From contig CAJFCJ010000025.1 in assembly GCA_904063045.1 (NCBI GenBank), positions 682,001 to 746,000 on the forward strand: a DNA stretch of 64,000 bases. Reading direction: 5' to 3'. The notes under the pieces are model-generated. The model had not been told where the DNA came from. It saw only the letters and a list, made by a program, of their open reading frames with translations, and searched no databases. Of this stretch, positions 1-64,000 are shown one piece after another; position 1 is the first letter of the stretch; each line of letters begins with the position of its first letter. Made by a program: the position numbers and the translations under genes. The stretch is from Dimorphilus gyrociliatus (lineage: Eukaryota; Animalia; Annelida).

Positions 1-542
1 TATAACGGTTATTTGTAAGTGTAAAATTGAAGACAACTTCTCCTGCTTTAGTGGAAAAGCTCAAAACGCCGAGTAAAAACAAATCTAATAAAAATTATAG
101 TAATAAAAGTAGAACATTTTTCCATTATCATAAAAATCTGAAGTAGATAAAGTTATAAATTCAATTCAAATCGATAAGTAGAGATGATTATATAGTTGAG
201 AATAAATTGAAGGAAGGTAAGAAGAGAGAAAGAAGGGAGAGGGAGAAAGTTGAAAACGAAAGAGAAAGAGAGATATAGATGAATAGATAGAGAGCGGATG
301 AGAGTTAAAACATTATTTATTAAACGGTTAATGTTTAACGACTTCATCAATATAGATAAGATTAGAGGAAACTGGTATAAAAATAGATGATACATTTTGT
401 TAAGAGCTAAGGAAAAAAAGAGAGAAATATGGAATGAATGAATGAATGAATGACTGTTGTTTACGTCAAATAAATATGCATATATATACATATTTTGAGT
501 ACTTAATTTTATAATTAAGTATACAGACAATGTTTCAAAAGC

Positions 543-573
<31 letters not shown>

Positions 574-2139
574 CCAATAGTTTTAGTACATGTGTCTACC
601 ACATGATATTTTTTTACGTTGAAATTAAAGCTAGTAATTTTAATTAATATCTTTCCATAGAAAATTCCTATTTAACAATAGAATTATATTTCATTTTTAA
701 TGTTTTTTATTCATATAAAAATTCTCATTTATGATAATTTACAGATTAATTAATAATTTAGTAGAATATTTAAACTGTATATTTTATACGATATATAGTT
801 TTTATACATTCTCTCATTATATTCCTCTTTTAATCATTTGTTATTAGTAGTATTATTACTATTATTATTATTATTATTCTCTTTATATTTCATCTCCCCT
901 TCTAACTTGAACACGACATAAACTTGCATTCATTTTATTCATATATTTGTACATATAAAACCCATCATATTGATATATAAAGTATATAAAGTATATATAT
1001 ATATATATATACATTTGAAAAGATGGAAAAAAATAGGAAAAAAAAGGAAGAAAACTGGTACAGATTTTCTATGCTGCTATATTTATGCTCTCGCCTTCGC
1101 AGGTTTCTCTTGCACACACACGGTTTGTTTAGTTGTTTTTCTTTTTGTTTTCTGTAGACTTTATATAAAATGAAAAAGATAAATTATTATATAGATTATA
1201 TAATATACAATATATATATATACTGTATATATTTTATATATTTAACATGCTTATGCCATATTTAATAATAATAATAGAAACTAATTTATTCTCTTATAAT
1301 ACAGTAAAAAAATAGATTTATTTTAAAGGCAAAGTGTAATATGCATATATATATATATATTCATGTATTTCTGGTTTGTTCTTATTGATTCTAATAGAAT
1401 AGAACATTAATATTAAAAATACAACAACCAACTTTCTTACTCTTCTATATTTCTTTAGAAAGCTCTTTTTTTCATTTTAAAACAGTCTATTTATACCTTT
1501 TCGTATGTGGTGAAAAAAAAATTAACGGCTTTTCTTTTATGCCGGCCTTATGAATCTCTTCTAATTACATAATACTTCTATACTATATATATATATATAT
1601 ATACAATATATTCAAAATGTGCCTGCGTAATTCACATTCGTACATATTAAATGTAGCACTGTCTTTCTCTTCACATTTATATATATATTATTTAAATTTT
1701 AATATTCAATATGATTATACAGTTAAAAAAATAATATATAACCTTTTCCGCTGACCGGGTCAAAATTTTAATATTATAAAAATCTTAAGCCTATGATTAT
1801 GTCAGGCGAAAAAAAGTATATAAGTCAACACAAGAATTCAATACTATTCGCCTTTACAATTACTGAAGGCTGTTCTAGAAAAATATCTCGGTGAAAATTT
1901 ATTTTTTATTACTTTTTTATCTTCTTTTCTTTGTATCTAGCAATGATAATCTATTTCATGTTTTACCCATTTTATTTTACTTAAAAACGTTACTCTTCTT
2001 CTTAGAAATTCTATTATTTCGTTTAAACGATCAAGAATAGATAGATTGAGGGAAGGAAGGAGAGAGGAGGAGGAGAGAAGTAGACAAGAAGATAAGAATA
2101 GAGAGAGAGAGCGAGACATGTACAGAGAGAGGAAGAAAG

Positions 2140-2186
<47 letters not shown>

Positions 2187-3213
2187 ATGAGAAAGGGACG
2201 AAATAACAGAGGGAGAGAAAGAGAGGGGCAGACTTGCAGACAGCATTCAGACGGTCAGAAAAAAAAGGAAACGAAAGAAATAGATCATTATTATTATAGT
2301 GATAATAGTAATAGTAGTAGTGTGTAGTAGTTATAGTAATAGTAGCATTGGTGCTGGTTGAACAATTCCAGATCTATTATTTAAAATAAAATATTATGTT
2401 TGAAGGCGTAGTCTTTTTTTCTTTCTCATTCTGATTAGAATATTCCATACAAAAAAAATCTGTATACTTAATACAGTATTGATTATATTTCAAGTATATA
2501 TATATATATATATACGGTATATGCTGTAGAGTAATGTGTTATGCCTTGCTGCAATATATTATTACAAATATATATATATATATGTATATATATTCTGTAT
2601 ATATACTGCATATGGGAAACTATATTTACTGTATATTCAATATATTTTCTATATCCGTTTAATGTATATATATATGTATACATATACTGTACATACAGAA
2701 CACCTGTTTTCTACGATTGGCTTAATATATACATCGCACATACTACAGAATACCATAAATATGAGTACTCTAGTTATTATGGAATAGGCTATTTATTCTA
2801 TTAAACATGTAAAATTAGGTCATATATGATAAATATTTCCCCTATACATGGCTTATCTTTTGCAGGATACATGATATATACTGTATATATTAGTATATCA
2901 GTATATATGTATTACTTTATAGACATGTGGAAAAGCTGCCTTACAGTTCTCTTTTTGTTCTAATCTTCTTTCGCTGTTGTCCCTGCAATAGTTTTCATGT
3001 AGTAAACATTATTAGTAGGTTGTTAATTAATGACGTCGCTAACAAATAAAAAAACTACGCTTGATATTGTAATTGACATAGTAATTTAGGGGTTTTTTTA
3101 TAAGTAACACTAAATAGGACAATTTTTACAAATGTAATAATAGATAATATGTACTTTACTTGATTTATTCAATTAAATTCTTTTTTTTTTAAAAAAAAAC
3201 AGATATCGAAAAG

Positions 3214-5390
3214 ATGCAAGGAGGCGAAGAAACAAGGCTTCGACGTCATAGTTCGGTTGGAAAGAGAGATGAAAATAAGGAAAGGGGTAATTGGAGTGGC
3301 CAACTTGACTTTCTTATGAGTTGTTTATCGTACGCCGTCGGTTTAGGAAACCTTTGGCGTTTCCCGTATCTATGCTATAGAAACGGGGGTGGAGCGTTTC
3401 TTATTCCATACGTTGTAAGATTTTTTTCTTCTTCTTCTTCTTCTTCTTCTTCTTCTCCTTCCTCTTCTCCTTCTCTTAACAATAAAAGAGAAAAAACAAA
3501 TATAAACATAAAAAATATTATCTAATCAATATACTAAATTTATTATAAAACCATAGATAATGTTGGTATTCACTGGTATACCTTTATTCTTTATGGAATT
3601 AAGTTTCGGACAATTCGCCGCTGAAGGAGTGATATCCATCTGGAAGGTTAGTCCGCTCTTCCAAGGAATAGGATGGGGTATGTTTATCGTGTCCTTCTTT
3701 ATTTCGGTCTACTACAATATGATAATTGCCTGGACACTATACTACCTATATAATAGTTTCTTTGGTTTTTCATCCGACCTATCGTGGACAACCTGCGATA
3801 ACGAATGGAATTCTCTAGAATGCGGATTGGAAAAATTTCAAAAAATCCGAAATTGTACTGTGAATAGCACGGGTGTTTGGTATAATGAAACTTGTGTCAA
3901 GAATACAACCGAAAACCATCAATTAATCGAACAGATAACTGGATGGAGCAATTCAACTTCAAATATTAAATCAATTTCTTACGCTAGCGACGAATTCTTT
4001 CATAGGAATATGTTAGATATTTCCGAAGGATTTCACGAAATGGGTGCACCAAAGTACGAAATGATCATATGTCTTTTTGCAGCTTGGACCTTGGTTGGCT
4101 GCTCTTTAATCAAGAGTATTAAGTCATCTGGAAAAGTAGTATACTTTACTGCAAGTTTCCCGTATATTGTCCTCATATGTTTATTAGTTAGGGGATTAAC
4201 GTTACCTGGATGTCTGGATGGAATACTTTTCTATTTGACACCGCAATGGCACAGACTTCTGTCAGCTAAAGTGAGTTATTATAAATAAATAGAAGTGCTT
4301 ATAAATTTACAAATTTAGCACATTGTAAAAAGAAGATACATTTGCCAGATGTTTAATCGTGGGAAAAGCTTAAACTGATTGTTTGCTTTTTAAGACAAAA
4401 GTATCTTTGGCACTATTATCAGTCTTTATGGTCTTTTTTTTGTTTTTGGTTAAAAGTAGGATTACTGTAACAAAAAGTATCTCTAATATGATAAGAAAGA
4501 AGAAGGAAGAGAGAGAAGGGAGCGAAAGGGGGAAGGGGAAAAGAGGTGGGGGCTTTAATTTGATAAAGCAAAAAAAAAGAAGCAGTAACGCAATTAATTC
4601 GAGATTAATCCAAGATTGATAGAGTTAATTGATTCCAATATATATATATATATATATATATATCTATTTGATATATATCCAACAATGTTAATTTATTCCT
4701 TACTTATAGCAAGTTCATCATGTCCTTCTTTGTCTTTGTATGCTCTTTATAAAAAACGAAAAAGACACCAAAGAAAGGTGCAGACAGATAGACAGATACA
4801 AACAGATTTTCTTTCTTTTCTTTCGTTACACAAGTACTTTTTTTTTCTATTTAAATCTATTTTATATATATTTTGAAGTCATCGTAGCGACCTTGTATGT
4901 TAAAACTGCTTATGTATAATGCTTAACACATGCCTCTTCCTATTGATCCAACACATATGTCCACGTTAAAATTTTTCTTTTGCCTTTTTTCTTTCCTTCT
5001 TTCCTTCTTTCTTTCTTTTTGTCTTTCTTTGTTTTTCCTTTTTTTATGATCAAGTTTATTGGCCTTAGATTATATTGCAAAAATCCAGTTATTAATGAGT
5101 TTCTACGGAAAATAAAAAAGGTGATTTTCTTATATGGTTTTCAAGTTATAAGGCATCTGCAGTCCTTAACGTCTTTGATTGACTAAAAGCTGTTTAATCA
5201 ACGCCAATTTTTTCCACTATTCTATATCCCATATCCTTTATTCGTCTCCTTATCACTCTACTTCTGCTACTTTTGTTGCTGTTTCTTCCTATTCTTATTC
5301 AAAAAAAAAACTTTTGCTTATAGTACCTCTCTTCTGATTTGATTTATTCCTATTTTATGATATATCTGCATCTCTGGTTCCCCTCTCTTC

Positions 5391-5422
<32 letters not shown>

Positions 5423-6626
5423 TTCTCTCTCTCTCCCTCTGATGAAAATTAAATATACAGCTAGTTAAAACTTTTATTAAAAATACCTTGTTGTAACATA
5501 ATAGCACTTTGATGTTTTTTATTATTTCTTTTTAAGAGAGGTTTTTCTTTAATTAATTAATTTTACTAATTAATTATTAATATTATTATCATTCTTTTGA
5601 GTTTAGTGCATAAATTTTGATTTTCAGGTTTGGGGAGACGCCGCGGTTCAAATATTCTTTTCGTTATCGCCTTGTTGGGGTGGTTTAATCACTTTGGCAT
5701 CGTATAATCGTTTTAGAAATAATTGTTTAAGAGACGCCCTATTCGTTTCAATATCGAATTGTTTGACGTCATTCTTTGCTGGATTCGTTATATTTGGAAT
5801 AATTGGTTATATGGCACACATCTTTAACTTACCTGTAGACGCAGTAGCGAAAGAAGGAGTTGGATTGGCTTTCATCGTCTACCCAGAAGCAGTATCTAGA
5901 TTCCCTGTGGCTGCTATTTGGGCTGTTGTCTTCTTTCTCATGCTACTCGCCTTAGGTTTGGGAACGCAAATTGCAACTGTCACAACAGTCCATACTACAC
6001 TTATGGATGTTTTTCCAAAGGTGTTTAGAGTGGGACGAAGGCCTATGATACTTACGTGCATTGTTTGTATTGTTGGTTTTATCTTTGGTATAAGTTGCAC
6101 AACTAGGGGTGGTATATTCATGCTACAACTAATTGACAACTACGCGGCTACGTATTCTGTATTGATAATAGGCCTGTGTGAATGTGTAGTTCTTTCTTGG
6201 GTTTATGGAATAGATAGATTTTCAAAAGATATTGAACAAATGATAGATAAAGAGCCTTGGATGTGGTTTAAGGTACTGTGGAAATACGTTACACCAGGAT
6301 TACTTATTCTCATAATACTTTTTACGTGGATCGATTATACACCTTCTAATTACGGAACATATAAATTTCCCGCATGGGCAGATACTTTGGGTTGGATGAT
6401 GTCAATGACCTCGGTTATGGCCATACCAATCGTAGCATTATATAAAATAGTAAGAACAAAGAGCCGAAATAACGAAACATTATGGCAAAAAATATGTAGG
6501 TTGTCGCAACCATCGTGTAGTTGGGGGCCAGCAATAAGTAAATACAGGAAACCACACCAAGACGAAACATGCGAACCTCTTCAAACTGACGAACAAATGA
6601 GATTAGCAGATTTACAAAAAGCTTAA
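3214..6626 (+). CDS. SLC6 sodium/chloride-dependent neurotransmitter transporter, glycine-transporter-like (about 637 aa)
   Basis: Exons 3214-3414, 3557-4270 and 5628-6626, all phase 0 with GT-AG introns. SLC6 motifs: [58 protein letters not shown] and GLAFIVYP. The TM1 Gly marks the amino-acid class and the TM6 Trp is GlyT-like. An AG just upstream of the ATG means an upstream exon is possible. Confidence 0.93.
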
Positions 6627-7048
6627 TAGATATAAATAAGAAAACAAAGCAAGCAATTAAAAACAAAAAAACGTAAAGATATTTTTAGAAAGTTTAGAGC
6701 TAAAAAACAACAAAAAACAATAAAAAAATAACAAAAAATGTTCACTTGGAAGAGAATTTGAAATTCTTTTGTGAAGAGAAGAGATGAAAATATTTAAATT
6801 TTTTATTTCTTCTTTTTTCTTTTTTTTGTCTTTTTCTTTGTCATATAAGGATCTTAGAGGATTTTAGAAACTACTACTACTACTACTGCTACTTTGGCCT
6901 TCACTTTAAAACAAGGATAGAGGAAAAGTATTGAAGTCAATATAGATGAAAATGGTAAATAGTCTAAAAAATTCGTATTTTTATATCACCATACTTGCTA
7001 ATTATATTTTTTATGTAAAATTAATGGAGTATGTATATATTCCTCTTA

Positions 7049-7085
<37 letters not shown>

Positions 7086-7443
7086 CGCTCACTCGCTCTT
7101 TCTATCTACCTACAAAACTATGTCTATGTACAATTCCATTTCAATCATCTTTCCTCTTTACTCCCCTTAAACCGTCCTTTGATCAAATAGTTAATACTAT
7201 GATACGTTAATATTGTTTTTAGGTTATATATACAGAATATATATGTTAATTATTTTTGGCCCGAAATGAGTAAGATTGGAAAAAAAGACTGTATTAGAGT
7301 TATATAATTCGTATAATTTACTGAAATTTCTTGTCTTTTATAGTATAAAAAAAATGACAACATATACTTTACTTGAAGAAATCTTTATCTATGTGTCTTT
7401 TATATATATACAGTATATATATATATATATTGATATAAACAGT

Positions 7444-7475
<32 letters not shown>

Positions 7476-7803
7476 ATATAAACTGTTTATATTCAAAGGC
7501 TGATTTAATTAATACAAGATTCCCTTCTAAGTTTTGAATAAATATTTGTACTAGTTTCTTTCTTTTCTTATTTATTTAAATAGTAAAACAAACAAATAAA
7601 CAAACACCTATATTGTTTATATTTATCTTAATATTAAAATTAATACAGTACCGGTTTTGTTTGAATTATCATTATTATTATTATATTCAAAAACCATTCA
7701 AAATACATTGATTAAAAAGAGAGAGAAAAAAGAAAAAACAAAGAAAATCTTCTTTTTCAACACAAAGAGAATTAATTTTAATATAAAGTTGAAATTGAGA
7801 TAA

Positions 7804-10142
7804 TCAACAATCTTTAATACTTTTATTCTTTGACTTTTTCTTAAAACTGTTCAAACTCAATAAACCATGAAATTTATTATTCTTCTTCTCCGTTAAATCT
7901 TCTTCAATCAATAGATTCAATTCAATTTCAACGTCGGAATCTAATTTTATCCATTTTTGACAATTAATATCTCCAGCCAGAGTTACGATATCGTTTAATT
8001 GCATTGTTTTATAGACTAATGATCTTTTATCAGTAGTCTTTATAACAAATATTAAGACAGATGTTTCTTGAACATGAGTAGCTTTGAATTTTAAATTCAA
8101 GTTGTTAGTTTGTATATTTGACGATTTGCACAAAAGTTTCGATCTATCCGAGCTGTAAAACAAATATAATTTATATTTAACGGTACATTACGTAATGGGC
8201 TTTACGCAATAGTATAAGTATAAATACCAACTTTTTTTGCAGTTTTATTTTCAAAGTAACGTCGCAACTAGGAAAGATAAAGCCGCGAAGTCTAATGGCT
8301 GAGCCATTAATAGTAAACAGTTTGTTTTTATTCGAGCATGGAACGGCGTTCAGAGGTTCAGATCTGTAAAGAATTTATGCATATATATATAGATAGATAG
8401 AGTATATATGTGTGTATTAGTGTATTTAGTTTTTAGATAGAGAGAACGAAAAAATGGCGGGAAAGAAGGAATTTAAAATAAGAACTGAAAATGGTTTTGT
8501 GCGTAGAAGTGATAATGAATAAATAGATAGATAGATAGATATAGAGATAACCGACGTATGCAACAATAAAAATAACAATACAAAATATAAAGCTGTACAA
8601 GTATCACCAACTGTGTTGATAAATTAAACTTTAAAACCATACGAAAATATATACAACCATATAGATTAGTTTTGACTTACAAAGCGCGCATTCGGCGTCT
8701 ACTCTTTTTCAAGAGAGGAACGCTTGAAGTATGAATATATAAAGATGACAGAAGTAGGAGAAGGATGAGAAAGAGATGGGAAAAAAAAGTAAATAAATAA
8801 AGATCATGATATAATAAGCTAATCAATTAATCAATCAATTAGTTAATTAATTAATTAATCAATCAATCAATTATAAAGAAATATCATAAAAAAGGCAAAA
8901 AAATACTATTTATAGTATAAATAGATTGTTTTTAATAAAAAAATATGGGATGTATTTAAAGAAAAGAGCTTTTCTTTATTTCTATTAAAATCTCGAACCC
9001 ACTTACGATTCTGTTCTTTGCGTCTCAACCGTCTTTGTCAAATCTTTAAGATCTGTTGACGAAGCCCTTCTCCTTTTATATACTTCTCCGTAATCAGTAC
9101 TCAAATGGACGGCGCTATCTTGAGATTCGGTTGGGCTAAGAACTTCCTCCGATTCAACTTCCTCTTCGGCTGATATAACTTTAAAACGTAGCTGAATACT
9201 TCCGGAGCGCGTTTTATGAAGATTGAACCATCTTTCAGCTTGAAAATCACTTTGCTTTTTTAAATCAACCAACGTAAATGGAATGGAACCTAGAAAATCC
9301 TTTTGAAAGAATGGGTCCCTATCCCAGACAGTTATCTCTAAAAGTTCGTGACTTTTCGGTAGTTGAAGAGTAACCGATTCGTCCCAATAAGGATTTAAAG
9401 TCTTCTTTTTACAACTTGTCGAAAATATCTTTTCATTATTTACCCTCACTTCGCAATAAGGGTCGCTATAGCCGTTGGTGTCCATTGCCATTAAATCCCT
9501 TCCTTGAATGATATGCATCTCTAAAAGACCGTATCCTTGAGCTAAGATGCCAGGTCCCTCTCCTCTCCACTTTTGCAGTCCGGTCAATTTATTTTTCTGT
9601 ATTAGATAACGAAAAAAGAAAAGCAAATTAATAAATCGAACTTTGGCTGATAAATAAATGAATGAAAAAATAGACTAATAAGTGAATATTCTATTTTCCA
9701 TTAAGCGAAGCGGCAAGATGCTGCCAAGCCTTAAAGAATTTTCCCTTCAATTAAATAGCCAAGGTTAGACTCAATACTATATTTCTTATGCATAAAATTC
9801 ATTTCAATTCTATATAGATATATATAGATATGCATACTATTATTACAAGCATAAAATATATTCATCGCATTCTCTATGCAAATTCCCTCTTTGTCTGCTA
9901 GATGTCAGCATCATTCAATTTCTAGTTTGTTTACACCAGATAACTGCATTAATTTATAATAATAATAAAAAAAAAACCTTTGCATTTTTAGTCTACTTAA
10001 AGAAAGATTGCCAACTCTCCTGCTATACATGTACTAACCATCTCATTAAACATAAACACTTGACATTTTAAAACTGCGCCATCTATCGTTTTAATTAGTT
10101 TATATTTTTAAATTAATAAAAATATTAGAAGTAGACAGTTAA

Positions 10143-10182
<40 letters not shown>

Positions 10183-10503
10183 GTGAAGAAGGGTATTAAA
10201 ATAAAATGAAAAAAAAGGACTAACTGAATGTATTCAGTTTGCTGCATAGATAATCTTATTGCAGTAGTATACAGTACAGCATGCAGAATATAAAATATAT
10301 ATATATATATGCGTGTATCATCATAGCCATATTTTTAAATGAAAAATGCATATATAAATATGCATAAAGCTATCTTATATAATATACAGTATATGTATAA
10401 TTTCATATTGTTTTTTTTTTACCAAAATAATCATTCTTGTCACATTGAACGGCCTCTAAATAAAGATTTTATCTTTAATTTTTTGTTTGTTTCCTATATT
10501 AAC

Positions 10504-10547
<44 letters not shown>

Positions 10548-13500
10548 GTAGATTAGAGAGGGTGATGGAATCAAGGAGGGATTGAGAGTATTCTTGAATA
10601 AAATAAAAAAAAAACCAAACAACAACTTAATAGATATTTAGTAAAGGTAGCCAATACAAACTATTAATTAATAGTTGCCGTATATGTTATTAAAGAAATA
10701 AAAGAAAAAAAGAAAAAAGAAGAGGTAAAAGATAATAATAGAAATTAATATACAAATAAATTAATTAAAATCATTAATTAAGCTTATAAAAACAAAAAAA
10801 GTATCTTTTAATCGTCCAAGCTCTCTTTTTTTTTTTTTAAAAAAAAATAATTTAAAAATAATTATTTAGATATATATATTCTCTTTTAGTAATGAATATG
10901 GTCTGTTGATTGTGCTAATTATACAGATCTTTTGTGCCGTGTGTGCTTAAATTTTCATTTGTTTTGTTTTGTTTTTTTTTTAATGCTTTTTTTTATATAC
11001 CTCAATTGAATCCGTTGTTTGCTGAAGAGGATACAACAAAAAATATTTACGATATATAGAAAATATTAAAGATATTAAAAAATATATAATATAAAGAAAG
11101 TAGGAAGAACTTATTGGAAATATTAGAATTATTGAGAAGAGAAATGAGAGATGGAAGGAGGGGACAACAAAGTGATTTTTTTTAATATGGAAAAGATAGA
11201 AACAAACGTTTTTCAAAACATCAAAAACACTTACGGCTGAATTCATAAATCCTCTACTTTTGCTAACTTTTGCTTGATCCTCTGTAGATGTTTCAGACAT
11301 GGCCACTGATGGAACTGGATAAAAGATAACTGAGACCATAATCGATCCTAATTGTTCATTCGCTACGTGACCGCCGTCTTGTTGCTTATAACCGAGTATT
11401 AAAGAATGTTTCAACAGAGTAGGCTTATCGCTCGTCAAGGTAAGATCCGATAAGCCCAAGAAATCATCTTCCGAACTACCATGTCCGTCCCAATCGTATA
11501 CAAGAAAGGAAAGTGTCGTCTTTGTATAGTCAGATACAATTACGTCGACAGACGAATTCCATTGAGGATTTCTTGTCCGACATATGTAATGAGTTGTCTT
11601 AATCCTTTTTCCCTTGTAATAAATAACGCAGTAGGGATCCGACATGCCATTGCGGTCTAAACCTAATAGATTTGAGCCAGAATGTAACCATACTCTTAAA
11701 ACTCCCGAACAGCAGTCGACCTTTTTAACATTTTCATTAAGGGATAATGGTGATGTAGGTGATATAGCTGAATCGACATCATCCCCCCTCATTTCTGTTA
11801 ATTTATCTATGTCCTCAATAGGAATTTCAGTGAATTCCAATCTAACACGATAGTATATTATTCCATTAACATCTAACTTATTAATTTTCTTCTCTAAAGT
11901 AGTTTCAACGATATTTTTCAGTTCGAATGGAAAATTAGATAATGGTAAATCGAATGCAGCAATTGTATAAGTTGTAAAAAATCTCTTTGTCTTGCATTTT
12001 ATCTGTAATTTATTCATTTTAACATCTTCTACTAAAAACGAAATCGTATCTTCGAAAGGCTTATTTCCGACGTTACTAGCCGTATGTCTCTTCTGATCAG
12101 CTAATTTTAATTGTATATAAAAAGCTTCATTCGATTGTAATACTGCAAAAAGACAAAATAGTAGAAAAAAAAAGAGATAATTAGACTATCGTTAGAAATA
12201 TCGAGAATTAAAGAGAAATATTTAAAAACGTACAAGCATTATCTTTGGATTGCTGACTCTGCAAGGTGACGGTCAGAACGCCTTGAGCTGAAAATAACAT
12301 GAAAAAAACAGCTATATCTTTATATAAAAGTTAAAATTTGATTAAAAGACATTAAATTAAAAAAAAACTACAAATAAAATTAAAAGAGATGAAGATAAGG
12401 AAAAAAGAAAAAAAAACTTTTAAAGAGGATAAAGGAATAATTAGCTCACGCAATTTTTGATACAAAATACTGTCGTGACTATAATGTCAAAAGTACAATA
12501 ATATATCAAAGATTTCATTACTTGAAGATTATTTAGGTCTATATTGTAAAATATTTTCTACTTAATTTATTAAATATTTGAATAAACGATTTGAATATTT
12601 GTATTATTTTATATATACATTATTTATTTATATTTACCTAAACTTCGCATTGATCCCTCTCCACTCAATGGTTCGTAGGTTGGACCACTATTCTCAAATG
12701 GAATATCTATCTTTCCCGGATCTACCAACGCTTGGGTAAAGGCGTCCATCACTAGGTTGTGAATCCAACTTTTAAGCATTGGTATTTCCATTACTTGTAA
12801 AGACCTCAAAAGTCTTAGAGAGAACCATACTTGAGGTTTTTCGAGGAATGATAAACTAATTGAGGATATATGAGGAAAGGCACAATCTTTTTGGAGGTTT
12901 AAACTACAAGAAAGAAAAGAAAAGAGTACTCTAATATTAAATTATAACAAGATTAAAGATTGAAACTAGATGGATAATTAAATTAAAGAGACATAAAATC
13001 AAGTATAAGATTTTTAGATGGATAGAGAGAAAGAATTAAAGAATTACAAAACTCATTTAGATATTTACTAAATGTTGAGTAAGATAGAAAGAACATAAGC
13101 AAATTAGGAATTAACCTTAATTGCATTTTTCCTTTGATATTTAACTTTTCTATTGCAACATCAGCGCATATTTTTTTCCATAATTTGCATCTTAACGTCA
13201 TTTTGAAGTCGTCGCTGCTTAGATCCACATCACACTCCAAGTGAATTTGGTAAGTCTGCATTCGATTTAAGCCTATACGGGTAATAAGTACATAATATAT
13301 TTTACAGTGCAATATACTGCATGTACTGTATACAACATACTGTATATAGAGAGAAAAGTGAAATTGAGAGGGTCATTAAAAGGAGGAGGGAGGAAGGGAG
13401 GAGGGGAGAAAAAGAGGTGTATAAAATATATAGGTTGTTAGTACTCCATCTCAAATGTTACAGAGTCAGTTTTATTGATTTTATTCTAAACGAACTAATC

Positions 13501-16500
13501 TCCTTAGATCGATTTGAACTAGTGTCTATACGTTTATAGTTCGTACGCGTTCTTTTTTTTAATGGTATATATACGTGTAGCTAGCTCCCTTAGTGTTGCT
13601 CTCCAAGTTTAAATTAGAATATGATATACTGTATATCTAATTTATATATGAATCTTTTTCTAGCCATTGCTTCAACCGCGTTATCGTTCTCTCCTTTCTT
13701 CTTATTCGTCACGATTAAAAAATTGATTAATTTGTTTCAGCAAAAAAAAATACTGACGATTCAAATAATGATGATGACGATAACATGATGACAATAAATG
13801 TAATCGTGGAGAACACAATATTTAATATTCTTTATCAATGTCATTAAGTGATACTTCATCCAAATGTAAATTTAACTATCAAGTTAATTTTGCAGATGAG
13901 GAAACTATATACAGTAAATATACAGTATATATATATGAATGTGAATAAAATTTAAATAGAGATTATGTGGATATATCTTGAAAAGAGAGAAGGAAAAGTA
14001 ATGAAACACATCAACAAACAAATAAAAACGAAAGAAAAAGACTTATAAAGAAACAATGTAAACAAAACATTAGGGGCAGAAAAAGGCATTCATGAATAAA
14101 TTAATATGAAGATGCGTAATACAAACCAATTGGTGGTGTCAGTAAACTCATCCATGTTGCAGCTTTTTTATCATCATTGATCTCGTAAACTTTTAAACAT
14201 TTTAAAATTGGCGTCTTATCCCCAAATGAAAAGGATTGCAATTGAATACTTTCTATATAAAGTAAAAAATTAAATAATTACAAATGACCGTTAAAATCGG
14301 TAACAACAAATAAATTATTAATTAACTTAATATACAGTATATTCGTTCAAAAACTACATTATATTTTGTAAATTATATCAAGTTTTCAAGTAATTGAAAT
14401 AAGCCAAAATGAAATAAAGAACTGTTAGAATATATGAGACTGCTGTAAAACAAGATTGAAAATGTTCAATTCATCATAATGCTTTCTATCTGTTCTACCT
14501 TACAAGTTTTGTACAGTACTTAGGATACAATTTGACGATGGTCTTTCTCCATATATGGACTATATATAGATTTATATTATATACAGTTATAAAAATTGAA
14601 TAATTACCAATAAAGGCTGGTTTAACATCTTGAAGTAGAGGATCTAATGTATTCTTTAAATAATCAAATAGACTTTGAGAACCAAAGATACACCTGTAAC
14701 AGTGAAATAAGTTTAAAATATTTATATAAAGTATTAAAAATCCTTCTGTATTAGTGTGTGATTGTGTTGTGATGCTAAGTATGTAAGTGTTTGTTTGTTT
14801 GTTTGTTTGTTTGTATTTATCCTTGCGTATTTGAATATATACTGTAGCATAATATTTATATGTTTTTATATTTGTTATATGAGCTAATGAACTATTCATT
14901 CTGCGATTCTAACATTTCTGTTTAAATATTATGCTTCTGTAAATGACAGATTAAGTTATAAATAAGTACAAATAAGCTTCTTTTTTTTCTAAATAAAAAA
15001 TATAAGTATTAACTTTGATCTAACTCAAGGGTGAGAGTTGTATGCGTATAAATGTATCTGCGTGTGTGTGTGTGTGTCTGAGAGAGAGAGAGTTAGGAAG
15101 GGTGGGATGGATAAAAGACCAAGTATTTAAAACGTCTAAATCTGGTTTATTAACTTTCTAGCAGAACTTGGACAATAGTTGTTTTCTTATAATTCAATGA
15201 AAAAATAAAGCCAACTGAAAGGTTGACACTCTCCGTATACTTATATATATATATATATATTGCAATATTAGATTATTAATAAGTTTCAACTTGTGAAACG
15301 TATGTCCTTTTTGTATAAGAAAATAAAGCGAAAAATATGAATGTAATTGGCTAATAGCCAAGATATTATATGACCAGTAAAAGTTTCTGGTAGATCTATA
15401 AGAATACTCAATAGGAAAATGGTTCAGAAACAACTGAGACAGAGAAATAAAGATAAAGGCAAACTATTGACAAATATTTTAAAAATCAATAGCTTTTATT
15501 AAAATTGTAGACTCCTTATATTCATGTTATTTAATAAGGCCATAACATATAAAACAAATCTAATACTTTTTTTTCTGTGGTTTGTCTTTTTTATTCTCTT
15601 ATTTAGTGTTTTTATCTAGTGAAATAACGGAATAAAAAAGCTAAATTACTGTATTTATGATGAAGTATACATTCTATTTATATGGTTATATATATATATA
15701 TATATATACTGTAAAGACTGCAAGAAATATTTAAGCATTACTCTACGCTAGAGCTTTATACCTATATACTTTTGTACTGTAATTGAGCACAATACAGTAT
15801 AAAATAATAGATAATATTCAATACACTATTAATAGTTGAGTATTTAGTAGAGGTTAAAAACTTTTAGACTGACTGAATCTTTTTTTATCTTATCAACACC
15901 AAGTTCTTTAATACTTTAGATTATAAATTAATAAAAAATATATAATACTAAGTAAAATTAATATAACTCGAATGATTGGTTATTATTAAAATGTCGACTA
16001 ATAACAATAAAAAATAGAGTTAAACATATTATATATATATATATATATACATCTAGAGCCAAAAAATGCTTGAATAATGAGTCCAAAGTCGGTGTCAATT
16101 AAGCCTATATTTATTATACAGCTAGAAAAGTTTTTCAAGGAGTATCATAAAACGTATGAACTATGTATAGATATAAATATATATATATATATTATTAAAG
16201 CATAGTATTCATATCTATATATACGTTTTTTACATGTTTTATTGTTGCTTGTATTCAACAGATCAAGCAAATTGTAAATGAATAGTCAAAGAACACACAC
16301 ACATACACACACGCGAAAAACGTTAAAAGATGTAAGAATCATGGGTGAAATTGGTGGGAAAGTGTTTCAGTCAATACTATTAAAATGTTATTATCTCTAC
16401 TTTTATATTAATTATATAATACTTGCATTTAAAATGTAGCCAGCATTTTCTTACATTAAAAGTATAGTAAAAAAATTAATTACTATATATAAGTATCTAC

Positions 16501-16913
16501 ATGTACGAGTGTAAATGTTTATATATATATACATATATATAGATATCTTCTCTACATATGCATATGTACAATAAATATTTGTGTACTAACCATCTATTTA
16601 ATATAAAATTCAGCCATTCGGCACTTTCATTCTGCCTTAACAACGCCCTTTTTCTATGTAAAGTTAATTCTTTCATCCTTAAATGTTCCTCCGTCATTGA
16701 GAATACTTTTCCCTGCCATATTGCGAATACGACAAAGATGAGCAGGAATATCCAGACGGATGATAGGCCACATATTCCAGATATATAGGCCAATATAATA
16801 ACAGCCGAAACGAAAATGTAAACGATTATTAATTGCTGAAACCTCCCTTTCTTTGACAGAGCATCTAATTCTTTTTCTCTTTCGTTATCGCTAATGCTTC
16901 GCTCAAGTTTCAT
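7804..16913 (-). CDS. Extended-synaptotagmin/tricalbin-like ER-plasma membrane tether: N-terminal membrane hairpin, SMP domain, four C2 domains (about 996 aa)
   Basis: Ten phase-consistent exons: 16913-16591, 14693-14608, 14252-14127, 13272-13116, 12903-12638, 12287-12234, 12142-11235, 9596-9007, 8363-8232 and 8152-7804 (2991 nt in total). It has a hydrophobic hairpin, the SMP start ESAEWLNFILNRW and the SMP end IPMLKSWIHNLVMDAFTQALVDPGKIDI. The C2 motifs are LDRNGMSDPYC...VYDWD and GRDLMAMDTNGYSDPYC...KTLNPYWDE...VWDRD. Confidence 0.85.
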
Positions 16914-17061
16914 TTTTTAATATAAGTATTGTTAATGCTGTGTCTTTTTAATTTCTGATATATTTATATCCTCTTTTTCACATATCATTCCTTATTTTTA
17001 CTTGTACTATTTTATACTATCCTCTTTCTGTTCTCTCTGCCTCTGTCTCTGCCTCTGTCTT

Positions 17062-17100
<39 letters not shown>

Positions 17101-18067
17101 CCCTATGTGTCTGTTTCTCACTCTGTCACTCCTTTTCTCCCTCTCTCTCTCTTTCTTATTCTGTCGCTCTCCTTGTCTCTCTATCTCTTCCTCTCTCGTG
17201 CTCCTATGCTTTCTTACTCTGTTTGTCTCCAATTCCACTCTTTCAGATACACTTTTGCTTCCAGCTTGCTGCCTCTCTTTGTTTTGCCTGGCTTTTTCTT
17301 ATCAAGATATTTCTTCAACTCAACAGGGCATTGGAACGACCGATTGTATTTGTTGATCTGTCAACAGTTTCATTCAGCAATTGATCCCAAGAGGGCGGTC
17401 GACCAAGTTTCGAAGCGCCATCTTACGACTAGTCCTATATTTTTTTAATCTAAGCCACTTTTTTTTCGATATGCTCTACATGCTTTTTTGCACGTGATAC
17501 TTTAATTAAAAAACACTTATCTATAATACGGTATAAGAAGATATATATGTTATTTAGGTAGGAAATTAGATCAAATTGAAATCGAGCATTGTTTTTAATC
17601 CTAGACAAGCACCTATTGGTCCGTGTACCTTCAGAGAGAAAGAGATCAAGAGAGATAGAAGAAATAATAGAAAAAAGCTACTATTTTCCAGAAGAGAGAT
17701 TTCAATATGAAAAAAATTGGCGATTTTCTTTTTTTATTATCGTTCTATAAAAATGAAATAAAAATAATTTCTTTTCATTTTTAAAAAATTATAAACTACA
17801 CTATAAAAACTATAAAACCACATATTAATATATGTATATATAAATGATATGAATCCAATTATTATTACATACACATATATGTCTTTTGTAAACTTTATCT
17901 TTCTTTTCGACTTTTCGAAGGATATTAGTTTCCATATGAATTAATACTATATCTTGTTTTGTTTTTGTTTTTTCTTTTTTTTATATTTTTTTCGTTCTTT
18001 TTTACTTTTTATTTCTTTCTTCCTTCCTTCCTTCCTTCTTTCAATTCGCTTACTAACACACTGACTC

Positions 18068-21000
18068 CTATGGATCAATAAATGATACCATAATATAACG
18101 GGTACCATTTGTTGTTGGTAAACCTTCGTGATAGTGCGTCAATCTACCAGGGTGCATTATAACCCATCCTTTTCTCGAAGCCGTTATATTACAATTATAT
18201 CTAAAAGTGTAAGGATTCAGCGTTTAATAGATTAAAGAATTAGCAAGTTGGCTTATACGTTCTATACATTTAATATACTAACCTAACAAATCTCGTTCCA
18301 CCACCTTCGTAGTCTATACCAGGTGTATTAAGAGCAATATTTATAGTAAAGGTTGAACTATCGTGATGAGGTTTTAAACGGTTTTGTTCGTTTGGTTTAT
18401 ATCTAACAATAAAATTCATATGTGCCCTTGCATCGGTATAGTAGCCAGTAAAAATTTTATTATTAATAGGTCCAACGAATTCTCTCAAAAAATACAACCA
18501 TTGCTCTTCAAGATCAATCTATTTGCAAATAGTGGGAGGAGAGGGAGAAAAAATGAGTGTAAAAAAGGCAGTAAATTTAGCATATCTAAATCCCCGACGC
18601 CTACCTGATTCATATGTATATCGACTGTAGGGACGTTTTCGTAGCCTCCTCCGAGACGCGGATCGACGGATGGTTGATGACCACCTCCAGACCATTTGCC
18701 AAAACTTTCAGCTCTCTCTATTAACTCTTTACAATAGCGATCGGTCATAAAAGGAATCCAGTAAACATCGTTACAAGGCTAAATTGGTTTCAGAGCGAAA
18801 ACAAAAGAGAAAAAAACAAGAGAATAAATAAATAATATTTCGCAATAGATATAATTTTAATTACTTTTCTAGGTTAAATACATTTTATAACGACCAATTT
18901 TATTGGTCTATAGACATTAAACAACTGCTAAAAACGTATTAAAACTAGTATAAAAACAAAAGGATAATAAAAACAACTACAAAAAAAAAAGAAAATGGAG
19001 GAGAGAATCGAATTAGAATAGATTGATATTCTTATAAACCTACATTCATCTAAATAGATGAATGAATGAATAAATAAATAAATAGGTCGTCCTTTAAAAA
19101 GTTCAGTTTAACCTTAAATGATTAAGAAAATTAAGATTTACCTCTTCGATAAATTCTCCGTTGTTTAATGCCTTCCAATATTTAGGATGTATATATCTAT
19201 TTGTCCACACCTAACAAAACATGAAAATGTATATATTATGCACTATTTTATATTTATGATTGCGCAATAATTACATTTCTATTATCGGACATTACGATTA
19301 AATCGCCGTGCAATAGATCTGTCTTAAACTTGTCAGAATTAATGAGATAACCGTAACTTTCTCTGTTATCAACGTACATATGAATGCCAAGATCTCGAAG
19401 ATTCGCGCAAAATGCCATATCGGCGTCGAAATCCTCCTTCACGTACAAATATTTTGCGCTCTTCTTATTAATAACAGAACTTTGAACTAAATAGACATCG
19501 GATATAAATGGAACATTCCAAACTCCTTGTTTTTCCTTTGTAACTATAGAGATATAGTCATCGGATCTGGCGTAAAAACCTTGATCGTTCAATCCACCCC
19601 AGAAATTGCTCCATATTTTTCCGTCCCTAGTCATCATTGGAGCGGAAACGGATTTATTTAATGAAATTAGATCTTTTAAAATTTTTGGATTTGATAAATG
19701 AGAATCGGAATCAACAGCAAAATAATATCTGCAGTTTAGTCTTAAGCATTCGTCTAACGCTTTATTTCGTCCATGACCTTCTAACAAATTGGACGATGGT
19801 TTAAAAACAATATTAGTTGCGTAACTTTTTCCATATTTCCCAATAAATTCATCAACGTGCTGAACGTGATAATCGACATTTACGTGAATGTATAAAAAGA
19901 TATTAGATTTAGGATAATCTATCCGAGATATATAATCGAAAAATTCCTCAATAAAAGCGGAACTTCTATAAAAGTATAAAGCCATTAAAACAGTAGGTAA
20001 ATCAGAATCTCGAGAGTTTTCCAAATTGGTAAAAGTTTCCCAATTTCTCCAGCCTGTCGACGGAGTCCATTCATCACTTAAATAATTAGCAAGTGAATTA
20101 AATTTCAATTTAATTGGACCATTTCCATGAATTACAGTTGGAGCGTATCCAGTTCTATAATTATATAAATAGGAGGAAGAATCTTTGAAACGTATACCGA
20201 CATTCTCAAGAGCACCATGGAGATTTTGAAAGAGTTCGCTTCTAGTATCCAAGCACAAACCATATTTTGTCTATAAAAAAAATAGTAACATGTTATAAAA
20301 CATGTGTCGTACACGTATATCGTTTACTATATATATAATATAGTGTATATGATCTATATAAACTGACGTAGGGTTATCCCTAAACATATAGCAGACATTC
20401 TTTGTCAAGAGAGAGTGGTCTACGTGAGCCTACGTGAGCCTACGTGATCTCCGCATTCCTCTCCCCCTCCCTCCCTGTGTCTCTCTCTCTCCTCACCCCC
20501 GCCCTCTTCTTTTAGCTTGTCTTACACGTATAGAAAGACAGATAAGCGAAAATCTATATATAAACTGCAATCTGTATTCTTTTTATACTTACTCGTAAGC
20601 TTGGATTTAAAAATATTTTCGTATAATAAAGTTGATCGTCGTCGTCATCAGCTATATCTGCTTGATTGATAATACTATAAATATCTTTAGCCGGACCAAT
20701 AAATCCGCCAGAGTTTAGATAACGACTCTCATCTTTAGAAACAATTGGATAGCTGGAAGAAAGAGATTTATCTGGCCAACAGTAATCCTCGGCTGAGAAG
20801 AGAACATTACATTTCTTCTTTGAATATGAGTTTAACAATTTTGATTTATCATTTGTAAAAATAACATCGTAGCTTTTCATTGATGAAGTGTAGAAAATGA
20901 AAGAACAAAAAAAGCATCCAATTAGATTTATTCATTCATTTAACTTATTTACATATTTACTAGATAATTAACTAATCAAGTATTATTATTTATACCTGGA

Positions 21001-21386
21001 TATTGTCAATTAAAGTACTGTACTAACCTGTCTGTAAATAATACAAGTAAGTCTTCTCTATCCTTTATATCTTTTAAACCTTTTTTCAGCAAGTTAACTT
21101 TGTAGCCACCTCCTATTGATAGCATGCTTCCTCCTCTCCATTCTTCGCCCAAGCCTAAAACTCTTATATTCGTAAATCCATTATGTTCAGCCGATCGCCT
21201 CCATCTTTCGAAACCATCCGTTCTCTCCGACGCTATTGTAACGAGGAGTAGATCTGCATCTTTAAGATTAAACTTTAGTGAATAGTCCGGCTAATTAACA
21301 CGTACACGCTACTTACCAGGTTTACAAGATGAATAGGAAATAAACGTTGCTATTACAAATAGTAAAAAGATTGTTTCTTTCTTCAT
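18068..21386 (-). CDS. PLOD: Procollagen lysyl hydroxylase/glycosyltransferase (LH3-like, about 729 aa)
   Basis: Exons 21386-21317 (signal peptide), 21259-21028, 20872-20593, 20270-19275, 19210-19142, 18778-18605, 18518-18283 and 18200-18068 (2190 nt). The glycosyltransferase domain shows LFTDSYDVIF and [10 protein letters not shown]. The 2OG-Fe(II) dioxygenase domain shows [17 protein letters not shown]...[12 protein letters not shown]...[10 protein letters not shown]. Confidence 0.95.
20312..20530. promoter_or_regulatory. Cluster of five TACGTG (HRE/bHLH-PAS-type) hexamers in PLOD intron 3, including a 3x 10-bp tandem repeat
   Basis: TACGTGAGCC TACGTGAGCC TACGTGATCT at 20421-20450, and CACGTA (the reverse complement) at 20312-20317 and 20525-20530. 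Function is inferred only. Confidence 0.4.
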
Positions 21387-22178
21387 TTAGAAAAATAATT
21401 GATAAGATAACAGAAACCAGGCTATAGCCGTGCCACGCACAACCTTAACACCACCCTTATAGGCCTATTATAGTCGACCATAATAAAACAAGCGCCGCCT
21501 ATCGGATATGAAATATATTATTTGTCCCGCTCTTCCTCCAAGCTCACGCTCTTCTCGCTCAATTTCTATTTTATCAGTATTAGTAATCGATAAAATAAGT
21601 TGACATTTGCGCTGTTAATAGGCTTTTTCATTTGGTAAAATACCATATTGATTATTAGGCTTTTACAAATATTAAAGAGTATTCTTTAATTTTATTAAAA
21701 AAGAAAGCTAAGAGTGCAACGCCCTCTAGATAAAAAAAAAAGTATTAAAAACCCCTTTTAAGATTTCTGATAAAAAACATTCCGTAAACTACTGTATATG
21801 TAGTGATAAATTTTAATTCGTAAGTAAGAAATCAATAGGATAAAAAGCTGAACAAAGATCACGTAAATAAACGATTAATGGCGATAGGCCACTCAATCAT
21901 TAAGGGAATTAATGCAACTTGAGAAAAACAGGATTGGGAAGGTTATAGGGAGAGAAAAAGAGAGACTGACACAGATAGAGAATAGAAATGAGCGAAAGAA
22001 AGCGAAAAAGTTTTAATCTTTATAGCGCTTTGCTGTTTTGTTTCGATATTTCTTAAAGACGCTGCGTGATTATTTCGTAGCCATTTTGTTTTGCACTTCA
22101 GCGCTAAATATTCCAACGTCTTTATTGGCCTTATGCATTATTCTTATTAATAATATCTAATTAAATTAGGATTTTTCC

Positions 22179-22833
22179 ATGGAAATAACGGAAGATGAAA
22201 ATCTACCGATATCCGTCTCTTTGTCAATTAAAGAGATTTTCTCCGGTCTTCATAAGCACAAAAAGATAGCTGAGAATGTATTAAATATAGGATTTGAAGA
22301 AATTTCTTGGAATATATCGGATGCATTTGGAATAAAAATGTCACATTTTATTACTCAAAAAGCTTTACAAGAAATCTATATTTTATTCAACCCAAATTTA
22401 AATATCAATATTTTTATGTTTCACTTGAATTCAGAGAAAGGAAACAGAACAAGAAAATTACTTAGCCTAAACAGAGATGTCTATAATGTCAACTCAGATG
22501 TTAAGGCACTTAATTGGGTAACAATAATTTCAGAGGGATGTAGTCTTCAAGTGGAATTGTGGATTAAAGAAATTATTCAAACAGTATTCAACCGAATACC
22601 GATTGTTTATGTCGATTGGAAGGACACGAAGGAATTCTTAGAAGCTTATTCTCATTTGACCTATGAGATACTCATTAGGGATTATAAAACTGTTAGTTTG
22701 CCCCAAGAAGAACAGTGTAGAATATCTTCAGCAGTTTTCGAAAACGACTTGCGATATATGTCTAATGAGGATGAAATATGCGAATATCCAGACACTTATA
22801 CAGTTGGTAGGCATCTTTTTATGTGCATATGTA

Positions 22834-22875
<42 letters not shown>

Positions 22876-23942
22876 CAACAGTAAATTCTGCAACAGAATT
22901 TTCGTTCATCTACAGGAAAATAATCTGAAATTGCTTTTCAGGGCGTATAACCGTTAGGAAAGAGGATATGAAATATCTGAGACCACGAGAGGATTTAAAT
23001 GATATTATCATTGACTTTTACTTAAAGTGGATAGAAAATAATATATGCAAGAAAGAAGATTTTTACGTCTTTAATCATTTACTCTGCCGAAAATTAACGG
23101 GAGAAAGTGTGGCAAAATTTCCACTTACTCCAATGTATTATGAGACAATCTACGATAAAGTATGCGTAAGAAAGAAAAATCTGTATTTATTTTCCAAGAA
23201 ATATCTAATTTTTCCAATGAATCAACGTAATCATTGGTATTTGTGCATAATATGTAATCCACTCGAAGACGGTGCCATGTATATGTTTGACTCTATAAAT
23301 AACAACAGTTTAGACGAAGGAAAAAGGTATTTTAAAACGAGAAGATAGAAATTCTCTTTATTAATAGTCAAATTATTATAATTATTTGCTAGATTTTTCA
23401 TTTTAAAGTAATATTATCAGAGTATATTATACGAGTATAGAGAGATCAAGAGAGAGAGGGAGAGAAGGGGAGGGGGCGAGAGACAGAGAAGCGGATAGAG
23501 TGAAAAGATTATATGCTGTGTAGTAAAGTAGTTGTATATAGCAAGAAAAAAAACATAACAGAAACATTATATAAAGAATATACTTTACAATTTATAAACT
23601 AGATTATTTCTCTTATACAGGCACCTAGCTCAATTATTAAGAATATTCCTTACAATGGAATACAAAAGAAGAATTGGAAAGGTTAAAGAATTTACTGAAC
23701 GAAATTTGCCACTTTATCATGTTAAAGTTCCTCAACAGAATAATAATAATGACTGCGGTCTTTTTATGTTGAAGATCGCTGAAAAAGTCTGTGAGAATCC
23801 ATCTAGTATCAAAAGGACTAATCTTGATTTAAGAAACTGGTTCGATTGTAAAGAAGCGTGGAAAATGAGGACTAGACTATCAAATATGTTACGAAAACTA
23901 CATTATGAGCAAAAGACTACAGAACCTAATCAAGCTTTCTAA
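22179..23942 (+). CDS. SUMO protease, SENP6/SENP7-like C48 peptidase (about 444 aa)
   Basis: Exons 22179-22806, 22942-23326 and 23621-23942 (1335 nt). Motifs: ITVRKEDMKYL...LNDIIIDFYLKWI, HWYLCII (His), FDS (Asp) and VPQQNNNNDCGLF (oxyanion Gln and catalytic Cys). The 5' end is less certain. Confidence 0.88.
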
Positions 23943-24003
23943 AAAAAGTAGTTGTATAGAAATTTCTTTTACATGTATATATAGTCTATATCATTGTGAA
24001 TAC

Positions 24004-24006
<3 letters not shown>

Positions 24007-24062
<56 letters not shown>
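24007..24062. repeat. (TA)n microsatellite, one of many in the window
   Basis: Uninterrupted TA run just downstream of the SENP gene. Similar runs occur near 10507, 22850, 34895 and 37560. Confidence 0.95.
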
Positions 24063-24066
<4 letters not shown>

Positions 24067-25738
24067 GAGGTATTGTTGATAGTATATAGGCTGTATAACT
24101 GATGGAAAATTTTTATTTTGTATTTATAATTTTATATTAAAAAGACTATCATGAATTTTTATTCCCCACAAGAATATTTAAGAAATGAAAAGCCCAAAAT
24201 GGTAATTATAATAAACAGAAAATATTCGAAAATAGATAGTATAATAGGCTAAAGCTCTTTTCTACCAAGGAAACTAATTAATCTATAATTTGTAATTACT
24301 ATTATAACTATAAATAGTTTATATTTATTAATATATAAAGGTTATACAGTGTGTTTATGCTGGATTTTATACTTGGTATTTGTACAATATTACCTTTAGT
24401 TTAGTTGGAAAAATAAAGGTTACAGGGTCTTTGACACCTAGCCGAAAATCCTATTCGATTGCTGATAAATCACTACTATTAAGGATAAGGTTACAACCAA
24501 ATCAGCAAAATTATATGAGACTTGATTGACTATTGAAGCTATAGATTTGGAAATTTAACAAAGTATCTACAAAAATTAAAAGGTGAACAAAAGAAAATCA
24601 ATGTCAAAGGAAACTCATAAAAATGCTCTAAGCGACTGTATAGACAGTTTTGATGATCCCTTGGATATAAGTATCTCTTCTCTTTGACAGCATAGTGTAC
24701 CACATTCAGGACAATTTTCCAGAATGAATATTGATTGCCATTTACATTTCCCATCAAACAAACTAAAAATAGATATTCAGATTATTCACTTTCGATTGTC
24801 AAACAACTTGACAACAATTGCAAAGTTCTACTACCTACTGATAAGGTCGATCTTCTTGTTAGATAATTGTCTTAGACTTTGACTGGATCACCCCATGGGT
24901 TTAAGTATACTAGCACTTATGATAATTACGTTATCAATATTTATGAATTGAACATTCAACTTAATTTACAGTCGTGTTTAAATGATTAATACACATAATA
25001 ATAATAGCTACTTCTTTCAAGGGGAAAATTGCCAGTTCTTAATTGATTATAAACGATTGATATTCTTTATAAAAATGGCTTTTGTCAGAAGAGAAAGAAT
25101 GAAGGAAAGGAAGAGAATATTATTTACCAACTTTTTAAAAATTATAAAATGTTCTACCTTAAAGAAGGAAACATGAAATACAAGTTACTTAATACTACTT
25201 TTATACGATTTTACTTGTTTAGTCCAAAGACCCGTACATCACTCTCTGCTTTTTAAACGTATAAAATATCAATTCTCACTGAGTTGGATTTTTGGATTTA
25301 ATTCGGATGAAATGTAAAGTAACAGCCAGTTCTTTCCTGTTTTTTATAATCAGCGCCAGACGGCGCACGATAACTCAGCGACGTCGAATCGATAGGCGTT
25401 TACTAAAGAGAACATTTATTGCTATCTCGCTGTTTTTTCAGTACAGAAGTGAAATTACTGCTGGAGTATGCATCGATTTTGAAAATCAAATCTACAAGTC
25501 TTTAAACAAGGTACTTACTTTTTATTATATATTAATAATTTTTCTTAATTCCTTCTAACCTTTGAATGATTTATCATAAAAATACAAAAGAAGGATAATC
25601 TTTTGGCGTTTTCCTATAAACAATCCTCCCATTCTCTCTATCCCTTGTAAAGAGGAAAAACATTTGTTCACATATTATTTTCCTTCCTCTCTTACATATA
25701 CGTTCCTTCTCTTACTTTCTTAGTTCTCTTGTGTCTTG

Positions 25739-25785
<47 letters not shown>

Positions 25786-26364
25786 AAGATAGCGAGAGAG
25801 AGAAGAGTAAAGAAAAGAACATAAAAGACAAAGAAATTCTTCTTCTATAGGAAACTTTTTTAATAATTATAGATTTGTTTATTAATAAAAAAAACTCTAC
25901 AGTATATTCATTAAGTAACGATAAATACATATGATAAAAAAATTGTAATTCTAATGTTAATAAACGAATACAGTAGGGAAAAATGCTATGTCTATTAAAA
26001 GAAAATATTGATTGTTCATTGGTCTGATAACTAATGAAAAATTTAAGCTGCTTGAAATTTTAGTTATTGTATTTAAAAATAAAACGATTACTTTCTCTCT
26101 TATTATTTTACACTATACTTGTATTAGTATATTTATATATAAATATAAATTGCAGAATAGACTGCATTAATACTATTGATATACAGTATATGTACATATT
26201 GTTTATAATTTTTGCTGGTAAAAATCTTCTCTAGTTGTCTTTCTACAAAGGCGAGGACTTGCTTATGCTGTCAATAGAACATGTCGTGTTTGCATGTTAA
26301 CTCTTTTCTCCTGCCCACTTTACCTCTTCTGTCTTTCTTCCCCTTCCGCCAACCCCTCCTCCCC

Positions 26365-26370
<6 letters not shown>

Positions 26371-26428
<58 letters not shown>
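26371..26428. repeat. (CT)n/(GA)n microsatellite, one of many
   Basis: Long CT run. Others occur near 545, 2145, 5395, 7055, 10145, 17065, 25742 and 52005. Confidence 0.95.
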
Positions 26429-26432
<4 letters not shown>

Positions 26433-27171
26433 AAATCCCTCTGCAAAGTCATCTAATTTTATTGTATATGTATAGAATAATTTACAACGAGCTAATATAA
26501 CAATATAATTTTTCGTCATAACTCATAACAGAGAAAATATTTACATAGAAATATAATTAATTAATTAATTAATTGGTAGAGGGAGAGAGAGAGAGAGAAA
26601 GAGAGAAGGTAAAAGAAAGATACTTTGACAAATCCAAATTGAGGAAACAAGAAAGAGTAAAATTGGAGAAGGCGGAGTTTTAGAAACGGCTCGCATAAAA
26701 GTCTATGATCGGGTGTACAAAATGATACGTTGACATTTAAGTATTTTTTAGATAATGAATGAATAATTAAAGAATCTTTACAAACCATCGAATACGAGAA
26801 GGAATATTTACGAATATAATATAATTTATAAAACAATTGTATTAGATTTCCTGTAATCCAGTCACGAATTTGCTAAAATACTGACTTACGATAATAATTA
26901 GATAAAGGAAATAAATGTTTTTCATAATTTTCCTTTTATTATTTTTATCTTGTTCTTATTAATAATCGTTTAAACTAATTCAATATACTCTAGTTTTTCG
27001 GCTAAATGAGAAAAAGATCTTGTAGTTTTCCTATTATAAAACGCCAGAATGAGAAAAGAGAGGGTGGAAACTCTAAATTTTAGGTTTTCATTAATGCAAA
27101 ATGGAATACCTGTCGCTTTAAGTACAATTCGCTTAATTTTCTAGTAATGATATCAATCATGCAGGGAAACA

Positions 27172-28613
27172 ATGGGTGGTTGGCTCGTTGCAATTATTCT
27201 TCTATTATTGTGTCTACTGGTCATCGGTTCTATTCTCCTAGTCTGCAGAATTATTGGTCTTCGGCAGCTAAGCGCTTGGTTCGCTCCCAGCGAAGAGAAG
27301 ACTAATTTAACTGCAGGAACAACTAGTCAAGCTGAAACTAGAATTGGTATTTTAAGGGATGATCCTCCAGCTAGAGAAGAAGTTAATAGTCCAATTTCGG
27401 ATACACTTTCTGAAACTGAATCCTATACTGGTCATTTACCAAGAGCTGCCTCTTTTGAGAGTGTAGCTTCGGATTCTAGTGTCCTAGATGTTGATTTTCC
27501 TAGTAGAATTGGACAATTAGAGTTTGGAATTGAATTCGACAGAGATTCTGGTGAATTAGTCGTCAGCGTGATACAAGCCAAGGATCTGGAAATGGATCAG
27601 GTTTTTTTTTTCTTTTTCTCTGTCTTTTTTTCCTGCTCTCCTCGTTTTTTTCTCGCTCTCTTTTTATGATTGATTTTCGAACGGATAGAATGTTTTTCTA
27701 TTATTTCTTTCTCCCATACTTAGGTAACGAAATCGCTCGATTCTTTCGTTAAACTTTGGCTAACGCCTCCCAACGAAAGACCCATGCAAACGAGAATTTA
27801 TAAAGACAGTGTAAATCCAATTTGGAAGGAAAGATTTAAATTCGATCTAGAATATCAGGAAATAGAGAGGAAAAGTTTACAATTACAAGTTTTCTCTTCC
27901 GATAAATACGCTAGGCATAAACTACTAGGAGAAACTGAGTTAAGATTAGGTGATTTGGATTTTAGAGCCCCTCTAAGAATATGGATGAACTTGAGAGATA
28001 TGGACGAGGTAGGCTAATCAATTTATACATATTTATACTATTGAGAGTGAAAAGAAAAACAAAATCTAAACAGTTTTTTATAATTGACTAAATAAAGAAC
28101 ATAATTCATCTTGAATGGTGTTTTATCCTCTCTTTCATTAGAAAAAAAAGCTTATATCTAAGAGGAGGAAATTGATTTTTATTACAAAAAAATAGAAAAA
28201 AAACACCTATTGATTAATGGCATTCAGTAGAAAAAGATGTGTTGGGAACAGTACATAGGAATATTCTATACAATACTTTTAAAACAGAAACCAACCGAAG
28301 TGGGAGATGTTATGCTGTCATTGAGTTATTTACCGACGGCTGAAAGATTGACGGTCGTAATTGTTAAGGCGAGGAAATTGAAATGGGCTTATTCGAAGGC
28401 AAACGGCGACTGCTTCATTAAAGTTTACTTGTTGCAAAATGGCAAAAAAATTAGTAAAAAGAAGACAACAATTAAAAAGGATGAAAAAACACCTATTTTT
28501 AATGAAGCCATGATATTTTCAATACCAGCAGCCCATTTAGAGGTTAAATATCTCTTTTTTTGCCTTTATAATGATATCTACAGTAATTTAACACATGATA
28601 AATATACGTTGTC

Positions 28614-28644
<31 letters not shown>

Positions 28645-29005
28645 TAATATATACAACGTATATACGATTAAACAGTACGATAAATAGATTTTAGCTTAAT
28701 TCTTAAAATTCTATAATTCATGAATATTTCGAATATACCGATACTTAAAGATTAAAAAAATTGCTATTAGATAGTTTATCGTCTTAGCTTAATCTCTTTC
28801 ATTTATTATTAACCTATTTTTCTTCTTTTCTCTTCAGAATGTACAACTTAGAATAAGCGTCGTTGAACAACTCGGCGAGAATATCCTACCAATAGGTCAC
28901 GTTCTTATAGGATCACAGGTGTCTGGTACTGAGCTAACACATTGGAATCAAATGATGACTAGTCTTAGGAGGCCGGTGGCTATGTGGCATCAACTGAGAA
29001 AATAA
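27172..29005 (+). CDS. SYT12: Synaptotagmin-12-like (N-terminal TM helix plus C2A and C2B, Ca2+-independent type; about 378 aa)
   Basis: Exons 27172-27600, 27724-28008, 28288-28542 and 28838-29005. C2B reads VGDVMLSLSYLPTAERLTVVIVKARKLKW...KVYLLQNGKKISKKKT...FNEAMIFSIPA. The C-terminus THWNQMMTSLRRPVAMWH closely matches SYT12. Confidence 0.88.
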
Positions 29006-30011
29006 TTTAAATAGGTCTATATTTTCCTATTTAAAACAAACAAACAAACAAAAAAAGTAAGAAAAAGTACTAAAAAGTCCTTAAAGTAAAAAGAAGAAAA
29101 AGTTTTATTTGTTGTATAAAGAGATATATTTAATGGGCTTTTTTTTTCGTTCTTTTTTTATTCCTATTTTCCTATCATTTTTCTTTCTCCTATCTCTTCC
29201 GAAATTCGTATATATATATATATATATACAAATATGTTATTATTATCATTATTATTATAAATTTTCCTGTAAATGGCGCTGTAGAAATCTTTTAAACAAA
29301 AAGAAAAAGCTAACAAAAAGAGCAAGAGAGTGCGCGGGAGGAAAGGAGGGGGAAGGGACAGAGAAAGAGAGAGATGACAAAAACCAGAGAAAAACACTAT
29401 TGTCATCCTTCTTTATGTAGACGTTTTCTCATTTTTTTTTGTTAAAGAAAAGACTAACTGAAAGATAGACAAGCAAAAAGAGAGAAAGAGAAAAGGAAAG
29501 ACAGTAAGGCATAAAGAAGAGTATACAGTATACATAAATATGCTTATATACTACACATTGTGTATACTGTATTCAACATATTCTACACACAGAACAGGAT
29601 TGTATAGAGTATATATTGAATAATAATGAATTTTAAAAACAAGGTCATATTAGCTTCTATCAAGTGTTCTTATACGCTTTACACATTGTCCACTAAAAAT
29701 AAGCCAGGTGCTTTTAACAGCTCACAACAATATTTTCAAACTTTCTCCCTTTTCCCTTTATTTTTAATTATATAAATAACAAAAGTTTCCATTGAAGCCT
29801 TAAACACTTTTAATCGTATTAATTAAATATATATACTTTTTCGGACAAGGAAGTTATATTTTCTACATTTTATGGATAATTAGAGAGATAGCTAGATATT
29901 TAGATAGATGGTGAGCGAATGAGTGACAGGAGGGAAGAAAGACAATGAGAAACACGAGCTTTATTCACTTTTAACTAAATTTTCGTATTCTTCTGCTTCT
30001 TTTTCCTCTTC

Positions 30012-30014
<3 letters not shown>

Positions 30015-30043
<29 letters not shown>

Positions 30044-30054
30044 CTTCTTCTTCT
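30015..30054. repeat. (CTT)n trinucleotide microsatellite
   Basis: CTT run between SYT12 and FBXO22. A similar run lies in SLC6 intron 1 near 3427-3455. Confidence 0.9.
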
Positions 30055-30162
30055 GCTATTATTATTATTAAATAAAGTTTAAAACAAGAGTTTTCTACTT
30101 AATTCTTCTCATTCTACTGTATTAGTTTCTTTAATGCGCTGTCTATTGGGAAAATTGTTTTG

Positions 30163-30198
<36 letters not shown>

Positions 30199-30738
30199 CA
30201 AGCACTTGCTATTGTTTTTATTCGTCCTTTTTAATCGTGAACTATATTATATACTAAGTATACTAACATAAACAACTATAAGCTATATATACAGTATATA
30301 TAAATTTATATACATATATATATATAACTATGAAAAATTTTTTCCTTTTTCTATTTGTCAATGTGATTTGTTTCTACTAAGCTAATGATGTCATTTTGTC
30401 TCTCTGTTTCATTTACAACTGAAAAAATAACAAAGAAAACAAAGAAAATATGGGAAAAAAATAAAACAGAGATATAAAAAAGAATTAAACAGAAAAAAAA
30501 GAAAAAAACAGTTTTGTGCCTTGCATGCTGTAATATTTTTTAAAAAAGAATTTCAATACAGAATATATCCTTGATTGAGAAGAAAATCTTCGCCTTTCTT
30601 TTTACTTTTATCCCATCTATAATTCACTTTTATTAAAGGCTTTCGTATATTCTTATATTTGAACAAACAAAAACAAATGGCTGTTTTTAGTTAGACCCAG
30701 ACTATTCTTTGGATTTTAGGTATACTCTTAAAAGAACT

Positions 30739-32174
30739 ATGACGGATAGCCGAAAACGTAAAATTGATGATAGCGCCGACTTCGACTTTGAGAAAAAAAA
30801 TGTCTTTGATAATGAGCTCATTAGTTCAAAGATTTTAGAATATTGTAACATAGGCGAAGTATACAAATATAGACGGTAAAAACAATTAAAATTTAAATTT
30901 CGTTCTATTCTTTAATTTCGTTCATTATACTTATATCGTAGTCTTAGCAAATTATGGTTGCACTTGGGTGATATAGAATTACGAAAGCGATCAGAAAAGT
31001 TTCACATCAAGTATATATCTTGTTTTGCGAATAATGGTCATCTACAATTTCCAGTTTGTATTATTATTTATATATCAGTATTAAAAAACAGTGATAGCAA
31101 TATAAGATGCCATTGATAGTTTATTTCATTTACAGAATTTTCATTCATTCAATTTTAAACCTAATTTACTTATTGCATTTTGTTCGGAATCATTAAGCTG
31201 CCCAAAGAAAAAATTAAAGAGATATTTCATTAATAATTGCAAATTTCCTTGTATAATATCTTTTTGGGAAGGAATTGTTTGTAAGTAATAGTCTTCTTCT
31301 TCCTTTCTCCTTCTTAAATAATTAATTAACTAAAATTGAAAGTCTATATTCTCTCATAGTAACAGAATTAAAAGAAAGGGATGCTAAAGCCAAAATGTCA
31401 GTGACTGAGGTCGAAGAAGCTAAAAATCAAATTCAATTTGTTTTTATGTCAATTCCCGGCTTAAAGTGTAAATTTTTTAATCAGCATGTTAAAACTAGAT
31501 CAACTTGTAAAAGTTCTAAAGAACAATTTCAAAAGGATCTCGAGGAATCTGTTAATTCGCATTCTCTCTTTTTGAGTTTTGAGCAAGAATTTGGTAAGTT
31601 CTTTTCAAGAACTAAACCAGAGATGGTAGATAATTTTTGGAAGAATTCTATTGTCGCCGGAGCGTTAAACAAATTAAATTATTGTACTAAGTAGTATAAT
31701 TTCTTTCTTCTAATTATCTTTTAAAAAGTTAATTAATCAATAATTAGACTATGATCTTTACAAAATAAAGAAATTATTCTACTTAGTAATGGACAAGAGT
31801 TTGATTCAAAATTAATCAATCTGCAAAGTAAGCACATTCATTTTGCTACCGTTATCATTGGTCAAGATATTGATGATAAAGAAGGTGTATTAGACAATCT
31901 TCGACGTCTGAAACAATCTAACGCCGCTAGAAAACCATTTTTCGGTCTAATGTTCGCCTGCAAAGGAAGAGGTCGAGACCATTACGGAGGAGTTACTGAC
32001 GTTGAAAGTAGCTGTTGGCAAAACATCTTTCCTAAAATACCACTCTTTGGTGTATTTGGTGATGGAGAATTTGGACTAGATAAATTTTTACAAGATGACG
32101 AAAAGCTTGTGAAAACATTTAGCGCATTAGAAAAATCTTATACAACAGTGTTTGTCGTTGTTGGAAAACACTAA
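30739..32174 (+). CDS. FBXO22: F-box protein 22-like (divergent F-box plus FIST-C domain; about 370 aa)
   Basis: Exons 30739-30875, 30942-31053, 31136-31280, 31360-31690 and 31787-32174 (1113 nt). C-terminal signature GLMFACKGRG...FPKIPLFGVFGDGEFG...SYTTVFVVV. The last acceptor was chosen by phase and is less certain. Confidence 0.8.
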
Positions 32175-32971
32175 ACCTCTTTCTACTGATGGTTTATATC
32201 ATTTTTATGGAATTTTCTTATTCAGTTTTGATAGAAATATTTAAAGAATTTTGTTAATAATTAATAAGAGAATTATTCCAATAGAGTTTCTGCTGTATAC
32301 AGAACTTTGTTTATATACAACTATTTATATAATGATATATATATATATGTATGTATATATGTATATATTTATCTTTCTTTCAGTCTTTTTAACGTTCTCT
32401 CTCTCTCTCTCCCTGCCTCCCTTACTACCTCTTTTTAAATGTCTTGCCCCATCTTTTTTTTATATACTTTAAAGGTTATCCCTATCCTCCTTTAAACTCG
32501 ACATTATCATATAAAAAATCTTTAATTATCATTGCATTGAGTAACTTTTTAGGCAAAACTGTTTCGTTTCTAATGAATAATTGATAAGAGAATAAGAGTT
32601 TCACTTTACAAACATGCATCGTATAGTAAAACATTAAATAGGGTCGATAATGAGTATCTGAAACTAACAAGGAGGACTATTAGACTTTTTTCATCTTCTA
32701 CCTATTAATTAGACTGAAAAAATTTCACTTTGAATTTAAACTCTCACGATCCTCCCCCAGTTCGTACTCTTACAGTTACAATACAATTTTCCCTTTTGAA
32801 TACTAAATAGGCTGAAATAGATAATACAAACACAAAAACATTCTTATTCTTGGCCAATCATTAACAGGAAGTAAAAATTTCCTGTATTAACCTGTTGAAA
32901 AATTTTCATTCTTTTCATCTTTACCACTAATTATTCGTTTAATATAGTAGAGAGATAGGGCTAAATTAAAG

Positions 32972-33337
32972 ATGGGAACAAATAGATCTCAGAGGTGTCT
33001 CGCCGATTTGGAGATTGCTATGGAAAAATTCAAGATAGACGCTCTCGAGACAAACAGAGCATACTTGTGTGACAATGTAGACGTTGATGATCATCTTTGC
33101 TTTCTTCGATCTAACAGAATTTTAGATAAAATGGCTTGCGAAAGAATAAGAAGCCCAACAACTTCTAGAGATAAAGTGAGCTGTTTAATAGATTTTTTAA
33201 TAGGAAAAGGGGAGAAAGGCTACGATTTTTTCTGCGAATCTCTTTTACAAGCTGAGATACAGTTGTTTTTATTGGAGAAATTAAATTCATCATTTGAAGA
33301 CTTAAAGTTTAGATACCTACGTGAAAGCAATATATAA
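32972..33337 (+). CDS. BCL10: BCL10-like CARD-only protein (121 aa, single exon)
   Basis: KIDALETNRAYLCDNV...H...LRSNRIL...E.I...TSRDK..CLIDFL...KG.D.FCESL...Q.FLLEKL aligns by eye with the BCL10 CARD (KDALENLRVYLCEKI...HLRAKKIL...SSRKRAGKLLDYL...KGLDTLVES...QNFLIQKI). Confidence 0.72.
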   Translation: MGTNRSQRCLADLEIAMEKFKIDALETNRAYLCDNVDVDDHLCFLRSNRILDKMACERIRSPTTSRDKVSCLIDFLIGKGEKGYDFFCESLLQAEIQLFLLEKLNSSFEDLKFRYLRESNI

Positions 33338-33620
33338 CAATTTTTTTATTATTTCAATGCAATATATATGTAATATTCTGCAACTGTACATATATGCCAA
33401 CTATATTAAACTTTAATTCTTTTCTATTCATCAATGCTTTTTCATGTTCTCTTGTAGATTGAATAAAATTTTTAATTAATGGCATAGATTAGATTCTTTT
33501 GTTCTTTAGCTTTCCCTCTCCTATAAAGATAATTTCATGAAACATCTGTTGCCAAATCTCCTTGTATACAGTACATTGTATATATTTATATTAAAAAAAT
33601 TTAAGTGCGTGCCTACAAAA

Positions 33621-35444
<1,824 letters not shown>

Positions 35445-36059
35445 AATAAAAATGTGTCTTTATAGGTTATGGTGTCTACTTTATTATTATATTATTTATA
35501 CAGTATATACAAGTGTAATTTTTTTATATGCTTATTTCTCTTTATTAAAGTAATTGAATTCTCTTTTGTTTTTTTTATCTCTCTCTCTTTCTCTCTCTTT
35601 AAGTTAATAAATTTTTTTGCCGGTAAATATGAATAATATTTCTTTTTACTGTCGTAATTACTATTGTTTCTTTCATTTGCAGTATATAATTTTCGTTCTC
35701 TCTACCCTTTGAACTTTGCTACTTGTAACAATGATAATTGAATTTATCAGTCGTTTTTTTTTTTTGCTCTTAAATTAGTTTCCTTTTTGTGCTTTTTCCT
35801 GAGGTGATGAAGTACCTTTTAAATATTATGCAGATGTTATTTTTTTTTCCTTATTTCTAGTATGCTAGTATTAACTTAGGAGGGAAACAAAACTAGGACG
35901 TTTGTGAATTTTTCAGTTTATTAATTTATTTTTACTTAATTATCTATCTTTCCAATAGAGATAGTACATTTTCTCTTACTATGTAAAACAAACATCTATC
36001 TACTGGTCTAATAAGTCAATTTATTGGGTTTCTTCTTGGAATTTTTGTCAAATGACTTT

Positions 36060-37243
36060 TTAGTTCTTTTCGGCCAAGTGTCCCCAAAGTTCTTCTTTGT
36101 TGATAAGTCTTGTAAGATCTCCCTTCTTCACGACTTGAATCTTCTTACTTTGATCTCCACTAGCCAAACTGCTGATTACCTTCCAGGCAGCTGTTTTTTT
36201 TTTAATTAATAATTTATTTCGAGTCTATAAACGAAAATAGATTGTCTCTTGTGACGACTTACCATTTAGGATGAAAGGCATATCGTAGTTGATCATATAG
36301 GCTGAAAAAAATGAAAGATAAAAGTATTTCAAGATGTGCTCTAAGAAACTTTTTATACTTTATATTTATTAAGAATTTATACAAAAGTCCTAGATTTTTA
36401 CCTTTTAAGAAAATTTTAAGTAGATTTATACAGTATATAAAATATATGTGTTATTCTTACCCAAGAAAGCTGGGAAAGCAACCTTAAAACAGCTGATAAT
36501 GAATTTGGTAATATCCATATTCAAATTGCTCAAACCGGCGCTGGACATGTCGAAGAAAACGACACACATTTGTTCCGGATTTGTTCGGTGATGTTTTTCA
36601 AACATACCGGCAATATAACACTTAAGAAGGACAACTTCGTCTCCGCTAGCAGTATTTTGTTTAACGTCAATGTAAACTGAAAGATATTCGAAATATAGTG
36701 GACTTTTAGCGAAAGGAAGTAGAAAATGAAGAAGAATGAAAAATTGAACAATAATTGATTGTAGACAACTTACGGATTGGGTGACCTTCCTTATCCTTTC
36801 CTCTGTAAAAAATACCATTTCTATCTTTTATTTCTTGGGGTACTTTATCTTCGTCAAAGTCATTTACTAAATATTCCTTCCTCATAATAAAAGCTTCTTG
36901 AACAACATCAACAGCCTTATCAACATCACCTTTAGCCTAAAGGAGGACATTAAACTTTCATCAAAGAGAGAAGATATTTGAATTTAATTTGTTTTACTTT
37001 ACCTTCATAGTTCTCAAGAAGCATCTTGCATAAGCGTCATCGCTGTTGAATCTAGAGACGTCTCTTTCGTCAAATTTACCAGAAGCAATTTCACTCTGGA
37101 ATTTTTCGTTGAATTTTGTTCTCAATTCTGGTACTTTAGAAGCAACTTCCTATTGAAAGAAGAATGTTAATCTTTAGGATTAGAAGTAAAGGATTGAATA
37201 TAAAAATATAACATACTGATGGAGAAAGGTTCAAGTTGGCCAT
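36060..37243 (-). CDS. CRAL-TRIO/SEC14 lipid-binding protein resembling the MOSPD2 N-terminus, without an MSP domain (about 240 aa)
   Basis: Exons 37243-37217, 37149-37003, 36936-36774, 36676-36461, 36301-36263 and 36190-36060 (723 nt). Motifs KFDERDVSRFNSDD, FYRGKDKEGHPIL, FDMSSAGLSNLNMDITKFIISCFKVAFP and YDMPFILNAAWKVI. Confidence 0.82.
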
Positions 37244-37556
37244 TTTAATTGATAATGTTTTAGTTTCTTGTTAGTAAAGTGATAATCCTTCTGTGTTCAA
37301 TACACAATGAGACTGATATTAAGTTACCAGTTAGCTTTTATTCAATTCATCTCGCTAGTTATCAGTTGAGTTACAACGATAAAATTATTTAGAATTTTAG
37401 GTCGATTAGATCAAATTGATCAACGAGTATCACATAAATCTGCTAATCATCAGACGATATGTCGATAAGACATATATTCATATATATATTTTCTACAAAT
37501 AGTCAAAATATCATTTATATCATGTATATATAGTCTATATATAGTATATATATATA

Positions 37557-37591
<35 letters not shown>

Positions 37592-37629
37592 TATATAATA
37601 TATATATATAAAAAGAGTAAAAGAAAAGT

Positions 37630-39247
37630 TTATCTCGAGAATAGTTTAATTAAAACTTTATCAGCAGCTCTAAGGACAATTTCTCCGCTTGGTGAGATAT
37701 CTTTTGTTAAAGTTCGAAGGCGAAATTTTCGTAAAATGGAACTTAGTATTACTTTCAACTCCAGCATTGCAAATTTTTGACCAATACAATTTCTAGGACC
37801 AGCAGAAAATGGTACATACGCGTGACTGTGTTTATTAGCATTCTGATTAAGGAATCTTTCCGGATTGAATTCATGCGCATTTTTAAAATTCTTCTCATCA
37901 GTATGCAAAACATAGAGCATAATGATGGCGACAGTTTCTTTTGGTATCAAATACTGATCTAATTTTACATCGTGAGTTAAAGTTCGAGCGAAAAACGGAA
38001 CAGGTGGATATAATCTTAAAGATTCCTTGATAATACATTCCAAATAAGTTAATCTTTTAAGATCCTCTTCTGTTGCGAGACGATCGCTTGTTCCAAAAAT
38101 ATCATTCAACTCCTCAAAGGCCTTTTCTTGAACTTCTGGATGAAGTCCTAGTAGATAGCAGGTCCAAGACAAAGCTACAGAGGTCGTATCGTGACCTTCA
38201 AACATGAATGTATCCACTTCTTCTCTAATGTCCTCTATTGTTAATCCTTCACTACATAGAAGCATGTCAAGAAATGCTAATTTACCCCTTTGCCTTCCGC
38301 ATATAGCTTCAGCATCCACAGATGACAAATTATCGCCTATATAATTAAATTAACCCTTATTTAATTAAGTTTTAATCATATAATAATTTATACCAAATAG
38401 ATCGACTAGTTCGCCTCTTCTCTTATCAATCACAGACAACGTAAACGAATGTAATATCTTTATGCTATTGTTAACGATTTTACCCCACGGTGTTAAATTA
38501 AACAGCCAGTCTGGTAAGAATAGTGGATTTTTTTGTCTTATGTGTATACATCTACACGCCTCGTTCACAGCTTCAACGTATTCGGAATTACTGCCTCTCT
38601 GAGCGTTCACGTGACACCCCATGGCTGTCTCGCAAATGATATCCAAAGTACATAGGCTTAAATCTTTAAATATATCCACGCTTATACCTTTGTCGGCGTA
38701 GGTTTGAAATTTTGATAAAAGAGTCTGTGAATGTTCATTAAAGACTTGTATAAAGTCTTTAAGAACTTGAAAGTGAAAAGAAGGAGTTAAAAGTTTCCGG
38801 CGTTTCCGCCACTTATCACCCGTTGATAACAGCAAACCGTCACCCAGCCATGGTTTAAGTAATTTATATTCTCGACCTTTCGTTATTAATTTAGAGCTCG
38901 AAAGAATTTTTTCTACGTACTCATCCTTGAAGATAACAACATATGGAATATTAAATATCCATACTTTGCCAATCCCGTACTTTCTAAACTCTTCTGTGTG
39001 CTTTATCATATATCTGTATAAATCTAAGAGCAAGTGTTCGCATACTTTTAGTTAAAAAAATTAACAATAGCTTTTAATACAAACTTTTATGACTAAGAAT
39101 CATTGACGGTCTGTAAGCATTACCAACGATTGGCAGAGTAAGAACGCCTGGTATCTTGTCAATATTCCACCATACACGTGGTTTGCGTAAAACAACATAC
39201 CAAAGAATGACGATTGTTATTATTACAGCTATGCAAGAAAATATCAT
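37630..39247 (-). CDS. Cytochrome P450 family 4 (CYP4V-like; about 499 aa)
   Basis: Exons 39247-39085 (membrane anchor), 39023-38394 and 38336-37630 (1500 nt). It has the CYP4 I-helix signature EEVDTFMFEGHDTT, ExxR (KESLR), PERF and the heme motif PFSAGPRNCIG. Confidence 0.93.
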
Positions 39248-39859
39248 GGTCTGTACAAGCTCAAGACTGTACTACGACTCTAAAAAGACTAATGTGTTGT
39301 TTTGCAAATTATTACATCGGTGTAGTCGCTTATACTTAACAGTTAATTAGATTTCCGTTTAATTGTATCAAAATATCGACAAGAGCATACCAAGAAAAGA
39401 GCTTCAAGCAGTATTTGTTTTTTTCAAGATAAGATAATACTTTCGAAATTTCTGTTAAATATAATCATTTAAAAATTTAAATTTTTTAGCTGTGATTTCT
39501 TTCGGAAATTTCAATGTTATGACCTACAGATAAAAAATTTGAATTCCCGGGGCTCCAGGTTCTCACATGAAAATTGATAACGCTTTATCAAAAATCGTTT
39601 GATAAGTAACTAACTAGCTAATTTTGCATGCTCTACATCTACAGCTAGTGTCCCGGTAAATAATGTATTATTCATAGAAAATATACACAATTTTCAGTAT
39701 ATATATATATATAATTTCTGTCTAAGCAACAAAATTAAACCAATCAAGTCCTTCCGCTTGTTTATACTGCACTCGGACAAAATAACAACAGATACCGATT
39801 AAAATTTCGTCTCATAATTCGTTCTCTTATCCATTGTCAAAAAAACAAACAAATAAATA

Positions 39860-42104
39860 TTACCTCGTCATATGCGAGAACATATTCAAAACACTGCGAT
39901 TTTCTTTACTCGACCTAGACTTGTTAAAAATATTCCAAAATCGAAGAGTTTCGTCGCCCGCACCTGTAACTATCGATTCACCATCGGGTGACATAGCCAA
40001 ATACAGAACGCGATAAGTATGGCCGGTGAGTTTGGTGATTTGCTGTAAGCTCGGATATTTCCAAACAACTATTTGATTTTGCGAATAGCCATGTGTGGAG
40101 ACAACTTCATTTGAATGTTTCGACCACGCTAGGTTGCAAACTTGGGAACCAGTGTCGACATATTGCAGGCATTGAGCTGTTTAAAATCATTATTAAATAA
40201 ATTGAATAACTTTCGCAAGCCCAATTCTCTTTATAAAAGCTATATATTTAAATTGAATTAGTTGAAACGAACCGTTTAATGTATTCCAAAACCTAATGCA
40301 GCGATCTGCAGTTCCCCCACCACTTGCTAACAGACCGTGTTGATGAGGAGACCAAGATATTGCTTTAACAGCTGCAATATGATCACAGTACGTCTGAAGA
40401 GGCGCCGTAGCATTTGAATTTGACCAAACAAACAATTTATTATCATTTCCCCCTGAAGCTAAATGCTGATAATCTGGTGACCATTTCAGTCCACAGACTT
40501 CTTGCCTATGTCCGACTAGACGTCTTTCAGGGCTTGTAGGACTACATCTATATAAGGAATAATCAGTATGTTAGTGTTTTAGGACATAGATAGTTTGTTC
40601 ATAATATACCTGAAATCTCTTTGTAGAATCGTCCTATCTCTACTTCCTGAACTCAGCATTTCTGCATTCCAGGCAAGAGCGCCTACTCGGGCGTTATGTC
40701 CCGGAAGAGAGTTAATCATTTTGCCATTCGCCGCATCCCAAATCTGGACTAAACCTTTATGAGTCCCTACAGCCAAAGTACTACCCCTTTCATTCCAACA
40801 GACTGAAGTTACTTTATCATTTTCTGTTGCTAGGTCACATAACTTATTCACCATACTGGTGCAAGCGCTCCATAAATATACACAACTTCCCAAACCTACG
40901 CTAAGCATATTTTGGGAACTCCAATCGACCAAATTCAAGTAAAAATCATCTTCTAACTCTGGTGCATCTAATACCTTTAAAAAGAAGCATTTTTTAAGTT
41001 AAGTTTCAAAGTCTATTTATGAGTGATTCAAATGATAAAGTACTAACCTTGAACGGTATTTTCGAGATTTTTCGGACTGCTTTCCTTGGAGAACGAAGGA
41101 GTTTCTGCGATTTATTGGTGACAGGTGATACGCTATATGGTGATACATTAGTTTCTACGCTTCGCGTAGAATTTCTTGAGATTTTAAATGAAAGAACGTT
41201 GTTTGAAAAATGTGATTTTGGAGATAAGATGTTTTCTGTTTCTTCTATACCCGCTCCTAATAACTCGTTTTTCAAGAGGCAGTTGTAAATTACTGATGAT
41301 TCTCTAGTTTCGGATGTTTCTGTTCGAGAAGTTTTCCTGCAATCTTTTTCCATTGTTTGCTTTTTCTCCTATAATAGTAAAATTATAAAAAATAATTTTT
41401 TGAGTAAAGTGAGTAATTATGAGAAATATCAAATGTAATGCAATAATGTACGTAAAATAAATACAAGACTACATAGTCCATTTTCCTTTCACTAATGTCA
41501 ATTGCCTACACAATACACTGACAACAAACAAACGTTGCCTTCGAAACTTTCGATAATTTACTCTGGTAATGGAACATGCTTATATGAGTATACCGTATTG
41601 ATCAGTTTGACATATTGCAATTTATGCAAAAAAGAACATTAAAGCGTGTCATGAGCGGACGATGCTTTAAGCTGATTCGGGGCAATTCGTTCCATACGTG
41701 GAAAGGAATATTGCATTCATATTATGTATAGTTTATTATGTCCTTTTACAATTTCTGCCATCAATAAAATTAACTATTTGCTCAATATAACAATTCTGCT
41801 TTGTAATGCTTCTTCGGTGACGGAACACTTTTCCGGAAAAAGAGCTTACTCTAAATTATCAACTTAAAACTGATCCTTGCTTTCTATTATGCTATGTCTT
41901 AAAATTATATTTCTTTCGAGTCACTATGCACTCTAATTAACAAAAATATATTACCTGGCCTTCGAATGTCAGGGAAACTCTCGCCTTCGTTCGGACGGGA
42001 ATAAATCGGTCGCTATAAACATGTTTAGAAGGAGATGTCGGAGTAGTTTGACTCTTTCCTATTGGACTTTCACCTAAAAGCCTCTTTTCATATTCTGGAT
42101 CCAT
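39860..42104 (-). CDS. FZR1: Fizzy-related/Cdh1 APC/C activator (about 475 aa)
   Basis: Exons 42104-41955, 41368-41048, 40974-40610, 40547-40273 and 40176-39860 (1428 nt). C-box SDRFIP, RKISKIPFKVLDAPELEDDFYLNLVDWS and WD40 repeats such as GHRQEVCGLKWS and LASGGGTADRCIRFWN. Confidence 0.95.
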
Positions 42105-42614
42105 CGTCTAGAGTAGAATTTCTAATTTACAGCTGTCGACAATAGTAAAGAATATACGAAAACTGTCAAATAGAACAAATTCAAAATGTTCTTTATTAGA
42201 AACATTTTCCTAATATAATCCAAAGCCTTTTAAACATACGTACATAATTTAAGACTTTTCCTCAAATTAATCCCAAATTTGCTAGTCATAAAGGAGAAAA
42301 ACGAGAAAAATGTCAAGCTGATCTGTTGAGGCTTGTTTATTGTTTTGTGATGGCGGCGATGTGCATTGTGGGATTTTTTTATACGAAGATAACTTTTTTA
42401 AAATTTTCTAAAAATTATTTTTTAAAATGAATTATATATAATTCAATTTTAAAAAAGTATACGAAAATTTTTTTATCCAGCGATATATAATTTAAAAAAA
42501 TAGACTTACCACGAGAAATATGTCGACGAGACTTTTTTTAAGTGCCGCCATTTTGAATCCCTTTATTATTTTATCTTATAAATCTAGCAAAGTGGGTAAC
42601 GAAAAAAAGTTAGG
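42105..42614. promoter_or_regulatory. Putative bidirectional promoter between FZR1 and PSMA2 with YY1-like motifs
   Basis: The head-to-head ATGs are 510 bp apart. GATGGCGGCG at 42349-42358 and GCCGCCATTTTG at 42544-42555. Confidence 0.55.
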
Positions 42615-43746
<1,132 letters not shown>

Positions 43747-44292
43747 TTAAACAAAACTTATACTAAATTTTCTTTAAATACATGCGTTTTCTTTGCTATG
43801 TTTTTGCGTTTTTTTTAAATACAAATTCATTCCTCAATGCTATAATTAAAGCGGCAGAATAGGTAAGAATAACCATCTCTTTAAATTAAATGAATGAATT
43901 CTTTATACAACTAATCAAGTCAATCAGACTTAGTCCGTAATGATTTCTCTCCTAAATAAAAGTTTTAAAAGATTTCTGTCTTATTTATGAATCTTTTGTG
44001 AGTGTCATTCTATCATGGTTAACATACATTTCTATATTTAGAAAGTGTCCAGATGTCGGATGTCAATGCTGAAATTTACATGAACAGAAGGCATACATGG
44101 CTAAGTTAGCTTACAAAGCAAATGAAAGTAAGAACATTGTAAATAAAGTGCCAACTCCAGTCTGATCCCCTTTCCCAGTCTACTCATATTACCGACGTTT
44201 CTGATTGGATTAGGTAGCAGAGCATAACAACTATAAAAAAATTGGTAAAATAGACATATTTTTAATCATACCTGGTTTAAGTTGTCGGTAAA

Positions 44293-44976
<684 letters not shown>

Positions 44977-45362
44977 TTTTCTGTAACCATACTTTTCCAA
45001 ATAATAAATGAATGATTAAGAGACTTTATGGTTTTCTGTGATAGTTCAAATACTACAAAGTCCAAGATCAATACAATAATCTCCCTTTTAGCTGGGGATG
45101 ATATGCTAAAAGAGATATGGCGAAATTATTATTTCCCTACGAACATTCTCTTTTTACCTTGACTGATCTTTAAAATGACCGATGATTGGGCTTGTGCTTC
45201 AAAAAGGCTTGTACTGTAAAATTTACAGCTATAGAATACTTGAACTAGGAGTATGAATAGATACTTGAAGAATTATTCTGTATTTAGACTTAAAACCTAA
45301 GACTTTTTGTAAAAGTGATATTTTTCAAGAGTTATAAATGGAAAGTATAAAATATATTTCTT

Positions 45363-45603
45363 NNNNNNNNNNNNNNNNNNNNNNNNNNNNNNNNNNNNNN
45401 NNNNNNNNNNNNNNNNNNNNNNNNNNNNNNNNNNNNNNNNNNNNNNNNNNNNNNNNNNNNNNNNNNNNNNNNNNNNNNNNNNNNNNNNNNNNNNNNNNNN
45501 NNNNNNNNNNNNNNNNNNNNNNNNNNNNNNNNNNNNNNNNNNNNNNNNNNNNNNNNNNNNNNNNNNNNNNNNNNNNNNNNNNNNNNNNNNNNNNNNNNNN
45601 NNN
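45363..45603. other. Assembly gap (241 N)
   Basis: Run of N characters in the sequence. Confidence 0.99.
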
Positions 45604-45959
45604 ATGCATGAAATTTTGATAGAATTTCAAAGCTACCGCCCAGATGGCGCTCTTAACAATTGATGAAATACTCATGTTGATGAATTAAACAAGGGTTTGT
45701 ATACTAAAAAAGCCCGTGAAATTTTTTGCTGTCAAAGGCGATGGTACTTGCTTTATTTAGAAATTTTCCACCTTTACAAACATGTCCAGGTAGATGACCT
45801 CTTCAGCTGTCAATCAATATACGCCTATCCACACAAACTACCTCATAGTTTGTCATAAGACGTTAAAGTTTAACTCTTAGTCATGAATGCGCTAATATAT
45901 GTAAGAATTTTAGTTATTCGATGCGAAAAGTCTTGTTTGGACGCGTTTTAACGACGTTT

Positions 45960-46700
45960 TTTATTCCGTAAACCGACACCTCTACCTGACTATTGGACTC
46001 GTCCAATCACCTATAGTAGCCACTCCCCTTGTTTGTATTAGCGTTCTTTGACGTTTTTTTTGGCTAAGTATATTCCTTAGTCTTATATTATCAAGAAACT
46101 AAAAGAATATCACAAAAAGCGATGTTTATAAGTGCATTTATCGTTCATTGTGTAGGAGATTGTGGCGCCATCTTTAAATGACACAATCCCATCATGCCTC
46201 TCAGGTTGCGCATGCGTACCTTCACAAATGCAAATGGCGGCACTTGTTATTGTCCCGTATAAACGTTGATAGTGCAACTTTATTTGCCGATTTTTCGATA
46301 GCAGGTATGTTCGGATTAAAACCTTTGGATTAAACGCTAACAAGAAGGTTTTATGCACCTAATAAAACCATTTTGGATTTTCGTAATACTGTAAAAACTG
46401 TGCTTTCAAGCCGTTTTTTCCGACGCCTATTTGGCCTAAGCATCACATCGAACGTCGGGTAACATCACATCTTTTAGTAAACATAAAATATATGCTATAT
46501 AAACTACTTTTATTAAATTAATTTTTATCAAATCGTTAAGTATAAAGAATTCTTTGTATTTTCCGCGCACAAAACGCAGAGAATTATGAATATGTACGGA
46601 AATATAGCGATAGTAAATAGTTGGTTTGTTGCCAAGATGGCGGGCAAGCTCCCATGGCTTCCTTGCAAACTTTAGATTTTGAGGTGATCTCTGCATTAAA
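45960..46700 (+). promoter_or_regulatory. Probable promoter and 5'-UTR region of the NCOA6-like gene
   Basis: Back-to-back CCAAT boxes ATTGGACTCGTCCAAT (45992-46007), an NRF1-like TGCGCATGCG (about 46207-46216), YY1-like CAAATGGCGGC (46231-46241) and CAAGATGGCGG (46633-46643), and a CAG/GTATGT donor near 46305. No convincing coding ORF. Confidence 0.5.
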
Positions 46701-48201
46701 CATCAATAATTTATTGTTAAAAATATAATTAACTATTTAATATGATAAAAATTTAGAAATTTGGCGCTAAGATCAAATTTATTTTGCCGCAAAATGTCGG
46801 ATCACGTGTTTTAGAATTTAGTACATTTAGGCGGTTCAAAAAGTCGGCGTTTTAATCCCATAAAAAAGTAAATCTTTTCTTTTAATTAATTGTCTAACTT
46901 ACTTTTGAACCTTCAATATGAGTTACATTTAAGCCTTAAATACTAGCAGAAAATTTTGTGATGTCTTTGAAATTTCCAACTTTAATAAAATAATTAAAGC
47001 ATTTTGGAATCATTTGAGAAATTCTGTGAAATTTAGCTAATTTATGTCTTTCTATTATCAAATGTTTTAGAGAAGATATGTAGTATATAGTCTAGAAGAA
47101 AGAAGGCGAGCAAATCTTTCTTTTAAATATCCATGTCAATAACTTTTTTCAGTAATTCTACTTGAATTTTATGGCCTAGAAACTTGTTTTTAAATAGGAA
47201 AAATTGAATTTATAAGACTGTACTTATGCAATTAACTGCTAAAGAAAAAACTAGAAAATTCGATGACTCAAAATTTATTCGTTAGCACATTTCGTGGCAG
47301 CAATTTAGCTTGAATTAGAGAAAATCAAATTCAAAATATTGCTTAATTATAAATGATATATTACGTTTTGAACCGAATACTTTTTCAGTAACGAAATGTT
47401 CTTTTTTAAAAAACTAAAAAATGAAAGAACTTTGATTACAATATACTATTGTGCACGTTTATTACGAAGCTTTAAGCGTATAATTAACTTTGAGTTAGGC
47501 TAATCAGTTGCTATTGATTTTTGCATACTTTGTAATTTTTCGTGTCTGATGGGGCAAGAATATAAAAACTTTTATTTTAGTTTTTTTAGGGAGGGTGTAT
47601 TTATTCGTGGCAGATGAAATAGATTTACTCAAAGACGAATCCAAAGCCAGAATTTTCTAGGGATATCTTATCGCAATTGTTCCCATTTAAGATTATGGAT
47701 TATTTTGTGTAAATAATGATTAAGGATATGTCTTTCACTAAATATTTCAGCAATTACTAAAACTTTAATTAAGCTTTCGAATATGACTAGAGTAATGTAT
47801 AGAATGAAAAGCATAACAAAGAAATATTAATAAGTAGGAGATTATTTCTTGATTGAAAAACAACAATTCGATTTTAGCATTCATTCTAATCGTTAATATA
47901 TATTACAAACTACTCTATATGCTATCGTTATCTTGATTAATTGTAATAAAATGTCTGACTGAGCTTTAAGGGTCTTTAAACATGTTACACTCTGATGTTA
48001 TTTATAAAGATATTCCCAAAAATGAATCCCCGACTTTGGTTTTTTGAGTTGTTTGTGATATTTTACTGCGAATAATCCAATCAGCATTGTTCTAAAATTA
48101 TACTATAATATAATAAATAGCAATACTTAATTAAGTTAAAATTTTTAGGAAAGGCATATGAAGACATAACCTCGAAAGCCATCATATTGAATGGCGGCAA
48201 G

Positions 48202-51161
48202 ATGCCGGCCGAATACACCGAAACAATATTGACGTGTGAAGGCGACTACGACGATCCTCAAATACAGAATAGGGTGCACGAAGTCCGCCGAAAACTCGAA
48301 TCTCTCCTTCTACCCACCCGACATTCTTCTTCGGCAGCCAGCAGGCACCGCTTACACGTCAAGAAGGTGGAACCTTGGAATTCGGTACGCGTAACGCTGA
48401 GCGTTCCTCGCGAAGCTGCGAGGCGTTTAGCCCAGCTCGCTCAAACGAACGGTCAAGTTCTGAGGGATTTGGGAGTATTAAGTGTAAATGTTCATGACGG
48501 TGATCGCGTTCTATCATTGACGCTCGCCCCGGAACCAGGTGGTTCGGAAAATCGAGTCGTTGAGATTCGAACTCAATCGTCCACCTCAGAGAGCCAAGCT
48601 CAGCCTGCTGAAGGTTCTCTATCACAGTTCTGCTCAGTGCCATCTCGTACGCCGCCGAATAGCGCAAATAGCGCCCTCCTTGTTAACTTACTGCAAACTG
48701 TCGCGAAGACTAGTGAACATCAGCTACCGCAATGTTCTTCAAGTAAAGATCATCAGTTGGTGTCTGGTGCTGTTGGTGTTTCCCATGCCGAATTACGGAA
48801 TACAATAGCACAAGGTCATGCAGGCATTCCACCCGAATTACGGAATGCAATGTCCCAATGTACTTCTACACAAAGTAATATGAATACAATGAAAGAACAT
48901 CATCCAACGCTTTCGCATGGTAACAGTTCTGTTCCTCTTGAACTCCGGAATGCAACTGCAAAAGACCATCCGCTTGTACAAAGCCATGCAAGTAGTATTC
49001 CCCCAGATCTTAGGAATACGCCCCCAGAGCAGCATATGGGGCTAAGTCCTACTGGTGTTCCTCCTGAATTGCGGAATACAATAACACAACTCGCTTCTAA
49101 TTCCTCTTCTAAAGAACGCCACGTTACTGTTCCGTTTTCTCAAGCTCATCACCCTGAATACTGCAATCGAGTTCGACCCGATTTAACTAACATGATGAAA
49201 GAACATCATCATAGTGGTATTCCACCTGATTTGCGGAACGCTACAAAAGAGCATCCACTTGCTCAAGTAAATGCTAATATTCCTTCTGAACACAGGAATG
49301 CTACAAAAGAGCATCAACAAAGTAGTATCTCTCCTGAAATGAGAAATGCTGCGAAAGAACATACATTGCCTCAATGCACTTCCGGTATTCGACTGCAGAC
49401 TCCGCAGGAACATCAGCAACATGTACCTCAGAATTCTATGTATACGGTACATCACCATTCAAATGTGCCTCCTCCTCCACCACTCCATCACCCGCCGATG
49501 TTTTCCGGCAGGTCAGTTACAGTACCGCAAACAACTGCAAACAACCACCATCAACAACAACCGCCCACTAAACGAAGGAAGACTTTGGAAGAATCACCAA
49601 CTTCCATGGCAAATGTCTTACCGACTCCCCCGTATTCAGCAAGTCCGAAAGAGGCTCCATCGGACAGTGGGGCACAATCGCCCGGAGGAACGCCCTCTCC
49701 TAAAGTTAACGGGCCAAGTAAATCAAGTCCGAGTCCCGTTGAAAACGGACCTTCCAAGATTGATGCTATTGCATGTCGTTTACAGCGACAGCAGCAGCCA
49801 GAAGTAATGACAGTTGGGTGTGTTTTAGCTTCTAATCAGCCATCTTCAAAGTCTGGAGTTATTGGCCAACCGAAGGTAAAAGTGAATTTGAAGGACGTTT
49901 TGAGAGCTCAGGGACCTAATCATAAATCGCCTACGCCCGATAAACTGTGCGTGAATATTTCCAAACTGCTGCAATGCAACGGTGCTAATAATCATTGTAA
50001 GTAATTTTTTGTTTCTATTCTTCCTAGGATTTTTTTTAGTAGAGAGGTATTAAAAAAGTTGTGCGTTCCCAAATATTAAAAAACTCTTGAATGACGTATG
50101 TTCCATACTACGTTATTTTTTTTTTCTCTTTAATAGTACAGTAGTTTTTAACGAAAAAAAAATAATCGATAAAAAAAAAGTAAAAGGGTTTAAAGTAAAA
50201 AAAAGATAATATACCTTTTAATTCTTTCTTTTATTCTATGAAATTTTAAAGGATTGAACAAAAATTGATGTCTATATTTACAAGTAACATTAATACTGAA
50301 AACTAAGGTTTCAATACTCGAATTTCGTACGTATATTTATAAATTTCATCTGCAAAATCTGTTATGCTGTTTAGATACAATTGAACATGAAAGTTTAATA
50401 TTTGGCTAAAAAGTTTAAAGAAAGCCTGGTACAATATTTTTTTATAGGGCATTCAACAATCATTAGTTGAGGTATTATTATATAATAAATTCAAAATTGG
50501 AATATACATATATACATAACTCTCATAGTCTGGTATCACTTCTTTAGTTTTTTAAATATGCTAAAGTAGAAAATAAGATATTCTTTCTTTGATATAAAAG
50601 TTAATTTCATGCAGTTAAAAATTATTTTATGAAAGATATGTATTTTAAAAAATCAATAGCTCAAGGTTAAATGTTTTCCATAAGATGACCTTGTCGTGTC
50701 TAGAATGTCATTGTGTACTCTTGAATATAATTTCACAAACAGGAAAAAATTAGAATCAACAATTTATCTCCAACGCTAAGACTCTGTTTTAGGGAGAAAA
50801 AAATCGTTTGTTATATGTGCATATAATAAACAAGACAGGAATATGTTTAATAAGTAAACACTTGAAAAAATTGAATGGATTCATAGTTATTTTCATTGAA
50901 GCTTTGCTTTTTTTTCGTATTTAATAAATAATTTTTTCATGTATATTTCTACTAAAATGAAGGTTTAAAACTTCAAGGAAACGTTGAAATTTTTAGGCGT
51001 ATTATAATAAAATTATATATATACATAAATACAGTATATATATCCTGTATATGTCTCTCTCCCTCGCACGCTCATACCTGCCTGTCTCTATCTCTCTCCT
51101 ACTCTCCCTTTTTCTTTCTTTCTCCATTTATCTTTCCACTCCTCTCCGTATCCCCCCCTCC

Positions 51162-51206
<45 letters not shown>

Positions 51207-53010
51207 TTATATAAAAACGTAAGTGTGAATAAGAGAATAGGATTTTATTTACGTCGAAATTCAGATATTAAGACATTTGTTGAATTTTATTTTGCTTATT
51301 TAAAGTTAATGTAAAACAAGGGAATCTATTTTAGATACTATTATCAAAGTTTTTTTTTAAATGTTCGCATTAGTTCCGTAATATTTACTCTGGAAAGTTC
51401 AAAATTCTAAAAGGGGTGGAGGCTTTTGTGGGTCCTAATTTCCGAATATATTTTTGACAATATCCCACTTATATGATGTGTCATGTATATACGGGTGTCC
51501 GATGATGATTAGTAGGAATTTTTAAAAGCAAAAATGGACGTAAAAAGCGGAAATGATTATATTGTGAGTAAGGCGGCTAGAGCGTTAACAGTTCTTGGCT
51601 CGAGGCCAAGCTGGAATCGTGCCAGTATTTCTACGACTTTGATGCAGATGGCGCTGAATCCAACATGTGTTTAAGAGAAATTTCTTATCAGAGATACTTG
51701 AATTAAAATTAAATGTATTTCCTCCCCTTATTTGAAATAAAGACTATATAAGAATAATATTCTTGAAATGCCAACTGCTTCTACTTGTATTTAAAAAAAA
51801 GTAAAAAAATCGAACTTGATATTATCGATTTTTTGAATAAATTGTGTGGTTGCTAGAAAACAAGGAATTCAAGTTAGGATTCATATTTGTCGAAAATCGA
51901 CTGTAGAATGTTATGTTCTAATGCATATATAAAAGCAGGCTGTTAATCGTCTGTAAGTCCTTCTTGAAGAAAAATGTTATACGAGTCTTTCGATGTTGTA
52001 AAGAGAGAGAGAGAGAGAGAGAGAGAAATACACACTATATTTGGTAAACAGAGTTATCAAAAAAAGTAGTTGTAAAATATCAAGGTTAAATTTTTTAGCA
52101 GATAACGATTATCTAACAGAAAATTAGGAAGAAATTTATTCTGCATATTATATAGATAAAATGACAAAATTGTAAGCGCATGTTCTTTAAGTCCAGCCAA
52201 AAAATGATTGATAAGAATGATTACTATTTAAAGGACTGAAATTAATATATAATATCTTATAGAAATATCTTTCTATACCAGACTGAATTTTAAAAAAGCA
52301 TCATATACAATTTTTATTTGGTGGCTAACTAACAAACAAAGAATTTGCTATACTAAATAGAATTTGGAACAAACTATCGTCTATTATGAGAAAAAAAAAC
52401 ATGTAAAAGTTTATTGCATAATTTATCAGGCTACATAATTCTTTTAACTACGCACTTCCTTAGTTATATTTATGCCCTCTCTTCTTCTCTTTCATCTTTA
52501 TTTAAATTGTTCCTTATCTATAAAAAATAAATAAGCAAGCAAACATATTGTTAAAGTTGTAACAGTAAATTAATTTTTATTTTCTTTTTGTTCATAGTAT
52601 CGCAAAACAATTCCTCTGTGGAAAACGAAAAGGAGGAGACGTCGTCTAGCGATGCCTCAACACCGCCGAATCCGTCACCGACTCACGATCACAACTACAT
52701 GACGTCACTTAACGGCGTCGAAAAAAAACCAGCTCAAAAACGCTCTTCGGTGGCGCAATTGTTAGAAGAACGTGAAAAACGGCGGCAGGAGACTCCAACA
52801 GCATCAACAAATATGATGGCGGCAAATTTCACCCTCAACTTGACTGAATCAGTTCAGAAGGTTATGACGGCGCTAGAAGATGAAGAACTTGTAAATGGCG
52901 ATTTATCGCCCGCGTCCAAAAAAAGGCCGAGGGAAGAAGGCAAAAATGAAGGAGGCGGTGGAACAGGGAGAGGAAAACGGAGATCCGAGTCGCCGCCTAG
53001 CGCCGATTAG
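48202..53010 (+). CDS. NCOA6: Nuclear receptor coactivator 6-like (about 735 aa)
   Basis: Exon 48202-49996 (ATG in CAAGATGCC context; the frame is open back to an acceptor at 48149) is joined in phase 1 to exon 52598-53010. The N-terminal domain LHVKKVEPWNSVRVTLSVPREAARRLAQLAQTNGQVLRDLGVLSV matches the NCOA6 N-terminal domain. The LxxLL box LLVNLLQ matches NCOA6 LxxLL-1. Joining the last exon is inferred from phase. Confidence 0.8.
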
Positions 53011-54211
53011 ATCTGATTGCTTTTTTTAAATGTAGCCTTTGATGTACTAGATTGGCTAACGCATTATTTTAAAATAGGTTTTGACCGTACAGACTTTTTA
53101 AAAAACTTAATCAATTGAACAATAAGTCTTATATTTTCCTAAGTTTCTTTCCCTAGGGTTAAATGAGAGGGGCTGTTCGTCTCCTCAACAAGTACTTGTC
53201 TGCTATAATAAATATACAGTTTATTTGAAAATTTTTATCAGTTTTAAGGAAATAATGAAGGTACGTGTTACTTTTATAAGTCAAAAAAAATATCAGTGTT
53301 TTTTACTAAGTTAACAATTAGCAGACAATAATCAAACCAAAAAAACATACTTAAGAATGTGAACTAATAACATAAGATGATAATGTTATGCTTTAATTTA
53401 TTTTTCGTCTTTACTTGTTAATTACTTCGAACTAGTATAATTCAACCCTTGTTATGTTTACTTTCCACGGAAATATCTGTTTAAGAATTTTGATAAAAAA
53501 AAGAACGAAAACCTTTTATTGGCCAATCTTGGATATCTCTTTTTGTACATAATGATCGGTGTATAGGTTTGTTTTTTTTCTGGGCTACAAACAAAATGTG
53601 CAATGCGAACGAAATTGTACAGTGTTTGGAAAACTGGAAAGCAATTATGTGTACAGCAAATTGTTTAAGTTCTTCCAATTTTGTTTTGAAAATACGAAAT
53701 GGTTTTTGTTTCTTTTTGTAGACAAACAATTTGTTATCTGTCATGCATGTATAAAAATGTTATTAAATACGATAGGCATTTTGTATATTTTTGTATGAAA
53801 ATTTTATTATTGTACTCTTTTTCATGGTGCACTCTCGAATAATTAATAAATTTACCAATTCTGTCTCAAAATGCCCGTCGCTGTCTTTACCAAAACAAAC
53901 AAACGAATAATATACAAAGTAGCGAACGTGTGTCTCCGTTATATGTACACATCTTTCATCGTCTTCAGTTTTAATTCATCCTGAAATAAAGTCATGCTAT
54001 CAGTTAAATCGTAATATGTTATTTGAAAATTTTAAAGACCACAAGGCATAGATCAAGGTCTGTTTCTAAATCTAACTCTTTGCTCTACATAGTATACGCA
54101 TAAGTGTATAAATAAATAAATATGCAGGCTTTGTATCATCGATGTATCGACAGAGTTAAACCTCAAACATTCATCTACAGCCATCTGGTGCTTGATTTTG
54201 AAAACTAATAC

Positions 54212-56771
54212 TCACTTTAAAAATGCCGGATGCATAAGTCCCGCTTGCGCTGCTGTTTGTTTACTTGTTGACGGCATCAGCAAAACCATTGCTCTATGTG
54301 TATGAGGAAATAGTTGTGTATAATTCGGCAGTGGGACATAAGCGGCGGTAACCATTCTTCCTCCAAACCAACGGCCGTGTAGAGCATTCACACTAGCAAC
54401 AGCGCTTGCTATTGAAGGACATTTCACGTAAACATTTCCTTGTGGACTAGCTTTATCAACATAGACGTGAACACATCCGCCATGCTTGTTACACTCAGTA
54501 ATGACATCATCTTTTATTTCTGTTTCCCAGTCTCCACTTTTATCAGAATTAGTATCAAACATGTTTGATAACATAAAACATTGTGTCGCTATCGGCGGGG
54601 TTGTGACAGCCTGCTGTAGGGCTTGTTGATGTTGTTCCTGCGGACGTAAAATACGCTGATGAATTAGAGCATTCCAGATTTCTAGAAACTTACTCTCATA
54701 TTCTGATTTACCTGAACACTAAGCGCTGAGGCAGCAGGCTTTGGTAATTGAAAACCTGTTCCCTCAGCTAGTTTGGCCATAAGCTGAAGTCTACCAGTTG
54801 CCCCTAAATCTATACCTGCCCTATCCATTTCATCTGTATCAATCATGCTACCAATACCATCCATTTTTTCAGTTACATGATTTACTTTCATAGGTCGCCC
54901 AGCAATTTCAAAGCCGTTCAGCTGCTCCATTGCCTTTTTAGCATCTTCACTTCTAATAAATGTAACGAAACCGAACCCTTTTGATCGACTTGTTTCTGGA
55001 TCCAATACTAGGTTTATGTGTTCAATCTAAATTGAAAAAAAAACAAAACAAATTTAGAAAAGGTTTTACATAATTTTTACATAGTCACTAATATTTTACT
55101 CGACGAAATACTAATTATCAACTTGTATCCAATTACCAATGGTATGGCTAATGCTCAATTAAAACAAATGAACTATGAAGTTTCTTCAATAGCTGATATA
55201 AAGATTTTGAATATGAAGATGTACGGAAGAGGATATAAACTAAGACACTTACTTTGCCAAAGGGTTCAAAAATTCCTCTTAGCATATCTTCTGTTATATT
55301 GAAATGCAAAGATCCAACATACAGTCTCATTGGGCCCTGTGACGCTCGTGCAGTTTCTGCCTCAATTTGTGCAGCTTGTTGAGCAGCTCTATTTTTCTCA
55401 GCTTGAGAGACTTGAACAATTATTGGAACACCAAGTAGCTTTTGACCATTCAAACCTAAGGCTAAATTCACAGAACTGGTTTCCTCAAATTCGACGTAAG
55501 CGATACCTTTTGATCTGTAAAAATGATTAATTGTGCTTTATTGTGCTTTTGTTTTAGAAAAATTTTATGATAAAGTATACCGTCCGGTCCTGCCATCAGC
55601 AATTAGGCGAACATCGTAAACTCTCCCAACAGAGCTGAAAAATTCTTCTAAGTCTCTTGGGCGAATTCTCTGAGAGAGTTGCATACAAAATACAGTTCTA
55701 GCATCACGTTCTTCTGGGGAATATTCATAATTTCTGGGTCTCTCACGAGGTGGCGATCTACGACGGGGTGACCTTCTCTTCTCTCGACTCCTTGAACGTC
55801 TTCGTCTGTCTCTATCCTTTTCTCGTTCTCTTTCTCTGCCTTTTTCTCGATGTCGGTCTTTACTTCTAGACCTTCTCTTACGATCTTTGCTTCGACTTCT
55901 GCTTTTTCTGTTTAATTAGAGAGAACTCTTTTAAAATAGAAAAAAAAAAAAACATTATGCAAACCTCTTAGTTCGGTCCCTGTCTCTTTCTCGTTCACGA
56001 TCTCTGTCCCTGTCGCGATCTCTGCTAGAAGCTCTATGCCCATTCGATTCCTGCATTTCGTATTAAACGGTTCACGTAGATCAGCAACACATGCCGAAAG
56101 TTTCGGGCGTGGCCGCCAAATTGAACAACACATTTTAGTAAAGATAGTAAACAAAGATTTGTTTACATATATAAAATAAATAATAAAGAAATCTATTAAA
56201 AAAGGCGCAAAATGGCGGCAGGCCCCGGATTGATCATTACCTCATCACGATCGTTTTACATTCATCCTCTTCTTGACTACTGTATAGATTAGTATTACCA
56301 TATAATTGCAATCTTTTTGTTTAATTATTTAAATACAAGTTTTTTCTTTTTATATTATATAAAATTTACGCACAAAATGTTGGTACCTTTCGCCTGCTGC
56401 CCACAATATGGTCTTTGTAAACGATCTGAGGGCGACAATATTCAGAGTAGACTCTTAGTTTGTCACACTATATTTTACATTAAAGATTATATATTAACAT
56501 TTTCTTAAAATACAAGCCATAAATCTGAAATTTTCTTCATGAACTTTGAATATACATAATTATAAGTAATGACTATACTTTAAAAATTAAAAGCATAGTC
56601 ATTAGAATAATGATTTAGATTTGTATAATAAAAATCCATGATACAGATTATATTCAAGCACATTTTGATATCAACGCCATTTCATTTTAACTTGCGGTTT
56701 TTGACTTAAATACTGACCTCTTTTTTGTAAGGAGCCTCAAGCATCGCTTCTACGTCGAAATCATCAGCCAT
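54212..56771 (-). CDS. RBM39: RNA-binding protein 39/CAPER (RS domain, two RRMs, UHM; about 495 aa)
   Basis: Exons 56771-56718, 56050-55965, 55907-55581, 55514-55253, 55026-54712 and 54655-54212 (1488 nt). MADDFDVEAMLEAPYKK, ERDARTVFCMQL, RSKGIAYVEF, RLYVGSLHFNITEDMLRGIFEPFG and a UHM with ATQCFMLSNMF...ALHGRWFGG. Confidence 0.96.
56241..56279 (-). other. Candidate 39-nt stop-containing (poison) cassette exon in RBM39 intron 1
   Basis: Minus strand reads TACTAATCTATACAG|TAGTCAAGAAGAGGATGAATGTAAAACGATCGTGATGAG|GTAATG: a branch-point-like TACTAAT, an AG acceptor, in-frame TAG, TGA and TAA, and a GAG/GTAATG donor. Confidence 0.5.
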
Positions 56772-58325
56772 TTTTTCCCTGTTAATCAAAAAATTTCAAG
56801 TTTCAAGAAAACAACTTTAGCTGTATAAAACAAGATGGCGGATGTCTGCTATAACGTAAAACGATAATCGATTTTAATCGATTACAATTATATCGCTTCA
56901 GATGTAGGAAATTCACCGTAATTAAAAGACATTCTGTGTATATTGACGAACAGATTACTATTTAAGTAGATTACCCCCAAAAAATTAGATAGCTATTGGG
57001 TGCTGCTTTGCAACCAATTGTTACTCGTTACTCTTTTTTGGATATAACTATGATTATTTATATTCCGAAGTTAAGATCATCGAAATAAACTAGCTTTATG
57101 CGGAAAAATGAACAAAATAGAAAACACGATTTTATCAATAGTTTTTTAAATAATATATAAAGTATTTTCTGACACTTGTTAATGTTTAGGTGAAGGGAAT
57201 TATAAAAATTGAACATTAATTGCGATTTGACAAAGATCACATGTTATCGATTAACTTCGGGAAGGCGTGAATTTTGAATCGATTATCATTTTCTCGTTCA
57301 TAATCCAGGGAAATCAATTTATCATGTCACATACTAGTCTAAGAGTACTTGCAAACGCAATACAATCTTACCTTTATTATATTTTTGAATTTCTCAATTA
57401 AAAATTACGACTAAAGGAATGTTGCAGCAGTCGGAGTCAGGATATCACCGTAAATCAAACGTCTGGCGAACAAAAATGGCTTCCGATCAGTTATTTTCGT
57501 AAATAAAAAGGAAATGTAATTTACATATTTAAGCAACATATCGAAATAAGATGTATTAAAACATAATAAATGAAAAAGAGAGGGAAAATGAGGATGGATA
57601 TTTTTTTATTAATTAATAGGAGTGATATTTGAAATAGACGAATCAACAACGTTCACTATTCAATGTAGATATTCAAGAACTGTGTTTTTTATTATCTATT
57701 TATAAAGTTATAAGCATTCATAGAAAGATCTGTTAAACTCGAAATGAAATAGTATTTTAACTATATTTTATTTTACAACATTTTTCATTTACATCAGTGA
57801 TAAATAGAGCAAATTATTCAATAAATGAAACAAAGAATAAAACAATTGACTTTACATAGTATGAGAAAAAAAATGTTTTCTGAACTTTGAACTGCTAACT
57901 GGCCAATTAATAGTTTATTCAAGTCGCTTAAGAAAAACAAGTAGTATTTTATATAAATAGTAAAAAAAATGAAAAGATTCAATTTGTAATAGAAAATTTT
58001 ACTGTTTTATCAGTAGAACACTCTTTTAGAACAGTTTGATAGAAAAAGAATCCCTGTATAATCTCTATAGAACTTCTTTTTATACAGTATATAATAAATA
58101 TATGCATGTATATATATATATACATATATTTAATTATTTCTATATACCTTCTTTTCTTTCACCATAATAACAATTGAAGAAAATTTATTTCGACTCAACA
58201 GACTAAAAGACGTACAAAAATGATTCACTAAAAAAAAGGCAAACTGTATAAAAAAAAGGAAAAAAAACGAACTAACTCTAAAATTAGTTCACAAATAAGT
58301 CTCATTCTCTTGTTAGTTAAGTATT

Positions 58326-59367
58326 CTATTTGGCTGAGCAGTTGACTAAATGACTCTGTAGAGAGCTGTCTCTTTTGAAAGAATCACCGCAATGTGAACA
58401 CGTATAAGGGGAAGAATGCTTGATTGAGTGTTTTGATTTTTGATGCCTTTCCAAAGGCGCTTTTAGTTTGAAAGATGCATCACAGTATTGACAAGAAAAA
58501 GGCTTGTAAGAAGAATGAACCGTTCTTACATGCCTTATCATATTACCTCTCTGCTTAAAAGATGCTTTACAGAATTCACAAGCATAAGGTTTGGTAGTCG
58601 AATGAATAGTTAATTTATGCTTGTTGAGTGTTCCCGGTTCACTGAAAGAGGCGTTACAAAATTCACAACTAAATGTTAACTTGCCAGATGAATGTTCGAT
58701 TTTTTTGTGCAGGTTTAAGCTGGTACGATACTTAAAGCACGTCTTACATATTCCACACGAGAATGATTTTTTTGACCCCTTCTTAATGCCCCTTTTACTT
58801 AAATGGGAGTGCATTGAAACAGTTGTAAGTCTTTCCTTTTCCCACTGATTAGTGTTCATATCGTTCTAAAAGAGAGAAAAATATAGTCAGAGTCTATAAA
58901 TGACGAGATAAAGGAATAATCTTTCAAATTACCTGCTGAAGCGGGAAGGAAGTCATTGTTAATGTTGCTAAATCTAATTTGTTTTCTTCATCACTATGAT
59001 TGGTCGATTCTTCTTTATCAAAAGCAACTTCTTCCGGGGATATAACGACAATTTCTAAATTTTCTTCGCTTACTTTAGTTGGCCCTGTAACCGTTTTTTC
59101 GCTTGTCGCTTCAACTTCTTCAACTTCTTTTGCTGTATTATCGCTCTCTACGAACTCATCTAGTACGTCGCAGAAATACGGTTCCGCTCTTTTTTCATCT
59201 TTCAAAATATCTTCGTTGATATGAATTAAAAAGTTTTCTCCTTCCGATAAAACCACACCAATTACGCCATTGATTGAAAATTTCTCTTCTGTATAGAACT
59301 CGTTCTTACACAATTGTCTAACTATTTCCGTCAGAGTTCTCTTGAATAGCTTCCTTTTTTCATTCAT
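58326..59367 (-). CDS. C2H2 zinc-finger protein with an uncharacterised N-terminal domain (about 324 aa)
   Basis: Exons 59367-58933 and 58865-58326 (phase 0). Four C2H2 fingers (e.g. CEFCKASFKQRGNMIRHVRTVH) plus a terminal C2HC finger. The first in-frame ATG used is at 59367. Confidence 0.85.
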
Positions 59368-60315
59368 TTTAACTATGAAATTCTTCCAAAAAGTTACTCT
59401 TGTACTATTTTTCCACTCAAAACTGATGTAAATAGAACAACCGGCCTGTATTAGGTTAAACACCGTGTGTACTATTACTAACAGTATTATTAGTATTGCC
59501 GAGGTCAAAAGGTTATTGGCGCCTTTCAGCGTTTAACCAGTTTAAAAAAACTCTCTAAAGTTTTTTGTTTAAATTACATGAAAAATTTACTTTAATGCAT
59601 AAATTAATTATTTTATTTATTTTTACAAATATTTTTCAATAATTTAAGAAAATAATTTTTTAGATTATTTCGTTTTTCTCACCTTTTTTTTACATAAACA
59701 AAACAGACCACTTCTATTTTGGAGCATTCTTTTATTTCGCGTATTAGTCCCAGATCATCACTCACTTTTCGTGTTTTTTTTCTCTAATTGCTTCTTCATC
59801 TTCACTTATAGTTTTCTCATCTATTCCCCTTTAAGAGATAGTTAACGCTTTATTAACTTATAACTTATACAAACTTGAAATAGTTAATAAACTAAGAGTT
59901 AATTCATTATTAATTGAACGTAAATGAAAAGGTTTATCACTATAGTACAAGTATTTAAAAGGAAATACTATACTATGACATTTTTCAGAGACAGAGTTCA
60001 GAAAAACGACTTGTCACTTTTCTTACGTTTAAATGCGATTCAGAGAAGAATTGTAGTAGGGTGAAATCTATTGTGTTAGCTTGAATTTCGAAAACTTTTT
60101 AGTCTAATTCTTGAACTTTGTACTATGGGAAGAAGAGAATATCATTGATATACTGGGTTTATTCAACAGAATACACACATTCATATATATACAGCACAAA
60201 TATAAATTTTACAATGTCGTAACATTGAGAAATATGATATTGTATTCTATTAATTGTCAAGAAGTTATCCTTGTACGTTGAAAATCTCTTCTCTGAGCCT
60301 GTAAACCCAAAAATA

Positions 60316-63300
60316 ATGAAAAATCCTTATTTAAAAGCGGGAATCGTATCAAAATACTTTTTTGAATGGATGTCGGTTTGGTACAAAACGAAGAAGAAAA
60401 TAGAATTAGAAGATTTGTACGACTGTATGGAAAGTGATAAATCTCAATTTTTAGCTTCAAATTTAACAAAACTTTGGATAGAAAGACACAAGAGAATACG
60501 TAGTAATAATAATCTTCTGTGGTGTTGCCTTCTACAATTTAAACTGATGATATTAGTTTTATTCTTTTTAGTATTGCTTGAGTTTAGTACCAAGTTGGCT
60601 TCTCCTTTTTTTCTTGCCAAAGTTATTGACTATTTGGAAAATTCTTCTACCTCTAAAACTGAAGCTTATCTATTCGCTTTAGGTATTGCGCTCACTTCTT
60701 TTGTTTCTAGTAATTGTAACGCTTTTGTCTATCATAATTTGTATTGGATCTCTTCTAAACTTAGATCAGCGACTAGTTCTATGATTTATCACAAGATACT
60801 CAAGTTGAACACTAAATCATGTAGAGTATTCACTTCGGGAAGAATAAACAATATGCTATCAACAGACGTTGAAAAATTTCAATTGGGCATTATGTTCTTA
60901 CCCGCCTGTTTAGCTTCACCTTTTCTCTTTTTGGCTTATGCAACTATACTCATTACTGAGGCTAAAGTAGCTGGCGTTGTTGGACTTGCATTGTCGTTAC
61001 TCATTAGTGTATCTCAGTCTTCTTCTAGTGTGATTACGAGTGTTTTAAGAAAGAAGGTTGCTTTATGGACAGACAAGAGAGCGCATGCTATAAAAGAGCT
61101 TATTGCCGGTGTGAGAATTGTGAAAATGTACGCTTGGGAGAAACCTTTTAAAGACAGGATCGAGGAGTTTAGATGTAAAGAAATGAATAAGATGTTCTTC
61201 AGCAATGTCTACAAAATGATAAATTATTCGCTATATCTTCTATCTGGAAAATTAGTCGCCTTTTCAATCATTCTAACTCATGTACTTCTGGGCAATGACC
61301 TTTCTATTAATTTCGCTTTTAAAATCATTTCGTGGACGGAAACATCCAAATTCTTATTCTTTATGTATGTACCACAGCATTTTATGCATTTTCACGAGCT
61401 TAGAGTGTCTTTAAGAAGAATAAACGAATTTCTAATAAGCGATGATAGGAAGGTTAATATAGAAAATTCCAAGACTAAAACCGATTCGGAATTGGCGATA
61501 AAATTAAAGAATGGAGTGGCTTCTTGGCAAATTAACTCTACCGATAATTACCAATTCACCCTAAGAAATTTAAATGCTAATATTCAAAAGGGAAGCCTCT
61601 CAATCGTTTTAGGAGTGGTTGGTTCAGGAAAGTCGACACTGCTTTCCGTTCTCCTTAACGAAATCAATTTAATAAATGGCTCTCTGGAGATTAGCGGTAG
61701 TATTTCCTATGCTGCTCAATTGCCGTGGATTCTTAATGATACAATTAAAGAAAATATCATATTTAATAGCGAGTTTGATAAAGAAAGATACAAACGAGTG
61801 TTGGAAGTTTGTTGTCTTTATCCTGATTTAGAACAGTTCGACAAAGAAGATAATACTCTCGTTGGAGAGAGAGGAATGTCTTTGAGCGGTGGGCAGAAAG
61901 CAAGGATAAGTCTGGCTAGAAGTATTTATAAAGATTCTGATATATATCTTTTTGATGATCCTCTCAGTGCAGTTGATCCCAAAGTTCGAGATTCGTTATT
62001 CTATAATTGTATTAAAACGTTTTTAAGAGGAAAGACGGTTATTTTAGTAACTCATCATCAAGATTACGTTAAAGACGCCGATCTAGTGTTTCTACTTGAC
62101 AATGGCAACTTTTCAACTGGTGACAAACAAAAAATAATAACCAATCTGGAAGACAAAGCTTCACATTTTCATAAAGACGATATAGAAAATCAACTTGACG
62201 ATAAGGAAAACGAGAGAGATAATATGTGGGAAGAAGATGTCTGCTTAGGGTCGGTTTCTTGGTCAGTTTATTGGAATTTTTTAAAAAGTGGTAGTCTATG
62301 GATATTTGGATTTTATTTCCTTCTATCAACTTGCACTCAAGCTACTCATAACTTTACAGACTTTTGGATAACGAGATGGTCGGAACTGTTTGATAATAAA
62401 TCAACAAATGCTTCAGTTGACGATACAAAACCAAATTCAAACTTTCATATAGCAGTTTATTGTTTGTCAAATGGAGTATCGTTAATAATGATATTTATAG
62501 CTTCTTTTCTGTTCTGTAGGGGACTTTATAGGGCTAGTAAAGACTTTCATCGTCAAATGCTCTTTCGAGTATTGAGAGCTCCAATATCGTTCTTTGATTC
62601 AACTCCTATCGGTATCATTCTTAACAGATTTACAAGAGATACCGGTTTTATGGACGATTTGCTGTTGGTTGTTAGTGCCGATACACTACTATTAGGATTT
62701 TTACTTTCTGGAACGTTTGCTACTGTTTGTATCTTGAATCCATTCACCCTTACAGCCATTCTGCCGCTCCTATTTCTTGCGGTATACTACCGGCAATATT
62801 CTTTGCCTAAGACAAGAGAGTTTAAGAGATTAGACGCTCTTGCGAGATCACCGGTATATACTCACGTTTCAGAGACAATCGATGGTATTCAAACAATACG
62901 ATCGTTCAATATGGAAAAGAAGTTTACTGATAAATTTCATGCGTTTCAAGATAGGCAATCAGTCGCGTGGTTTCTCTATATCTCATCCCACAGATGGTTG
63001 GGTAGGAGACTAGATACAATGATAGTGATATTTATTTCTATTACCGCTTTTGTAACTGTTGCCGTTAAGGGCTACTTAGATGCAAAGCTATTGGGTTTAT
63101 CGCTTACTTATTGTGCAACCTTGCTATTCGAAATGCAGTATTTTATAAGACAAACAGGAGAAGTTGAAAACTTGATGGTATCAGTAGAAAGAATTCTCAA
63201 GTTCAGATGCCTAGAAGAGGAGAAAATCGATGGCGATGAGAGTCCAATTTGTGAAGACTGTTCATTTTGGCCAAATTGTGGAAATATTAAATTTGATTCA

Positions 63301-64000
63301 GTATCCTTATCGTATAAACAGGACAATCAGCCAGTTCTTAAAAATTTGACCTTTGAAGTGAAAAAGGGTGAGAAAATTGGTATTATCGGTAGGACTGGGG
63401 CGGGTAAATCGTCTTTATTCACTGCAATTCTACGTCTAACCGAACCTGATGGAAGAATATATATAGATGGTAAAGAAATCAAGTCGATTTCCTTAGCAGC
63501 ACTTAGACAGGCTATATCGGTCATTCCGCAAGATCCAGTTCTCTTTAGTGGAACCCTTCGATATAATTTAGATCCGTCGAATGAATTTTCCGATGAGGAA
63601 ATTTTTAAAACTTTAAAACAAGTTCAATTAGATAAGAAAATTGAGAAAAATCCAAAAGGGTTATCGTTAGAAGTTTCCGAATCGGGCTTAAATTTTAGCG
63701 TTGGCGAAAGGCAGCTGATTTGTTTGGCAAGAGCTCTACTTAAAGATAATAGAATAATCTTAATTGACGAAGCAACTGCAAACGTCGACAATTATACAGA
63801 TCAACTAATTCAAAGAGCGATAAGGAATGAATTTTCAATGTGTACTGTATTAACCATAGCTCATAGAATGAATACTATACTAGATTCAGACAAAATACTG
63901 ATTTTGGAAAATGGTCAAATACTAAATTACGATAGCCCAGAGACACTTTTATTGCGAAAAGATAATTTATTTGCTGATCTACTGCGATCTAGTGATCAGA
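60316..64000 (+). CDS. ABCC4: ABC transporter subfamily C, ABCC4/MRP4-like (no TMD0), intronless, truncated by the window end
   Basis: One reading frame from ATG 60316 (MKNPYLKAGIVSKYFFEWM). Checked in frame at GRINNMLSTDVEKF (60838), Walker A GVVGSGKST (about 61612), signature LSGGQKARISLAR (about 61882), NBD2 GRTGAGKSS (about 63388) and FSVGERQLICLARALL (about 63694). It is missing from the ORF track because no stop occurs before base 64000. Confidence 0.92.
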   Translation, partial: MKNPYLKAGIVSKYFFEWMSVWYKTKKKIELEDLYDCMESDKSQFLASNLTKLWIERHKRIRSNNNLLWCCLLQFKLMILVLFFLVLLEFSTKLASPFFLAKVIDYLENSSTSKTEAYLFALGIALTSFVSSNCNAFVYHNLYWISSKLRSATSSMIYHKILKLNTKSCRVFTSGRINNMLSTDVEKFQLGIMFLPACLASPFLFLAYATILITEAKVAGVVGLALSLLISVSQSSSSVITSVLRKKVALWTDKRAHAIKELIAGVRIVKMYAWEKPFKDRIEEFRCKEMNKMFFSNVYKMINYSLYLLSGKLVAFSIILTHVLLGNDLSINFAFKIISWTETSKFLFFMYVPQHFMHFHELRVSLRRINEFLISDDRKVNIENSKTKTDSELAIKLKNGVASWQINSTDNYQFTLRNLNANIQKGSLSIVLGVVGSGKSTLLSVLLNEINLINGSLEISGSISYAAQLPWILNDTIKENIIFNSEFDKERYKRVLEVCCLYPDLEQFDKEDNTLVGERGMSLSGGQKARISLARSIYKDSDIYLFDDPLSAVDPKVRDSLFYNCIKTFLRGKTVILVTHHQDYVKDADLVFLLDNGNFSTGDKQKIITNLEDKASHFHKDDIENQLDDKENERDNMWEEDVCLGSVSWSVYWNFLKSGSLWIFGFYFLLSTCTQATHNFTDFWITRWSELFDNKSTNASVDDTKPNSNFHIAVYCLSNGVSLIMIFIASFLFCRGLYRASKDFHRQMLFRVLRAPISFFDSTPIGIILNRFTRDTGFMDDLLLVVSADTLLLGFLLSGTFATVCILNPFTLTAILPLLFLAVYYRQYSLPKTREFKRLDALARSPVYTHVSETIDGIQTIRSFNMEKKFTDKFHAFQDRQSVAWFLYISSHRWLGRRLDTMIVIFISITAFVTVAVKGYLDAKLLGLSLTYCATLLFEMQYFIRQTGEVENLMVSVERILKFRCLEEEKIDGDESPICEDCSFWPNCGNIKFDSVSLSYKQDNQPVLKNLTFEVKKGEKIGIIGRTGAGKSSLFTAILRLTEPDGRIYIDGKEIKSISLAALRQAISVIPQDPVLFSGTLRYNLDPSNEFSDEEIFKTLKQVQLDKKIEKNPKGLSLEVSESGLNFSVGERQLICLARALLKDNRIILIDEATANVDNYTDQLIQRAIRNEFSMCTVLTIAHRMNTILDSDKILILENGQILNYDSPETLLLRKDNLFADLLRSSDQ

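Follow-up and report, generated by a model that had tools for sequence, protein, structure and literature searches.

A transcript-supported, ultraconserved two-exon poison cassette in the RBM39 gene of the annelid Dimorphilus gyrociliatus

Human RBM39 autoregulates through exon 2b, which sits between exons 2 and 3, and a large share of its transcripts is unproductive (PMC10477243). The published genome of the annelid Dimorphilus gyrociliatus comprises about 350 scaffolds and has a median intron length of 66 bp (10.1101/2020.05.07.078311). The RBM39 orthologue of this worm contains a 667-nt intron after its first coding exon, and a preliminary description of the sequence had placed a single 39-nt poison exon in it. 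We asked whether this exon is real, in which form it enters the RNA, and whether it is conserved. The window analysed was a 64,000-nt stretch of contig CAJFCJ010000025.1; all coordinates refer to it, and RBM39 with all features described below lies on its minus strand.

The exons of the gene matched RRM_1 and the RBM39 linker family in a domain search and were 100% identical to the deposited D. gyrociliatus proteins DgyrCDS13504, 13502, and 13509. Homology searches were run with single RBM39 exons, and the pieces were also aligned as separate rows to the full-length Lamellibrachia protein. RBM39 was found to be single copy in the D. gyrociliatus assembly (77.9 Mb, 349 contigs), and the UPF1 and UPF2 genes are both present in this species.

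We placed Logan contigs from four runs (X17, X1, X2, and X3) on positions 55560-57600, and every joint was GT..AG on the strand of the gene. X17 is the run from the window's own strain, and X3 comes from a slightly diverged relative. The results showed that the transcript begins with a 5'UTR exon, whose 3' part covers 57371-57600 and which extends about 100 nt past 57600 (X17 contig 11). The GT..AG joint 56777>57371, present in X17, X2, and X3, connects it to the first coding exon (56718-56777; ATG at 56771, 18 codons, phase 0 end) and skips a 593-nt 5'UTR intron (56778-57370), the 3' part of which is read through in some transcripts (X17 contig 10 is unbroken over 56751-57103). The 667-nt GT..AG intron (56051-56717) follows, and its canonical joint 56718>56050 was observed in X17, X2, and X3. 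It leads to coding exon 2 (55965-56050), which is covered by RNA contigs, opens the RS-rich region, and is 73% identical to L008, a genomic contig of a more distant relative. With the 593-nt 5'UTR intron upstream, the 667-nt intron is therefore the second intron of the transcript and not intron 1, as it had been called. The earlier account of intron sizes held for the three short introns, which measure 56-66 nt, and for one given as about 225 nt, which measures 226 nt, but it had overlooked further long introns of 593 and 235 nt.

The gene apparently has two 5' ends, namely the distal 5'UTR exon (57371-57700) spliced over 593 nt and an unspliced start at about 57103 that runs into the first coding exon. 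Three minus-strand copies of a GCCATNTT-type motif, which we take to be YY1-like, were noted at 57480-57473, 56839-56832, and 56216-56209, that is, near each apparent transcript start and in the conserved block described below, just past the donor of cassette exon 1b.

The 667-nt intron does contain the 39-nt unit at 56279-56241, together with the branch box, acceptor, and donor described for it. The RNA contigs demonstrated that this unit is a real exon, with the joint 56241>56050 present in X17 and X3 at the predicted donor. The joint expected on its upstream side, 56718>56279, was not seen in the RNA contigs of the four runs; 56718>56425 (X17 and X3) and 56387>56279 (X17) were used instead. 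Rather than the lone cassette that had been proposed, the exon is therefore the downstream member of a two-exon cassette in X17 and in L010, a transcript from a third lineage. We refer to the two exons, each of 39 nt, as 1a (56387-56425) and 1b (56241-56279). They are separated by a 107-nt intron (56280-56386), which was spliced in X17 and L010 and retained in X3 and X1 contigs. A 134-nt X17 contig spans exon 1, 1a, 1b, and exon 2 in full, the 1a-1b-exon 2 joints recur with identical junctions in L010, and X3 shows both outer joints of the cassette. A joint from 1a to exon 2 was found neither in the contigs of the runs nor in L010; in every case 1b or retained intron came after 1a.

X17 coverage of the intron was confined to the two cassette exons, and therefore the X17 signal represents RNA and not DNA. 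The junction contigs of X17 had a depth of 815 for the cassette and 512 for the canonical joint, with a sum close to the depth of exon 1 (1311); since contig depth is a poor measure of abundance, these values tell us no more than that the cassette is not a rare form. Intron-retaining contigs were present in X1, X3, and L010. Two deposited isoforms begin at an ATG within the final 6 nt of the 667-nt intron, so the annotators too saw transcripts retaining this region. These results show that the intron is removed either as a whole, which yields the productive mRNA, or in three pieces, which adds 1a and 1b.

Exon 1a has an open frame of 13 codons, and exon 1b, which is preceded by a TACTAAT box and a CAG acceptor and ends in a GAG/GTAATG donor, has TAG as its first codon (56279-56277); the reading frame therefore ends after 31 codons. 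Both stops foreseen in the preliminary description, the immediate TAG and a TGA after the tandem TAG acceptor, were recovered, the latter as the fifth codon. At least five exon junctions lie downstream of the premature stop in 1b. By sequence alone, exon-like units as such do not exceed chance expectation in this A+T-rich intron: loose rules gave five, against a shuffle mean of 2.4, and 21% of the shuffles reached five.

Conservation was assessed with two genomic contigs (L008 and L009) and the L010 transcript, which were reached via cluster members of the worm protein. We found that a block extending from the 1a acceptor region to the exon 2 acceptor (56051-56470) is identical to L008 at 411 of 420 positions (97.9%), whereas elsewhere in RBM39 the identity to L008 is 73-88% in coding exons and 35-63% in other introns. 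Exons 1a and 1b are each identical at 39/39 positions in both L008 and L010, with exon 2 diverged in L010, and the intron between 1a and 1b is identical to L008 at 104/107 positions. The branch box and all four splice sites of the cassette are unchanged. Fourfold-degenerate sites differ from L008 at 46% (Jukes-Cantor distance 0.71); about 190 changes would be expected in the block from this divergence, and about 12 were seen (binomial P about 1e-90). In X3, 16 positions differ in exon 3, 9 in exon 2, and 29 in 56398-56746, whereas the stretch 56053-56427 shows no more than two substitutions and an indel. The genome has a single copy of the block. Dinophilid lineages have thus kept the cassette, with about 340 nt of intron around it, nearly invariant, under very strong purifying selection. 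Taken with the RNA joints, these findings establish a real, transcript-supported, ultraconserved two-exon poison cassette in RBM39, with NMD as its predicted consequence.

The RNA structure of the region was also evaluated. Global structure of the 380-nt block did not exceed that of shuffles (z = -0.17), and at the 1b donor, where human exon 2b has an inhibitory stem-loop, a 6-bp hairpin over +4 to +9 of the intron was no better than chance (z = 0.1). The intron that separates 1b from exon 2 (190 nt) folded better than its shuffles (z = -2.27). Its clearest structural feature is an 8-bp hairpin (56166-56147; z = -4.33, with 0 of 200 shuffles folding as well), whose 4-nt loop (56158-56155) is the only part altered in X3 and in L008. 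The fold of this intron also predicted a long-range G+C-rich helix within 56104-56227, which would pair 56219-56213 with 56118-56112 and 56227-56224 with 56107-56104; both arms are identical in L008 and so provide no covariation. All seven L008 differences in the 190-nt intron fall at unpaired positions of the predicted fold. That these changes, about five independent events, appear to spare the predicted stems is suggestive only.

The human RRM2 motif N(G/U)NUUUG (PMC10477243), which sits immediately 5' to the acceptor of the human cassette, was absent at both cassette acceptors. Its only match in the intron (56158-56152) lies in the hairpin loop, far from the acceptors, and is lost in L008. 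The cis-logic of the cassette is probably not the human one. Other identities for the conserved intron were considered as well. An Rfam search of the intron returned no meaningful RNA family, and a C/D-box snoRNA (TGATGA in 1b, CTGA near exon 2) was rejected by eye because the terminal stem was absent and the spacing too long. A repeat or transposon was dismissed since the block is single copy, and an internal promoter since X17 gives zero coverage in the 1b-exon 2 intron.

We consider it likely that the cassette acts as an unproductive-splicing (AS-NMD) switch in the single D. gyrociliatus RBM39 gene. The stop-carrying isoform would be removed by NMD or would be otherwise untranslatable, and the choice of route would set RBM39 output. 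By analogy with human, this choice would most likely be governed by negative feedback from RBM39 itself, and it may be read out through weak cassette splice sites and the structured RNA between 1b and exon 2.

Judged by contig depth, the cassette isoform is apparently abundant at steady state, which one would not expect of an RNA that is degraded efficiently. The high depth of the cassette junction relative to the canonical one would fit a different reading, in which the cassette-containing and intron-retaining transcripts are stable functional products, namely nuclear detained RNA, non-coding RNA, or a template for an N-terminally truncated RBM39. The same reading would accommodate the retained intron in X1, X3, and L010 and the downstream starts chosen in the deposited isoforms and by the gene caller, and it has a parallel in the human TRA2-beta poison-exon transcript, which is reported to act as a lncRNA (PMC11829967). 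However, the downstream starts are choices of ORF callers and not observations, and both the truncated protein and the RNA localisation are hypothetical. We regard this reading as unlikely; it is also compatible with AS-NMD, and both could hold together.

It is decidedly unlikely that the block is conserved chiefly for a role at the DNA level, for instance as an intronic enhancer or a promoter-like site, with splicing incidental. Such an element would account for the CCGCCAT-type motif at 56216-56209, which is of the same kind as those near both apparent transcript starts (56839 and 57480), and ATAC-seq peaks in unusually long introns have been reported for this genome (10.1101/2020.05.07.078311). 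However, the block is bounded by the 1a acceptor region on one side and by the exon 2 acceptor on the other, the invariance includes the four splice sites and the branch box, and the same junctions occur in three lineages. In X17, where depth is 0 at 56112-56180, transcripts do not start inside the block, and the changes avoid the predicted stems. That exon 1a is a coding alternative exon adding 13 residues, with 1b an occasional error, is highly improbable: its 39 nt are in open frame, but the 1a to exon 2 joint such an exon would need was not seen, 1b or retained intron always comes next, 1b is just as invariant, and the nucleotide invariance of 1a resembles that of the surrounding intron and not that of the real coding exons. 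Exon 1a shows zero synonymous-type changes and is invariant at every codon position, and therefore the constraint is not on protein coding.

Among known systems, the closest to the proposed unproductive-splicing switch is human exon 2b, which some authors name exon 3. The worm cassette shares with exon 2b its gene family and apparently its place behind the first coding exon, and like exon 2b it carries a stop and combines this with extreme conservation of non-coding sequence. Unlike exon 2b, it consists of two exons spliced in together, its acceptors carry no RRM2 motif, and the block has no alignable sequence even in another annelid, Lamellibrachia. NMD and autoregulation have been shown for human exon 2b, whereas the worm cassette is known from sequence and RNA contigs. 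The ultraconserved poison exons of SR-protein genes and TRA2B also lie in splicing-factor genes and have a non-coding exon with flanks conserved above the coding level; they differ in gene and clade, and the worm conservation was measured within dinophilid annelids. The flanking introns of SR-protein and TRA2B poison exons are often retained, as here. The human RBM39 poison exon itself is conserved at 98.6% in Xenopus and 69.9% in zebrafish (PMC3176834, PMC6547761). In Drosophila, the RBM39 orthologue caper has annotated PTC-carrying exons, and its mRNA is bound by the Caper protein itself (PMC10332324); the worm gene is likewise an RBM39 orthologue of an invertebrate and likewise has splice forms with a stop.

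We investigated how far the cassette can be followed beyond dinophilids. The first coding exon of Lamellibrachia agrees fully with that of the worm in its peptide, its last codon, and its phase. The equivalent 1.6-kb Lamellibrachia intron (L007:3028-4672) showed no similarity to the block above shuffles; the exon sequence was thus recognisable in L008 and L010 and not in Lamellibrachia. The equivalent introns of three compact animal genomes (L005, L002, and L003) likewise gave no similarity to the block above shuffles. In these genomes the intron after the MADD...APYKK exon measures 1251 nt (L005:7330-8580), 646 nt (L002:8149-8794), and more than 1250 nt (L003:1-1254), compared with tens of bases elsewhere, and in the L005, L002, L003, and L007 genes it is the longest by far or among the longest. 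Long first introns are common generally, so a long intron in compact genomes argues only weakly for an element inherited from a common ancestor. The annelid intron lies after ...KKE in phase 0, and that of a fish RBM39-like gene lies after ...RK in phase 0, one codon away; the fish locus was rejected as a vertebrate comparison, being a paralogue with a 127-nt intron too small for a cassette.

It is possible, though doubtful, that the cassette shares an ancestral RBM39 poison exon with vertebrate exon 2b, the feedback loop descending from the bilaterian ancestor with its sequence replaced by lineage and the intron position kept. If true, shared ancestry would also explain why the intron has stayed long in several compact animal genomes.

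Further observations concern other RBM39 genes. Several exon-like units with stops were noted in the long L005 intron from its sequence. Two marine metatranscriptome contigs (L012:1-330 and L011:1-150) are RBM39 orthologues that both start in retained intron, and one of them has a roughly 56-nt stop-containing insert between an exon-2-like exon and the RS exons. The insert may mark an unproductive isoform in a further lineage.

A literature search did not find a paper mentioning poison exons in annelids. The locus provides a poison-exon cassette with transcript support in the RBM39 gene of a lophotrochozoan, and its conservation equals in degree that of the ultraconserved poison exons of vertebrates. 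It offers a small, tractable system for two questions: the role of the invariant intron sequence that flanks the cassette (about 340 nt), and whether RBM39 autoregulation is ancestral or re-invented.

Two other sites in the gene were noted. Alternative 56-nt introns offset by 18 nt (54711-54656 or 54693-54638; 54638-54717 overall) are both in frame, each swaps six residues, and both occur among the deposited isoforms. Near the 3' end, a second ultraconserved non-coding block (53830-53986), which begins the last exon, is single copy and identical to L008 at 156/157 positions. In L010 the 235-nt intron before the last exon (54215-53981) is removed by splicing, and the C-terminus becomes ...FLKMN in place of ...FLK, the end of the deposited worm RBM39 proteins.
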